From Podarcis bocagei (taxonomy: Eukaryota): a stretch of 54,952 bases of DNA. The notes under the pieces are model-generated. The model had not been told where the DNA came from. It saw only the letters and a program-made list of their open reading frames with translations, and made no database searches. The position numbers and the translations under genes were made by a program. This document shows, in pieces, positions 1 to 54,952 of this stretch (position 1 is the stretch's first letter; the number at the start of each line of letters is the position of its first letter). The DNA lies in assembly GCA_964188305.1 (NCBI GenBank), contig OZ076896.1, one strand, 5' to 3'.

Positions 1-390
1 CTGCTATTCTGGATATGTATTGGGAAGGGACAAAAACCGGGGATGGGAGGGAGGGAAGAAGAGAACCTTAAAAACACTCAAGACCTTTAGGTTTAGTTAA
101 TATGACTTTTAATTAAGACAAAATGAGAAATCGACGGAAGAGAACTTGAGTCCAACTTAGGAAAAAACTATTTTGTTTATAAAAAAGGTAATAAGATGGT
201 TAAGAGGAGAAACACCAAATTGCTGACACAATCTTGGGAATTGGGATGCACGAGGGGGGTGGGGGGAAGTCTGGGGATAGGGTTAGGAAACTAGGTTTTT
301 CGGAATTTATACATGTTTTTGTCTTGTGTCTTTTTTGTGTGTGTTTTGTCTTTATAAAAGTGGAAAAACCAATAATTATTTTTTTTTTAA
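1..390 (+). mobile_element. L1 LINE 3' end/3'UTR fragment (runs off window start)
   Basis: A-rich strand, G-rich tract followed by GGAAGTC (265-271), then T-rich block and AATAA; same layout as the other L1 3'UTRs in the window. Confidence 0.65.
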
Positions 391-534
391 AAGAGAATTG
401 GCGGGGCCTTGAAACTGCCCATCAAAAATTAGAACCTGCATAGCAAATTGAGGAGGTGCACAGGTTACCCAGCCAGCCATCCCCACTATGTTCTGTCCTT
501 TGAACTATGTACTGTATTTTCTATTTCAATATTA

Positions 535-1300
535 TTTCTTTTCTTTTTTATAAATATTTTTTATTCATTTTCCAGTTTTAAAAAAATTCACACTAATAAC
601 AAATCAAGCCAAATCTTGCCACATTCAAAAACAAAAAACAATACCCCAATTATAGAGGCTGAATTAAATAATTTCAATGGGACTTCCCATGTTCTGGATT
701 TCAAGAGCTAACGTCCATCCTTTATTTTCTACTTTCTTGTTTGTTACTTCCCAATTTTCCAATCCCGATATTGACCATCCTCCTCTCTCAATCAGTCACT
801 GTTATAATTCTCTATCCTGTCCTGTTTCACAATTCCATATTTATATAATCATGCAGGGGGCAGATTTTTGTCATGCAGCAAAGTCAAAATGCAGAGTCTT
901 CACAGTAAATGATAAAACTTTTACTGAATCAAACAAGCAAAGTAAAAACAGAAGAAGATTAGACTAGGCTAGGCAGCGCACTGTAAATGATACAGTATTT
1001 GTACAAGGAATGAGTCATCTAGACTAGAGGATGAGTCAGGATGAGTCAGCTAGCTGAATGAGTCTGCACTTTTCAGCATTTTTCCAACACTTTCTACACT
1101 TTACTGCCTCTGCTGTCAAAGACCTTTGTCACATGACAATTTTTTCCATATTCTTCTCAGTCATAATATTCTGAAGCATAGTCCTCCCTCAATGACCCCT
1201 CCTTTCTCTGCTGATTTTTGCTCTAAAAGGCTCTGGGCTTCCATCCAAAGTTGAAGTTAATTAGCACTGTCTTTGATCTTTCTAAATAAGCTAATGTTTC
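535..1300 (-). mobile_element. Degraded L1 3' fragment interrupted by a solo LTR
   Basis: T-rich tail and TTTATT at ~541-565, GGACTTCC at 680-687 (reverse complement of the 3'UTR motif); the distal part (1144-1300) reads weakly like the ORF2 C-terminus (LAYLERSK...WKP). Confidence 0.5.
869..1138. mobile_element. Solo LTR (270 bp)
   Basis: Inverted termini TGTCATG...CATGACA; 5-bp TSD ATTTT at 864-868 and 1139-1143. Confidence 0.7.
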
Positions 1301-1479
1301 AAATGTACTGTAGGGGTGTACTTGGCAATCAGTAAGTTACACAAAGATTGTTCCCGGTTTCCCCATATTTCTAAATATGCACCTATATGTATGTATTAGC
1401 TCATGTTCATTTAATGGAAACCTATCTCTTTAAAAAAAGTGATAGACCCTTTTTTGATGTTGTGTATGCGGTACCTCCT

Positions 1480-2290
1480 GGGACGCGGGTGGCGCTGTGG
1501 GTAAAACCTCAGTGCCTAGGACTTGCCGATCGTATGGTTGGTGGTTCAAATCCCCGCGGCGGGGTGAGCGCCCATTGTTCGGTCCCAGCTCCTGCCCACC
1601 TAGCAGTTCGAAAGCACCCTTAAGTGCAAGTAGATAAATAGGTACCGCTTTATAGTGGGAAGGTAAACGGCGTTTCCGTGCGCTGCGCTGGTGCTGGCTC
1701 ACCAGCTGCAGCTTCGTCACGCTGGCCACGTGACCCGGAAGTGTCTTCGGACAGCGCTGGCTACCGGCCTCTTAAGCGAGATGAGCACGCAACCCGACTA
1801 CATGGAATTGGCAGAAATGACTGACTGGCAGAATCCGAGACCAGGGAGAAGAGTTGGTGAAAGAAGACTGGAAGAAATTTAAAGACTATTTACAGAAATA
1901 TTGTAAAATTAATGAATGTTAGAAGGATGTTGGATAGAAACTAAGGGGTTTCCAGCTATAATGCTTTAGGAGATACGAAAAAAAAAGGTTTATAAATGGG
2001 TAAAAGCTTAATGGTAAGGATTTGCTGAACTAGCAAATTGAAGTGGAATACAAAGAAGGGAGGTATGAGGAGGTCTGGGGAAATAAGTGTAAGGAAAATA
2101 TGTTATGGAAAATTATTTGTTTTTTAACTGTTTTTATGTTGTGATTTGTATTTTGTTTCTTTTTTTTTTCATTGTTATATTTTAAAAACTTTAATAAATA
2201 TCTTTTGGGGAAAAAAGAAGAAGAGATGAGCATGCAACCCCAGGGTCGGTCACGACTGGCCCGTATGGGCAGGGGTACCTTTACCTTTAC
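1480..2290 (+). mobile_element. Sauria SINE (Squam1) split by an L1 insertion (SINE parts 1480-1795 and 2223-2290)
   Basis: GGGACGCGGGTGGCGCTGTGG head, B-box GGTTCAAATCC, AAGTGCAAGTAGATAAATAGGTACC core, (ACCTTT)n tail. Confidence 0.92.
1796..2222 (+). mobile_element. 5'-truncated L1 3' end inserted in the Sauria SINE
   Basis: Encodes DYMELAEMT...EDWKKFKDYLQK, similar to the ORF2 end of the large L1; AATAAA plus A-rich tail; 18-bp TSD GAGATGAGCAYGCAACCC at 1778-1795 and 2223-2240. Confidence 0.92.
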
Positions 2291-3194
2291 TTTAAGTGGT
2301 ACCTACCCATTAAAACTGAATTTTGTATGTCTGCATTGCATTTCACAAGATACTGGTACATCACAAATACAGCATAATGGCCAGTGGAGGTGGGGGAAGG
2401 ATCTTGAAGATACCTGGAATAACTGAAAGTGACCATCAAAAGGAGTCTACTGTGCTGGTATTCTCCTTCCATATAGGGAAGAGCCTCCCTGTGCAGCAAA
2501 ACTGGGGAGCAGGTCTTAAAAATGCCTCTTTTCACCTGTTGCAAGGAGCACACAAACTGTCATACCATTCCAACTGAGGCTGCAAACATTGCGTAACTAA
2601 ATAAAATGTTTGTTAATAAGAAAATTTGCTTTAACAGCTGTTTTATTTAATTCAGTATAGAAAGTTGCCATTGTGGAGTTATTTAGTATACATATTTGGT
2701 TGCTGTGTATGTGTGCTCAAGCGTGTATGTGTATGTGTGCGCGAGGCATCATTAGTAACCATTAAACCTGAAATTATTATTCGGAGCACATTCAGCAACC
2801 AACAAGCAGAGAATCAAGTACTGTAATATTGCATATTAGCATTTGATAGGAACTAAGACATTTTCTTTTTCATTAGTAATTGAAGCAAGGCAAAGAAGTT
2901 TTATTAGTGTCTGAAGCTGGAAATCTTAAAATAATAATAAAAAATGCACCAGCTGCCACGAGCTTATTCTAATCTCGCTCTCTTATGCATGTAAAGAAAG
3001 ACATAGTGGTACAATTTGCAATAATGTTCACTAAACAGTTTAGATACAAATTAGAATTTTAGTAGCAAATGACTTGCACTTAAAAACAATAACTACTTGA
3101 TTTTTTTGGGGGGGTGGTATGTGTGCTTCTAGTGGCTGCATATAATCTCTTTGTGTGGCATTTGTAGCCTCTTGGTGAGTCTGTCACCTCAAGA

Positions 3195-3352
3195 AGGGCT
3201 CTAATTTGGTGGTAGAGCACATGCATTTCATGCAGAAAAGTCTCAGGTTCAATCTCCTCAGTCTGGAAACTGGAGAAGCACTGTCAGCCAGTGTCAGCAA
3301 TCTGGGGTAGATGGACCAATGGTCTGATTTGGTAGAAGGAAGCTTCCTATAT
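3195..3352 (+). mobile_element. tRNA-derived SINE, Squam2-like, degraded
   Basis: GTGGTAGAGCA...TGCAGAAAAGTCTCAGGTTCAATC head; TAGATGGACCAATGGTCTGA...AAGGAAGCTTCCTAT 3' part. Confidence 0.65.
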
Positions 3353-3371
3353 CCTTATACCCTTGCCATAC

Positions 3372-3742
3372 TGTCAGTAGTGAGTTGTGAGTGCTAGCGA
3401 AGATAAGAGTTCGGGAAACCAGCCATATTTACAGAATTTATTGCTCCTTTGAAGCTATGTACAAGCAGTTCAAAAGTTTGACTCATTCATGGCGGGCCAG
3501 TTGTCCCGACTGGCTTTCCTTTCGATTTTCCCCAGCATAACCACTTTCTAAGCCCAGCCCCCCTCCTTCCTCTCTGACGAGAGTGGCTTGTCCCCGGAAG
3601 TACCTCCCCCCTCTCAGATTCATTACCTCCTGACAGCTCTTCCTCACACTCCTCGTCCGAGGAAGAGCAATTACTTATTAAAGGACCCTTCTCCTGGTAA
3701 GTTCCCATTCTTTCCCCTTTCTCTGGCTCCAATTCCCTGACA
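3372..3742 (-). mobile_element. Solo LTR (371 bp)
   Basis: Inverted termini TGTCAG...CTGACA; perfect 5-bp TSD CATAC (3367-3371, 3743-3747); AATAAA on the - strand at ~3438-3443. Confidence 0.82.
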
Positions 3743-3981
3743 CATACTTAACAACTGGTCATGCAGTGAAGCTGGAGAAGAGTCCAGGGATTCTTAGATT
3801 GCTCTCAAATGTTCCGTTTGTTGAGTATTCATTCAGTTTTGTTTCCAGGGAAGTTGAATGGCACCAGCTATTTTCTGAACAGTCATCCTGGCTTGTTTTC
3901 AGCAAGGCCAGACAAGGTTGCATGAAGCATTACCACAAACTTCCCAGTGTGTTCCCCCATTCCATTCCTTGTTGTAAAACT

Positions 3982-4580
3982 CACCTCACAGAGTGTTTAT
4001 TGTGGGGGAGGAAGGGAAAGGAGATTGTTAGCCGTTTGTTGTTGTTTAGTCGTTTAGTCATGTCCGACTCTTCGTGACCCCATGGACCAGAGCACACCAG
4101 GCACTCCTGTCTTCCACTGCCTCCCACAGTTTGGTCAAACTCATGCTGGTAGCTTCGAGAACACTATCCAACTATCTTGTCCTCTGTCATCCCCTTCTCC
4201 TTGTGCCCTCCATCTTTCCCAACATCAGGGTCTTTTCCAGGGAGTCTTCTCTTCTCATGAGGTGGCCAAAATATTGGAGCCTCAGCTTCAGGATCTGTCC
4301 TTCCAGTGAGCACTCAGGGCTGATTTCCTTAAGAATGAATAGGTTTGATCTTCTTGCAGTCCATGGGACTCTCAAGAGTCTCCTCCAGCACCATAATTCA
4401 AAAGCATAAATTCTTCGGCGATCAGCCTTCTTTATGGTCCAGCTTTCACTTCCATACATCACTACTGGGAAAACTATAGCTTTTACTATACGGACCTTTT
4501 TTGACAAGGTGATGTTGAGACTCCTTAAGGGGAGTGAAAGGCGGGATATCAAGTCCAAACTCCTCCTCCTCCTCCTCTTC
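3982..4580 (+). mobile_element. Squam3-like SINE 3' half split by Bov-B (parts 3982-4037 and 4516-4580)
   Basis: The two parts join to match the intact copy at 22798-23045 (GGAGATTGTTAGCC..TTT|GAGACTCC...GCGGGATATCAA..CCAAACTC + CTC/CTT tail). Confidence 0.8.
4038..4515 (-). mobile_element. Bov-B (RTE clade) LINE 3' fragment
   Basis: Translation VKAIVFPVVMYGSESWTIKKA..RRIYAFELWCWRRLLRVPWTARRSN..ILKEISPECSLEG..LQYFGHLMRR.DSLEKTLMLGK is the Bov-B ORF C-terminus; (CAA)n-type tail. Confidence 0.95.
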
Positions 4581-4614
4581 TCAATTGAGAAATGTTGAAG
4601 GGTATGAACCATTC

Positions 4615-4795
4615 ACCTTCTCCCAGGCCTTTGGCTAATTAAACAATCTATGGTCTTTTAAACTGTTTGTGGGGAAGTTTTAAAAATGGTTTTTGTTTGT
4701 TACTATGGTATGTTTGTGTTTTTATATTGCAAACCATTCAGTGATTCTCAGATGAATTGTGGAATACAAACAAACAAACCAAACCAAACAAACAA
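4615..4795 (+). mobile_element. L2-like LINE 3' tail remnant
   Basis: CAGGCCTTT..., T-rich 3'UTR, (CAAA)n tail. Confidence 0.45.
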
Positions 4796-5554
4796 GCCCT
4801 TTCCAGAACCTTGGAAGTTCTTTTCCGCACTAAGGCACAGGCAAATCTCTAGTAGGTTCAGAACAAGCAAAAAGTGCTATTTTACACATTGTTCATTTGT
4901 CAGATTTGCTGCTACAGGATGTGTTAGGTGCTTGCAGGTATCAGGTGATACCTCAAATTTTAGGATGAATACTAAATGAGCTTCATTTTTGAAAGCTTGG
5001 CTGTTACCCAGCTCTGTCTAATGCCTCAAGTGGAACACACTGGTACCTGTTGCTGTTCTTCTCTAAAAAAAATAAATCCAAATATTTTAAAGTTCGGAAG
5101 CTTTTACTTACTTCTAACAATTCCCTTCCTTAAATAAATAAACACTTCGTGTAAACAAGATAGATTTATGGATGAATTTATGCAGGCCATATGAAAGTCA
5201 AGTGTAATGGAAGATTAATTACAAACATCTTGAACTAAATGACTAGTATATTTTTTGTTTCATAAGAATTAAGAATGTTAATAGAATTCGATGAACAAGG
5301 GGCTCCCAAAGTTTAATGTAAACATAATTATTTAAGCTATAATGAGGAAGTGAAAAAACAGCAATAAACCAGCTGCATATTTATTTATTTACCAGAAATT
5401 TAGTTTTAATCTTGTGCTGCATACCAATATATAAAAATGGTCAAGAAGCAGAGTAAGGACACAGTTAAGTCAAACTCAAGCTCTTCTAGGAAAGAAGTGT
5501 TTAGAACATTCTAATTTTCCTATTGATATCAGTGAACCCAATTTAATTAATAAG

Positions 5555-5886
5555 AATTTTATTATGTATACCCTGCCCATCTGTCTGGGTTTCCCCAGCC
5601 ACTCTGGACGACTCACAGCATATATTGAAACATACTAAAACATCAGATGTTAAAAACTTCCTGATACAGGGCTGCCTTCAGATGTCTTCTAAAAGTCAGA
5701 TAGTTGTTTATTTCCCTGACATCTGAAGCGAAGACGTTCCACAGAGGGCACCACTACTGAGAAGGCCCTCTGCCTGGTTTCCTGCAACCTCACTTCTTGC
5801 AGTGAGGGAACCAGCAGAAGACCTTCGGAGGAGGACCTCAGTGTCCAGGCTGAACGATGGGGGCAGAGACACTCCTTCAGATACAT
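5555..5886 (-). mobile_element. L2 LINE 3' fragment
   Basis: YLKECL...LRSSSEGLLLVP...RAFSVVVP L2 ORF2 C-terminal motifs; shared terminus ATACCC.GCCCATCTG.CTGGG with the copy at 21845-22137. Confidence 0.85.
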
Positions 5887-6823
5887 AGCCATATTTTGGG
5901 TTTCTACATTCTGCCTAGCAACTTGGAAAAATGTTAATGCACACATCCTGGAGGTGACCAGAGACAACATGGCAACTCTGTGTGCCTCTAGGGTGCTCGC
6001 AGCCCTCGATGGGGGCATTATTTATTTTTTAGATTTAGAAACCACTTGAGCAGAAAAGCTCTCCAAATAAAATAGGACATGTAACACAGGTAAGATTTGC
6101 CAGCCATTAAAAAACACCATCCTCATTAAAAGCAAGTTTATATAAAAACAAATATACATAGTCAGCATCATGAAAAAAGATAAAACCAGTAAAACCTTTT
6201 TAAAAAAACAGATAAACAACTTATATGTCTGAGCACATATATCTTTTTTGGGGGTGGACAATGTGTGCATATGTTGTCCTGTAGCGGGAGGAGACCTGAT
6301 GGGGCCTGTTGCGGCTGTGGGAAGAGGCCCACCACAGACTGTGGAATAATGAGGGCGGCCAGCCCTCACCTTGAAAAATTGGGGGGCCCTCAGCATCTTG
6401 CCCCCCCCAGATGACACACCTATGCCTGGGAAGGTTTGCAAAAATGAAAAAAAGTTTTTAGGAGGTTTAAAACAATATAGCGAGCGCACTTGCCTAATGC
6501 CAAAGGCAGTTCTAAAGCACAGCTGCTTCTGCACCAAAGAATCAGCTGCTTACAAATGTGGAGCAGATGTTATGTGGCACATGTAAAATCCAAGGGCCAC
6601 AGATTCAAGCGCTTAAACAGTGCTTATAGGGCAATGTAGTGTCTTAGACATTCACCCTACCTTAAGGTATCTTGCAGTATGTTGATACGGGGCTGTAACT
6701 GGCTGCTTGATGTATTCATAGTCTATCTTGGGCTTCCTTTCTACCTTTAATTAGGAAGATGAAAAGGGGCAGCATCTAGGCAAAGTAATGCTGGATCTCT
6801 GCTTATTTTACCTGGTTTGTGGG

Positions 6824-6824
6824 T

Positions 6825-6876
<52 letters not shown>

Positions 6877-6877
6877 T
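6824..6877. repeat. (TTTC)n microsatellite
   Basis: Direct tandem repeat. Confidence 0.95.
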
Positions 6878-8184
6878 CCCTGAGGACCTTTGTGACCACA
6901 GCATAGGATATAAAATTAAATAAATAAACAAACGACATTTTTAGAATTGCATGCCGGTTCTTGTACCTCATTAATCCTTGAGTAATAAGCTTCTCCCTAA
7001 TGCAGCACTGATTTCTGACTGGCATCCTCTTATATTTAGCATGAAAAAAGTCCAGTCCCTAAATTTCCCACTTTGCGAGAGAAATAAAATAAAAATGTGG
7101 AAGTGGCACTATATCAGTTTCTCCCACACCTCCTCATCAGAGCCCTTTTTAAAGTTGCAGACTTTATATCAAAACATTTGGCTATTGTTGCTGCTCAGCT
7201 AATTGCTGGGAAATGCGTATCTGAATAGTCCATATATAAGAACCCTTGAAAGAGCACAAGGATTTATGCAACTTCCACTTCAGGTTAAGATGTCAACAGC
7301 AGAAAACTAGCAATGTGTGATGTGAGATATTCCATATGCTAGACTTAAATAATCACAGTTGAGAAGCATTGCATAAGTGGAGTTATTTCGGCGGAGGTTG
7401 ACTGACAGTGCTTAATATTCAATTAAGCAGTGTGTTCTTGGGCTCAGATGCTGGTGTGAGCCTAAAAGGGAGCTTAATGTATTTGACCCTAGTAACCCAC
7501 TGGCTTTGATTTTGTATGAGATGGGTACCTAATGCATTTTACGTAACCAAGGGACCCACAACATCTCTTCATTATGGGGATGAGATATCCAGCTAGTTCT
7601 CTAAAAGCTTACTTAAGTGTCCCTGGTCTATTGATTATAATAAAGAAAAGAAACAAGCTTAAAGAACCTTTAACCTACATTAAATCTTTTTTATTTGCTA
7701 ATCTAAACAGGAACTAATCACTGGTGCAAAGGATTAACAGACACAAGAGACCAGATGGTACAATTTAAGTTTTATTTTAGAGTCCTAGGGGACTGCTATG
7801 GTGTAGAATTGGATTAACCTCTTTGACACTCTTTCTAATAACCCAAAAGCTACAGTATAAGGCTTAATCTCTTGACACCCTGCATGGGTCTTCAATGTGT
7901 GTAGATTCTGTAAACGTGCATTGAAAGACATATACTTTATCAAAACAATGGGACTCACTATTTCCTTGTGCTGTTGCCATTGACTTGTAGGCACAGAATG
8001 ATAATCGGGTATCTAGAGTCACTTTAGTCCAACCTGACCGTGAAGGTTTAAAATGGGTAAGTAACATATTGCACAATGTGTGAAAATAATTTATTTTGCA
8101 AATGTCTCTTTGTAAGCAGCCTTAGATAAACAAATGTGTTGTGTCTGTTGCATAGATATTTCTCATTTTGTATTTTACAGAAAG

Positions 8185-8275
8185 GGGTCAATCCTACAAT
8201 CAATTATGCATGGGAAAAGTATCACTGACTTCAGTGGGATTTATGCATGAGAAACTAGGGGCAGGATTGCAGCAG
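8185..8275. mobile_element. Short palindromic MITE-like repeat (related copies at ~18450-18515, 31700-31780, 35572-35645, 43515-43590)
   Basis: CAATCCT...CACTGACTTCAGTG...AGGATTG imperfect hairpin recurring in the window. Confidence 0.5.
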
Positions 8276-9329
8276 AAATGTCAATAATTATTGATCTAGC
8301 TGTATAGTTTGCCAAATAGACTTCTTAACATTTCCATACAATATTCCAGTTTTATATATTCTGTTTATACTCATGGTCACAGTAATAACAACATGAAAAA
8401 TCTGCACAAACCCTTTTTTAATTGGGAGTATTGCCATCTTACATTTTGGAAGACTGCTGATCTTTAATGGATTTTTCAGAACATTTCACATTGTATTGTG
8501 TGTGTATGCACAATCTTTGGTGCCCATGAAAATGGATCTGGGAGAGCATATTTAATTTCTCTCAAATTTAGGTCATGCCTCCCAAATTTGTAAAAACAAA
8601 CCCCAACTCAAAATTATGTTTTTTAAAGAGAAGATTTTTACCAAGCTTGACATTGCACAGTTTTTCAACAGAACTAAACTGAAATCTTAAAAAATAAGAA
8701 CCAAAGAATGAAGAATACCACATTAGCACCACACTGTAGCGTAGCTCCAATAGTTGCATTCTCTCTGGGTGGCTTTTAGACGAATTCAGTTCTGCTAATG
8801 CCAAGTGAAAATGATTAAACACAAAACTTTGTCAGCTGTCATTAGCACTGCGTGGTTTGTAAGCCTTACAAAATGCTTCTAGATTCCTAACTTCAAAAAG
8901 AAATTCAATAGGAGTGAATAATCTTTGCTAACTCTGCGTCATCCCCAAATCAAATTCAACATGACTTATCTGCCTGTAGCTGTTAATATGGGATAGTGTA
9001 AGTCAGTGGGCTAGATGCGTAAAACTAGGAACTGAATTATGTGGCTAGTGCTTTATACAAATGTAGATACTTAGGCACCAAGTAGAACGGTTGGTGGGGA
9101 ACCTCTGGGCCACTGCCTCCAGCACAGGTCAACATTTGGCCAGCAAGGCTATTCCTCACAAACCACACACACCTACCCATCTCTGAGGTCATGTGGCAAC
9201 AGGTAAAGAGTAACCATGGAAATGGCTATACAGGGATGATCAAAAGCTTAAAGTGAGCTTCTGATTGTTCCTTTACATGCAAGGCTCCCTCTTAGCCTTG
9301 ATCAAGCCCACTGGGATGGGCTGTACTAG

Positions 9330-9720
9330 CAACAATTCAAAGTTCTGGCTGTTATCCACAAAGCTCTAAATCAGTGTCTCCCAAACTTGGGTCTCCAGCT
9401 GCTTTTGGACTACAACTCCCACCATCCCTAGCTAGCAGGACCAGAGTTCAGGGGTGATAGGAATTGTAGTCCAAAAATAGCTGGAGATCCAAGTTTGGGA
9501 AACACAGCTCTAAATGGTTTGGGATCAGGATATCTAAAGGACTGTCTTCCCCATGTGATACATCCATTTGTTCACCATTGGAGGAACTGTTATGCATCCC
9601 ATTACCGTACTTTTAGAAAGCATGGTCCACATGGCAGGGCCTTTTCTACTGTGGCACCCAGATTAGGGAATTCCTCCCTAGAATACAGTTGGCGTCCTCT
9701 CTTTTACATTTCAGGCATGC
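9330..9720 (+). mobile_element. L2 LINE ORF2 C-terminal fragment interrupted by a hAT MITE
   Basis: QFKVLAVIHKALN|GLGSGYLKDCL...GRAFSTVAPRL.NS after removing the MITE. Confidence 0.8.
9372..9507. mobile_element. hAT-type palindromic MITE
   Basis: TIRs CAGTGTCTCCCAAACTTGG / CCAAGTTTGGGAAACACAG; perfect 8-bp TSD CTCTAAAT (9364-9371, 9508-9515). Confidence 0.9.
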
Positions 9721-9949
9721 CACTAATAACTTTTGGTTCATACACAAATAGAAAAAAACCAGAGGTTCAGGCCAGCATACAAAGACACAATATATGGCAA
9801 ACAAAGTACAACGAATGTGTCACAATGTACAGTACCTGCTATTACAAGGCACACAGTACATGCAAGCGGTACTCCAGAATCATCAAAATTAGTACAATAT
9901 TACAATTGACGTTTTTATCCCCAAAAAAAGTTTTCGACTGAGTTTCCAC

Positions 9950-10089
9950 TGAAATGAGGCTGCATTTTAATGTTTTAATGTTGTATTTTAATCTTTTTTT
10001 TTAAAAAAATCTTTATTTCAATCAATTCTTTTTATATTTGGTGTTAGCTGCCTTGAGCCGGGTCTTGGCTGGGGAGGGTGAGGTATAAA

Positions 10090-10138
<49 letters not shown>
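9950..10138 (+). mobile_element. L2-like 3' end with (ATT)n tail
   Basis: T-rich UTR, TGTTAGCTGCCTTGAG...GGGAGGGTGAGGTATAAAT, then (ATT)~16. Confidence 0.65.
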
Positions 10139-10142
<4 letters not shown>

Positions 10143-13100
10143 ATATATTTTCATTATCTCTGGTGTGGGGAAATTCTTGGGAGCGGTGGAGCAGCTGTAG
10201 CAAACAGGATCCTAGTTTCGAAGAGAGACTCTTTCTTCAGCCTATGAAGTTAACAAGGTCCCACACAGGGTACAAGTAGAGACAAGTACTGCGTACTGTG
10301 CACTTTCAAGAACTGCTGCAGAGAGTTCTCCGACCTTCTGGAGCAGACTTTGATGGTGTGCAAGAGGCTGCAATGGAGGGGAGAGGAGGAGAAACTCTGT
10401 TGCACAAACAGAAATCTACTGTGCTAGCAGAACAGCAAACACAACCCTGTCATTATTGCTTTGATGCATTTCAATAATTTTGTAAACTACTTGGAATTCA
10501 TTCCTAAAGAAACGTGGCTTAGAAATTTCTTAAATAAATGCAATGGCAAAAAATTTAAAGGACAAATATGTTATTCCATTCACTGGCTATCCAGCAACAG
10601 GAGTTCGGTCCCCTCTTTTAGAATAAGCCATGCCATAATCCTCAGATTGTTCCATCAGTTCATACTCTTTTCTGTTTCAAAGTGGCATTCACTATGAGCA
10701 GTGATTTGTTTATAGAACTGCCAAGTGGATATCATGGACACAAAGGAAGGTCAAGCCTCGGAGAAAGCTGTCATGATCTCCTTGCAAGCTTCTTGTGCCC
10801 TAATGCTTTCTTGTGCCATTCCCATAGGAGGTCAGAGTTATGCAGCTTTGTACGGAGATTTCCAGGTTGGTGCTTGCTCTTTCTTCTGCGGTTTTCCAGT
10901 TTATCAAATGGGGAGCATCAATAGGACTTATCAGTGTTTTCAAAGTGCTCAGAGAATTTCAGTATAAAAGTGGCAACTAGATGAAAAGTACAATAAGTTA
11001 TGACCAGTTTGAAACACAGGGTGTAGAAATGTCATTTGTGTACATCAAAACTGCAGGTGTACTGTGTGGTTTTTTTAAAAAAAATATTTTTGTAATGTCT
11101 ACCAACAGCATCGTCAAAATATACAAGACACAAAGATGAACTGGGAGTGCATTAAAAATATAATTATAAACAAAAGATTAAAGCATCTCATGCAAAAAGA
11201 CTTTCAGGGCACAAAATCAATAAGTAGAAACAATGACCACATATATTTTTATTTTTGAAAAGAGAAAAAGCAGATTCACCCTGCTCCCCCCCCTCCCCAT
11301 TTCTTTTCTGTTTGCTGATAATGCATTGGAGCCGAGACATTATGTTGCAGTTAACAGAACTACAACTTGGGTGGGGAAGGCATTCTTTTTGCAGATGACA
11401 CAGTTGGTGTCATAATTAATAACACTTTTTAAAAAATCACGGTTGCATATCCCATACAATATCCAAACAATTAATAAAGGGACAAGGCAGACTCCATGCT
11501 TTCTTCTTGATAGTCAGCAGCTATCAATCACTACAGTCATCAGTAATATAACAAGCTAACATTTGCAAGCCATATGTCTTTTAAGCATATGCCCTTCCTC
11601 CCGAAAAAACAAGATAAATGGTAATTTGGACTTGCATCTACATGCAAGGTGATTGTTTATAAAATGGTGGTGAAATAGGATCACAAAATGCACTTTTATT
11701 CACTTAAGACTGTCACAGAGGAAGGTTCCTCTCTCACACACACCCCTTGAATTATTCTCATTCAGATCTTGGAGATGATGCTCCAGTGCTCACAAGCATG
11801 AGAAAAGGTTGCTCATGCGTTAGAGTGGCAGTCTAAAATAATTTTGCCTGACAAAATTTCCTCCTGCCCCTAACTCGTAGGCCAAAAGAATTGTTGAAAT
11901 GAAGAAGGAAAAAAATGAGTGTTCTTTGAAAATCTTGCCTAGTTTCTTCTCAGGCTCCTTGATGAATTCCATTATCATGAATGTGACCTTTACAGTTCAT
12001 ATTTCTTTTGAGCCTAACGTTATTCTCCATTCCCTTATAATGAAAGTATTACATGGATAACTATCTAGCATTATCTTCCAGAAGGAGAACTAATTTGGGA
12101 ACAAAATGAAGTACTTTAACATAATACTGGGGTTTTTTTTTAACCTCGTGGATACCTGAGAGTGAGTGCTGTGCAATTTCACGGACATGGTAAATACAGT
12201 GAACAACCTATTTATTGTAAAATGTAATTTCCATTTCAGAATTGAGGGGCAGTCATATCAATATATTCTCTGTGATTCAAATACTTTGGATGAACTTGAT
12301 CAAATCATTCCCACCTACTCCCAGACTCGGGGGGGGGGGGAGGAGGGTGGATGAAATTTTTAACTATATGTTACTTACATGCTACTGTAACACTGACACA
12401 GAGAGCTTGCCCAGCCTTAGTCACCTTTGCAGACCATCAAAGTAGTCAGTAATTATGATAATTAGCATATTAGTTTCAGTTTTCTTTGAAGCGACACAAT
12501 GAGGTTTATACTATAAAGAAATGGAGGAGAAGATGAAAAGAACATCTGTGTGTCTGTTTTGTGCAGACGTGATAAAGTTTAGCCACATTGCTGAGAATCT
12601 GGGCAGTTACAACGAGGGAGTTCCCAGTCTCTCAGGTTAAATGTAACACCACAAACACAATTTCCAATAATTTTTAGGGTGGGAATGTGATGATTACTAC
12701 TTGACTTGATCTGGCATATAAGAAACACTTGACTGTTACCCAGCATATATAATTACAGTATGCCTAGTTACATGCTATGAATCTGTTTAATACTTCAAAT
12801 GAAACTGATCCTGCTATGCTGATTAAACAAATTTTCTGTCTTCTTCTGACGAGGTCCCATTTTTATATTATTATTAGAAACTAAATATAACTTCCAGGTT
12901 TTTTATTTAGCTGCTGACAATCCTTTTCTCTCTCCTTTTGTTGCTTGTGGGTTTCCCAAGTGAACACAAGATAAATCAACTGTTTGGTGGTACTATTCCT
13001 CCCCACTTTCTTTTTCTTAAAAATGCTATTTGAAGCTTCTCACAAGTTTGGAATGTTAAAACAAGTCCCTGGAGTGATGAATTAGTTGGTAGAAAGCAGA

Positions 13101-14141
13101 GGGTCAAAGGTTTTAGCCCTCAAATCTATCACATATTGGTGTTGCTTGCTATAGGAATATTAGCATCAATTTTGCATGTTGCATTTGCTTTCAGATGAAA
13201 TAGTCTATTGGAGAAGAGTCAGTGTTTTCTGACAATTCAGAGGGGATATATAAAAAAAGGGGAAGGGGGCAAATTACAGAGACATGCCTTCAAATTATAA
13301 AGTTTCTTTGCGTCTGTACTTTCAAACAGTGTGTGTGTGATTTTTTTTCCTTTTCTTTCTCAGCTGAAAGATGTCTGAGCAAAGGAAGGTTGTGTTTATA
13401 AAATCTAATTCATTCTCAAAAGCCAGTGTAATGTACTTGATAGTGTTGAAGCTGGACCTGGGCTGGGAGAAGGAATCCTTGTGTTCCCTTGCAACTCTCA
13501 GCAGCCATCTATCTCTGCCTAAGCTACCACACTGGGCTGTTTTGAGATGGGAACAGCCATCTAGGCCACCCTGAAATCCTAGGAGGAAGGATGGATTTGA
13601 AATGCTGTCATTAGAATAGAGGTGATTTCTTTTTTCCCTCTGCTGAAAAACTGAACTGAAGTCATTCTTTTTTTGTATTTTAGTGAATGGAGACAAGGCC
13701 AAAATAAAACTGGCAACATGGGAGACGTTAGAAATGGCAAGGAGGAAAGGGCAGGCAAACTGAGAAGTGTTGGTGCAACTGAAACCTTGCATGGAGAGAG
13801 CAAGAAGTATCCATATTCCCAGTGTTTTCACAGTGGCACAGCTGACCTTTACCCTGAAGTGAACCCTGCATGGTTAATCATTTCTGAAAGAAGTCATCTT
13901 CTGAAAAAGCTGTCAAGAGTATTTACCTTATTTTTATTCCTTCTCCATCTGGCCTCCCTTCTCAATATCCATCTTTTACTTTTCAGGGAAAATATTTTTT
14001 TGAACTTATTATATATTTCAATGTTATTGTGCCTTCAATAAGTGTGCCTCGATTTGATAGGTACTAGGCTTTGAAAGTACATTTTTAAGTGTAGATAAAA
14101 CTCTCTGTTTATATGGTCCAAGGACCATAGTTCTCTGCCTG

Positions 14142-14518
14142 TAAGGTAAAGGTAAAGGACCGCTGGATGGTTAAGTCCAGTCAAAGGTGAATATAGGGTT
14201 GTGGCGCTTGTTTTGCTTTAGGCCAAGGGAGCAGGTGTTTGTCCACAGACAGCTTTCTGAGTCATGTGGCCAGCATGACTAAACCGCTTCTGGTGCAACG
14301 GAACACCGTGACCAGAACCAGAGTGCACGGAAACACAATTTACCTTCCCGCCACAGCAGTGCCTATTTATCTACTTGCACTTTGATGTGCTTTCAAACTG
14401 CTAGGTTGGCAGGAGCTGGGACAGAGCAATGGGAGCTCACCCCATTGCGGGGATTTGACCTTCCGATCGGCAAGCCCAAGAGGCTCGGTGGTTTAGACCA
14501 CAGCGCCACCTGCGTCCC
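14142..14518 (-). mobile_element. Full-length Sauria SINE
   Basis: (AAAGGT)n tail, core and head; 14-bp TSD TAGTTCTCTGCYTG (14128-14141, 14519-14532). Confidence 0.95.
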
Positions 14519-17341
14519 TAGTTCTCTGCTTGACATTCTTCTTCTTCTTTAAAGAAAGCTAGAGTAATGGCTAATATAGATGGCAAAATATCCAGAAGCT
14601 TCTGACTTTAAACATGGTAGCGTGCCCTTTGAACTGGGAAATGACGCAGTAGAAAATTCAGGGGATATGGATCTGTTATATTCAGAAGTATGTCCTGGCT
14701 GTGATTTTGTGCAAGCAGGAAGAAACAGGCACTGATCCAGGTCCACAGTCCAAAGGTCAGGTGAGCCAGATACTAGAAATGTGCTTCAGATTTTGACATA
14801 TTTTGGACTTATTGGAATATTTTGGACTTATCTGAGATGAAGCAGGGACACATGAAGTGCTTCCCAACATTCAAAATATGCTGCTGGCAAGCACCTACTG
14901 AAAGCAAAACTATGTCTCTGAGCTTTCCATAAAAGGTTCAGGAGAAGCTAACTCTAGGAGTCTAGTTGGAGGGTCTTAGCTCCAGGTTGCCATTCTCAGA
15001 CTTGAGATCAGGGATTGGATTCCCTTCCTCCACTGGGTGTGTGGGCGAGACCAACTTGATGGCCTCCTCCTGACCATTTCTGAATCTTGACTAATGCTTA
15101 GCTTTGAGGCCACGTTACACTAAACTGAGGCAATAAATTTTGGTACTACTGTCACTGGAACCATTACACAAGACCAGAAGACCTTAGACCAGAAGACAAA
15201 CCCAAAATCTGGGCTTGATATTGCCAATGCTGATAGTTGCAACAGAAGTGTACAGAAATATTTTGCAGGGCTCCACAACTGGAACACACTAGTGTCTTTT
15301 AATTTGACGGATGTGAGAAAGTCTCCGTTTTTTAGGCCTCAGTAGAGAAGACTGCCTGTGTCCTGTGGGGTTTTAGATGGATGGATCCATTGACTTGCTT
15401 GATCAACCCTCTGTAATTAGTGTGAAGTTCCCCAAGAGCATATATTGAGCTCCTTTCACAATGGGCACGAATTTAGTAGCTTGGCCCTAAAGCAACTACA
15501 GGAAAGAATCGTCCATTAATCCTATTTCATCTGGATCCAGTGATCTGGGAGACAGAGAACATTGCCTGTGATAAATCTGAACCCCAGGCAAGAACCTGTT
15601 TTGAAGGTGAGAAGAGGAAATGACATTGCAGATTTGAGCATGCGACTAGTGGAGGCTCTTAAAGAGGAGAAATGGAGAAGAGATGGAAGGAGAGATAGAT
15701 GTATCAGGATGAGGAGGGATGTGAGATGATCAGACTAAAGGTCTGAGAAGACCCTGAGACAAGATTAATAGCCTGTCAGTCTGATCAGCTATATTCTTTA
15801 TTAAGCCTTTCTTCGGGGGTCTAAAGCTGGCAAAATTCCAAGCTCTCTTGAAGCCTGTAATTTTATGTCAAATTGTGTGCATCTTGTGATCATTTCAATA
15901 TTCTGGGATCTCTCCTGGGTGTTCCTGTCAATTGTTTCAGATGTGAGGAAGCTATTATTTCCTTACTCATTTCACTGCTATATTGCTACTAGTTGTGCCA
16001 AATGACTCCAGTGTTCAAAGCGATGAGGTTAGGATACTGCATCCTTTCACCTATTTCATAGAAAAAATTGTTTAGCTAAATAGTTCTGCACCCTATTAAT
16101 GAAGACTTGCTAGTTATTCCCTAATAAAATAGAGTATTAACATCTTTTGATTTTCTTGAAGGCTTTTGTAGACACCCTGCCCCATCTCTTTTGCTATCAA
16201 ACTCCTAGATTTTTCATATCCTTTGAAATTTATACCTTTTTCTTAATAATGACGACAAGATCTTTTAAATTTGTACACACCTTGTGTGTCTCAAATCTTT
16301 TCAGAATTCTTTCTCAGCCTGCAAGTTTGAGATTCTTGGACACTTGGAGTAATGGCAAGTGGGGGAACACTTTGATTTAGTCAGACAGCTATTTGATGGG
16401 GTCTGAAGGAGACCATGCAAACTTAATACAAATAGAAAAATGGCAGAGTAATCAGAATTGTGATTGCCATCATTCACTCCAGAAATCTCTGAAATTCTGA
16501 CAGTGGCAAACGTTCTTATTCCAGGTCACTGCAGTCCTTAACAAGAACCTAAAAGGCGTGTCTCCTTTCTTCCCTCCTTTCCAAATATTCTTATTTACTA
16601 CTCTTCCAGATATTGCCTTGGGTACTGGAACAGAAAATTCAAGCTACGCCCAGTGTGTGCCGATGGAGATGTTTTTACAACAGGCTGGCAATCTGCATCT
16701 TTGCTGTCACTGGGTAAGCTTTTAATAAAGACTCATGGGGAGTACACTGGATTCTTTAAACTTTATTTTTGGGGCCTCTCCAGATGTAATAGTTGCATGA
16801 CTTTGTCACTGGGTGTTATCCATGCCTAGTGGTGTCTCCTGAACCACCCACTGATTAGACTGAAAAAGGAGAGGAGAGTCTAATGCGAGGAAGCAACAGT
16901 TTCCCCTTCTTCAGTTTTTCTTTGTCACTAGCATTGATCAGTATTGTTGAATGATGGCATGCTGATAACATTCTTGCTATTGCTGTGACCTATAAGTGGG
17001 GTGAGGGTGAATGCTGATCTGAGGAAGGGCTATGGGTGAGTCCATGTTCTCCACAGCAGCACCTTCTTACAGATGCCCTTTTCACACTGAGAATGACCGG
17101 ATTAATCAGTTCCATCACAGAAACAAATTCAGAGCCATTTCTGTCCTTATGTTCCTGCCCTTTCCCAAATAACACCATAAATTGTGGGACATTTCGACTG
17201 CATTTTCCGCTGATAGTGCACCCATATTTGTCCATGAACAGAGGCAGCAAATGAAGCTTTAACAGGATTGAGGTATAGTTGTGGAGAAAGCTTTACTTCT
17301 TGATTTTCTGCTGTCACAACAGTGAAGGGCCTCTATCCATT

Positions 17342-17342
<1 letters not shown>

Positions 17343-17396
<54 letters not shown>
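17343..17396. repeat. (GAAA)n microsatellite
   Basis: Direct tandem repeat. Confidence 0.95.
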
Positions 17397-18871
17397 GAAA
17401 GTGTATCACACGCTAGCTACAAGCTGCTAAATGACCTTGCTTAATCACACTTATTGGCCAATTTTATTATAGGATACTAATTAATACAAAAGATCCCAAG
17501 AAGGTTCTTGCAGACTATCATGTGGGGGGACCCCCTGAGTTTTGGGGAGTAGCGTCTGAGAAGAAAATGATTAAATCTCCTTCCCTTGCACTATGTCCTG
17601 ATCTGGATCATCCTTCCATTCTTTCTTTTGAATAAACCACCCCCACCCCAAATTACTGCTGTTTTGTATGTTTATTGGGGAGACAGACATGGGTGGGGCA
17701 GTGCCTGGTTCACGCAAAACATTTTACCATGCAATGGAAGCCTTTTCCTCAATGTTGGAATTAATAGACTTTAGGAGCTTAAAAAATGCTGCTCCTTTTA
17801 ATTTAGTACATCTGTGCATGCTTCAGTCTTGGTGGATATCTGATTTCTCGCGGCTATCCCACTTAACTACAAGGAAAGCTCTTTAAAAAGGATGGTGAAT
17901 TAATATTTCTGTCTCTTCAGGGGGTCTGATTCACCAGGCATTTTCGGCCCTTCAGCTCAGTCCTCAGAGCCCTTCAACCACTGCAAAAGATGCCATTGGA
18001 AGAAACGGTTCTTGAGTCCTTTAAATACCGAGCTTAAAAATGCTGTCTGCAACATATTTAAGTGGTGTGTTTGGACTTCAGCTGCTTTGAACACTGTGCC
18101 ACATGGCACCCATACAAGCACACATGGCCCAGCTGTTAAAATGGAAAACTAATGTATAAAATCGCTGCCAAAAATCATCTTGCCTTCTTAGTCCGAAACC
18201 GCCACCACCCCTGTAAAAGCAAAGGATGCTGAACAGGAAACAAAAAACAAAACAAAACAACACCACCCAATACACTTCATGTTGATTCCCACAGCATTCA
18301 TTTACTCTTGGAACTGTTCCACATGCAGCCGTCATTTTACCTGTTTAAAGCATTTATATAAGTTGCCTGTATCAAATGCGCAAAGTGTAAACAGCCTTTA
18401 AATACCCATGTACTGATATTGAGAGACATGACTTTCAGATGTATGGAGGTATCTGATTAAGTCGTACTCAGAGTAGGCTGATTGAAATCAATAGGATGTT
18501 AGTCATAATCAATGGGAGGAATGCAATGTAGTGCTAAGCAGATCATTCCATCAGTGCGAGTATTTCTGATTTCCCGACAGAACAGTTTCCTTTCTCCCCC
18601 CCCCCATGCTGTTGTGGGGGTTCTCCAGATCCTCCAGAGTGAATCTGAGGGTGGCTTTCTAGACTAAAATCCAGAACGCTGAACTGGAAATGTATAGAAA
18701 GCCAGTGCAGTTGTGCTAGGATTCAGCAATGAGAAACGTTAGTCACTACCTAGCTACTTCAGTATGAACAAAGGGGAACTAACTTACAGCACAATTGAAA
18801 CCCGAAAGCAAGTCTGTAATAGGCAAATGTCTGGCAGAAGTCGCCCATTCCAGCTGAGCCACAGATGCACT

Positions 18872-19049
18872 CATAGCTGTCAACTTTCAGATTTGAAAAT
18901 AAGGGAGCAGCAGCCTTGAAAATAAGGGATCAGCAGCCTCACCTGTCCCAGGGACAGTCTATGGGATACCTAACAATCCGGGATAGCAGTGGGAAACGGC
19001 ACCAAAATAAGGGATTTTCCCACCAAAAAAGGGAAGGTTGATAGCTATG
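18872..19049. mobile_element. hAT-type MITE
   Basis: TIRs CATAGCTGTCAAC / GTTGATAGCTATG; 8-bp TSD GATGCACT / GGTGCACT; internal AAAATAAGGGA repeats. Confidence 0.85.
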
Positions 19050-19379
19050 GGTGCACTGGGGCAAGTTCCCCATTCCAGATCAGCTGGGGTAAGCTTGCTG
19101 AGTCAAGATCAGGGTAGGCCTCAAAAAGGGGGCATTCCATGGGTGTGGCAGAGGTGGACCAGGTAAGTGCAGACTTACACCTATTCTAAACCCCTTTCAG
19201 CTTTGCCCTGTGACCCAGCAACCTAGCAAAATTTACACTAGCAGAGTGGTGCGAGTCAAACTCTATTTTGAAGGCTTGCTTTTCCTCTGCCAGGGCCAGC
19301 TCAGTCGCCAGTAGCCCCACTCCTGAACCAAGTTCGGAATAGGACTAACTTGCTTAAGTAATTTAACTGAAGCTGGTGG

Positions 19380-19925
19380 AAATTATCTGGATGGGCAACC
19401 TTTGTGTCATGGCGTGGCTGTGGAGTGTCTGGGAAGGCCGCCATCTTCTGGTGTGGCAGGGGGTGGGGGTGGTCACCTGGCGCCACATGCCTCTGGCCAC
19501 ATCAGATGTCTAGGTGTAGGTGCCTTGGGGGCTTCTCTCAGCCTGCTCTTGGCCTATTTAAGGGGGCAGCCAGGTGTGGGCCACCCTCTTGAATGACCAT
19601 CAAAGGATTTTCCACCCACTTACCTAGTCCGTTAGGAGCTCCCCCAGTAGGAGGGTGGGCGAGTTGTGTATGAACCTTCTTATGGTTTACTCAGTTGTGG
19701 TATTCAGGACCGGGGTGGAATTGTCTCCTGCAAGCAAATTGGCCAGATTGTAGGTTTTTGCCTACCGCATAGCTTCTGTCACAACTTTGGTGGATAAGGC
19801 ATTGGGTTGGATCCTTAGTTACAGAGGCACCCCATTCAATTGGTCCAGGAGTCCACTGTGCCTTAGCCAAACCTACTCATTCCTGTAATCAATAAAGTTG
19901 TGGCCTAATTCAGCCCAACACCAGT
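19380..19925 (+). mobile_element. Non-autonomous LTR-like repeat (possibly DIRS/Ngaro-derived), copy 1
   Basis: Shares GGTTTTTGCCTACCG.(A/G)TAGC...GTCACAACTTTG and TGTAATCAATAAAGTTGTGGCC with 24170-24880 (-); superfamily assignment is from recall. Confidence 0.5.
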
Positions 19926-21842
19926 CTCCAATGTACATTCGTTAGGCCCTCCCTGCACTGGCTGTGGCCTTCATACAGCTGTGATGGCAAACATGGTTGC
20001 CATGCAAATTGTGGAGCTACTCTTGAATGTGGTTGATGAACAGAGAAATACATTCCTTTCTATGGTTGCTGAACCGAGAAATATATTCTTTCTGAAAAGG
20101 CAAGGCGAAGCAATTGGGAGAGTATATCACAGAAGCTATTCTTAACATTGATGCGGAAATCAGGGAACTTGGCACGACCAGAGAGCGATGTGCCCTAAAC
20201 AGTCTCTTTATGGTTTGGTTGTGATAAAGGGTATATTTAGTTAGATTGTTAGTTGCTAAGTCCACTGTGTGTGAGGTTCATGACTAAGGGATAAATTGTA
20301 ATGGTACAGAACTGGCATTGGCATGAAGTGGATTGAGGGAAAAAGAACAGAGAAACTGTAGATGTTTTTAGACTTTCCAGGACTGGCTAATGATAGTTTA
20401 GGAATTAAAGAAGCTTTGGGTTGTGTATGAAGTATGTTGGCCAATTATTAGAATATGTAACTGCAGCTCTTTTACACAAGTGAATCACTTTCCTGCCTGT
20501 TTACAGATAGGTGGTGGTAGAATCTGTGGTATATATTTTATAGGTTTTAAAAATATACTCCCAATACTTCCTGATTTGAAGGCTTCAACATTTTACTCTT
20601 TTATGCAAAGGTGAGTTTTCAATCATTTATGAAATATGCTCTTGTCCTTGAGTTGTTTCCTAGGGTACATAATTTCATCTTAATTAATTGCACCTAGGCA
20701 GAAAATATTTTTCATTCCCCCCCCCCTTTTAAAGGCTGCTCAGTTTGACAGAAGAATAATTTTCTCATTGTAAAATTAAGAAAAATGCTAAATTGATAAG
20801 GGCAAATGAAATTAGTTTGGGGAACTGCACTGTACACAGAAAACTGTTGTAGAAATAATTAGCACAAATCTGTTTTTCATGGTACAGAAATTATTTCAAG
20901 TTGTACGATGCTCATATTTCAGCTGCAGGTGAACTCTGTCTATAAATGAAGCAACATTTCTCTTTCTTTATGTGAAAAATATATACATTGACTGCAAACA
21001 TTTGGGGTTTTCTCCTGTCAGCCAGCAAGAATGGAAGAATGACAGTTTGGCTTGTGACAGCTACAATATAGGCAAAGCACGATTGCAGATGAAATACATC
21101 TATTTTCCTGCCTCTTGCATGTATATGTTTGTGGTATGGAATTGGCAAAAGAGACCAGCCTGGTATGGAGATTCCTCATTTGCTACAGAGCTGACCATGC
21201 AAAATGTGTGGCTAAGTCAGCAGGATAAGGAAAACTAGTGCATGGTGTTCACTGATGTGCCAAAACCACCCCTTTCACTTTGTTGGACTATGTACTTCTT
21301 TTGCTGATGTGCATTACAACCGTCACCATTATTTCAGCTTTGTGACTCTACTGGTCTTTGTGTCTATTTAGGTGATATGTGAGGAGCTGATTGCAGTCTT
21401 GATGTGACCAGTTTATGCAGACAGGTCTCAGGCCACTACAGTTTTTCAGTGTATGCAAGCAGCAATAATAAAGGAATGGATTTCTGGGTAAAATTCCATA
21501 TTTTTTAATCAGGCTTAGCTAGAGGAACTAGTTTTTCATGGCAAGGATGTTTTGTGCTGAATCCCAGCATGCCAGTTTTTGAATGTCAGGACTGAGATAA
21601 TCAGCATGTCATGCCATTCTTCTCTGAACTATGAGACAGTAAATAGTCAGGTATTGATCACTGAAGCATCAGCATTATAGAAGCTCAACCTGAGCAGCGC
21701 ATGAGAAGCAGCATATAAATGATGAGCAAAACAGCAAGTCAACTACTGCACATTCTCTATCCCCAACCTCATGCTGCATGATTTTAGCATATTGTAGAAC
21801 TAAGAATATTGTAGCAGGCAAGTGACACATGGAACTCTTTGG

Positions 21843-21844
<2 letters not shown>

Positions 21845-21893
<49 letters not shown>

Positions 21894-22137
21894 TATTTAT
21901 TATTTATACCCCACCCATCTGGCTGGGCTTCCCCAGCCACCCTGGGCAAACAGGGCTGCCTTCAGATGTCTTCTAAAAGTTTAGTAGTTGTTGTTCTCTT
22001 TGACATTTGGTGGGAGGGCGTTCCACAGGACAGGCGCCACTACCGAGAAGGCCTTCTGCCTGGTTCCCTGTAACTTGGCTTCTCACAGTGAGGGAACCGC
22101 CAGAAGGCCCTCGGTGCTGGACCTCAGTGTCCGGGTA
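21845..22137 (-). mobile_element. L2 LINE 3' fragment with (AAT)n tail
   Basis: Same family as 5555-5886; RTLRSSTEGLLAVP and KAFSVVAP motifs on the - strand. Confidence 0.85.
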
Positions 22138-22186
22138 GAACACTGCAGTATCACAAGCAGTAAAGGGCAATCATGTAACCAAGTTG

Positions 22187-22217
<31 letters not shown>

Positions 22218-22797
22218 CCCATAATAACCATAAGAACCTTTGGCAGTGCAGTAGTAACACAACAAAGCTGCAGCATGCTTGTCTATGAAAAGTCTGGGGG
22301 GAAATACATGTCTTTACCTGGTGTCAAAAAGATGTCAATGAAGGCACCAGGTGGATTAGATAAGACAATGGAGAGTAGGAATATTAATATCTATTGGATT
22401 TATCTGGTTAAGTCATTGTGAAATGTATAGTGCTTAGAGGCTGGGAACATGCACAAAGCTTAAAACACAGTGTTTTTCAATCCGTTGTACTTTACAGTCC
22501 AGCAGGTGTTACCACCAGTTGGAAAGCACTATTGCAACTAAGTGGGAGAGAAAGGACAGTCTACAAAAGACGTTTTGCTGCTTGAGGCAAGGAACAAGAT
22601 GACAGCCTTCCATTCAATGCATAGAAGCTGATTCAACCAGCAGCTGAATCTTACTTGAACACTGGCAACAGACCTGCTGCTGGGCTTCCCATAGGCATCA
22701 GTTAGGCCCTGTGAGAGCAAGATGCTGGACTAGATGGGCCGTTGACCTGGTTCAGCATGACTTTTTTAAAGATTCTTTTGTTCTTTTAGCATCTTAT

Positions 22798-23045
22798 AGC
22801 CAGCATAGTGTAGTGGTTAAGAGCTGTGGACTTGTAATCTGGGGAACTGGGTTCGTGTCTCCGCTCCTCCACATGCAGCTGCTGGGTGACCTTGGGCTAG
22901 TGACACTTCTCTGAAGTCTCTCAGCCTTACGCACCTCACAGAGTGTTTGTTGTTGGGGAGGAAAGGAAAGGAGATTGTTAGCCACTTTGAGACTCCTTAG
23001 GGTAGTGATAAAGCGGGATATCAAATCCAAACTCTTCTTCTTCAT
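22798..23045 (+). mobile_element. Full-length Squam3-like SINE with (CTT)n tail
   Basis: A box TAGTGTAGTGG, B box GGTTCGTGTC, GGGTGACCTTGGGC core, CACCTCACAGAGTG, (CTT)n tail. Confidence 0.85.
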
Positions 23046-24169
23046 CTTCTCCCATAGCCGAGGACAGTAGGCTAGCTTAGGGGCACATGGCAACCATGTC
23101 TCCATCCTCCAACCACCACCACGCATTCTGCTTGGACAACACTAATGCCCCCAATCATCTGTCTGTGGTGGCCTCCTGACTCTGAGGGTCACCCTCCTGA
23201 CAGAGAGGGTGCAGGAAAAAGAGTGGGGTACATATGGTCTATGTTTAAACTTTTGTCCCATTTTGCAGGTTGTGCTAGAAGTTCGTCCTGGGTCTGGGAA
23301 AAGGTTGAAAACTGTGGTACTAAATTATTTCTTTCTGATCTGTTAAATACGTTGTTTATGAAGGATGCTGCTTCCTTTAACTTAAGGGCCATTTGAATTC
23401 CTTCCAACTTGAAAATTGTACGATTTCATTATTAGCTCTCATGTTAGCACAAAGATTATAGGGCAACATGCTTATAGTGGAAGAGAACTGGGCATGCAGC
23501 TTGGAAGAAAAGAATAATAATAAAAAAGATTGAATATAAGTATGAATCACTCAAAGAAAATTCCAGCCTGCCTCTCCATGGTCTATTCTGTACTCTTTGG
23601 GGGTTTATTAAATTTGAAACATTAAAAGGAAAACATCCTCTTAAAAACGAAACAGAAGAATGGAACATTTTGAGGTTAGGAAGACCCCTCCTGTTCAAGG
23701 GATGCTTCCCATTTACTTTGGTTTTCCTTTTTCTCTTGATCCACAGGCGCACATTCTATTTCTTAATGCTTCCAGGACTCATGCCATTATTGTTCCGAAT
23801 ATGTGTATGTGAAAGGATTCATATGCAACAGAGACATGTGCTTTATAATCAAGTCAGGAAGCCTTAGTGTTTTGCATACATCCAAAAAAGATGCGTGCCC
23901 ACTTTTTTGGTGTCAGCCCGCCTGGTGCAAAAGTAATACTTTTGTATTTTTGGTGTTTGTGATAGTTGCTCGTAGGCCCAAATAGGTTGGGGAGCCTTTG
24001 TGTAACATGGTCTGAGGCTTGTGGCTACTTGGGAAAGAGACAAGTGGAGATTAACCAGACAGTGGTTAATCTGCAAAGTCCCCCTCTCCAAAAGGAGAGT
24101 GTCTGGTTTAAACGTGCTTTTAAAAACAGACAGGACTAACCTAAGGTACAATTTGACCCACAGAAAGAG

Positions 24170-24880
24170 TTGTGTGTGAAGACCCCCAAACCCCCTCCAA
24201 AATAAATCACACAGGAAACAGAATATTTGTTTAAGATTTTTGGCATTAATTTGGCCACAACTTTATTGATTACAGCATGTGAGTGGTTGCTTAGGCATTG
24301 GTTCAGACTACTGAACCTACACCGGCAGGAACAGGACTGACAACTAACTGGTACCTCCAGAGGTCAGTAAGAGAAAACATACTGGGGGCGCACAGAGGTA
24401 GATTTCCACCTCTTAGTTCACCCCAGATGCTCCCAGGAACTCTGGCATGGCCCTACCCATGAGAGGGGATCGGACAGAGCAAATTGAGCCCCTGGATTCC
24501 TTTAACGGAATTCCCTAGCAGCAGCAATAAAAATGAGGGGCAGGCACAGACAATCCATAATCCCCTCCACCAAAGAATGAACTAATGCCTAACCGCCAAC
24601 CTTACAAAGTTGTGACGATTTGCTACACGGTAGGCAAAAACCAAATGGCACCAGCCAATCAGCCAAGTGGCAAAATTCCTACCGGGCCCCTGCTCCAAAA
24701 ACAGATGACCCCTAGACAGGCATAGCAAGGTCAAAAACACAACCTAAAATTATAGGGAGGGAGGGCAGGAGATCCGCTGCACGATGTGAAAGAGGAAGTA
24801 CTTCGATTTTCCCCAGTAACAAAGGGGCAACCAATGAGGCAAGGAGGTCATCCAAATGGGCCCACCCCAGCAACAAGAAG
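24170..24880 (-). mobile_element. Non-autonomous LTR-like repeat (possibly DIRS/Ngaro-derived), copy 2
   Basis: Reverse complement of AATAAAGTTGTGGCC at ~24253-24267 and of the GCCTACCG block at ~24625-24645. Confidence 0.55.
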
Positions 24881-25015
24881 GCAGTTTGCTGATCTCACCA
24901 CAGGATGATTTGGAAGACACAATTTATGAACAAATGTGCAAGCCAAGAGCTCCAAATAAGCTGTCACTGTTACGTTCTCTTCAGTATATGTTAGATATGG
25001 ATTAATACTGTAAAA

Positions 25016-25152
25016 CAGCATCCCCTAATGTAGTGCCTTTGAGATGTTTTGGACTACAACTCTCAACAGCCCCAGCCACCACAGCTGTACTGGCCAGGGC
25101 CAATAGGGCTTATAGCCCCCAAATCTGGAGGTCACCACATAGGAGAAGTCTG
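25016..25152. mobile_element. Degraded hAT-type palindromic MITE
   Basis: AGATGTTTTGGACTACAACTC core shared with other MITEs in the window. Confidence 0.55.
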
Positions 25153-26569
25153 ATGAAAAACATAGTGTTTGAGATTCACTTTAACGCTGAAGTGTCAGCT
25201 TTCCTCGTATTTATTTTAAGGAACCGAAACAACCTCTGTATGCTAATCTTCGTAGCTCTGCATATACTATATAATTATAATAAAAATGATTTATTTTTAC
25301 TGTAACTTTTTCTCACCATGTTTTCCGATTCATAAAAAATAGTGGAAATTTGTTAACAGTATTTAAAGGTGATAATTTACTGCTGAATCTCCAGAATAAC
25401 TTGATGTAATTATGCAGGCCTTGAGGAATAGGCCTAAAATGGTTTCACCTCAGGCTGAGAGACCAGAGCAGTCATTTAGAGTGGTGGCATACATGGCATG
25501 TTATTCAAGACTCCAATCTGATTTCAAAATGTTTCGTTTAATATAGTCATTTTAAGAGGCTGGCAGAAAAAGAAACACCCACTATACAATCTCCTGTGGT
25601 AGATCATTTCCCCTAAAATATCACACGTAGAACGTAGCAAGTTTCGGCAAGGACAAGACAGAAATTGAACCAATTTGAAAGGCAACAGGAAAAACACATA
25701 CTCTGTACTTTATTTCAGAAGAAATAATGATGACTTGCCTCCACTATGTGATTGTGCATAGATTTAAAGTTAAGACTATATACTCAGGATGTTGCCACCA
25801 CTTAGCTTTAAGTTATTGAAGACAAATGGAAATGCTTGATCTTATTATTTTCACAATAGCAAAAAACAAAAACCCCTCAGTATTTTTCTCATGCATGCTA
25901 AAGTTTCCCAGAAATGTCTGTGAGTAATCTGTCTTCTAAAAATGAGAGGGGCCAGAATTAAAGCACAATTTGATATCCTGGTTGTAGCCCTGGGCTCTAA
26001 CTGGGGTGGAATGTTTGGGGAATGGACCTAGGACTCACTGAATTCAGGCAAGTTCTACCTTTGTTCTCAAAATAGCATGGAAGGCGAGCTTTTCATACTT
26101 TTGATTCTTACATTAGCCTGGTAGAGAATTCAGCTGGAATACTGCATTACCTTTTATGCCAAGAGACAAAAATATAATACCAACAAAAGAGCGAGGATAA
26201 AAATGGGAATAAGGTTACTGCAACATTTGTAGGATCACCAGGCGATGCTGCTGAGTAGAAAAATTCCCTTGTATGGTGTGGATCACGTAACGTGGATCAT
26301 TCTTAGTCTAGGGTAGGCAACTAGATCCGGCTGATGGATTGGATACTTGCTCCTCAGTCCTTTCACCTTTTGAAGTTCAGAGGCCCATTTGCAGGCACAG
26401 TTTGGATTCGAATCACCTCTGCAAGTGAACAAAACGGGGTCACTAACAGCTCTAGGGAAAGCCAATAGGCCAGTGTTAACATATCTACTTTCCATGCAAA
26501 ATGTCTCAGGTTCAGTCCGTGGCATCCTCCTGCAACACTGGAAGAACAAGAGAGTACCAGTTGGGGGAT

Positions 26570-27746
26570 GGTAAGTCAGCTCCCTCTTTTAGGAGGGGCT
26601 GCTTTGCGGGCAGGTATCCGGGTCCCAGCAGTGACCTGGGAGTGGACGGAGGATGAAAGGTGAACGATGGCATTCACCTTTCGGACATGGACATTGATTT
26701 TGGGGTTCCTGGTATCATGGAGGGCATTAAGTGTTGGCTGCAGGTGTGAGGGTGTTGGCGGCGAGCCTTTGGCTCGATTAGCAGTTAGGCATTGGGTAAG
26801 CCTTTTTATGGGAGGGGAGGTTGTGCCTCCGCCTGCCCCTCCACATTAAGGGTACCCCGTTAAAGGGATCCGGGTGTTTGGTTCCTGTCTGAAGCCTGGG
26901 CGTGGGCAATGCCACAACCCCAACAGTGACCCTGGTGTGGCGTTTGCCCTCCTAGGTGTGTGACATCATACTGGGTTCATAAGGAAAGGGTTAACTAATT
27001 GTAAAATGACTAACCAATGGGAACCCAAGGGGCAGAGTTAACTGTGTATAAGGTTTAAGCACAGAGGGTTTTTTGAGAGAGTTAGAGTTAGGGTGGTTGA
27101 GAAGACAGTCTGGAGATAGAAGAGACAGAGACGATAAGTCTGTGGGTTGGGCTAGTCTGGTGTGAGACAGTGAGAGAATTTGTTAAGAGGAGCTAGTCAA
27201 ACAGTTGAGATAATCAGTCAGAAGGTATTAGGAAGGTAGAGGCCGGTAAAGAAACTAAAGTTAAGATACTGACAGGAATATTATCTGACAAACCATAAAC
27301 TTGTTAATGTTTGTAAAATAAACTTACTTTTTTGTTTTGTTCACTTTTAACAACTGTCTGGACTCAGTGTTTTACCAGAGAGTAATGGGTTGGTGGCAGC
27401 GGGGAAGCAAGCACAGTGGTGGCACAGGGATCAATAGAACGTTAAACGTCCGGGGACCCTGTGTGATCACACTTGGGGGAGCCCCCTCAAGCCCCATGGA
27501 GTCGGCGCCTATGGTGCTCAATTGATGTACATCATAGGGCTCCCCCTTCCAGTGGTTGACCCTTTAGAGACTTCCTGAAGACAAGCAGGAGTCAGGATAT
27601 AGTCTTGCTTCACCCAGTTGCCTAAGCCAAACCGCTCACATTTTGTAACCAATAAAGTTGTGGCCTTATTTATCCCATTAACCAAATATACTTGTGTTGG
27701 CGGATTTATTTCGTGGGGAGCTAGGGGTCCACGGCCTTGTCACACA
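26570..27746 (+). mobile_element. LTR-like/DIRS-like repeat copy 3, interrupted by a solo LTR
   Basis: GTTAGGCATTGGG, TGTAACCAATAAAGTTGTGGCC (~27645-27666) and a GATTTATTT..GGGG..TCACACA terminus like copy 2. Confidence 0.5.
26959..27471 (+). mobile_element. Probable solo LTR (513 bp)
   Basis: TGTGA...TCACA termini, CCAAT, TATAAG, GA-rich R-like region, AATAAA at ~27317; no TSD visible. Confidence 0.6.
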
Positions 27747-27959
27747 AACTACTGAGCTTTGCTTGTCATTTCAGTTGTTTAGCATGTGAATAAGAACCAT
27801 CACAATCTCAAGCAGCCAGAAGAAAGATGCCTATCTTCACAGTTGAAAGAATGCCTAAATTAGGAAACTAATACTAGGAAAGAGGGAGACCTTGAGGCTG
27901 CACACAGATCACCTGGTTACAGAATCCCCCACTATGGTGAGACGTATTGTGCTTCTATT

Positions 27960-28240
27960 TCATTCATTCATTTTTTAAAAAAATCTATTTTGTTTATTAA
28001 ATTTACACTCGGCCCTTCCTCCCAAAGGAGCCAAGGGCAGCAAACACACCTGTGAAAAGACAAGGCCATTAAAAACAAAAGCAAACCTATTTAAAATATT
28101 TTTTTAAAAAATTAAAATCATATAAAACTTTTTTTTGAAAAAGAACCACAACGAAACACCGTAAAACATTGAAACCATTTTAAAAAAGATGTGTCTGAAA
28201 AGGCCCACTGAAACAGGAAGGTTTTCAACAGGCATGCAAA
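27960..28240 (-). mobile_element. L2-like 3' tail
   Basis: CCCTTCCTCCCAAAGGAGCC terminus, A-rich UTR, AAAGGCC..TGAAACAGGAAGGTTTTCAAC. Confidence 0.55.
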
Positions 28241-29652
28241 ACATTATAGTAAAATACATTTAAATTATAGTAATTTCTAAATGCGCATCTATACATAAAA
28301 TTACCATATGTCAATTTTAATGCTAACCTGTCCCCTTTTTATGTGGGGGGGAAGTGGAGATGCATTTTTCTCTCTTTTGCCAGTAAATAAGTGGTCACCC
28401 TACTATAGCAACTGAAACCTTGAAATCCTTTCCCATCTGGCTACATCTTCCCTTTATAAAAAATGTTCTACTAAAATGTCATTCCCTCTCCTTTTTTTTT
28501 TAAAAAAAGTTCCTTTTGGCATATATCTGTGTGAATAAATAATGCCGCAGTGTTCAAACACAAAGATCCTGTGGCCCATTGTCACCAGGAACCTTGGAGA
28601 CTCAGTGCTGTAGCTGAAGAGACAGAAGTTTCTTTTTGTTATGAAAAATGTTTTTGTGAAGAACAAAACAGGGAAGAGAAAGTAACTGCTACAGAATACT
28701 TGATGGGCACTTTAATCTTCTATTAATATGCAAATTTTGTTCTTTACAACCCCTGGTAAAGATTCACTCCCCCCACCCGCCACCCCCATCAGGCTATTTG
28801 AAAATAGTCCTTTTCTCCCCAAGGTCCTTCTGGCCTGAGTCTAAGTGAAATACTGTTTCTATGCTAATTCCCAAGACCCTCTTGTAGGCATCATTTTCAT
28901 TTGAAATTATGTGGGGTTTATTGAACCACATTTGTAAAACATTCCACAGCTGACTTCCTTCTAAAGATCTCCTTTAATAGAACCGAGTCTCCCCTGTTGA
29001 TCTGTGTCGCGTGAGGATGCCAAACGAAATAATCTGAAACAACAAAAATAGATTTATTTATTTTTTTCAAAAAGAAAGCATGTAAAGAAATTTGGATGTA
29101 AACTACAGACAAAAAAGGCATTTTAGATTCATAATCAACTTAGGGGGGGGAATATTGATGGGATGCCTGGTAAATATCCAGAAGATATTACTACTGGTAA
29201 TATTTCCTTTCATAAATGCTACCCCAGGAGTAAATACAGAAGAAAGTAGAGCTGAATATAATATCCTTACCAGTGTCTGTCCAAAATCACATTTCCTTCT
29301 AGTAATATAGCTATCCTAAAAATGCCACCCTAGAGTAAAAAAAATAAAAAATTAGAAGAGTAGAAACTCAGTTGCTGCAGTGTAAGGGGAAATTGAGAAG
29401 TGTTTGCACTTAACTGTATATAAGCAATTCAGTGCAGTCCATTACTGGATCTCTGGATTTTCCTGCCATTCATTACTATTTTTCTATGTCTCTTTCCCCT
29501 CCCCACATTCTACCAAGAAAGTAGTGTCTAAGGGCCATGCTTGCCGTATAAGTTCCTATAAAATTTCCTGAACTTCCTTTTCCAAATGCAGATGAAGAAG
29601 AAAATCAGCATTTCTCTCTGAAAAGGCTTTTGCTTGGAATTATAAACATTTG

Positions 29653-29973
29653 GCAATCAAAACTGATGGAATATGCAGAGATAGTTAAATTTGCTAGAAG
29701 AATAAGAGATCAAGATGAGAGACTTTTTTTTAATAGAATGGGGGGAAATTGTCAAATGTATGACATAACTTACAGGGAGTAAAAAGATTAAATTTGTAAA
29801 TAGGTTTGAATTGGTTATGTAGTAAGATTGCAATTTAAATTAGAAATCACGGGGGCGGGGGGATTTGAAGAAGATGTAGGTTGAATTTGGTTAGATTTAA
29901 TTTTTGTTGTTGAAATATTGTAAAATGCAAAAATTGAAAAATAAAATATTTAATATTTGACAGTAAAAAAGAA
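29653..29973 (+). mobile_element. 5'-truncated L1 3' end
   Basis: WQSKLMEYAEIVKFARRIRDQDE; AATAAA and A-rich tail; perfect 17-bp TSD GGAATTATAAACATTTG (29636-29652, 29974-29990). Confidence 0.9.
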
Positions 29974-30028
29974 GGAATTATAAACATTTGTACTTCGTTT
30001 CTTATACTTCAGCCTATTCTATATAGTA

Positions 30029-30377
30029 AGGTAAAGGGACCTGTGACCATTAGGTCCAGTCGTGGACGACTCTGGGGTTGCGGTGCTCATCTTGCTTTAT
30101 TGGCCGAGGGAGCCAGCGTACAACTTCTGGGTCATGTGGCCAGCATGACTAAGCCACTTCTGGCGAACCAGAGCAGTGCACGGAAACGCCATTTAGCTTC
30201 CCGCCGGAGCGGTACCTATTTATCTACTTGCACTTTGATGTGCTTTTGAACTGCTAGGTGGGCAGGAGCTGGGACTGAGCAACGGGAGCTCACCCTGTCC
30301 CGGGGATTTGAACTGCCGACCTTCTGATTGGCAAGCCCTAGGCTCTGTGGTTTAACCCACAGCACCACCCGTGTCCC
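30029..30377 (-). mobile_element. Full-length Sauria SINE
   Basis: Perfect 13-bp TSD ATTCTATATAGTA (30016-30028, 30378-30390); canonical head, core and tail. Confidence 0.96.
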
Positions 30378-30896
30378 ATTCTATATAGTATGATAATGTA
30401 ATTATGTTCCTCTGCCTTCAGTCTTCGATGTGAATCATCTTGGATTGCTCAGCATATTAAAAGTTTCATTTACCCGCTGTTCAAGAGTTAAGAATCCTGG
30501 GATGATTCAGCTGGGGGCCTTTCCGGAGGATCATTTTATGGCACAATAAATGTGCATTTATTTCTCAGTTGTTGCAAGGCAGCATTTTGCCAGTCCTCGG
30601 TAAGGAATCTAAAGCATCAAACTTCTTCTCCCATTAAGAATCACTTTATCTGCCAAGAACTCTGGACTTCTTCTTAAAGGACACTTCTTAAACACTACTT
30701 CTCTGTTTAAAACAGTGAGATAGGTATCACTCCTCTGTATGAGTGTACAAAACCTTTAAAAAAGCCCAGGACCTTAGTTTTTGAACATGTCTTTGTTTTC
30801 ATTTTGCCTGGGGAAGCTGCCCTGTTCTCATCCCATTGGCGTGCCAAAGTATATTACAGTTAAAGAAGGGAGACTGCACAAATTGGTATGTATATA

Positions 30897-31244
30897 CCGT
30901 ATTTTCTCCCTATTTGGGGGGACTCCAAATTCAGAAAATGGGGGAAGATTGCCATGAGTTGTTGAGCTTTTTAAAGGGAGGATTGCTGAAAATCGCTCAC
31001 CCGCATGACCTACGCTGCCACTCACATGCATTGCAAAAGCCACCTATCGTCCACCCAATTGCCTCAGCGACAGCCAATCAACAACAGCCCTTGCCACAGC
31101 CACCAATAACACGCACAATAGCTGGTGACAATCTTTAGATCGCGACGGCAACCAATCCCATGTCAACCCTACGCACTGACAACTCCAAATTTTTATCATA
31201 ATTTTGTAAATAAAAAAGCTTGTCTTATACATGAAAAAGTATGG
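30897..31244. mobile_element. Tc1/mariner (Tc2-like) non-autonomous element
   Basis: TA|CCGTATTTTCT ... GAAAAAGTATGG|TA: imperfect TIRs flanked by TA. Confidence 0.65.
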
Positions 31245-31249
31245 TAGGT

Positions 31250-31276
31250 ATGATGATGATGATGATGATGATGATG

Positions 31277-31320
<44 letters not shown>

Positions 31321-31342
31321 TTATTTATACCCCACCCATCTG
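31250..31342 (-). repeat. (GAT)n(AAT)n compound microsatellite attached to a ~20-bp L2 3' stub
   Basis: Followed by TTATTTATACCCCACCCATCTG, identical to the L2 terminus at ~21900-21921. Confidence 0.8.
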
Positions 31343-31451
31343 ACATTCATCTGGTAGGGAGCATACACATGTACTTCTCTATCACATATATGGTCTCCTC
31401 AGTTGGCAAGGGTATGGAACAATCCACAGGGTGATAGCCAACATTGGTCAT

Positions 31452-31694
31452 GAGAGCCAATATGGTGTAATGGTTAGAGTGATGGACCGTGACCTGAGAA
31501 ACCAGGGTTCAATTTTCCACTCAGCCATGAAGCTCTCTGGGTGATCTCAGCCTAACCTACCTCACAGGGTTGTTGTTGTGAGAATGAAATGGGGAGGAGG
31601 AGAACCATGGCCACCACCTTGAGCTCGTTGGAAGAAAAAGTTGGTATATAAATGTAGCAATAAATAAACAAATAAATAAATAAATAAATAAATA
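31452..31694 (+). mobile_element. Squam3-like SINE with (TAAA)n tail
   Basis: GAGAGCCA.TATGGTGTAATGGTTAGAGTG, GGTTCAA B box, CCTAACCTACCTCACAGGGTTGTTGT, (TAAA)n. Confidence 0.85.
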
Positions 31695-32671
31695 GTCATA
31701 TTAGGGCAGACCCATTGAATTCAGTGGGTTTAATTTAACTCTTTTTCTCTACTCTGGGTCTACTCTGAATATGAGTAACATATAGTCCTTAATAACCCTG
31801 AACAAATTAAACACTGGCAAATCCAGATAAAAAAACTCCTTGGTATACAGGGTCCTTTTATGCTCTTTCTGCTGCCATGATCAAATGTGAAGAAGCATAT
31901 GAAGAAGGTGATTTGGTTTTCTGTTGAGTTTCACAGCACAATAAGTAAACAAGCCACTTAAACATTGAATCCACTCTCTAGGTAACGTAAAGTTGTTATG
32001 TCATATAACATCTTCAGGTTTGCCATAGTCATCAACCTGATAATAATAACAAAACACACTTTCCATTTAAAGGCTTCAAAGTACTTTGTGAACATTAATT
32101 AATCCTTACAGCCCACCATAAGTGAAGATGGGAATGATTATTTTTCTGCTCTGTCTTGACATCCACTCCTCAAAATGTAGAGGCTGGCTTTGATGTTTTC
32201 TTTCATATTTTCATGCTCACTTAAATAAGCTTCAGTGTTCAAGGCTACATTATTGAATGCATAGTGCTGTATCCATTTGTACATATCCCCTATTTATGAA
32301 CACTATCTACAGAGAACCACTTTGAAATACTTTAAATACAAAGATGCAAAGACGCACACACAAACTCTACAAATAACCATGGGTAAATACAACCGAACTG
32401 ATCACAAAGAAGCACCTTTTATTTCCATCTCTCAAACCATCTCTCTCTAATTCAGCTCTTGGCATTGAAGAACAGCTTTAAATCCCTGGTTAATTAACCA
32501 GAAATGGCATGTAAATAAAAGCATTGTCCTGATTATCTCACATGTTTGCTAGCACTTAGTTGAAAAGGAGAGTTATTAGGCATGATGTGACATGATAGAA
32601 ACGAGCCAGCTGTGCCAATGGTCTAATCATCAATAAAGATCACAAAGAAGGAAGTGAAGATTGTCTTAGAT

Positions 32672-32807
32672 CAGTGGTTTCCCAAACTTGGGTCTCCAGC
32701 TGTTTTTGAACTACAATTCCCATCATACCTGACCACTGGTCCTGCTAGCTAGCAATGAAGGGAGTTGTAGTCTAAAAACAGCTGGAGACCAAGTTTGGGA
32801 AACACTG
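32672..32807. mobile_element. hAT-type palindromic MITE (second, degraded MITE adjacent at ~32830-32955)
   Basis: Same family as 9372-9507; imperfect TSD TCTTAGAT / CTCTAGAT. Confidence 0.85.
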
Positions 32808-33055
32808 CTCTAGATACTCTCAAAGTAGAATTCCTCAACCTTCCCCTCTCCAGATCTTTTGGACTAAAACTCCCATCAGATCCAGCCATCAGAGCTGTGC
32901 TAGCTGGTAGATGTTGTCCAAAATATCTGAGGAGGGTCAGGTTGGGGAAGGTTATCCCAGATACTGTAAGAGTTCTTCTCTGTAAAGGTGAGACTTCTCA
33001 TCTGAAACTGAAAGCCAGTGTGGTGCAGTGGGTAGAAGTTTGGGGCTTGCTCATA

Positions 33056-33400
33056 AAGGTAAAGGGACCCCTGACCATTAGGTCCAGTCGTGGCCGACTC
33101 TGGGGTTGCGGTGCTCATCTTGCTTTATTGGCCGAGGGAGCCGGTGTACAGCTTCCAGGTCATGTGGCCAGCATGACTAAGCCGCTTCTGGCGAACCAGA
33201 GCAGCGCACGGAAACGCCGTTTACCTTCCTGCCAGAGCGGTACCTATTTATCTACTTGCACTTTGACGTGCTTTTGAACTGCTAGGTTGGCAGGAGCAGG
33301 GACTGAGCAACAGGAGCTCACCCCGTTGCAGAGATTCGAACCGCCGACCTTCTGATCAGCAAGTCCTAGGCTCTGTGGTTTAACCCACAGCGCCACCTGA
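33056..33400 (-). mobile_element. Sauria SINE inserted in an older tRNA-SINE head
   Basis: 12-bp TSD GGCTTGCTCATA (33044-33055, 33401-33412); the flanks join as GCCAGTGTGGTGCAGTGG...GGGTTCAAA (A and B boxes). Confidence 0.93.
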
Positions 33401-33424
33401 GGCTTGCTCATATTTGGGTTCAAA

Positions 33425-33600
33425 CATAGGAGCCAATTCCTAGGGGCTGAGGTCTATTTGAGAGGGCTTCCCCTTTCCCAACGTGAGAGGAATTCCTGTT
33501 CAAATGGAGTGTGCGCGCGCCATGTCATGTGATCAATTATGTGTGGTGGAGCTTATCTGGAACACAAACACACAATATTTTATTCAAGTTGGCACCCCAG
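33425..33600. mobile_element. MITE-like element
   Basis: Imperfect TIRs AGGAGCCAATT / AGTTGGCACCCC. Confidence 0.45.
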
Positions 33601-33671
33601 TATTCAAATATGGAGCTCACTGAAGATCAGGAGTCAGTCACTTTTTCTACACTACTTCAAAATTTTGCTCC

Positions 33672-33735
33672 GAAGAAGAAGAGGAGCAGGAGGAGGAAGA
33701 AGAAGAAGAAGAAGAAGAACAGCAACAGCAACAAG
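33672..33735. repeat. Mixed (GAA/GGA/GCA)n trinucleotide repeat
   Basis: Direct tandem repeat. Confidence 0.85.
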
Positions 33736-35645
33736 ATAGTCTGATGTATGCTGCTCCCAGTTCTTGGACGAAAGGTGGGACACAAATGTATTTCTGTGCA
33801 TTATTTATAATAAACTGTAATTAATAAATAAGTATCATTTCTTAAATGTGCTCTATAAACAAGTTCCATGGAACCTTAAAGAAAACTTTGCTGCACAAGG
33901 TTGGGGAATGAAGACGGCCTCAGCTTAAAACACGATTGCTGTTCAGTGGGGAGCATCCTTAATGATTTATAAAGCCTGTGATGGTAGCTTGTGATGGCTA
34001 AAACCTCTGAGTAATCCAATAAGGATCGTATAGTACTGTGCCCTTTATGCTTCTTCCAGTAGCTGCATATGAAGCTCTTTGTTTATGACCCAGGAAATGG
34101 ACTAAAAGCTTTCTTGGTTCATCTCTGTTCACAAAATTTGTTTTTGAGATAGTAATGTGCCATTGCATTTTAATACTTAATATAGTAAATCTCAAGCATT
34201 TCACTGCCTTACAATGCTTACATAGTTATGGGAATAGCTCCCCCCCCCAGGGGGGGGGGGAGTTGGGCTTCATTCCTAGATGCCTTTTGGCCCTGCAGTG
34301 CTTTTCCCATTAAGCTACTGCAGCAAAATATTAGGGTATCTATTCTAGGCTTTTTCTGGAAGACGGTCTTATACGCTCCTGCTCTTAAAATGAAAAAGCA
34401 ACAGCAACAATCCAGTTGCTGGCTTCCAGGTGAAAAAAGTTGCCAAGATGCAACAAATAATAAAGGCCTACATGTAAGAAAGTGTACGCACATTTGGGTG
34501 GTTTGCATTTATCATTTATTTTTTATTTCAAATGCAATATTTGTGAAAACACATTTTGGGTTTTTTGTTTTGTTTTGTTTTTGTTTTGCATTCATAGCCT
34601 TGCTGTTAGTTCCTGCTGTCCCTTTCTAGAATTTTCTTTCACCGCCCCCTCCCCTCTCCATTTGTGGAGTGTCAGACAAGGATTTGAGAGACCAGGGTTC
34701 AAATCTCCATTCAGTCAGAAGCTCACTGGGTGTGTCTTTGGGCCAGTCACTGCCTCTCAGGTTGCCCCAAAGATGAACAGGGCCCTGCAGGTGGCGCATG
34801 TGTGCGATGTCACCCATGTGCCGTGCGTTGTGCGCATGCGACGTCACATCGTCTGGAGGAGGCTGAGTGCTCTGGAGAAGCTGCAATGCGGGCAGCACAT
34901 CATGTGTGCTGTCACATGCGCATGATGAGTGCTGGTCCCCTTCAATCTTGAAGGAAAATATGTAAACATTCTCTAGGAGTATGATAATAAAATGTCAAAA
35001 CCAGGAGGTATTACTCTCTTATGCTACCTGCTTAAGAAGTTGTCCAAAGCATAGTTAATTTAGGAAAAAATGCACTGCCAAACTCCTTATGGTTCAGTGA
35101 GGAACAGCAAAGAGGCCCCAAAGGATAGGTGTGCCTTTGTTATGTACAGTTCATAAAAGACTACCAGCTAGATTTCCCTATGTGGCTTATTTATTTTAGT
35201 GTGTGTGTCCCTTACATTATGGAGGATGTCCTGGGTACAGATGCATGTCTTTAAAGGTTTCATAATAATGGTGAAACAGAAATCTCAGTATTGCACATAG
35301 ACTGATTTTTTTAAAATCAGGGAACCAAAAGGTTCTCATACTAAATTATGAACACAATATGGATCAGCTATCCAATCAAATTCAAGATTGAAAGAAAGAC
35401 AATTCTCAATCTTTGGGGTTTTATGTTCATTAGATGTTCCAGTGTGCAGCTCTTCTACTGCAAGAGAGATTTTGGTATTAAAGCCTATGAGTAATAGAAA
35501 TATTCAAATTATGGTTAAAACTAGCTACACAATCTTTGGTAGGTTGTGTTAGACCTTTTTTATATAAATGAGGCTGCAATCATATACTTATTTATCTGAG
35601 AATAAGATCCATCGAGCTCAGTGGGACTTACTTCTGAGCAGACAT

Positions 35646-35965
35646 TTTATTATTTATTCATTAAATTTCTATCCACCCTTCCTCCCAAAGCAACCTGGGT
35701 TGGCAAACAAAAAATCAGCCAAATAATATATTCCTTAAAAAATAAAGCATTTAGATAATTAAAAAAAACAAAACAAAACCAGCCATCAAGGACAGCTAAT
35801 CATTTCAAGGTTGTCAGGAGCAGTATTATTCAGTCTGTATGAACAGGAATGTTTAAAAATTCCTCCTGAGTGTTAATAATAATGGAGACAGATGCACTTT
35901 ACTTGGCAGGGCATTCCATAAACATGGAGCCACTACCAAGGAGGTCCCGCTATGCATCAGCAGAA
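35646..35965 (-). mobile_element. L2 3' fragment, apparently inside a palindromic MITE
   Basis: CCCTTCCTCCCAAAG terminus, GGCAGGGCATTCCATAAACATGGAGCCACTACC; flanked by GGCTGCAATC (35572) and AGGATTGCA (~35980). Confidence 0.6.
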
Positions 35966-36813
35966 TTGGGCAGAATACAGGATTGCATGACAGAATCTGC
36001 TCACTTTATGAATAGGCTAACAAATGAATAAGCTCGGTGATGGAATTCCATTGGACAAAAACTGAAAGGAATGGGAAAGAAAAGTTGCAGGAGTCCACCC
36101 AATAATAACAACATACTAAATTTAACCACATGGTGATAAAATACTGCAATATTTATAACTCACAATATCTTTCTTTATTTTTATGGCATTTTTCAAATGA
36201 TGATTATAAAATGGTAAGAAAATAGAAATAAGTGGGAGGGAATCAGCAACGGAATCTAAAAATATCCTTCAGTGAGATCTGCCTGTCCACAAGTAGGAAT
36301 CAAAAATTGTCCATATTAATGCCACTCAAATTTTAAGACATTGCAGCACAAAATCTGCCCGTGATGATAACATAACAGGTTGGGTGAATCTGAAAGTCCC
36401 CTTCTTCTAATGGAGGAAAGCCCTCTGCCAGAGGAAGGGAACCTTAGATCTATCTCAGTGTTGCTGCAACAATGCTGCAATATCATATTACATAGTGCTA
36501 AGTTATTGCAAGTAATGTGTGTCTGTACATATGGGTCTTAAAGACTCCCAGTAAAATAAAGCATGAAAAGCTGAAATAAAACAGTTTTTTAATAATAAAA
36601 AAGAGACTCACACAGCTAACAAGTTTAAACTATATGAAAAAGTCTGGCGGAATAAAAACATATCAATTGCCTGCCTAAAATAGAGGCTAGTATGCCTTAT
36701 ATGTCTGTCTCTTTGTGAGGGTGGTTCAATATGGAACCCATTAGCAAGATGAGGTTGCTTTGAATAGTCTGCTGGTAGTTCCTTGGAAAGGCCTATTTAT
36801 TGATTCTGGTGAG

Positions 36814-36948
36814 CAGTGCTATTTTTCTAGAAAAAGAGGTGCTGGAACTTACCACGAACGCCTCCCTTGTTCTCTTACAATGGCAATGGCACCTGTCTGT
36901 GAGGTGCCAGAACTGAGGTCCGGTGAGTTCTAGCTGAAAAAAGCCCTG
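36814..36948. mobile_element. MITE (hAT-like)
   Basis: TIR-like CAGTGCTATTTTT / AAAAAAGCCCTG with subterminal GGAACT/AGTTC; no TSD seen. Confidence 0.6.
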
Positions 36949-38811
36949 CTTTTCTCTTCATAGTGGCCAGCTTTGGCAAAGGTAGGTTGCCCATGTTCAT
37001 CAATACATGTTTGCCATTGAAATCCCAGTTTCTATATTTGGGACTTCCAGTCACCACAGCCATTTTTAGTCGGAAATGCTTTGTATTAAATCATGCGTTT
37101 CTCTTTCCCCATTTCTGGCAACATGGAGAACAGGACTAAGTGTACTTAGGATCTTAGCCTTAGTGATGCCTTCTTCTGTTAGTGGATACATTTTTAAATT
37201 GGGAACTCTTTGCTACATTTTGAAAGCATTAGATTCCCCGTTTCTTCCTGAGATTGCAAAGCTTTACCGAAGCAGAGAAACATTTGCCTTGTTTATGAAC
37301 AAACAGGTGCTATAATGTTGCAGGTGGCACCCTACCACACAGTATTAAAAATGTATGTTATTTTGTTTATGTGAGTGGCATGCTAGTGATATTTGGCACA
37401 GATATTTCCAACAGAGGATTTCTTTTTAAATGAAAGTGGTTGTTTTGCTCTTAAAGTGGGATGTTTACATGAACATGCAATATTGTGCTTTATATTTTCA
37501 ATTAAAGTGCAGGAACATATGAGAAGCATTTAGGCTCCTCAAAGGAGAGATCGCTAAATTTTTTTTTTTAAAAAAACCCAAAACCAAAATCAAAATACTT
37601 TTCATTAAGAAGATTGGGGTGGGGGGAGGATATAGACATAGAAAATGGATTATGCAAAACTACTCAGCCAGAATCCACTTTGTTGTGACACAAGGCGACT
37701 TAAGTGCTAGTTTAATTACTTTAATTGTTAGTGTCCTAGATTTCAGTTCCTTTTTTTTTCTAGGTAGAAAGGTCCTCAAGTGTATCTATAATTCCCTCTG
37801 CTAATTTATTCTGTGTCATTATTTACTGAAAGCATTAGGCTTTGTTTAGTAAAAGTTCCCCAATGAATCAAATTATGGCACTGTTACTGCCTGTGTAAAC
37901 AGAAGGACAAGTGCATTAGTAAAGAAATCACTCTCATCATTTGGGAAGATGTGCATCTAACGATGAAAGGTTCCACAGCCCTACACTCAGCTTTAACAAG
38001 CAAGGAAAGCTGCCTACCTTCAGCATCTTTGAAACCCTAATCACTTTGAAAGAAGCGACAACTTAAACTTTGGTGCTGGGCATCCCATTCCCATAAAAAA
38101 ACACTTTAATGGCTGTGCTGCTATGCCCTACTTACCAAATACACTCCCCTCTCACTACTAAGGATGGATCACAGTGACTTTCATCACTGTTTATGACGTC
38201 TGTGCCAATGAGCAACCTACATTGCTCACAAAGTATCTTTGCTAGTAGTTTCTACATGCTGTGGGAATCCTGAGCTTGCACAGGGTCCCCAGCATGTGTG
38301 GAATATATTGCATAACCTGACGCCTATTATCTACACATCATAGGCAAGTATACCTTATTTATACAGTCCCTCCATTTCAAAAAGGGAGTGGGTGGGTTGT
38401 GGGTGCATGCATCTGCTCCCATGCTCAGGACTTGCTCCAGTACATAACCCTAATCTTTCCTTATATAGGACTCTTTGTATTTACAATGAAAGTAGCCTGT
38501 TCTCTAAGAATATAAGAATAAGACCAGAGTTCTGTCTATTCCAGGTGCTAGACACCACTATGGCTGCCACTGTACTCCCAGGCCCAAAATGTTTTGAGCT
38601 GTAACAAAGCTCAAAAACTGGCACTTTTGAGAACCTCTTTCTCATTTTGGGCTATTTTCTTCCTTGTTTCCATATCACCGTCTGGTGTTTTCCTTTCCCA
38701 AACAATGACGCCGTCATCATCGCCATTTTATGAATCTCCTTTCACATGTGTGCCACAGCAGTTTGCAAACAGATTGTAAAAAAACAATGGAACATAGTTT
38801 TAAAAACAGTA

Positions 38812-38895
38812 AGGTAAAGGTAAAGGGACCCCTGACCATTAAGTCCAGTTGCGGATGACTCTGGGGTTGTGGCGCTCATCTCACTTTATTGGCTG
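38812..38895 (-). mobile_element. 5'-truncated Sauria SINE
   Basis: (AAAGGT)n tail plus ~70 bp of body; 13-bp TSD TTTAAAAACAGTA (38799-38811, 38896-38908). Confidence 0.9.
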
Positions 38896-39074
38896 TTTAA
38901 AAACAGTACTGTTGCCAAATGAGGTAGCGGGGAACCTGTCATATGTTGACAGGAATGCTGTTCCACAGAACAGGGGCAACCACACTGATTGGAGCGACCC
39001 TGCTTGGAGTTGCTGCAGGGCAAGCTTTTGATATTTTTGGGAAATTCTCCTTGACTACAGGCCATAGCACAACA

Positions 39075-39700
39075 GAGACCTGCCTTATACTGAGTCAGAC
39101 CATTGGTCCATATAACTCAGCATTGTCTACACTGACTGACAGCAGCTCACCAGGGTTTCAGGCAAGGTTGTCTCCCAGTCCTACCTGAAGATGTTGGGGA
39201 TTGCATCTGGGACCTTCTGCAACAGCAGCAAGAATATTATTGGCCCAAAAATGGAAGCAAGAAGAGTTACCGTCGATTGAAGAATGGAGGATGAAGCTAA
39301 TGGACTATGCAGAATTAGATAAACTAACAGGAAGGATTCGAAACTGGCGAGACCAGAAATTCACGGAAGACTGGAGTAAATTTATGGACTATTTGAAAAG
39401 TACCGGTAATTGTGAAGAACAGATGATGTTTGTAGGGTTGCAAGAAGTTTTGTGAGGAGTATTATTAGAAGTATTGTAAAAATGGACAAGGGGGAGGATG
39501 ATTTGTTAAGAGATGTAAAGGCAATCTAAAGTTAAGAAATGCATAAGAAGTGGTTAAAACGATGGATCATCAGAGGTGCTGATGGAAGTCCAAAAAGATT
39601 GTATAAGTGATAAGCTTTGTGGTACATTTTATAATTTATATGTTAAAATTAATAAAAAATTACCTTCTGCATGCAAAGCAGATGTTCTACCACTGAGCAC
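39075..39700 (-). mobile_element. Squam2-like SINE split by L1 (parts 39075-39221 and 39662-39700)
   Basis: CTGCCTTATACTGAGTCAGACCATTGGTCCAT ... GGGACCTTCTGCA|TGCAAAGCAGATGTTCTACCACTGAGC. Confidence 0.85.
39222..39661 (+). mobile_element. 5'-truncated L1 3' end (divergent lineage)
   Basis: TAARILLAQKWKQEELPSIEEWRMKLMDYAEL...; AATAAA; 10-bp TSD ACCTTCTGCA (39212-39221, 39662-39671). Confidence 0.92.
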
Positions 39701-40039
39701 ATGGTGCCGAGACATCTAAGGGTGGCTACTTTCACTTCTGCTGAGTTGGTGAATGGGGCACCTTTCAGGCTGTCTAGAAATGCAGAAGCCACCAACTTGT
39801 TGGACCAGCTGCTTCTGGCCTGGGTTTGATGGAATTAGGTGAGGAGAGGGTTACAGAACCACCAGGCCGGGCAGTCAACACAGCTTGCAGGCTCCCTAGC
39901 CATGCCTCCTACAGGGATACTCTGATAAACGGCTCCATAGTGACTCTAGGTTCAGACAACCATAGTTCCTGGTTGAAATGGTGAGATAATGAATATCTAG
40001 GCAGGTTACTGAGGTAGACATTATGAAGTAAATGAATCA

Positions 40040-40480
40040 TCTTTTAAATAACAAATGCAGTCAGTTGATGTATTTATGATGAAATAGCAACAAATTGTTG
40101 GCATTAAAAAGCTGGTTGTCAGAGGAAAATTATAACCTCATTGTGACTACTGTCTGTGGCTGATTTCAGCATGCAGGACCACGGGGGCATTCTGGAATGC
40201 TGAAATAAAGGGTGAGACACAGAGTCATATATCAAGGGGAATTTGGAGGTTAAGGAATTGAAACTGTCAAGTGCTAAGAAATATAGTGAATCTGTCTTCT
40301 GCGAGCCAGAAGCGAGGACGACTAATTGGCTGATAATAGTGAACACTCCGGACCCCCAGGTCAGGAAACATATCAGAATGATGCAGTGAGATAAAAAGTG
40401 CTGAAAGACTAACACGATTGAGATTACATGATTAAAGTCTCCCAACATTAATTGGGAAGTACTAGAAGTACTTTCAGGTA
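40040..40480 (+). mobile_element. Ancient CR1-type endonuclease-domain fossil
   Basis: Frameshifted motifs ITNAVS ... SNKL...SEENYNLI ... YIKGNLEVKEL ... ESVFCE ... PPGQE ... PNINWE, in the order expected for CR1 APE (YTNARS/NK/EENYDLI/LYVK/ESLW/YRPP/DFN.PDI.W). Confidence 0.55.
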
Positions 40481-40836
40481 ATAGGAACCATTATGGTCAA
40501 TACACTGAGTTTCAAAGTTTGTCAGAATCAAGCACCTAATGTCTCCTACCCCACTTAGTTGGGTGGGATCTAATTAATTGATCATGTAGGGAAGAGAAGA
40601 TCAAACTGGTCGATTGTGAAGACTGGTTAACACACAGCCCAGGTGGACAGGTCAGCTACCTGATGAGTTAAAAGAGCAAACTTCAGGCTCATTCACTCTT
40701 TCCTACCATATATGTATAAAATATCCTGGGACACATACAAGGTTTACGTGTACATCCACTTACGTCTCACCCACCTGAGTATCCTGGGTTTCATGGTAGA
40801 CTATGTGGGTTATGAGCAAGGATGCGTGAGCTAGAG

Positions 40837-40972
40837 CAGGCATCCCCAAACTCGGCCCTCCAGATGTTTTGGGACTACAATTCCCATCATCCCTGACCAC
40901 TGGTCCTGTTAGCTAGGGATGATGGGAGTTGTAGTCCCAAAAGATCTAAAGGGCTGAGTTTGGGGATGCCTG
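40837..40972. mobile_element. hAT-type palindromic MITE
   Basis: TIRs CAGGCATCCCCAAACTC / GAGTTTGGGGATGCCTG; TSD AGCTAGAG / AGCCAGAG. Confidence 0.9.
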
Positions 40973-41280
40973 AGCCAGAGAGTTGTTCCTATAACCAAGG
41001 AGTAGTTAACATGATGCCCTCTAGAAGCTTCTGAACTCCAACTTCCATCAGTACCAGCCAGGATGATTTCCATGTGAGTATCATGGAAGAACTGGAAATT
41101 CTTAGTTATTAATTTTTTTATTATTGCATTTTCATTGCTACGTTAGGGGAGATGTGCCCCAGGTGCCAAAATAAGTTGACTGCGAGAGCTATGCACCATT
41201 TGCTGTTCTGCCTTGAGCATCAAAATTTCTTGGGCTGTCCTTGCAAAGGGCACATTAGAAGCATCTCGGTGTAGATTGCA

Positions 41281-41412
41281 AAGTGTGTATCCCAGATGTG
41301 AATGCACACTGGATTGATAGAAAGTTAGAGTAGAAAATAATCTTTATTCTATATTCTATTTCTTTTTTCAAAAATACAATCCAGCGTCAGTTGACATCTG
41401 GGACACACACTT
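41281..41412. repeat. Inverted repeat, 36-bp arms (30/36 match)
   Basis: 41281-41316 versus the reverse complement of 41377-41412. Confidence 0.8.
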
Positions 41413-44084
41413 GCATTGCAAATGTTCACATCATTACATTTTAGACAAGTTCACCCAATAAAAACAACATACCCACAATCACTAAAGTGAATTAGAAGTA
41501 GTGAGTGGAATTCAGCAACAAGGCAATCTCAGAGCAAGCATTTCTGGTTGCCAGATGGAACTATCTCCTCTTTCCTTCCCTGCACACTGTTCTGGGAGGG
41601 TGTCTTCTGACCTGCTGGAGCCAATTGGGGAACATGGGGGCACATAGGAGAAGAAGAGGGGAGAGGTCCTGTTGTGCCAGCAGGACTTGAATCCAGCCCA
41701 CAATCCCTATGTCAACATGTATCCACCATGAGTGTGCATAGTGATGGAACTATCTGACAAGCAGGCAAAGGTAAATTTGTGAAACACACTCCTCATGCCC
41801 TTTTCAAACTAAGCTGAAATTCCTAGTGCAGTTTGGAACTCACTTTGGTGGGTTAACCCAATGTCAGCCAATCCTCCTCTTGAGAAGCAGGGGGTGACAT
41901 TGGGGAAGCCTCACAGCAGTATGAAATGAAGGACTCTGAAATGAGCCTGGAGAAATGGAGACACTTTCTGATGGCTGTGATTCTTCTAAATGTGATTGGG
42001 AGATTTCATTGCTGCTCGGGTGCTAGGAATCCAAGCCTCAACTGTTCCAGTCCTCCTTGCCACCATGTTCTGTCATCTTTATTAATGTAAATCTGATATA
42101 TTGTGGGACAAGGGATATTGATGGCAGGCACTGGTAGGAAGTTTCCCTGGACTTGGCCTTTCTGTAGTATCTTGGAGAAAAGCCTAAACTGTCTCAAAAC
42201 CTTCTCCAAGAAAGCTTAGGAAGCCTGAGCCAGTTTCAAATCAAGGTAGATGAGGTCTCTCATCACTACTTTTATATGTGCAACACAGAATGGAAACATG
42301 TGGTAATAGATAAGTAAGGACAATTCCAAATGTGTTTAATGGATAAGGAGAAGATGGGTCACCCACAATCCACACATTCATCTTGCCAATGACTGTTCCA
42401 CCTGCGGATTACAATCTCTGTGCTAATAATTCACATGGAGTTGGATCAGTGTGGATGCCATAGCTACTGTTGTAGCAGATCAACAAATGTAGCTCAAAAT
42501 CCTCCTGCATCTTTGATGTTACTTCCTTTTTGGTGCTACTGGTCAGAGTGCTGTTTCAGAAGTGCCACCGTAATGAAAGCATGATAAAGAATAATAGAAT
42601 CCGTGATTCTCTTTGTTAGGCATTTTGTGAATCAAATAAATCTCAAAGAAATGATGCAGATTAGGACAGAATTGGGAGAGCATTTCCATAAATATGAGAA
42701 TGAAAGAAAAATTTTCCTGATTGTGTGACTGAAGGGGTATGTTAGTGAATATGAAAGGATTATGAATCTCTGTTATGTTATCTTGAGACTATGCCAAAAA
42801 GTAAAGAATCATGGGTTTTAGTCTCGGCAACAGATGGCAAGAACAAACACATTTTTTATTTTTGTAAAAAAAATAAATTAGTAATTAAAGTATGAGATTA
42901 TGAGAATGCACAAAAAGAGCTCTGCATTGTCAACACAATTGCTTTCTAAACTTTATACCATTGTGACCCTGATGATAAGTTGTTCTCTTTTGAGCAACCT
43001 TAGTCAACAATTTGTGAAATGCAGCAATTGTGTAGAAGTAGTTTGGATGATCCTGTATGCTTTCATAGTTATAATAGAAGCTGACATAAATCATTTTCAT
43101 TTAAAATGATTAAGGCTGTTCCTCTGTATTATGTTGCCTCTCACTCTCTTGTGACATGATTTTATAACAGAATCCCTCATCATAATGCTGTATAACATTT
43201 GTCAAGTCAAAGGCAGTTTTATTCCACTAGTTGATCTCAGTAGAAGAATTGTTTTTTTCAGTTCAGCAAACTAATCTTCCTGACAGCAAAAGAATAAGCA
43301 TTTTGATTGTTTCTTTAGTGATGTTGAAACTGCAGAAAGGGATGTTCTTGTCATCAAGGGTAGGGATGGAGTAGCAAAGTATTCTGTTGTTCCCAAGGCA
43401 TGTTGGGGAACTATCTTTTTTCTCTTTCCCAAAGTACATAAGCTCAACTTCAGATGTTCATACACCATGTCAGAAGCTGTGAGGTTTGTATGCATTGGTA
43501 GTCAGAAATACGGATACCTATTCATGTCCACTCAGAAGTAAGTCCCTCTGAGTTCAGTGAAACTTAATCCACATAAATGTGTATAGGATTCAAACCTGAG
43601 CTACCAGAAGCAGATTCTGCAGAGTGCCACCACATTGTTCAGTGATAAATATTTGCTGTTTCAGAGTTGCTGAAATCATTTTGCCTCTGTCAACTGTTTT
43701 TCACAAGTACGAAAGCCTACAGTTACCACTGTGAGTACCACAATTTTCCTGGTAGCTTTCTCTGTGTTTATCAATGCAGATGCCTTCGTATAAGGTCTAA
43801 AACCAAGGCAATAGCTATCTGGACCTGTTTGTTGTAATGCATGATGATGTGTCATGAAGACTGCATCACCAGTGCTCGTTTTTATGTACTATTGTCTATA
43901 CTCAAAACACAAATTCCAGCTTCAGTGAATGACACATACATTTCCTCAAAACTTCAGGTTAATCATATTTTGCACAGGTTTTCCACTGGCAATAAGAAGG
44001 CAAAATCATTCATACATGCTGAGAAGCATGACTTAACTCTCTATAGTTGCCAGCCCATGCTCTGCTAGGGTTCTAAATAAGAAC

Positions 44085-44245
44085 ACAGGAAGCTTGATAT
44101 CCATCAAGCTTAATATTTTTTACACTGGCTGACAGAGGCTCTCTAGGGTGTCAGAGAAACATCTTTCCAGGTAGTACCTGGAAAAGACAGGTATTGAACC
44201 TCGAATATTTTGCATGCAAAGCAGATATTCTAACATTGAGCTCTA
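44085..44245 (-). mobile_element. Degraded Squam2-like SINE
   Basis: ATTGAACC...TTGCATGCAAAGCAGAT.TTCTAACATTGAGCT head on the - strand. Confidence 0.6.
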
Positions 44246-44297
44246 GTCTTCTCCAGTGATATGGCTTCCCCACTTTCTACCAGTGATGGATTTAGTG

Positions 44298-44420
44298 CAG
44301 TGTTTCCCAAACTTGGGTCTCCAGCTGTTTTGGGGCTACAGTCCCCATCATCCCTGCTAGCTAGGCATGATGGGAGATGTAGTCCAAAAACAGCTGTTGA
44401 CCCAAGTTTGGGAAGCATTG
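44298..44420. mobile_element. hAT-type palindromic MITE (internally deleted)
   Basis: TIR CAGTGTTTCCCAAACTTGGG; perfect 8-bp TSD ATTTAGTG (44290-44297, 44421-44428). Confidence 0.9.
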
Positions 44421-45797
44421 ATTTAGTGAGTCATTGTAAGCTCTACCATGCAATCTTTAATTGTGTTGATGACACAAATTGATCATTTGAGGTCATTATT
44501 TCTGTGACTAAAATATATTGACCTTCTGAAGATCACTGACCTTTGACTATTACACAACTCAAACCATCATAGTGGTACTTTATTGAAGTCCACAATTCCA
44601 CTGTAATGCACAATACAGAACTTTGCTGGGAAATTTAGAATAATCTTTCCCTTTCTCCCAAACTCAGTCTTCCATTGAAAAAAAAAAAATGAACAGAACT
44701 GTGATTTTAACAAATATTTGAACCATGTCATTGTTTCAAATCATTTTTAAAATAAAAAAAATAAACACGGTCCAATTCTGAATATGAAACATTCTTTTCA
44801 AATAACTGAAGATAAGTTATCGTAGTCTTCATAGTTCAGAATATATTATTAGACCTTGCTTGCCCACAGATGTAGATAACAATATATTATGTAAAATGAG
44901 GTGGATGGCAATATTAGTCTTTCTCCTCTGCTGCAAGCATCTTTGCAAGAACACAAGAGATTTCTAAGGCATGGTCTATGGTATAAATTCTTAGAACTCT
45001 TCTCATGCACAGGTTTTGCATCTAGATGAGAGACATAAACATGTGAGCTGGGATGAGAGAATGCTCCATCAAATAATATGGATTTTTGGTTGTGTGTTTG
45101 CGGGGGGGGGGGGTAAATTAAGATGCTTGCAAGTAACCATTCTGTATTCTGCTAGGCAGGAGAAACACATTTTAAGATCATGATAAATGGATCTTGATAA
45201 ATGTACGCATTGCATGGAACGCAGCTCCTTTTAAAGTACAAATTACTGAATAATGCATGTCCCCGTGTGCTGAAGTTCTGCGGGACTTTTCTTTTTACAA
45301 GTATAGATGACCTTTTTTGTGAACGTGTGATGGATACGTCTGCGAATAAGACATCAGTCCCTTGTCCCCGCTACTGTTTTGTGTTGCAAAGCCAGTGTGT
45401 ACACAAGCGCAGGAGGACAGTTGTACACAGCAAAACGCAGAAGAGGAGTCTCAGCTGGCAATGATAAAACCTAAACCACACACATTGCAGATTACTTCCA
45501 TTAATCTCTTTTTGATTGCTGGAGTATTTATGTTGGGAACTCAGTTGAATATTTCATTCATGAGCTGCTGTGCGGATTTGATGGATTATTAGTTAATAGG
45601 AACTTTTAAAGTGCTAAGGCAGTACATGACCTTACTTAATTACCTCCGTGGTAAAATTGTTTATCTTTAATAACTGTTTTAATTGCTGTGAAAGTTGGTG
45701 GCGCATGTATCATATCTCAATATATATTTGTTAGACACACCACAATGATGCTTATAATATAACCTGTACAGCTGTAATTAAATGGGTATGTGCCTTG

Positions 45798-45821
45798 TGT
45801 GTGTGTGTGTGTGTGTGTGTG

Positions 45822-45847
<26 letters not shown>
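45798..45847. repeat. (TG)n(CA)n perfect 50-bp palindrome
   Basis: 25-nt TG arm directly abutting a 25-nt AC arm, centre GTAC. Confidence 0.92.
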
Positions 45848-45854
<7 letters not shown>

Positions 45855-46291
45855 AGGTTATTACTTCCTTGTTTGGTTCAGAACCTGATTGTTCTTTTAT
45901 TTCTTTGCAATATTTTCTTTCTGAAAGGGCAGATTTTCACAATATATATATATTTTTTTATAATAGTTTTTTATTGCTTTTTTTTCCAAGGTCAGAATAC
46001 ATCGTCAGTAACACAACAAAAGCGGTTTTACAGAAAGAAAAAAAGAAATTATAGAAGAAAATTCACTTTTTCAAATCAATTTTCATGATCAACCGGACTT
46101 CCCCACGTCCTCCATCCCCTGCTTTCTTTACAATAAAAATAAACAGCAAATTAATACCTTATTTCATATGTTTTTGTGCTTTCATTTGGTTATATAGTCT
46201 GCAATTTATACTTTTCTAGATCATAACTTGGTTTCCATCATTTACCAATCTCAATACTGAAGCATGTTTTTCCCAAAGGCTTAGCAAATTC

Positions 46292-48025
46292 TCAACATTC
46301 ATATAACTTATAGTGTTTTTGCAAATAGTCCTTAAATTTTTTCCAGTCCTCTTCCACTTCCTCTTCTCCCAGATCTCGGATTCTGCCTGTCATTTCGGCT
46401 AATTCCATGTAGTCCATCAGCTGCGAATGCCACTCTTCCAGCGTGGGTAACTCCTGTGCCTTCCAATATTTAGCTATAAGGATTCTTGCTGCTGTAGTTG
46501 CATATAAAAAGAAAGTTCTATCTTTCTTTGACACTCTCTGGCCCACAATGCCCAGGAGGAAGGCCTCTGGTTTCTTGTGAAAGGTGTACTTAAACACCTT
46601 TTTCAACTCATTATAAATCATTTCCCAAAAAGCCTTCACCCTCGGGCATGTCCACCAGAGGTGAAAGAATGTTCCTTCAGCCTCCTTACATTTCCAACAT
46701 TTATTGTCAGACAGATGGTATATCTTTGCAAGTTTAACTGGGGTCATGTACCACCTGTATACCATTTTCATAATGTTTTCTTTTAAGGCACTACATGCCG
46801 TGAATTTCATACCGGTGGTCCATAACCTTTCCCAGTCTTCAAACATAATGTTGTACCCAATGTCCTGAGCCCATTTTATCATAGCTGATTTAACTGTCTC
46901 GTCTTGAGTATTCCATTTAAGCAACAAGTTATACATTCTTGAAAGCACCTTCGTCTTAGGTTCAAGTAGTTCTGTCTCTAGTTTTGATTTTTCCACCTGG
47001 AAACCAATTTTTTTATCCTTTTTAAACACCTCTAGAATTTGGGCATAATGGAACCAATCTCGCACCTTTCCCTTCAATTTTTCAAAGCTCTGCAACCTCC
47101 AAGTGTCACCATCTCTTTCAATTAACTCACAGTATTTTGCCCAGCCACTCCCCATGTTACGTAGTTTAATGGCTTTAGCCTCCGTCGGTGATAACCACCT
47201 CGGGGTCTTACTTTCAAGTAAGTCCTTATATTTAGTCCAGACAATGAATAGAGCTTTCCTGACAATATGGTTTTTAAACAGTTTATGAAGCTTTACCTTG
47301 TCGTACCACAAATATGCATGCCACCCAAAAGCATTACTATGCCCTTCCAGATCTAGGACATCAGTGTTTTCTAGCAGAAACCAATCCTTCATCCAGCAGA
47401 AGGATGCAGCTTCATAATACAATCTTAAGTCCGGCAGGGCAAACCCCCCTCTTTCCTTTGCATCTGTTAGTATCTTAAATTTTATTCGGGGCTTTTTGCC
47501 CTGCCAGACAAACTTCGTGATATCCCTCTGCCACTTTCCAAAACATTCCACTCTGTCCACGATCTGGAGGGTTTGGAACAGAAACAACATTCTTGGCAAT
47601 ACATTCATCTTAACTGCTGCAATTCTTCCCGACAAGGAAAGTTTCAATCTTGACCAAGTTTCTAAGTCCTTTTTAATTTCCAACCAGCATTTTTCATAGT
47701 TATCTTTAAATAGATTCAAATTTCTCCCAGTCAAGTTAACCCCCAGGTATTTCACTTTTGTAACCACATTTAATTCTGTTTCCTTCTGGAACCCATCTAT
47801 TTCTGATGGTGTCAAGTTTTTTGCCAAAACCTTAGTTTATTGTTTGTTCAACTTGAATCCCGCCACCCGACCAAACTCAGAAATTAGTTCTAAGGCTCTT
47901 TTTGTACTGGTTTCTGGCTCCTGTAATGTCAAAACCAAATCATCTGCAAAGGCCTTCAATTTGTATTGTTTTTCTCCGACCTGTATTCCTTCCACCAGCT
48001 GATCCCTCCTAATCAGGTTAAGCAT
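46292..48025 (-). pseudogene. ORF2: L1 ORF2 C-terminal half (RT FADD, KYLG, CCHC knuckle) with one in-frame stop
   Basis: LKAFADDL, VKYLGV, ERGGFALPDL, CWKC...FHLWWTC; the 47837-48025 and 46292-47827 ORFs are in the same frame, separated by a single TAA. Confidence 0.95.
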
Positions 48026-48423
48026 AAGATGGGCTGCCTGGATACAAGTAACATCGGACTGCGGTAACTGTATATAAATACAAAGTTATATTGGGCTACT
48101 TTGTAGTGGCAAAAAAAAAAAAAGGAACTGTTGCATGCACCTTTGTCAAGAACCTTTATTCTCTGCAGTTAAAATTGAATGTGGAGGGTTCCCTGTTTTG
48201 GACTTTATTTGGCCTTTTTTTGGGGGGGGGGACTTAATAGTAGGAATTTTCCATCCTTCCTTCCTTCCTAACTTTTTGGGAGCTCCCCCTACTGGATTGC
48301 AGAACTATTAGTCTCTGAGAACTGCTGGTTGACTTGGAACTTTTTATATCTGGATGTTTACTATCTTTTGGATTGTTTCCCATGGGATTTACAATTTGAC
48401 CTTGACTCAGGGACAGCTGTGGA

Positions 48424-49482
48424 ATGAGTGGCGCAGCAAAAACAAGGGCTGGAAAGAAAGCAAAACAAACTGAACTTTTGCAAACAACTTTGCCTGTGCA
48501 GCTACGTAGATCGTCTGTTCCAATTGTGACAGGTCTGCAAGAAGGACAACCTATACAGCCACCTCTTGGGGAGATGGCTGCTGGAGGGTTAGATCCTGTC
48601 TCCAAAGAAATATTGGACCAACTGGCAGCATTGAATAAGAAAGCTGATGAACAGGCAGCTAGATTTGATGAACAAGCTGCTAAATTTGACCAGGTGACAG
48701 CTTCAATCAATAAATTGACAGACCAAGTCACGAAGAATACACAGGCAATAGGTAATATTGAAAAGACTACAACAGAAAATCGAAAACTAGTCGAGGAAGT
48801 CAATACAAAAGCAGACGAAAATAAAAAGAGGATAGAGGAATTAAGAGGAGAGGTAAGACCACTGAGTAGACAGGTTACTGAACAGCAAGCGTACCTGTCC
48901 CTGGCAGAACTGAAAAACAGGGAAAGCAATCTGAGGCTTAGAAATATTCCAGAACTAGAAAAAGAGGACTTGATTAGCTTCTTGACAACAGAAATATCCA
49001 AGTTCTGGGGATTGGCAGAAGAGAAGGACTTTAAGATCGTCACCGCCTTCAGATTAGGAAGAGTGGTCAAGAAGGATAAACCAAGAGATTGCCTGGTCAT
49101 TTTGAGATCTAAGCAAGAAAAGGATAACATACTCGGCCTGCACTTTAAAAATTCATTGGTGATACAGGGAAAGACGGCAGAAATCTTCAGAGACATACCA
49201 AAACAACTACTGGAGTTAAGAGCTACATATAAAGACCTAGCAAGCTTATTGAGAAACAACACAATCCCTTATAGGTGGGAATTCCCTCAAGGACTATCCT
49301 TTACCTTGAAAGGAAGGAAGGTAAGAATTAGAACAGCAGAGGAGCAAGAAAAGTTCCTAAACGACCACGGGGAGGACCTTCGGAAAGGAGTAGCAGGAGC
49401 CTGGCCACCTCCTTCGTTTGGCCTCAACCCGGTTCCACCTCCAGATACAGAAGACAAAGGAGACACTCCCACTGACAAATAA
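48424..49482 (+). CDS. ORF1: L1 ORF1p (coiled coil, RRM, CTD), intact 352 aa, inside the inverted segment
   Basis: Heptad-rich coiled coil, RESNLRLRNIPE, KPRDCLV, IFRDIP, YRWEFP; ends 11 nt before the ORF2 ATG. Confidence 0.92.
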   Translation: MSGAAKTRAGKKAKQTELLQTTLPVQLRRSSVPIVTGLQEGQPIQPPLGEMAAGGLDPVSKEILDQLAALNKKADEQAARFDEQAAKFDQVTASINKLTDQVTKNTQAIGNIEKTTTENRKLVEEVNTKADENKKRIEELRGEVRPLSRQVTEQQAYLSLAELKNRESNLRLRNIPELEKEDLISFLTTEISKFWGLAEEKDFKIVTAFRLGRVVKKDKPRDCLVILRSKQEKDNILGLHFKNSLVIQGKTAEIFRDIPKQLLELRATYKDLASLLRNNTIPYRWEFPQGLSFTLKGRKVRIRTAEEQEKFLNDHGEDLRKGVAGAWPPPSFGLNPVPPPDTEDKGDTPTDK

Positions 49483-49493
49483 ATTGATCCAGG

Positions 49494-51480
49494 ATGTCTC
49501 TGCAGCTTCTTAGTTGGAATATTCATGGCGCAAACTCTCCCGAGAAAAGGAAAAAAATCTTTCATATATTGAGAAAAGAACAATTGGACGTCATTTGCCT
49601 TCAAGAAACACATGTGACTAGGCTCCACAGGAGAGTGCTAATTAATAAGAGACTAGGCCAAGAATTTATTTCATCAGACAAGGTAAAAAAAAGAGGAGTA
49701 GTGATCTACGCAAAGGAGAGCCTAGTACCAAAATTGGTGTTTAAAGATGAACAAGGAAGAATTTTGGCGATTGAAATACAATCACAAGGAGAAAATTTTT
49801 TGATAGTTGGAATATATGCACCAAACGATGGGAAATCAGAATTCTATAAGAGGCTGCATGAGATAATGCTGGACCACATTGACTATACTAACATCATCTT
49901 GATGGGAGATATGAATGGGGTAGTCTCCACTTACATGGATAAGTCACAAAACCAAAATTTGAACAAGGACGGCAGACTTCCAAAGACTTTTTTTGAACTG
50001 ACAGACAATATGGATTTGATTGATATTTGGAGGACAAAGAACCCTCTAGGTAAGGAGGGAACATTCTTTTCTGAGGCCCACCTATCTTGGACAAGAATCG
50101 ACCAAATCTGGACATCTAGAGGACTGGCACCTAAGACAAAAAAAATAGAGATCTGCCCCAAAACTTGTTCCGACCATAACGCTTTGAAAATGGACTTGAG
50201 ACTCACACCAGCCGGATCCTTCAGATGGAGAATGAATGACCACTTGTTTAGAGATCAGGAGATCGTGAAGAAGGCCCAAAAAATGTTGAAAGACTATTTT
50301 GAAATAAATTTGAATACTTCGGTGGAAAAGAAAATAATCTGGGACGCGAGCAAAGCTGTTATGAGAGGGTTCCTGATACAACAGAACACTATTAAGAAGA
50401 AACTCTGGAATGGTAAAAAGGACAAGATTTTGGACAAAATAAGAGATGGAGAGAAAAAGCTGAGACTAAATCCAAAATCAAAAGAAGTCTTAAGAGAAAT
50501 AAAATTCTATCAAACACAATATACGAAATTGATAAATCAAGAAATTGAATGGAAAATTAAACAGATGAAACAAAGATCATTTGAATCGGCAAACAAATGT
50601 GGGAAGCTGCTGGCATGGCAGCTGAAAAAGAGACAAAAATTGAACTTTGTTACCAATCTGGAGGTTGAAGGAGAGTGTATTCAGAAACCAGAAGAAATTA
50701 GAAAGTGTTTCCAGAGATATTTTAAAAAACTCTATACCCAAGGACCCCAAGCAGAGACTGAAATAAATAATTTTTTAAAAAGTCATGGCCTGCAAAAGTT
50801 AACACAAGACAAACAAACAGCCCTGAACTATAAAATAACACAACAGGAAATTGAAAGTGCCATTCAGAACATGCAAATAGGCAAATCCCCAGGCCCAGAT
50901 GGACTTACCTCCAAATATTATAAGAAGGAATATCTGATACAGCCACTAATGGAGGTATGCAATCAGATTTTGGAAGGGAAGGGGGCACCAGAATCGTGGA
51001 AAGAGGCATTCATTACTTTGATACCAAAATTGGAATCTGAAAAGACTCAACTTAAGAATTATCGTCCCATCTCACTCCTAAATGTGGATTACAAAATTTT
51101 TGCTGATATTTTAGCAAACAGACTGAAAAAAGTTTTGAATGAAGTAATTCATAAGGACCAAGCAGGCTTTCTCCCTGGTAGGCATTTGTCTGATAACACT
51201 AGGAATATTATTGATGTTTTGGAGCTACTACAGACAAATATGAATACGAAAGCAGCCTTGATTTTCATAGACGCGGAGAAGGCCTTCGACAATATATCTT
51301 GGAAATTTATGAAGAAAAATTTGGAAGGGATGGGAGTGGGAAGGGCGTTTCAAAATGGTATCGAAGCAATTTATTCAGAACAAAAGGCTAAATTGATAGT
51401 AAACAGTGTGGTGACAGAGGAGTTTAAAATTGAAAAAGGGACACGACAGGGGTGCCCCCTATCACCCTTGTTATTTATCT
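49494..51480 (+). pseudogene. ORF2: L1 ORF2 N-terminal half (APE endonuclease and first RT motifs), broken by the inversion; reading frame runs on to 51581 in antisense 5'UTR
   Basis: SWNIHG, CLQETH, IYAPN, GDMN, TRID, SDH; KSPGPDG, YRPISLLN, DAEKAFD, GTRQGCPLSPLLF. Confidence 0.96.
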
Positions 51481-51935
51481 TTTCCGCTTTAGAAAAGTCT
51501 TTGCTCGATACTTTAAACAGAGCCGGAAGACTGACTTCCTTTTTAGCGTCTCCCGCTTTCAGCCAAATTTCGCCAAATTAGGTTCAAATAAAGCCTCAGG
51601 TTTCTTACTCACGAGTAAGTTGTTTCAGTTCAGTTGTTCAAGGAAGAAAGGTCAGCGCTGATCAGCAGCAGCCGCGCGGCTTCGCTTCCGCGGAAAGAGC
51701 GATGGATTCACAGCACCGCTACCCCCTCCACGTTCCGATACCCCTTACGGGGTCTCTTCTGCGTTTCCGAGGTCGCTTCTGGTGCCCGCCGAACCCCATG
51801 GCCACGGGCTCGCTCTACCCGTGGTTTCTCTAAGTGGGTCGTCGCTGTGCCGCAGCGCACGACCCTTTTCCGCGGAGCCCCTCTTCAGCAACTGAAGAGG
51901 ACCGCCATTGCTGAACGCGCCGCCTCCGGAAGTCC
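51481..51935 (-). promoter_or_regulatory. L1 proximal 5'UTR / internal promoter, CpG-rich
   Basis: Begins GGACTTCCGG (ETS-type CCGGAAGT) followed by AATGGCGG (YY1-like); high CpG density at 51660-51930; abuts the TSD. Confidence 0.8.
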
Positions 51936-52674
51936 AGATTTTCACAATATAGATGCCAAGTGGAGGCCGCTCAAAACTACCTCTGTATCACAATGGCCGA
52001 TCCATGTGGTAAGCCCTTTTATGTACATGATTGCTACATTCCCTCCAACACCCCAAAATCGGGACATGGGTTTCCCCCCACATGCTTCCATGCAAGTCAC
52101 ATGACCTACACAAGATCACGGAGCTCAAAAGACACACTTTTTCAGGGCTGGACCCTAAAACACATTTGGGGGGGGCACCACGTGAGATTGTGCCCCCCAA
52201 GTGCTTTTTTCAGGATGAGATCTTGCCATGCAATCACAAAATTGCAGTACCCCAAATGGCTGCCATGCTCTCATGCAAGAAAATATTATTTCATGGGACA
52301 CTTGTATTATATGTGGCTCGGTGGTTTTCCTTCAACGGTTTCCACCTCTCACCAGAGTGCTGTTGGCTCAACAGGCGCAGCACATCCATTTTTATTATTA
52401 TTTCCATTTAGACACCACTTACTATCAGAAGATCTCGAAACAGTTTACAACAGATAAACACTATGCACACATGATGATAAAAACCATGCCTAGTGACTTG
52501 CATAGTAGAACAGATGCAAAAACAATAAGCAATATCAATAAAACCAGAGAACATTAATAAGGCAGCATAGCAATATAACTTGTACAACTGTCTGACTCAG
52601 CATTGCACATGATCACTACAATCATTCACTACTTCAAACAATTTGTTGACCAGCTATTCAAACATAAGCCACTG

Positions 52675-52850
52675 CAGCTAGATTCCAACTAAATCTTAGG
52701 AAGAACTTTCTGATGGAAAGAGCAGCTGGTGAGTGGAACAAGCTCCCTTGGAAGGAGGTGGAATCCCCTTCATTGGAGGTTTTTAAACAGAGATTGGATG
52801 TCCATCTCTCTGAGATGGGGATATCTCCCAACTCTACCATTCTATGATTC
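52675..52850 (+). mobile_element. CR1 LINE 3' end
   Basis: AGGAAGAACTTTCTGA...TGGAACAAGCTCCC...TCCCCTTCATTGGAGGTTTTTAA; terminal ATTCTATGATTC. Confidence 0.88.
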
Positions 52851-54278
52851 CACAAACTCACATACAAAGGACCACTGCCAAGTCTGCATGCATAAAACAC
52901 TCTCCATTTCTGAAGCACTTATGGCTTCATGCATCACACCCACTGCTGTACTCCACTTTCATCTCTTACAGAGATGGACCCAGTTTTATACCTGAACAGA
53001 CTCTCACCCTGCGGGGTATAAACCTACTTTCACCCACTTGCTCCCAACTACGTAACTGTAACGTGCATTTGTCACCGAGGAAACTAATGGGAGGGATTAC
53101 TTCTCAGAAACCAAGCTCCCGATCTGCCCTTCCACAAACATGTATTACTGAACTTCAGACAGCAAAGGGTTCAAACTACCCCAGTCCTCTTTTTCTAAAA
53201 TGTTTGCTTAAAGGTAAAAAAAAGCTTTAAGCAGTGACATGGAAACCAGGGCAAATGTTGTGTGTGCTACCAAAGCAGCCAAGTGCCAAAGTGCTACCAA
53301 ACGCTTGGGTTTTGAAAACATATGAAAATGTAGTTCCCAGGGTTTTCAGACTTTACAAGGGACATCAGTAGGCTTGTGAACTATAATTCACAAGGTGGCT
53401 GACACTACAGTAGTGTTCTAGTGGTTCAGGATGATGACCATGCCATTATGGTTTTGTAATGTGAAGCACCATCAGGAAAGATTTTAGGAAAGGAAAGTGA
53501 GGTGGGATTAGTTTGGGGATTATGGGGGTATTGGGGAAGTCACCCAGCCCATGTTGCACTCATCCTGTAGCACCAAGCTTCAGAAGAAGTTTGGTAATAA
53601 AAATAAATATTTTTTTGTGATCTGAGGGACGGGGTGGGAATGCACTGTCTTACTTGAGAGTAAATTGAATTTTGGGGCAGGTACTCCTCAGGTTATGAAG
53701 CAGTTTTTGATTTTGGTTTTTTTTTTTAGTAATATACTAGATCTTCCTTCCCCAATAACCCACCTCTCTATACATATAAAAAGACATAAATGTGGTCATG
53801 ACTACCACCAAATTTCACAAAAGAGAAAAGAATATATCTATATTTGCTGTAGCTTTACATCTATATCCATCACTATTTGCCAAGCATTTTTTCTTGCTAC
53901 ATTAAGATACTAATGACTTTAATGCAAAATTGAACAGCTTAATGGTCTGAACATATTTAATGAAACCATTCTAATTGGAACTTTCAGAGAGGCTACACTG
54001 CCTATCTACACTGGCAACCTGAGTGGAACAACAGAACAGTAATAGGAGTACTTTAAAAATAAAGTTATCCACCCCCTCCACTTCTCCATTTCTCTACCAA
54101 TCTGCCTATTCATTAATTCTTGGACCACACTATCCACATCTGTTGAGTATGTGCATAGTACCATTTAAAATTGACAAGGAAGGAGAAATTTAACTTAAAC
54201 AGGTGATCTATATTGAAATGATGTTTCCTAGCGCCTATGTGGTGCTCATCAAGAGAGAAAGACCCACAACACTCAACT

Positions 54279-54665
54279 TCAACTTCTTCTTCTTCTTCTT
54301 CCTCCTCCTCCTCCTCCTCCTCCTCCTCCTCCTCCTCCCCCTCTTCTTCTGTGATCACTCATAGCCAAGTAAGATTCCCTTCCATGAACATGGTCTTAAC
54401 CGTGTGTCCATAGGTGACTGTGTAGGCCAATTCTGGATTCACATGTCCTTCCACAGTGGGGACATAGGTTTCTGGGCAGGAGTTGATCATGGTGAGGGTT
54501 TGCCAAACGTGCCTTCCTCTTAGCACATTTTTCCCTTTCGTCCTGAGTTCGAGCATCTTCAAAGTCCATGACACCTTTGGAAAAGGCTGTTCTCCAATTG
54601 GAACACACACAGGCCAGTGTTTCCAAATTGCCAGTGTTTATACTACATTTTTTTAAAAAAGATTT
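54279..54665 (-). mobile_element. RTE-clade LINE 3' fragment with C2H2 finger and (GAA/GAG)n tail
   Basis: NWRTAFSKGVMDFE...KRKAR...CPHCGRTCESRIGLHSHLWTH; purine triplet tail at 54279-54349. Confidence 0.85.
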
Positions 54666-54952
54666 GCCTTCAGAGAGTTTTTGTGGGTGCCTTTGTGGGG
54701 AATTTTGTGGGTGCTCAGACACCCAGGGCCCCAGGGAGCCGGCATCTATGTTGCCCTAGGACCTGTTGTTGTAGTGTGAGTAAATAATAATTATAATAAT
54801 ATATTTCTAGGCATTCTATTGAAACATATTAATATCCCTCCATGTGCAGGTACTGTACTGTTTGCATGTTGAAAGCATGATCTCTGTTCTGTTCAGCCTC
54901 ACTGATACACCATTTTTTTAAAAAAAGAAGAAGACAGAGAACAATGTATTCA

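What the first reader, a model, noticed from the sequence alone, without database searches (positions are those of the whole stretch)
46095..51935. L1 3'UTR motif GGAAGTCC is the exact complement of the L1's first 8 nt and recurs in divergent L1 lineages
Seen: the full-length element's RNA starts GGACUUCC (51935-51928) and its 3'UTR carries GGAAGUCC (46102-46095) right after a G-rich tract. Otherwise poorly alignable L1 3'UTRs keep the motif at a similar distance before the poly(A) signal: GGAAGTC 265-271 (+), GGAAGTCC 687-680 (-), GGAAGTCC 39584-39591 (+) and GGAGGTC 2069-2075 (+, compatible with a G-U wobble). The copy at 29653-29973 lacks it. Inference: a 5'-3' end pairing (RNA circularisation or full-length quality control) or a conserved cis signal for the L1 machinery. 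Alternatively, it is an ETS-core DNA site at both ends. I do not know of a description of this but cannot check the literature.
Basis: partly seen in the sequence, partly recalled or inferred. Interest (0 to 1): 0.7.

Follow-up and report, generated by a model that had tools for sequence, protein, structure and literature searches.

The report
Lizard L1 end-matching 3'UTR motif
Lizard and snake L1 jumping genes keep a seven-letter motif in their 3' untranslated region that is the exact complement of their first letters, which were already known to be conserved; the two RNA ends could therefore pair, but this is untested, and the 5' letters are better known as a transcription-factor site.

Summary
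All coordinates check. The element is flanked by a 17-bp target-site duplication, so GGACTTCC is its true 5' end, although the first G is ambiguous with the duplication. This copy is not intact: it carries a private internal inversion at 48020-51478.

I collected 27 L1 3'UTRs in 17 mutually unalignable groups from the window, three Podarcis species, Anolis and a snake. GGAAGTC occurs in 8 groups (0.18 expected) and GGRRGTY in 14 (2.8 expected). After the poly(A) signal it is the only conserved complex word.

The 5' terminus GACTTCCGG...ATGGCG is already published as conserved in Anolis and zebrafish L1 and read as a transcription-factor site. I found no paper on the 3' motif.

New here: an invariant AGGAAGTC at about +400 of six 5'UTRs. 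The 3' variants are only the three changes that keep G-U pairing. The 3' flanks do not look like ETS sites. The 3' motif is the best predicted partner of the 5' end in two families.

No covariation test was possible, because every 5' end sampled is the same. RNA end-pairing is the leading specific mechanism at about 35%, unproven.

Two other first-reader notes of this scan cover the same stretch (the inversion; an antisense-unit idea); none mentions this motif.

The parts
45930..45946 (.). Target-site duplication, 3' side (CAGATTTTCACAATATA on the + strand)
   Evidence: Direct repeat D1
51935..51951 (.). Target-site duplication, 5' side. Base 51935 is shared with the first G of the L1.
   Evidence: sequence
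45947..51935 (-). L1 insertion (lizard 'clade 1' type), complete at both ends but with an internal inversion
   Evidence: Target-site duplication; ORFs and Pfam RVT_1 and Exo_endo_phos; alignment to the collinear copy L011
51928..51935 (-). 5' terminus GGACTTCC. ACTTCCGG (51926-51933) is a canonical ETS-type site.
   Evidence: The same terminus occurs in L003:5432 and L006:6530, and as GACTTCC in L011:8853. Published consensus GACTTCCGGTGN8ATGGCG (PMC5381506).
51902..51909 (-). AATGGCGG, a YY1-like box at +27 to +34 of the L1
   Evidence: AATGGC is invariant in six 5'UTRs. It matches the published ATGGCG.
51481..51935 (-). 5'UTR, first 455 nt, GC-rich, with three stem-loops that show compensatory changes
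51533..51539 (-). Second copy of the heptamer GGAAGTC, at +397 of the 5'UTR. AGGAAGTC is invariant in six lacertid L1 5'UTRs and is followed by CTTCC.
48020..51478 (+). Inverted internal block: distal 5'UTR (48020-48423), ORF1 (48424-49482) and the ORF2 N-terminal endonuclease plus part of the RT (49494 to about 51478)
   Evidence: Read joints 48019<->51478 and 48015<->51457 on opposite strands, from collinear copies in three runs.
46292..48019 (-). ORF2 C-terminal part (FADD box, thumb, CCHC) ending at the stop codon 46292-46294
45947..46291 (-). 3'UTR (345 nt) with AATAAA and a short A tail
46103..46119 (-). G-rich tract directly upstream of the motif
46095..46102 (-). 3'UTR motif GGAAGTCC (conserved core GGAAGTC, 46096-46102), complementary to the first 8 nt of the L1
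   Evidence: Best duplex partner of the 5' 10-mer in the whole element, -15.9 kcal/mol.
265..271 (+). GGAAGTC in the 3'UTR of another L1 lineage (3' end 1-388)
680..687 (-). GGAAGTCC in an L1 3' tail fragment on the - strand
2069..2075 (+). GGAGGTC in the 3'UTR of a P0014-like L1 (ORF2 stop at 1922)
39584..39591 (+). GGAAGTCC in the 3'UTR of a further L1 lineage (stop at 39455)
29783..29973 (+). Old L1 3'UTR without the motif (degenerate GAAGAAGATGT after a G tract)

Best explanation
The 3'UTR heptamer GGAAGUC (family variants GGAGGUC, GGGAGUC and GGAAGUU) is a selectively maintained cis-element of squamate 'clade 1' L1 retrotransposons. That much is shown, with about 0.9 confidence.

The rest is inferred. 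The element most likely acts in the RNA. It is the complement of nucleotides 2-8 of the conserved L1 5' terminus (G)GACUUCC, and so can form a 7-8 bp helix with the capped 5' end. A second, invariant copy of the same heptamer at about +400 of the 5'UTR offers an alternative, nearer partner. The 5' end could then switch between a local closing helix and a helix that joins it to the 3'UTR. Such a joining helix would mark or favour full-length RNA, or would shift the balance between translation and use as a reverse-transcription template.

The 5' letters themselves also serve, in the DNA, as the ETS-type and YY1-type internal promoter and start-site signal. This is the published reading and does not conflict with the above.
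For: - Enrichment: exact GGAAGTC occurs in 8 of 17 unalignable 3'UTR groups against 0.18 expected, and GGRRGTY in 14 of 17 against 2.8.
- GGAAGT and GGAAGTC are the only complex words among the most widely shared k-mers, beside AATAAA.
- Among all 7-nt windows of three 5'UTRs, the window at nt 2-8 has the most groups with an exact complement in their 3'UTR.
- The motif occurs in three Podarcis species, Anolis and a colubrid snake.
- Single-base variants: 14 of 18 occurrences are A4>G, A3>G or C7>T. These are exactly the three transitions that keep pairing with a fixed partner through G-U. The four transitions that would break pairing appear at most once.
- Predicted duplex energies stay between -15.3 and -15.8 kcal/mol for the GGAAGUCC, GGAGGUCC and GGGAGUCC variants.
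- The 3' motif is the best partner of the 5' 10-mer along the whole element in W (-15.9) and in L003FL (-15.4), a different family with a different variant.
- Co-folding the 5'UTR and the 3'UTR pairs the 5' end with the 3' motif at P of about 1 in both.
- The 5'UTR is under RNA-level constraint. Three stem-loops in its first 150 nt carry 10 pairs with compensatory changes.
- The 3' copies do not look like ETS sites.
Against: - There is no covariation. All sampled 5' ends, and the published Anolis clade 1 and zebrafish consensus, are the same, so only one-sided changes are seen.
- The one 5' variant, GGAACTTCC in L003:18356, is not compensated in its 3' motif.
- The helix is 7-8 bp and never extends, because the bases upstream of the 3' motif are G-rich and would face G9-G10.
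- Position 8 is C or T in only 15 of 24 copies.
- The +400 copy is a nearer partner. It is predicted to pair with the 5' end at P of 0.72-0.92 when the 5'UTR is folded alone.
- Co-folding ignores the 5 kb between the two ends, and it fails for the L011 copy, which lacks the first G.
- The motif is not predicted to be unusually accessible in the 3'UTR.
- The variant count is partly circular, since families with pair-breaking changes would be scored as 'motif absent'. Three groups are.
- From memory, and not tested here: no 5'-3' pairing is known for mammalian L1.
Confidence: 0.35

Rival explanations
1. The heptamer is a binding site for a protein that has nothing to do with end pairing. That could be an RNA-binding protein, for example an SR-type or export factor on a purine-rich element of an intronless mRNA, or a DNA-binding factor that is not ETS. 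The element uses the site three times: inverted at the 5' end, and direct at +400 and in the 3'UTR. On this reading the complementarity is a by-product of re-using one word in both orientations.
For: - There are three conserved copies, two in the same orientation.
- The core is only 7 nt long and tolerates purine-for-purine changes, as many protein sites do.
- In lacertids it lies at the 3' edge of a purine- and G-rich tract and inside a longer conserved block, GGAATACAAAAAGGGAGGTnTGAGGAGGTCnnGGAAATAAG.
- No consistent RNA partner is predicted locally.
- The helix never extends beyond 8 bp.
Against: - No candidate protein could be named or tested.
- An RNA-binding protein would not explain the inverted copy at the 5' end.
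- The motif persists in Anolis and in several lacertid lineages that have no G tract.
- The asymmetry of the variants (A may become G, G never becomes A) is not predicted by a plain 'purine-rich' requirement.
Confidence: 0.3
2. This is the first reader's alternative: all copies are ETS-family transcription-factor sites in the DNA, of the GABP/ELK type, placed at both ends of the element as promoter and downstream enhancer or for gene looping.
For: - The 5' terminus holds ACTTCCGG, the reverse of the canonical CCGGAAGT, next to a YY1-like AATGGCGG.
- The literature reads the same terminus in zebrafish as a transcription-factor (XrpFI) site, and the Anolis terminus as a conserved start signal (PMC5381506).
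- The +400 copy is [A/C]AGGAAGTC, a good ETS site, with an inverted CTTCC partner 5-6 nt away.
- Two of the three Anolis 3' copies read CAGGAAGT and TCGGAAGT.
Against: - In the 3'UTR, 11 of 24 copies have GGAG or GGGA cores, which lack the obligatory GGAA. These include the most abundant family, in which GGAGGTC itself is kept in 8 of 9 diverged copies.
- Only 4 of 13 GGAA copies have A or C at -1, against 12 of 12 for the two 5'UTR sites.
- The base after GGAAGT is C or T, whereas ETS factors prefer G or A (established ETS motif knowledge, not tested here).
Confidence: 0.15
3. The 3' motif has no function of its own. It is a remnant of shared ancestry of L1 3'UTRs, or it rides along with the neighbouring G-rich tract, and its match to the 5' end is a coincidence picked out after the fact.
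For: - All sampled L1s belong to one old clade, so the groups are not fully independent.
- Within the window alone the excess is weak.
- Three groups lack the motif.
- The similarity between the 5'UTR and 3'UTR modules is not significant (P 0.19-0.95).
Against: - The flanks have diverged beyond alignment while the heptamer persists in lacertids, Anolis and a snake.
- The counts are 8 and 14 groups against 0.18 and 2.8 expected.
- By my own estimate, not a tool result, the chance that the top conserved 3' heptamer is the complement of the conserved 5' terminus is of the order of 1 in 2,000 to 4,000.
Confidence: 0.1

Closest known systems
Conserved 5' terminus of non-mammalian L1 (Boissinot & Sookdeo 2016, Genome Biol Evol, PMC5381506)
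   Same: The window's L1 starts (G)GACTTCCGG and has ATGGCGG about 20 nt further on. This matches the published consensus GACTTCCGGTGN8ATGGCG of Anolis L1 clade 1 and GGACTTCCGGTT of zebrafish L1. [quoted passage not shown]
   Different: The spacer between the two boxes is 15 nt here, not 8. The paper's 3'UTR section mentions only purine, pyrimidine or T tracts. It does not mention a GGAAGTC motif, a +400 copy or any complementarity between the ends.
G-rich polypurine tract of mammalian L1 3'UTRs (Howell & Usdin 1997 as cited in PMC5381506; its G-quadruplex role is from my own knowledge)
   Same: A conserved, purine- and G-rich element in the L1 3'UTR upstream of the poly(A) signal. In many lacertid lineages the motif forms the 3' edge of such a tract.
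   Different: The motif is a defined heptamer that ends in GTC or GTT. It persists in lineages without any G tract (Anolis; W 39584; L002-18535; L004). [quoted passage not shown]
Cyclization sequences of flavivirus genomes and 5'-3'UTR pairing in cellular mRNAs such as p53 (general knowledge)
   Same: Short complementary words near the two ends of a long positive-sense RNA, conserved across divergent lineages. They could bring the ends together.
   Different: Here one partner is the extreme capped 5' terminus, the helix is only 7-8 bp, and no covariation or experiment supports it. Nothing of the kind has been described for a LINE in the papers I could search.
3' stem-loop recognised by the reverse transcriptase of 'stringent' LINEs, and the proposed stem-loop in human L1 and Alu 3' ends (PMC5135761, listed, not read)
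   Same: A conserved cis-element in a LINE 3'UTR that may matter for retrotransposition.
   Different: No conserved local hairpin involves the motif. The motif lies 77-256 nt from the A tail, not at the 3' end.

Membership tests
L1 (LINE-1), lizard 'clade 1' type | ORF2 with an APE-type endonuclease and a reverse transcriptase, plus the C-terminal CCHC region | tested here: met
   Pfam Exo_endo_phos 1.9e-16 and RVT_1 8.1e-25. The C-terminal part is 76-92% identical to Podarcis L1 ORF2 proteins. In this copy the gene is split by the inversion.
L1 (LINE-1), lizard 'clade 1' type | ORF1 upstream of ORF2, with little or no spacer | tested here: met
   ORF1 at 48424-49482 is 92% identical to a Podarcis muralis protein. 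The gap to the ORF2 ATG at 49494 is 11 nt.
L1 (LINE-1), lizard 'clade 1' type | Target-site duplication, poly(A) signal and A tail | tested here: met
   17-bp duplication; AATAAA and A run.
L1 (LINE-1), lizard 'clade 1' type | 5' terminus GACTTCCGG...ATGGCG and a long GC-rich 5'UTR (792-1465 nt in Anolis) | tested here: met
   The 5'UTR is 455 + 404 nt.
ETS transcription-factor binding site | Invariant GGA(A/T) core | tested here: not met
   Met at the 5' terminus and at +400 (12 of 12). In the 3'UTR, 11 of 24 copies are GGAGGTC or GGGAGTC.
ETS transcription-factor binding site | A or C directly 5' of GGAA | tested here: not met
   In 3'UTR copies with GGAA, A or C occurs in 4 of 13 and G in 6 of 13. 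The 5'UTR copies have C or A throughout.
ETS transcription-factor binding site | Binding by an ETS protein | not testable with these tools
   Needs gel shift or ChIP in lizard cells.
Long-range 5'-3' RNA pairing (cyclization) element | Complementary words near both ends, conserved across lineages | tested here: met
Long-range 5'-3' RNA pairing (cyclization) element | Covariation (compensatory changes on both sides) | tested here: inconclusive
   The 5' side never varies at family level in the sample. Only one-sided, wobble-compatible changes occur on the 3' side.
Long-range 5'-3' RNA pairing (cyclization) element | Physical pairing in the cell and an effect on the life cycle | not testable with these tools
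   Thermodynamic models only.
L1 3'UTR polypurine / G-quadruplex tract | Runs of G able to form a quadruplex at the site | tested here: inconclusive
   G runs lie directly upstream in W 46103-46119, W 1-388, L003, L006, L008 and L011. They are absent in Anolis, W 39584, L002-18535 and L004.

The most novel reading that the evidence does not exclude
Squamate L1 RNA, and perhaps zebrafish L1 RNA, which has the same 5' terminus, uses its capped 5' end as a switch. The end pairs either with the heptamer at +400 of its own 5'UTR or with the identical heptamer in the 3'UTR. The second state closes the 6-kb RNA into a circle. It would mark full-length transcripts for, or gate them between, translation and target-primed reverse transcription. 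This would be a cyclization system of the kind known from RNA viruses, not so far described for any LINE.
Probability: 0.25. Interest if true: 0.8.

Novelty: new variant of a known kind. Interest (0 to 1): 0.55.

Why it matters
L1 3'UTRs are generally thought to carry little sequence-specific information beyond the poly(A) signal and, in mammals, a G-rich tract. A heptamer kept across lacertids, Anolis and a snake, while the rest of the UTR decays beyond alignment, shows that a specific constraint exists there. It is also the complement of the one 5' word known to be conserved from zebrafish to lizards, and it recurs unchanged at +400 of the 5'UTR. That gives a concrete, cheaply testable hypothesis on how a LINE might sense or exploit the integrity of its own RNA. 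The question of why full-length RNAs are favoured, and of cis preference, is still open. If the motif turns out to be a protein site instead, it would still name a new host-factor contact of non-mammalian L1.

Tried and rejected
- Local hairpin around the 3' motif. Minimum-free-energy and partition-function folds of 22 3'UTRs give no consistent partner and ordinary accessibility.
- The 3' module as a duplicate of the 5'UTR +360 to +402 module (ATTTGGCTGAA...GGGAGACGT...GGAAGTCCG in L011). The blocks are suggestive by eye, but local alignment scores do not exceed shuffles (P 0.19-0.95).
- Counting 5' windows while allowing G-U pairs. This does not discriminate, because degenerate patterns hit low-complexity tracts.
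- NF-kB (GGGRNWYYCC), a U1 or 5' splice-site-like reading, and a nuclear-receptor half-site (AGGTCA). Each fits only single copies, by inspection.
- Rfam. Only sub-threshold hits to the (TG)n(CA)n microsatellite beside the element.
- Reads. Read laying confirmed the inversion and sense-strand transcription of the family. Its tables did not list the motif positions, and no transcript start was called.
- Covariation contrast. All sampled elements proved to be clade-1-like.
  - A search with a frog L1 protein returned no locus with both ends.
  - The one distant-clade 3'UTR obtained, L010 from an unknown organism, has no motif and no known 5' end.
  - One look-up failed (P0103).
- The supplement of PMC5381506 with the L1 family sequences is not held.
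- The hit at 37041-37048 is outside any L1 UTR and was taken as chance.


Full report
**What is at the coordinates**

On the minus strand the sequence reads ...tattgtgaaaatctG|GACTTCCGGAGGCGG... at 51935. In the 3'UTR it reads ...ggggatggaggacgtggGGAAGTCCggttg... at 46102-46095. Exact GGAAGTCC occurs five times in the window against 1.5 expected. A 17-bp direct repeat, CAGATTTTCACAATATA, lies at 45930-45946 and 51935-51951. It brackets a 5,989-bp insertion that ends in AATAAA and a short A run, so GGACTTCC really is the 5' boundary of a retrotransposed L1. The first G could belong to the duplication instead.

The element is not an intact full-length L1. ORF1 (48424-49482) and the ORF2 endonuclease and RT half (49494 onward; Pfam Exo_endo_phos and RVT_1) lie on the plus strand. 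The C-terminal half of ORF2 (46292-48019) and both ends lie on the minus strand.

A collinear copy of the same family in Podarcis muralis (L011:8853 to about 14990; ORF2 86-88% identical) fixes the inversion at 48020-51478. Contigs from three public runs join 48019 to 51478, or 48015 to 51457, on opposite strands. That is the normal arrangement in other copies, so the inversion is private to this copy. The ends of the element, which are what the finding is about, are unaffected.

The closest proteins are from Podarcis. The genome is therefore that of a lacertid lizard.

**The 5' motif is known**

Boissinot & Sookdeo 2016 (PMC5381506) report three relevant points:
- Anolis L1 'clade 1' families share the 5' extremity GACTTCCGGTGN8ATGGCG.
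- Zebrafish L1s start GGACTTCCGGTT, which the authors equate with a transcription-factor (XrpFI) target.
- A second Anolis clade starts GGGNGCTGCGCATGC.

The window's element matches the clade 1 description. It has the same start, AATGGCGG at +27, a 5'UTR of about 859 nt, an 11-nt spacer between the ORFs and a 345-nt 3'UTR.

I found four more 5' ends:
- L003:5432 reads GGACTTCCGGTC. It is a full-length element with the 14-bp duplication CAAATTTGCAGATG, which shows that both Gs belong to the L1.
- L006:6530 is identical.
- L011:8853 reads GACTTCCGG.
- L003:18356 reads GGAACTTCCGG.

A further, degenerate one lies at L005:2641. ACTTCCGG is the canonical ETS word, and AATGGCGG resembles the YY1 box that sets the start site in mammalian L1. 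The DNA-level reading of the 5' motif is therefore well founded.

**The 3' motif is real and, as far as I could find, undescribed**

I fetched eleven loci through L1 ORF2 and ORF1 proteins:
- five loci from Podarcis lilfordi;
- one from P. raffonei;
- one from P. muralis;
- two from Anolis carolinensis;
- one from the snake Pantherophis guttatus;
- one from a metagenome contig.

I located ORF2 stop codons by tblastn. With two tail fragments from the window, this gave 27 3'UTRs that fall into 17 groups not alignable with each other. Results:
- Exact GGAAGTC is present in 8 groups (0.18 expected from dinucleotide shuffles).
- GGRRGTY is present in 14 groups (2.8 expected). No simulation out of 500,000 reached either count.
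- In a census of all 6- to 8-mers, GGAAGT (13 of the 16 groups then in hand) and GGAAGTC (8) are the only complex words near the top, beside the poly(A) signal.
- The motif lies where the purine-rich upstream half of the UTR gives way to the T-rich downstream half, 77-256 nt from the end of the UTR.
- Lacertid copies read GGAAGTC, GGAGGTC or GGGAGTC.
- The three Anolis copies that carry the motif read GGAAGTT.
- One snake copy has a G run followed by GGGAGTC.
- Three old copies lack the motif or carry decayed versions.

A full-text search for the words found only the paper above, and its 3'UTR section does not mention the motif.

**The link between the ends**

I scanned all 7-nt windows of three 5'UTRs. 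The window at nt 2-8 (GACTTCC) has the most 3'UTR groups with an exact complement (8; the next best, with 5-7, are low-complexity words).

The single-base variants of the 3' motif are strongly skewed: A4>G 8 times, C7>T 4 times, A3>G twice, and four other types once each. The three common types are exactly the transitions that keep a pair with a fixed U or G through wobble. The four transitions that would break a pair are essentially absent.

This pattern, and the strand-specific conservation, fit an RNA-level role. Predicted duplexes with the 5' 10-mer are -15.8, -15.3 and -15.3 kcal/mol for the three lacertid variants.

In the window's element and in L003FL, which belongs to another family and carries another variant, the 3' motif is the single best partner of the 5' end along the whole element. 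Co-folding the 5'UTR with the 3'UTR pairs them at a probability near 1. This does not happen in the L011 copy, which lacks the first G.

**A third copy**

An alignment of six lacertid 5'UTRs shows an invariant AGGAAGTC at +394 to +406 (window 51533-51539). It is followed 5-6 nt later by CTTCC. When the 5'UTR is folded alone, the 5' end pairs with this copy at P 0.85, 0.92 and 0.72 in three elements and below 0.1 in two.

This cuts both ways. It offers a nearer RNA partner, which suggests alternative helices. It also makes the heptamer look like a repeated binding site.

The two 5'UTR copies are good ETS sites, with C or A before GGAA in 12 of 12. The 3' copies are not. Eleven of 24 lack GGAA, and only 4 of 13 GGAA copies have A or C at -1. 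In the most abundant family GGAGGTC itself is kept in 8 of 9 diverged copies.

**What could not be shown**

There is no covariation. Every lineage sampled is clade-1-like: 3'UTRs of 195-470 nt, and ORF2 C-termini at least about 31% and mostly at least 40% identical. All have the same 5' terminus. The one deviant 5' end is not compensated.

The helix never extends past 8 bp. I could not obtain clade 2, frog or fish elements with both ends. The read tables did not list the motif positions. A local hairpin, a 5'UTR/3'UTR duplication and Rfam families were tested and gave nothing.

**Verdict**

My weights are:
- about 0.9 that the 3' heptamer is under selection;
- about 0.35 that it works by pairing with the 5' end;
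- about 0.3 that it is a protein site unrelated to pairing;
- about 0.15 that it is an ETS site;
- about 0.1 that it has no function.

The 5' half of the finding is already known. The 3' motif, its +400 twin and the complementarity appear to be new.

The window's three segments were analysed separately.

Noticed in passing
window 48020-51478: The L1 carries a clean internal inversion of 3,459 bp, running from 5'UTR nt 456 to the middle of the ORF2 RT, with both element ends and the target-site duplication intact. Other copies of the family are collinear (L011; joints 48019<->51478 in three runs). The inversion is therefore private to this copy and does not have the twin-priming layout.
   Followed up: yes
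window 51790-51935 (-); L003:5432-5580; L006:6382-6530; L011:8852-8997; L003:18354-18500; L005:2497-2645: The first 150 nt of lacertid L1 5'UTRs fold into three stem-loops. Ten pairs show changes on both sides that keep the pair (for example CCTCTTCAG/CTGAAGAGG against CCCTCCGAG/CTCCGGAGGG). This is evidence of RNA-level, or palindrome-level, constraint in the L1 promoter region.
   Followed up: partly
window 51533-51539 (-) and the same place in five other 5'UTRs: An invariant AGGAAGTC at about +400 of the 5'UTR is followed 5-6 nt later by CTTCC. This reads either as a small hairpin or as a head-to-head pair of ETS cores.
   Followed up: partly
L003:18354-20900 and L006:7182-12163: These are short L1 derivatives that keep the 5'UTR, part of ORF1, only the last 100 or so codons of ORF2, and the 3'UTR with its motif. 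The L003 copy carries two tandem 3'UTR units (20290-20528 and 20632-20864, 74% alike). This fits other notes of this scan on non-autonomous L1 derivatives in this genome.
   Followed up: partly
L003:5432-11450: A full-length, collinear L1 of another family in Podarcis lilfordi, with the 14-bp target-site duplication CAAATTTGCAGATG. Its 3' motif is GGGAGTCC.
   Followed up: partly
window 45947-51935, run X23: Single-cell RNA reads of the same species label lie on the L1-sense strand of each of the three segments: the minus strand at both ends and the plus strand in the inverted block. They therefore come from collinear family members transcribed in sense. No transcript start could be called.
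   Followed up: partly
window 45800-45857: A (TG)n(CA)n palindromic microsatellite lies about 90 bp beyond the 3' target-site duplication. It gives sub-threshold Rfam hits to several microRNA families, which are artefacts of the repeat.
   Followed up: no
There is no L1 tail, G tract or poly(A) signal around it, so it was taken as chance.
   Followed up: yes
L011:9232-9252 and L011:14741-14761: In the P. muralis copy, the 5'UTR (+379) and the 3'UTR share GGGAGACGT, 4-6 nt, then GGAAGTCCG. This hints that the two heptamer modules are related, but it is not significant against shuffles.
   Followed up: partly

Follow-up and report, generated by a model that had tools for sequence, protein, structure and literature searches.

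In a window of 54,952 nt from Podarcis bocagei (assembly GCA_964188305.1, contig OZ076896.1), we identified a single lacertid L1 in minus-strand orientation, 5,988 bp long and bracketed by an exact 17-bp target-site duplication (45930–45946 and 51935–51951), in which only the middle of the element is inverted. Read from its 5′ end, the L1 runs forward for 453 nt of 5′UTR, is then inverted for ∼3.45 kb and finishes with the rest of ORF2 and the 3′UTR, again forward. The inverted stretch holds the remaining 5′UTR, an intact ORF1, the ORF2 endonuclease and two thirds of the reverse transcriptase (RT). We conclude, with a probability of about 0.9, that this is a single L1 insertion whose middle 3.45 kb is inverted between two non-homologous junctions.

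Structure of the insertion

The whole 54,952-base window contains exactly two copies of the 17-mer CAGATTTTCACAATATA (at 45930 and 51935), and the letters immediately outside them are mismatched. By our estimate, ∼0.02–0.1 such 17-bp pairs within 7 kb would be expected by chance in a window of this size. One copy (45930–45946) abuts the L1 3′ tail and the other (51935–51951) abuts the first L1 nucleotide; it is precisely at 51935 that the flank contigs of four runs begin or fork. A duplication at the true 5′ end and the 3′ tail marks an L1 insertion of the TPRT type, and the element carries both ORF1 and an ORF2 with APE-type endonuclease and reverse transcriptase, as expected of an L1.

An earlier sequence-only reading of this DNA had proposed that one duplication pair surrounds three segments in minus, plus, minus order, and that the inversion is purely internal to one L1. 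Both proposals agree with our results. The alternating order is evident from the ORFs, with ORF1 (48424–49482) and the start of ORF2 (49494) on the plus strand and the end of ORF2 (46292–47827) on the minus strand. It is equally evident from Pfam matches, where the N-terminal part of ORF2 covers the endonuclease and RVT_1 positions 3–130 and the C-terminal part continues from RVT_1 position 146, and it is visible as sign flips of the AT skew. The window has no Ns, and self-comparison of the window revealed no further copies of this L1 family.

We compared the three segments (A, B and C) separately with relatives. Segment A (51482–51934, minus strand, forward) is the proximal 5′UTR from L1 nucleotide 1 and is ∼90% identical to positions 1–457 of the independent Logan contig L001. 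This contig starts with GGACTTCCGGAGGCGGCGCG, the same letters that adjoin the duplication; therefore, the 5′ end is authentic and lies beside the duplication in normal orientation, as had been read from the sequence. Segment B (inverted) begins with the distal 5′UTR (48031–48423, plus strand), which aligns to L001 from position 617 on with ∼80% identity. It continues with an intact ORF1 of 352 aa (48424–49482, plus strand, from the ORF list) that shares 92% identity with a Podarcis muralis protein of the same length. The N-terminal part of ORF2 follows (49494–51478, plus strand), a stop-free frame in the ORF list comprising the endonuclease and the RT up to PLSPLLFI. It matches Pfam Exo_endo_phos positions 1–225 and RVT_1 positions 3–130, and is 92–93% identical to P. 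muralis ORF2 proteins.

Segment C (forward) contains, by translation, the C-terminal part of ORF2 (46292–48022, minus strand), beginning with the last third of the RT and running through to the natural C-terminus. This part matches RVT_1 profile positions 146–186 and is 87–91% identical to P. muralis ORF2 proteins, reaching their C-terminus. It is interrupted by an in-frame TAA stop (47837–47839, minus strand) at a codon that specifies lysine in relatives. After the ORF2 stop codon (46292–46294), the sequence reads as an L1 3′UTR (45947–46291, minus strand) whose tail is A-rich and closes with a TA repeat.

Both ORF2 halves share their best relatives, which argues against an origin of the segments from different L1 subfamilies, an outcome that the sequence-only reading had named as fatal to its proposal. 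Identity to L001 is 84–97% in segment A and 76–89% in segment B, without a sharp step, and we rejected the mixed-subfamily explanation on these two grounds.

The two internal junctions

At the ORF2 breakpoint, PLSPLLFI ends at 51478–51480 on the plus strand and LNLIRRD resumes at 48022 on the minus strand. Collinear P. muralis ORF2 proteins read PLSPLLFI-SVLEVL-LNLIR and thus carry SVLEVL between the two pieces; hence 5–6 codons (15–19 nt) are absent here, confirming the earlier view that ORF2 stops and resumes at these peptides with the loss of a few codons. At junction J1, the ORF2 family homology ends at 51478, after which family contigs depart from the window sequence, and UTR homology to L001 ends at 51482. 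At junction J2, ORF2 homology starts from the codon at 48022–48020 and L001 UTR homology from 48031. Measured against this UTR reference from a related subfamily, three letters at J1 (CTT, 51479–51481) and 6–8 letters at J2 (48023–48030) are attributable to neither the ORF2 nor the 5′UTR side. One junction is resolved to the base.

A 6-nt microhomology, TTATCT, had been suggested between ORF2 and the antisense UTR. It was not confirmed at that length: family copies read TTATTT there, leaving at most 2–5 ambiguous letters. No inverted repeats of >5 nt were found at 48023–48031 or 51478–51482. Recombination between inverted repeats (NAHR) was considered and rejected, because the breakpoints have no such repeats and ORF2 sequence was lost. 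A possible 5-nt repeat, AAGAT/ATCTT, occurs at both junction edges (48026–48030 and 51477–51481), and if it is real the UTR pieces would overlap.

The 5′UTR breakpoint is defined less closely than that in ORF2. In L001, the sole collinear reference obtained and a member of a related subfamily, 159 nt separate the two UTR parts, and the loss at this breakpoint is 0 to ∼159 nt depending on the subfamily; the 5′UTR rejoining put forward in the sequence-only reading was not confirmed as seamless and may hide a loss of up to ∼159 nt. The contigs obtained were L001–L003 only, all from the related subfamily, with an ORF1 that is 84% identical. A collinear copy of the same subfamily was not found by exact look-ups of ORF1, the best Podarcis ORF1 and two short UTR ORFs, by searching proteins with the L001 antisense UTR ORF, or by a pattern scan of metagenome contigs. 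Read-derived contigs of this high-copy family reach at most ∼134 nt, and both internal junctions are known from the assembly alone.

Age and allele state

Flank contigs from runs X15 and X17 have 97 and 81 letters, respectively, before 51935 that lie off the L1 5′ end (lengths only, reaching into the CA repeat of the left flank), which suggests an empty allele in both runs. Contigs from runs X1 and X2 end or fork exactly at 51935. Taken together, these patterns in the two pairs of runs suggest that the insertion is probably polymorphic. The L1 had been called young in the sequence-only reading; the empty-allele signs in other samples support this indirectly, but an in-frame stop is already present in ORF2.

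Comparison with twin priming and related rearrangements

Inversion of the 5′ part of an L1 is attributed to twin priming (Ostertag and Kazazian 2001, summarised in PMC11702581 and bioRxiv 10.1101/2024.08.27.596794). The P. bocagei insertion resembles the products of twin priming in several respects: its target-site duplication is intact and discrete, the inverted piece adjoins the forward 3′ piece at its own 5′-most point, and a short gap (here 15–19 nt of ORF2, between 51478 and 48022) lies between its 3′-most point and where the forward piece begins. For twin priming, small changes at this point have been recorded (22/32 deletions and 10/32 duplications of 1–10 bp; PMC11702581), and short deletions or duplications are likewise reported in bioRxiv 10.1101/2024.08.27.596794. 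In contrast to twin priming, however, the L1 here is not 5′ truncated, and a forward piece of 453 nt (51482–51934) stands between the inverted piece and the 5′ duplication. Because the piece beside the 5′ duplication is forward and begins at L1 nucleotide 1, the layout is not that of twin priming, in agreement with the sequence-only reading.

Insertions in three segments, formed by extra template switches, have been described in human cells and tumours and include a GREM retrocopy (PMC11702581, bioRxiv 10.1101/2024.08.27.596794). In human tumours, twin priming combined with 5′ switching or 3′ switching accounted for 23/3,598 insertions (20 + 3; bioRxiv 10.1101/2024.08.27.596794). Like the copy studied here, these tumour insertions combine three L1 segments and changes of orientation in a single insertion, for which an additional template switch was invoked. 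They differ in being 5′ deleted, with a 5′ inversion and an extra internal piece, whereas our copy is full-length with a forward 5′ segment. A published three-piece insertion likewise consists of adjacent, non-overlapping pieces of one RNA and is explained by twin priming and one switch, but its outer pieces are mutually inverted, whereas here they have the same orientation. The published switching variants of twin priming all put an inverted piece against the 5′ duplication. A survey of 1,019 human genomes also reported non-canonical mobile-element insertions with internal rearrangements (PMC12350158). This catch-all class shares with our copy the multiple internal breakpoints and an origin that may lie at or after integration; it differs in that the human survey does not describe this layout, seen here in a lizard L1 and base-resolved at one junction. 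The P. bocagei copy is a rare variant of known L1 insertion rearrangements rather than a new kind of element.

Origin of the inversion

We tentatively favour, at somewhat less than even odds, the view that the flip arose while the L1 was retrotransposing, through an accident resembling twin priming but with a second primer other than the chromosomal DNA end. A second cDNA would have started inside ORF2 near PLSPLLFI and run back to a point in the 5′UTR, and the main cDNA from the 3′ tail would have stalled 15–19 nt before the priming site of the second. As in twin priming, the main cDNA would then have annealed to the 3′ end of the second cDNA and used it as template, giving J2; its further extension along the 5′-most 453 nt of the L1 RNA, up to the true 5′ end, would have given J1. 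The 5′ end would finally have been joined to the target as for a normal full-length insertion. In the simplest version, the L1 RNA was cut in the 5′UTR (e.g. after RNA slicing) and the 3′ end of the severed 5′ fragment acted as the second primer. The first cDNA would copy across this RNA–DNA chimera to the true 5′ end, leaving a full-length L1 with only its middle inverted. Such a primer would explain both the neighbouring UTR breakpoints and the forward, complete 5′ end at the duplication. It would constitute a novel variant of twin priming, which we infer ourselves and regard as rather doubtful in this specific form; the UTR overlap implied by AAGAT/ATCTT is not predicted by it.

The frame of a single event, in which the exact 17-bp duplication encloses an L1 with its true 5′ end and its 3′ tail at the borders, argues for inversion during integration. 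In support, the inverted piece meets the forward 3′ piece at J2 through its 5′-most point, its other end lies 15–19 nt from the start of the forward piece (short changes at this spot being reported for twin priming), and the three-segment insertions of human cells and tumours provide a precedent. The suggested empty allele (X15 and X17) and the fork (X1 and X2) would leave little time for a second event, and the junctions have no inverted repeats able to drive a homologous inversion. Against it, to our knowledge no published integration model yields a forward–inverted–forward order with an intact 5′ end, the copy is not pristine given its in-frame stop, and the UTR loss could be anywhere from 0 to ∼159 nt. 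Moreover, breakpoints that pair at both ends are exactly the outcome of a simple inversion after two DNA breaks. The L1 may instead have inserted normally at full length and later been broken in the 5′UTR and the RT region; end joining, or template switching during replication, would have put its middle back in flipped orientation, and the joints would have lost a little sequence. We consider this sequence of events almost as probable as inversion during integration. The pairing of breakpoints in L1 coordinates, its hallmark, is seen here at ORF2, with a gap of 15–19 nt, and is less certain at the 5′UTR, where the gap is 0 to ∼159 nt depending on the subfamily; both joints have small losses and a few ambiguous letters without long homology. 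A later inversion also leaves time to gain the in-frame stop, unless the stop was inherited, and internal rearrangements of mobile-element insertions may postdate integration (PMC12350158). However, an independent inversion of ∼3.5 kb wholly within one 6-kb element has a low prior, especially if the insertion is polymorphic, and the 15–19 nt gap in the RT fits twin priming equally well. The sequence-only reading had proposed either two switches of template as the L1 integrated or an inversion afterwards; this is still the right pair of options, and our preference for an origin during integration is slight.

The remaining explanations are less probable. An error of assembly, in which the assembler or chimeric reads flipped the middle of an L1 that is collinear in the animal itself, is improbable but would suit the short contigs (≤∼130 nt) of this high-copy family, which leave the internal junctions to the assembly, and the runs, none of which clearly contains this copy (word share ≤0.57). 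Yet the region has neither Ns nor gaps, and in modern assemblies single long reads span a 6-kb element between unique flanks. The joints also lie away from repeats and have lost letters where a clean flip would be expected, a loss that assemblers do not make. It is quite improbable that the flip occurred earlier, in another L1 whose transcript, driven by the retained 453 nt at the start of the 5′UTR, was retrotransposed in trans to this site. The borders are indeed those of an ordinary full-length insertion (duplication, true 5′ end and 3′ tail), and a copy with a split ORF2 and a stop could not have moved by itself. Cis preference, however, makes trans mobilisation of defective L1 RNA rare, no second copy of either junction was found within the window, and this route merely relocates the inversion event. 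Two unrelated pieces, i.e. a deleted L1 with a separate L1 fragment of opposite orientation inserted inside it, would also give alternating orientation. This is very improbable, as the inner piece fits the outer gap to within 15–19 nt at ORF2 and carries neither a tail nor a duplication of its own, grounds on which nested independent insertions were rejected, and the two ORF2 halves have their closest relatives in common.

Significance

The interplay of the two DNA ends and the RNA template during integration is recorded chiefly in L1 insertions with an inverted 5′ part, and lizard genomes hold many young L1 lineages. A natural full-length copy with only its middle inverted lies outside both the twin-priming scheme and the published switching variants. 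If the inversion was a one-off later event, the copy is a curiosity only; it would also serve as a warning for pipelines in which any inverted L1 is called twin priming. If such copies recur in lizard genomes, they would show that the priming of a second cDNA is not confined to the target DNA end.

A full-length L1 with an inverted middle

The L1 lies between two copies of a 17-bp target-site duplication, CAGATTTTCACAATATA, which by self-comparison occurs exactly twice in the window (45930-45946 and 51935-51951), with mismatched letters outside both copies and 5,988 bp of L1 between them. The window contains no N. Read along the minus strand, the element runs from 51934, where its first letters are GGACTTCCGGAGG, to an A-rich 3′ tail with a TA repeat last, at 45947. 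Because the Logan contig L001 (found in three runs), which was assembled independently and represents a related lizard L1 subfamily, opens with the same letters, 51934 is the family's true 5′ end rather than a truncation, in agreement with the sequence-only reading, which had placed an authentic 5′ end in normal orientation at the duplication.

The Logan contigs L001 (positions 1-2376), L002 and L003, from three runs of one project, begin precisely at L1 nucleotide 1 and span the 5′UTR and ORF1 into ORF2; they resemble either an assembled transcript of the L1 or the product of a contig break at the repeat border. The target site (45925-45955 / 51930-51960) implies a first-strand nick of AATATA/GATG, versus the mammalian TTTT/AA type. 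TA letters are shared by the L1 tail (45947-45965) and the duplication, and the duplication border is therefore ambiguous by a few letters. The 3′UTR (46095-46110, minus strand) contains GGAAGTCC, which exactly reverse-complements GGACTTCC, the 8 letters at the start of the element (51927-51934, minus strand).

Three segments lie between the duplication copies. The 3′UTR and the C-terminal part of ORF2, to its natural C-terminus, make up segment C (45947-48022, minus strand). Segment B (48031-51478) is on the plus strand, inverted with respect to the element, and comprises the distal 5′UTR, ORF1 and ORF2 from its ATG. Segment A (51482-51934, minus strand) corresponds, by alignment with L001, to the first 453 nt of the 5′UTR. 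Sign flips in AT skew coincide with the segment borders. Together, the CAGATTTTCACAATATA pair, the segment strands and the AT skew confirm the proposal of one duplication pair enclosing three segments in -,+,- order. ORF1 (48424-49482, plus strand; 352 aa) is intact and matches a Podarcis muralis protein of the same length at 92% identity. The start of ORF2 (49494-51478, plus strand) matches P. muralis reverse-transcriptase proteins at 92-93% identity and, with no stop, covers the endonuclease and positions 3-130 of the RVT_1 profile. These matches point to a Podarcis-like lacertid as host. The ORF2 portion of segment C has a single in-frame TAA (47837-47839), which is a lysine in relatives.

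ORF1 also carries a 21-nt tandem duplication (48645-48686, plus strand; DEQAARF / DEQAAKF) adding one coiled-coil heptad, a unit that is single in L001 (343 aa versus 352 aa). The distal 5′UTR contains A13 (48111-48123) and G10 (48222-48231) homopolymers, and several contig joints in the mapped runs start at 48232, adjoining the G10 run; these probably reflect errors of alignment or sequencing. Elsewhere, short diverged pieces at 1796-1924 (80%) and 39222-39399 (70%) resemble the L1 ORF2 3′ end and are presumably old truncated L1 fragments.

The segments were compared with relatives one by one rather than as a rejoined element. Both ORF2 halves share the same closest relatives, four P. muralis ORF2 sequences (P0010, P0020, P0025 and P0043), at 92-93% identity for the N-terminal half and 87-91% for the C-terminal half, while identity to L001 along segments A and B ranges from 76 to 97% with no step at the breakpoint. 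Neither comparison gave any sign that the segments come from mixed subfamilies.

Junctions

Collinear relatives read PLSPLLFI-SVLEVL-LNLIR across the ORF2 break, and family contigs in runs X1 and X2 depart from the window after 51478, continuing TTCTGTCCTGGAGGT; so 15-19 nt of ORF2 have no counterpart in this copy. This bears out the earlier observation that ORF2 stops at PLSPLLFI and resumes at LNLIRRD with apparently a few codons gone. Owing to the 5′UTR/ORF2 junction, the N-terminal ORF2 frame (49494-51581, plus strand) runs into antisense 5′UTR and stays open for 695 aa, the last 33 of them foreign.

In the 5′UTR, homology of segment A to L001 stops at 51482 and that of segment B starts at 48031. 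The intervening 159 nt of L001 have nothing similar in the window and, since L001 belongs to another subfamily (ORF1 84% identical), may represent either a subfamily difference or loss at the junction. The letters assignable to neither side number 3 at the 5′UTR/ORF2 junction (51479-51481) and 6-8 at the ORF2/UTR junction (48023-48030). A 6-nt microhomology, TTATCT, had been suggested but does not hold, because position 51479 is C here and T in family copies. A 5-nt inverted repeat across both junction edges (AAGAT, 48026-48030; ATCTT, 51477-51481) may be fortuitous or reflect the duplication of a few UTR letters. No inverted repeat longer than 5 nt was found at either junction, which excludes recombination between inverted repeats.

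Origin of the inversion

In twin priming, the inverted cDNA lies against the 5′ duplication and 5′ loss is usual. The window copy resembles such products in that its forward 3′ piece begins a few nucleotides from the 3′-most point of the inverted piece, but it lacks the defining feature, having a forward and complete piece next to the 5′ duplication; the structure is thus not standard twin priming, in agreement with the sequence-only reading. Switching variants in human tumours (23 of 3,598 insertions) add a third segment with the inverted piece still on the 5′ side (bioRxiv 10.1101/2024.08.27.596794), and the three-piece GREM retrocopy likewise keeps it there (PMC11702581). A large human survey classed as non-canonical those insertions that contain several internal breakpoints, leaving open an origin at or after integration (PMC12350158).

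We tentatively favour a flip during integration (probability about 0.4). A second cDNA, primed within ORF2, would extend back to the 5′UTR; the main cDNA would stall just short of that priming site, switch to the second cDNA's 3′ end, as in twin priming, copy it, and then proceed along the first 453 nt of RNA to the cap. This route invokes an error-prone process but depends on a hypothetical step. Alternatively, after integration a normal full-length copy could have broken at two points and been rejoined with its middle flipped and with small losses. That would explain the paired breakpoints without special assumption, yet it calls for a second, unrelated rare event restricted to 6 kb within a young allele; we consider it nearly as likely. 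Both routes, two template switches at integration or a later inversion, had been anticipated from sequence and both fit, except that integration may need only one switch: if a severed 5′ fragment of L1 RNA supplied its 3′ end as the second primer, one continuous RNA-DNA chimera would template the last stretch, which would also explain the neighbouring UTR breakpoints. That the arrangement is an assembly error is improbable, that it was inherited from an already inverted source copy is about equally improbable, and nested insertions are the least credible origin by far.

Probable polymorphism of the insertion

The run data are Logan contigs, which for the high-copy L1 family reach at most ~134 nt; the informative part is the unique right flank. 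In X15 (organism A) the flank contig has 97 letters ahead of 51935, and in X17 (organism D) 81; neither stretch lies on the L1 5′ end. Both lengths reach exactly into the left-flank CA repeat, as expected of an empty site, and the two stretches presumably represent the empty allele. Two runs' flank contigs seem to start in a (TG)n(CA)n compound microsatellite (45797-45856), which is situated 75 bp upstream of the insertion. Contigs of X1 (another sample of organism A) and X2 (organism B) stop exactly at 51935; de Bruijn graphs fork where filled and empty alleles coexist. Compared with the window, the right flank shows no difference in organisms A and B, and 3 differences over 215 letters in organism D. 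Together, these results indirectly suggest that the insertion is polymorphic and therefore fairly recent.
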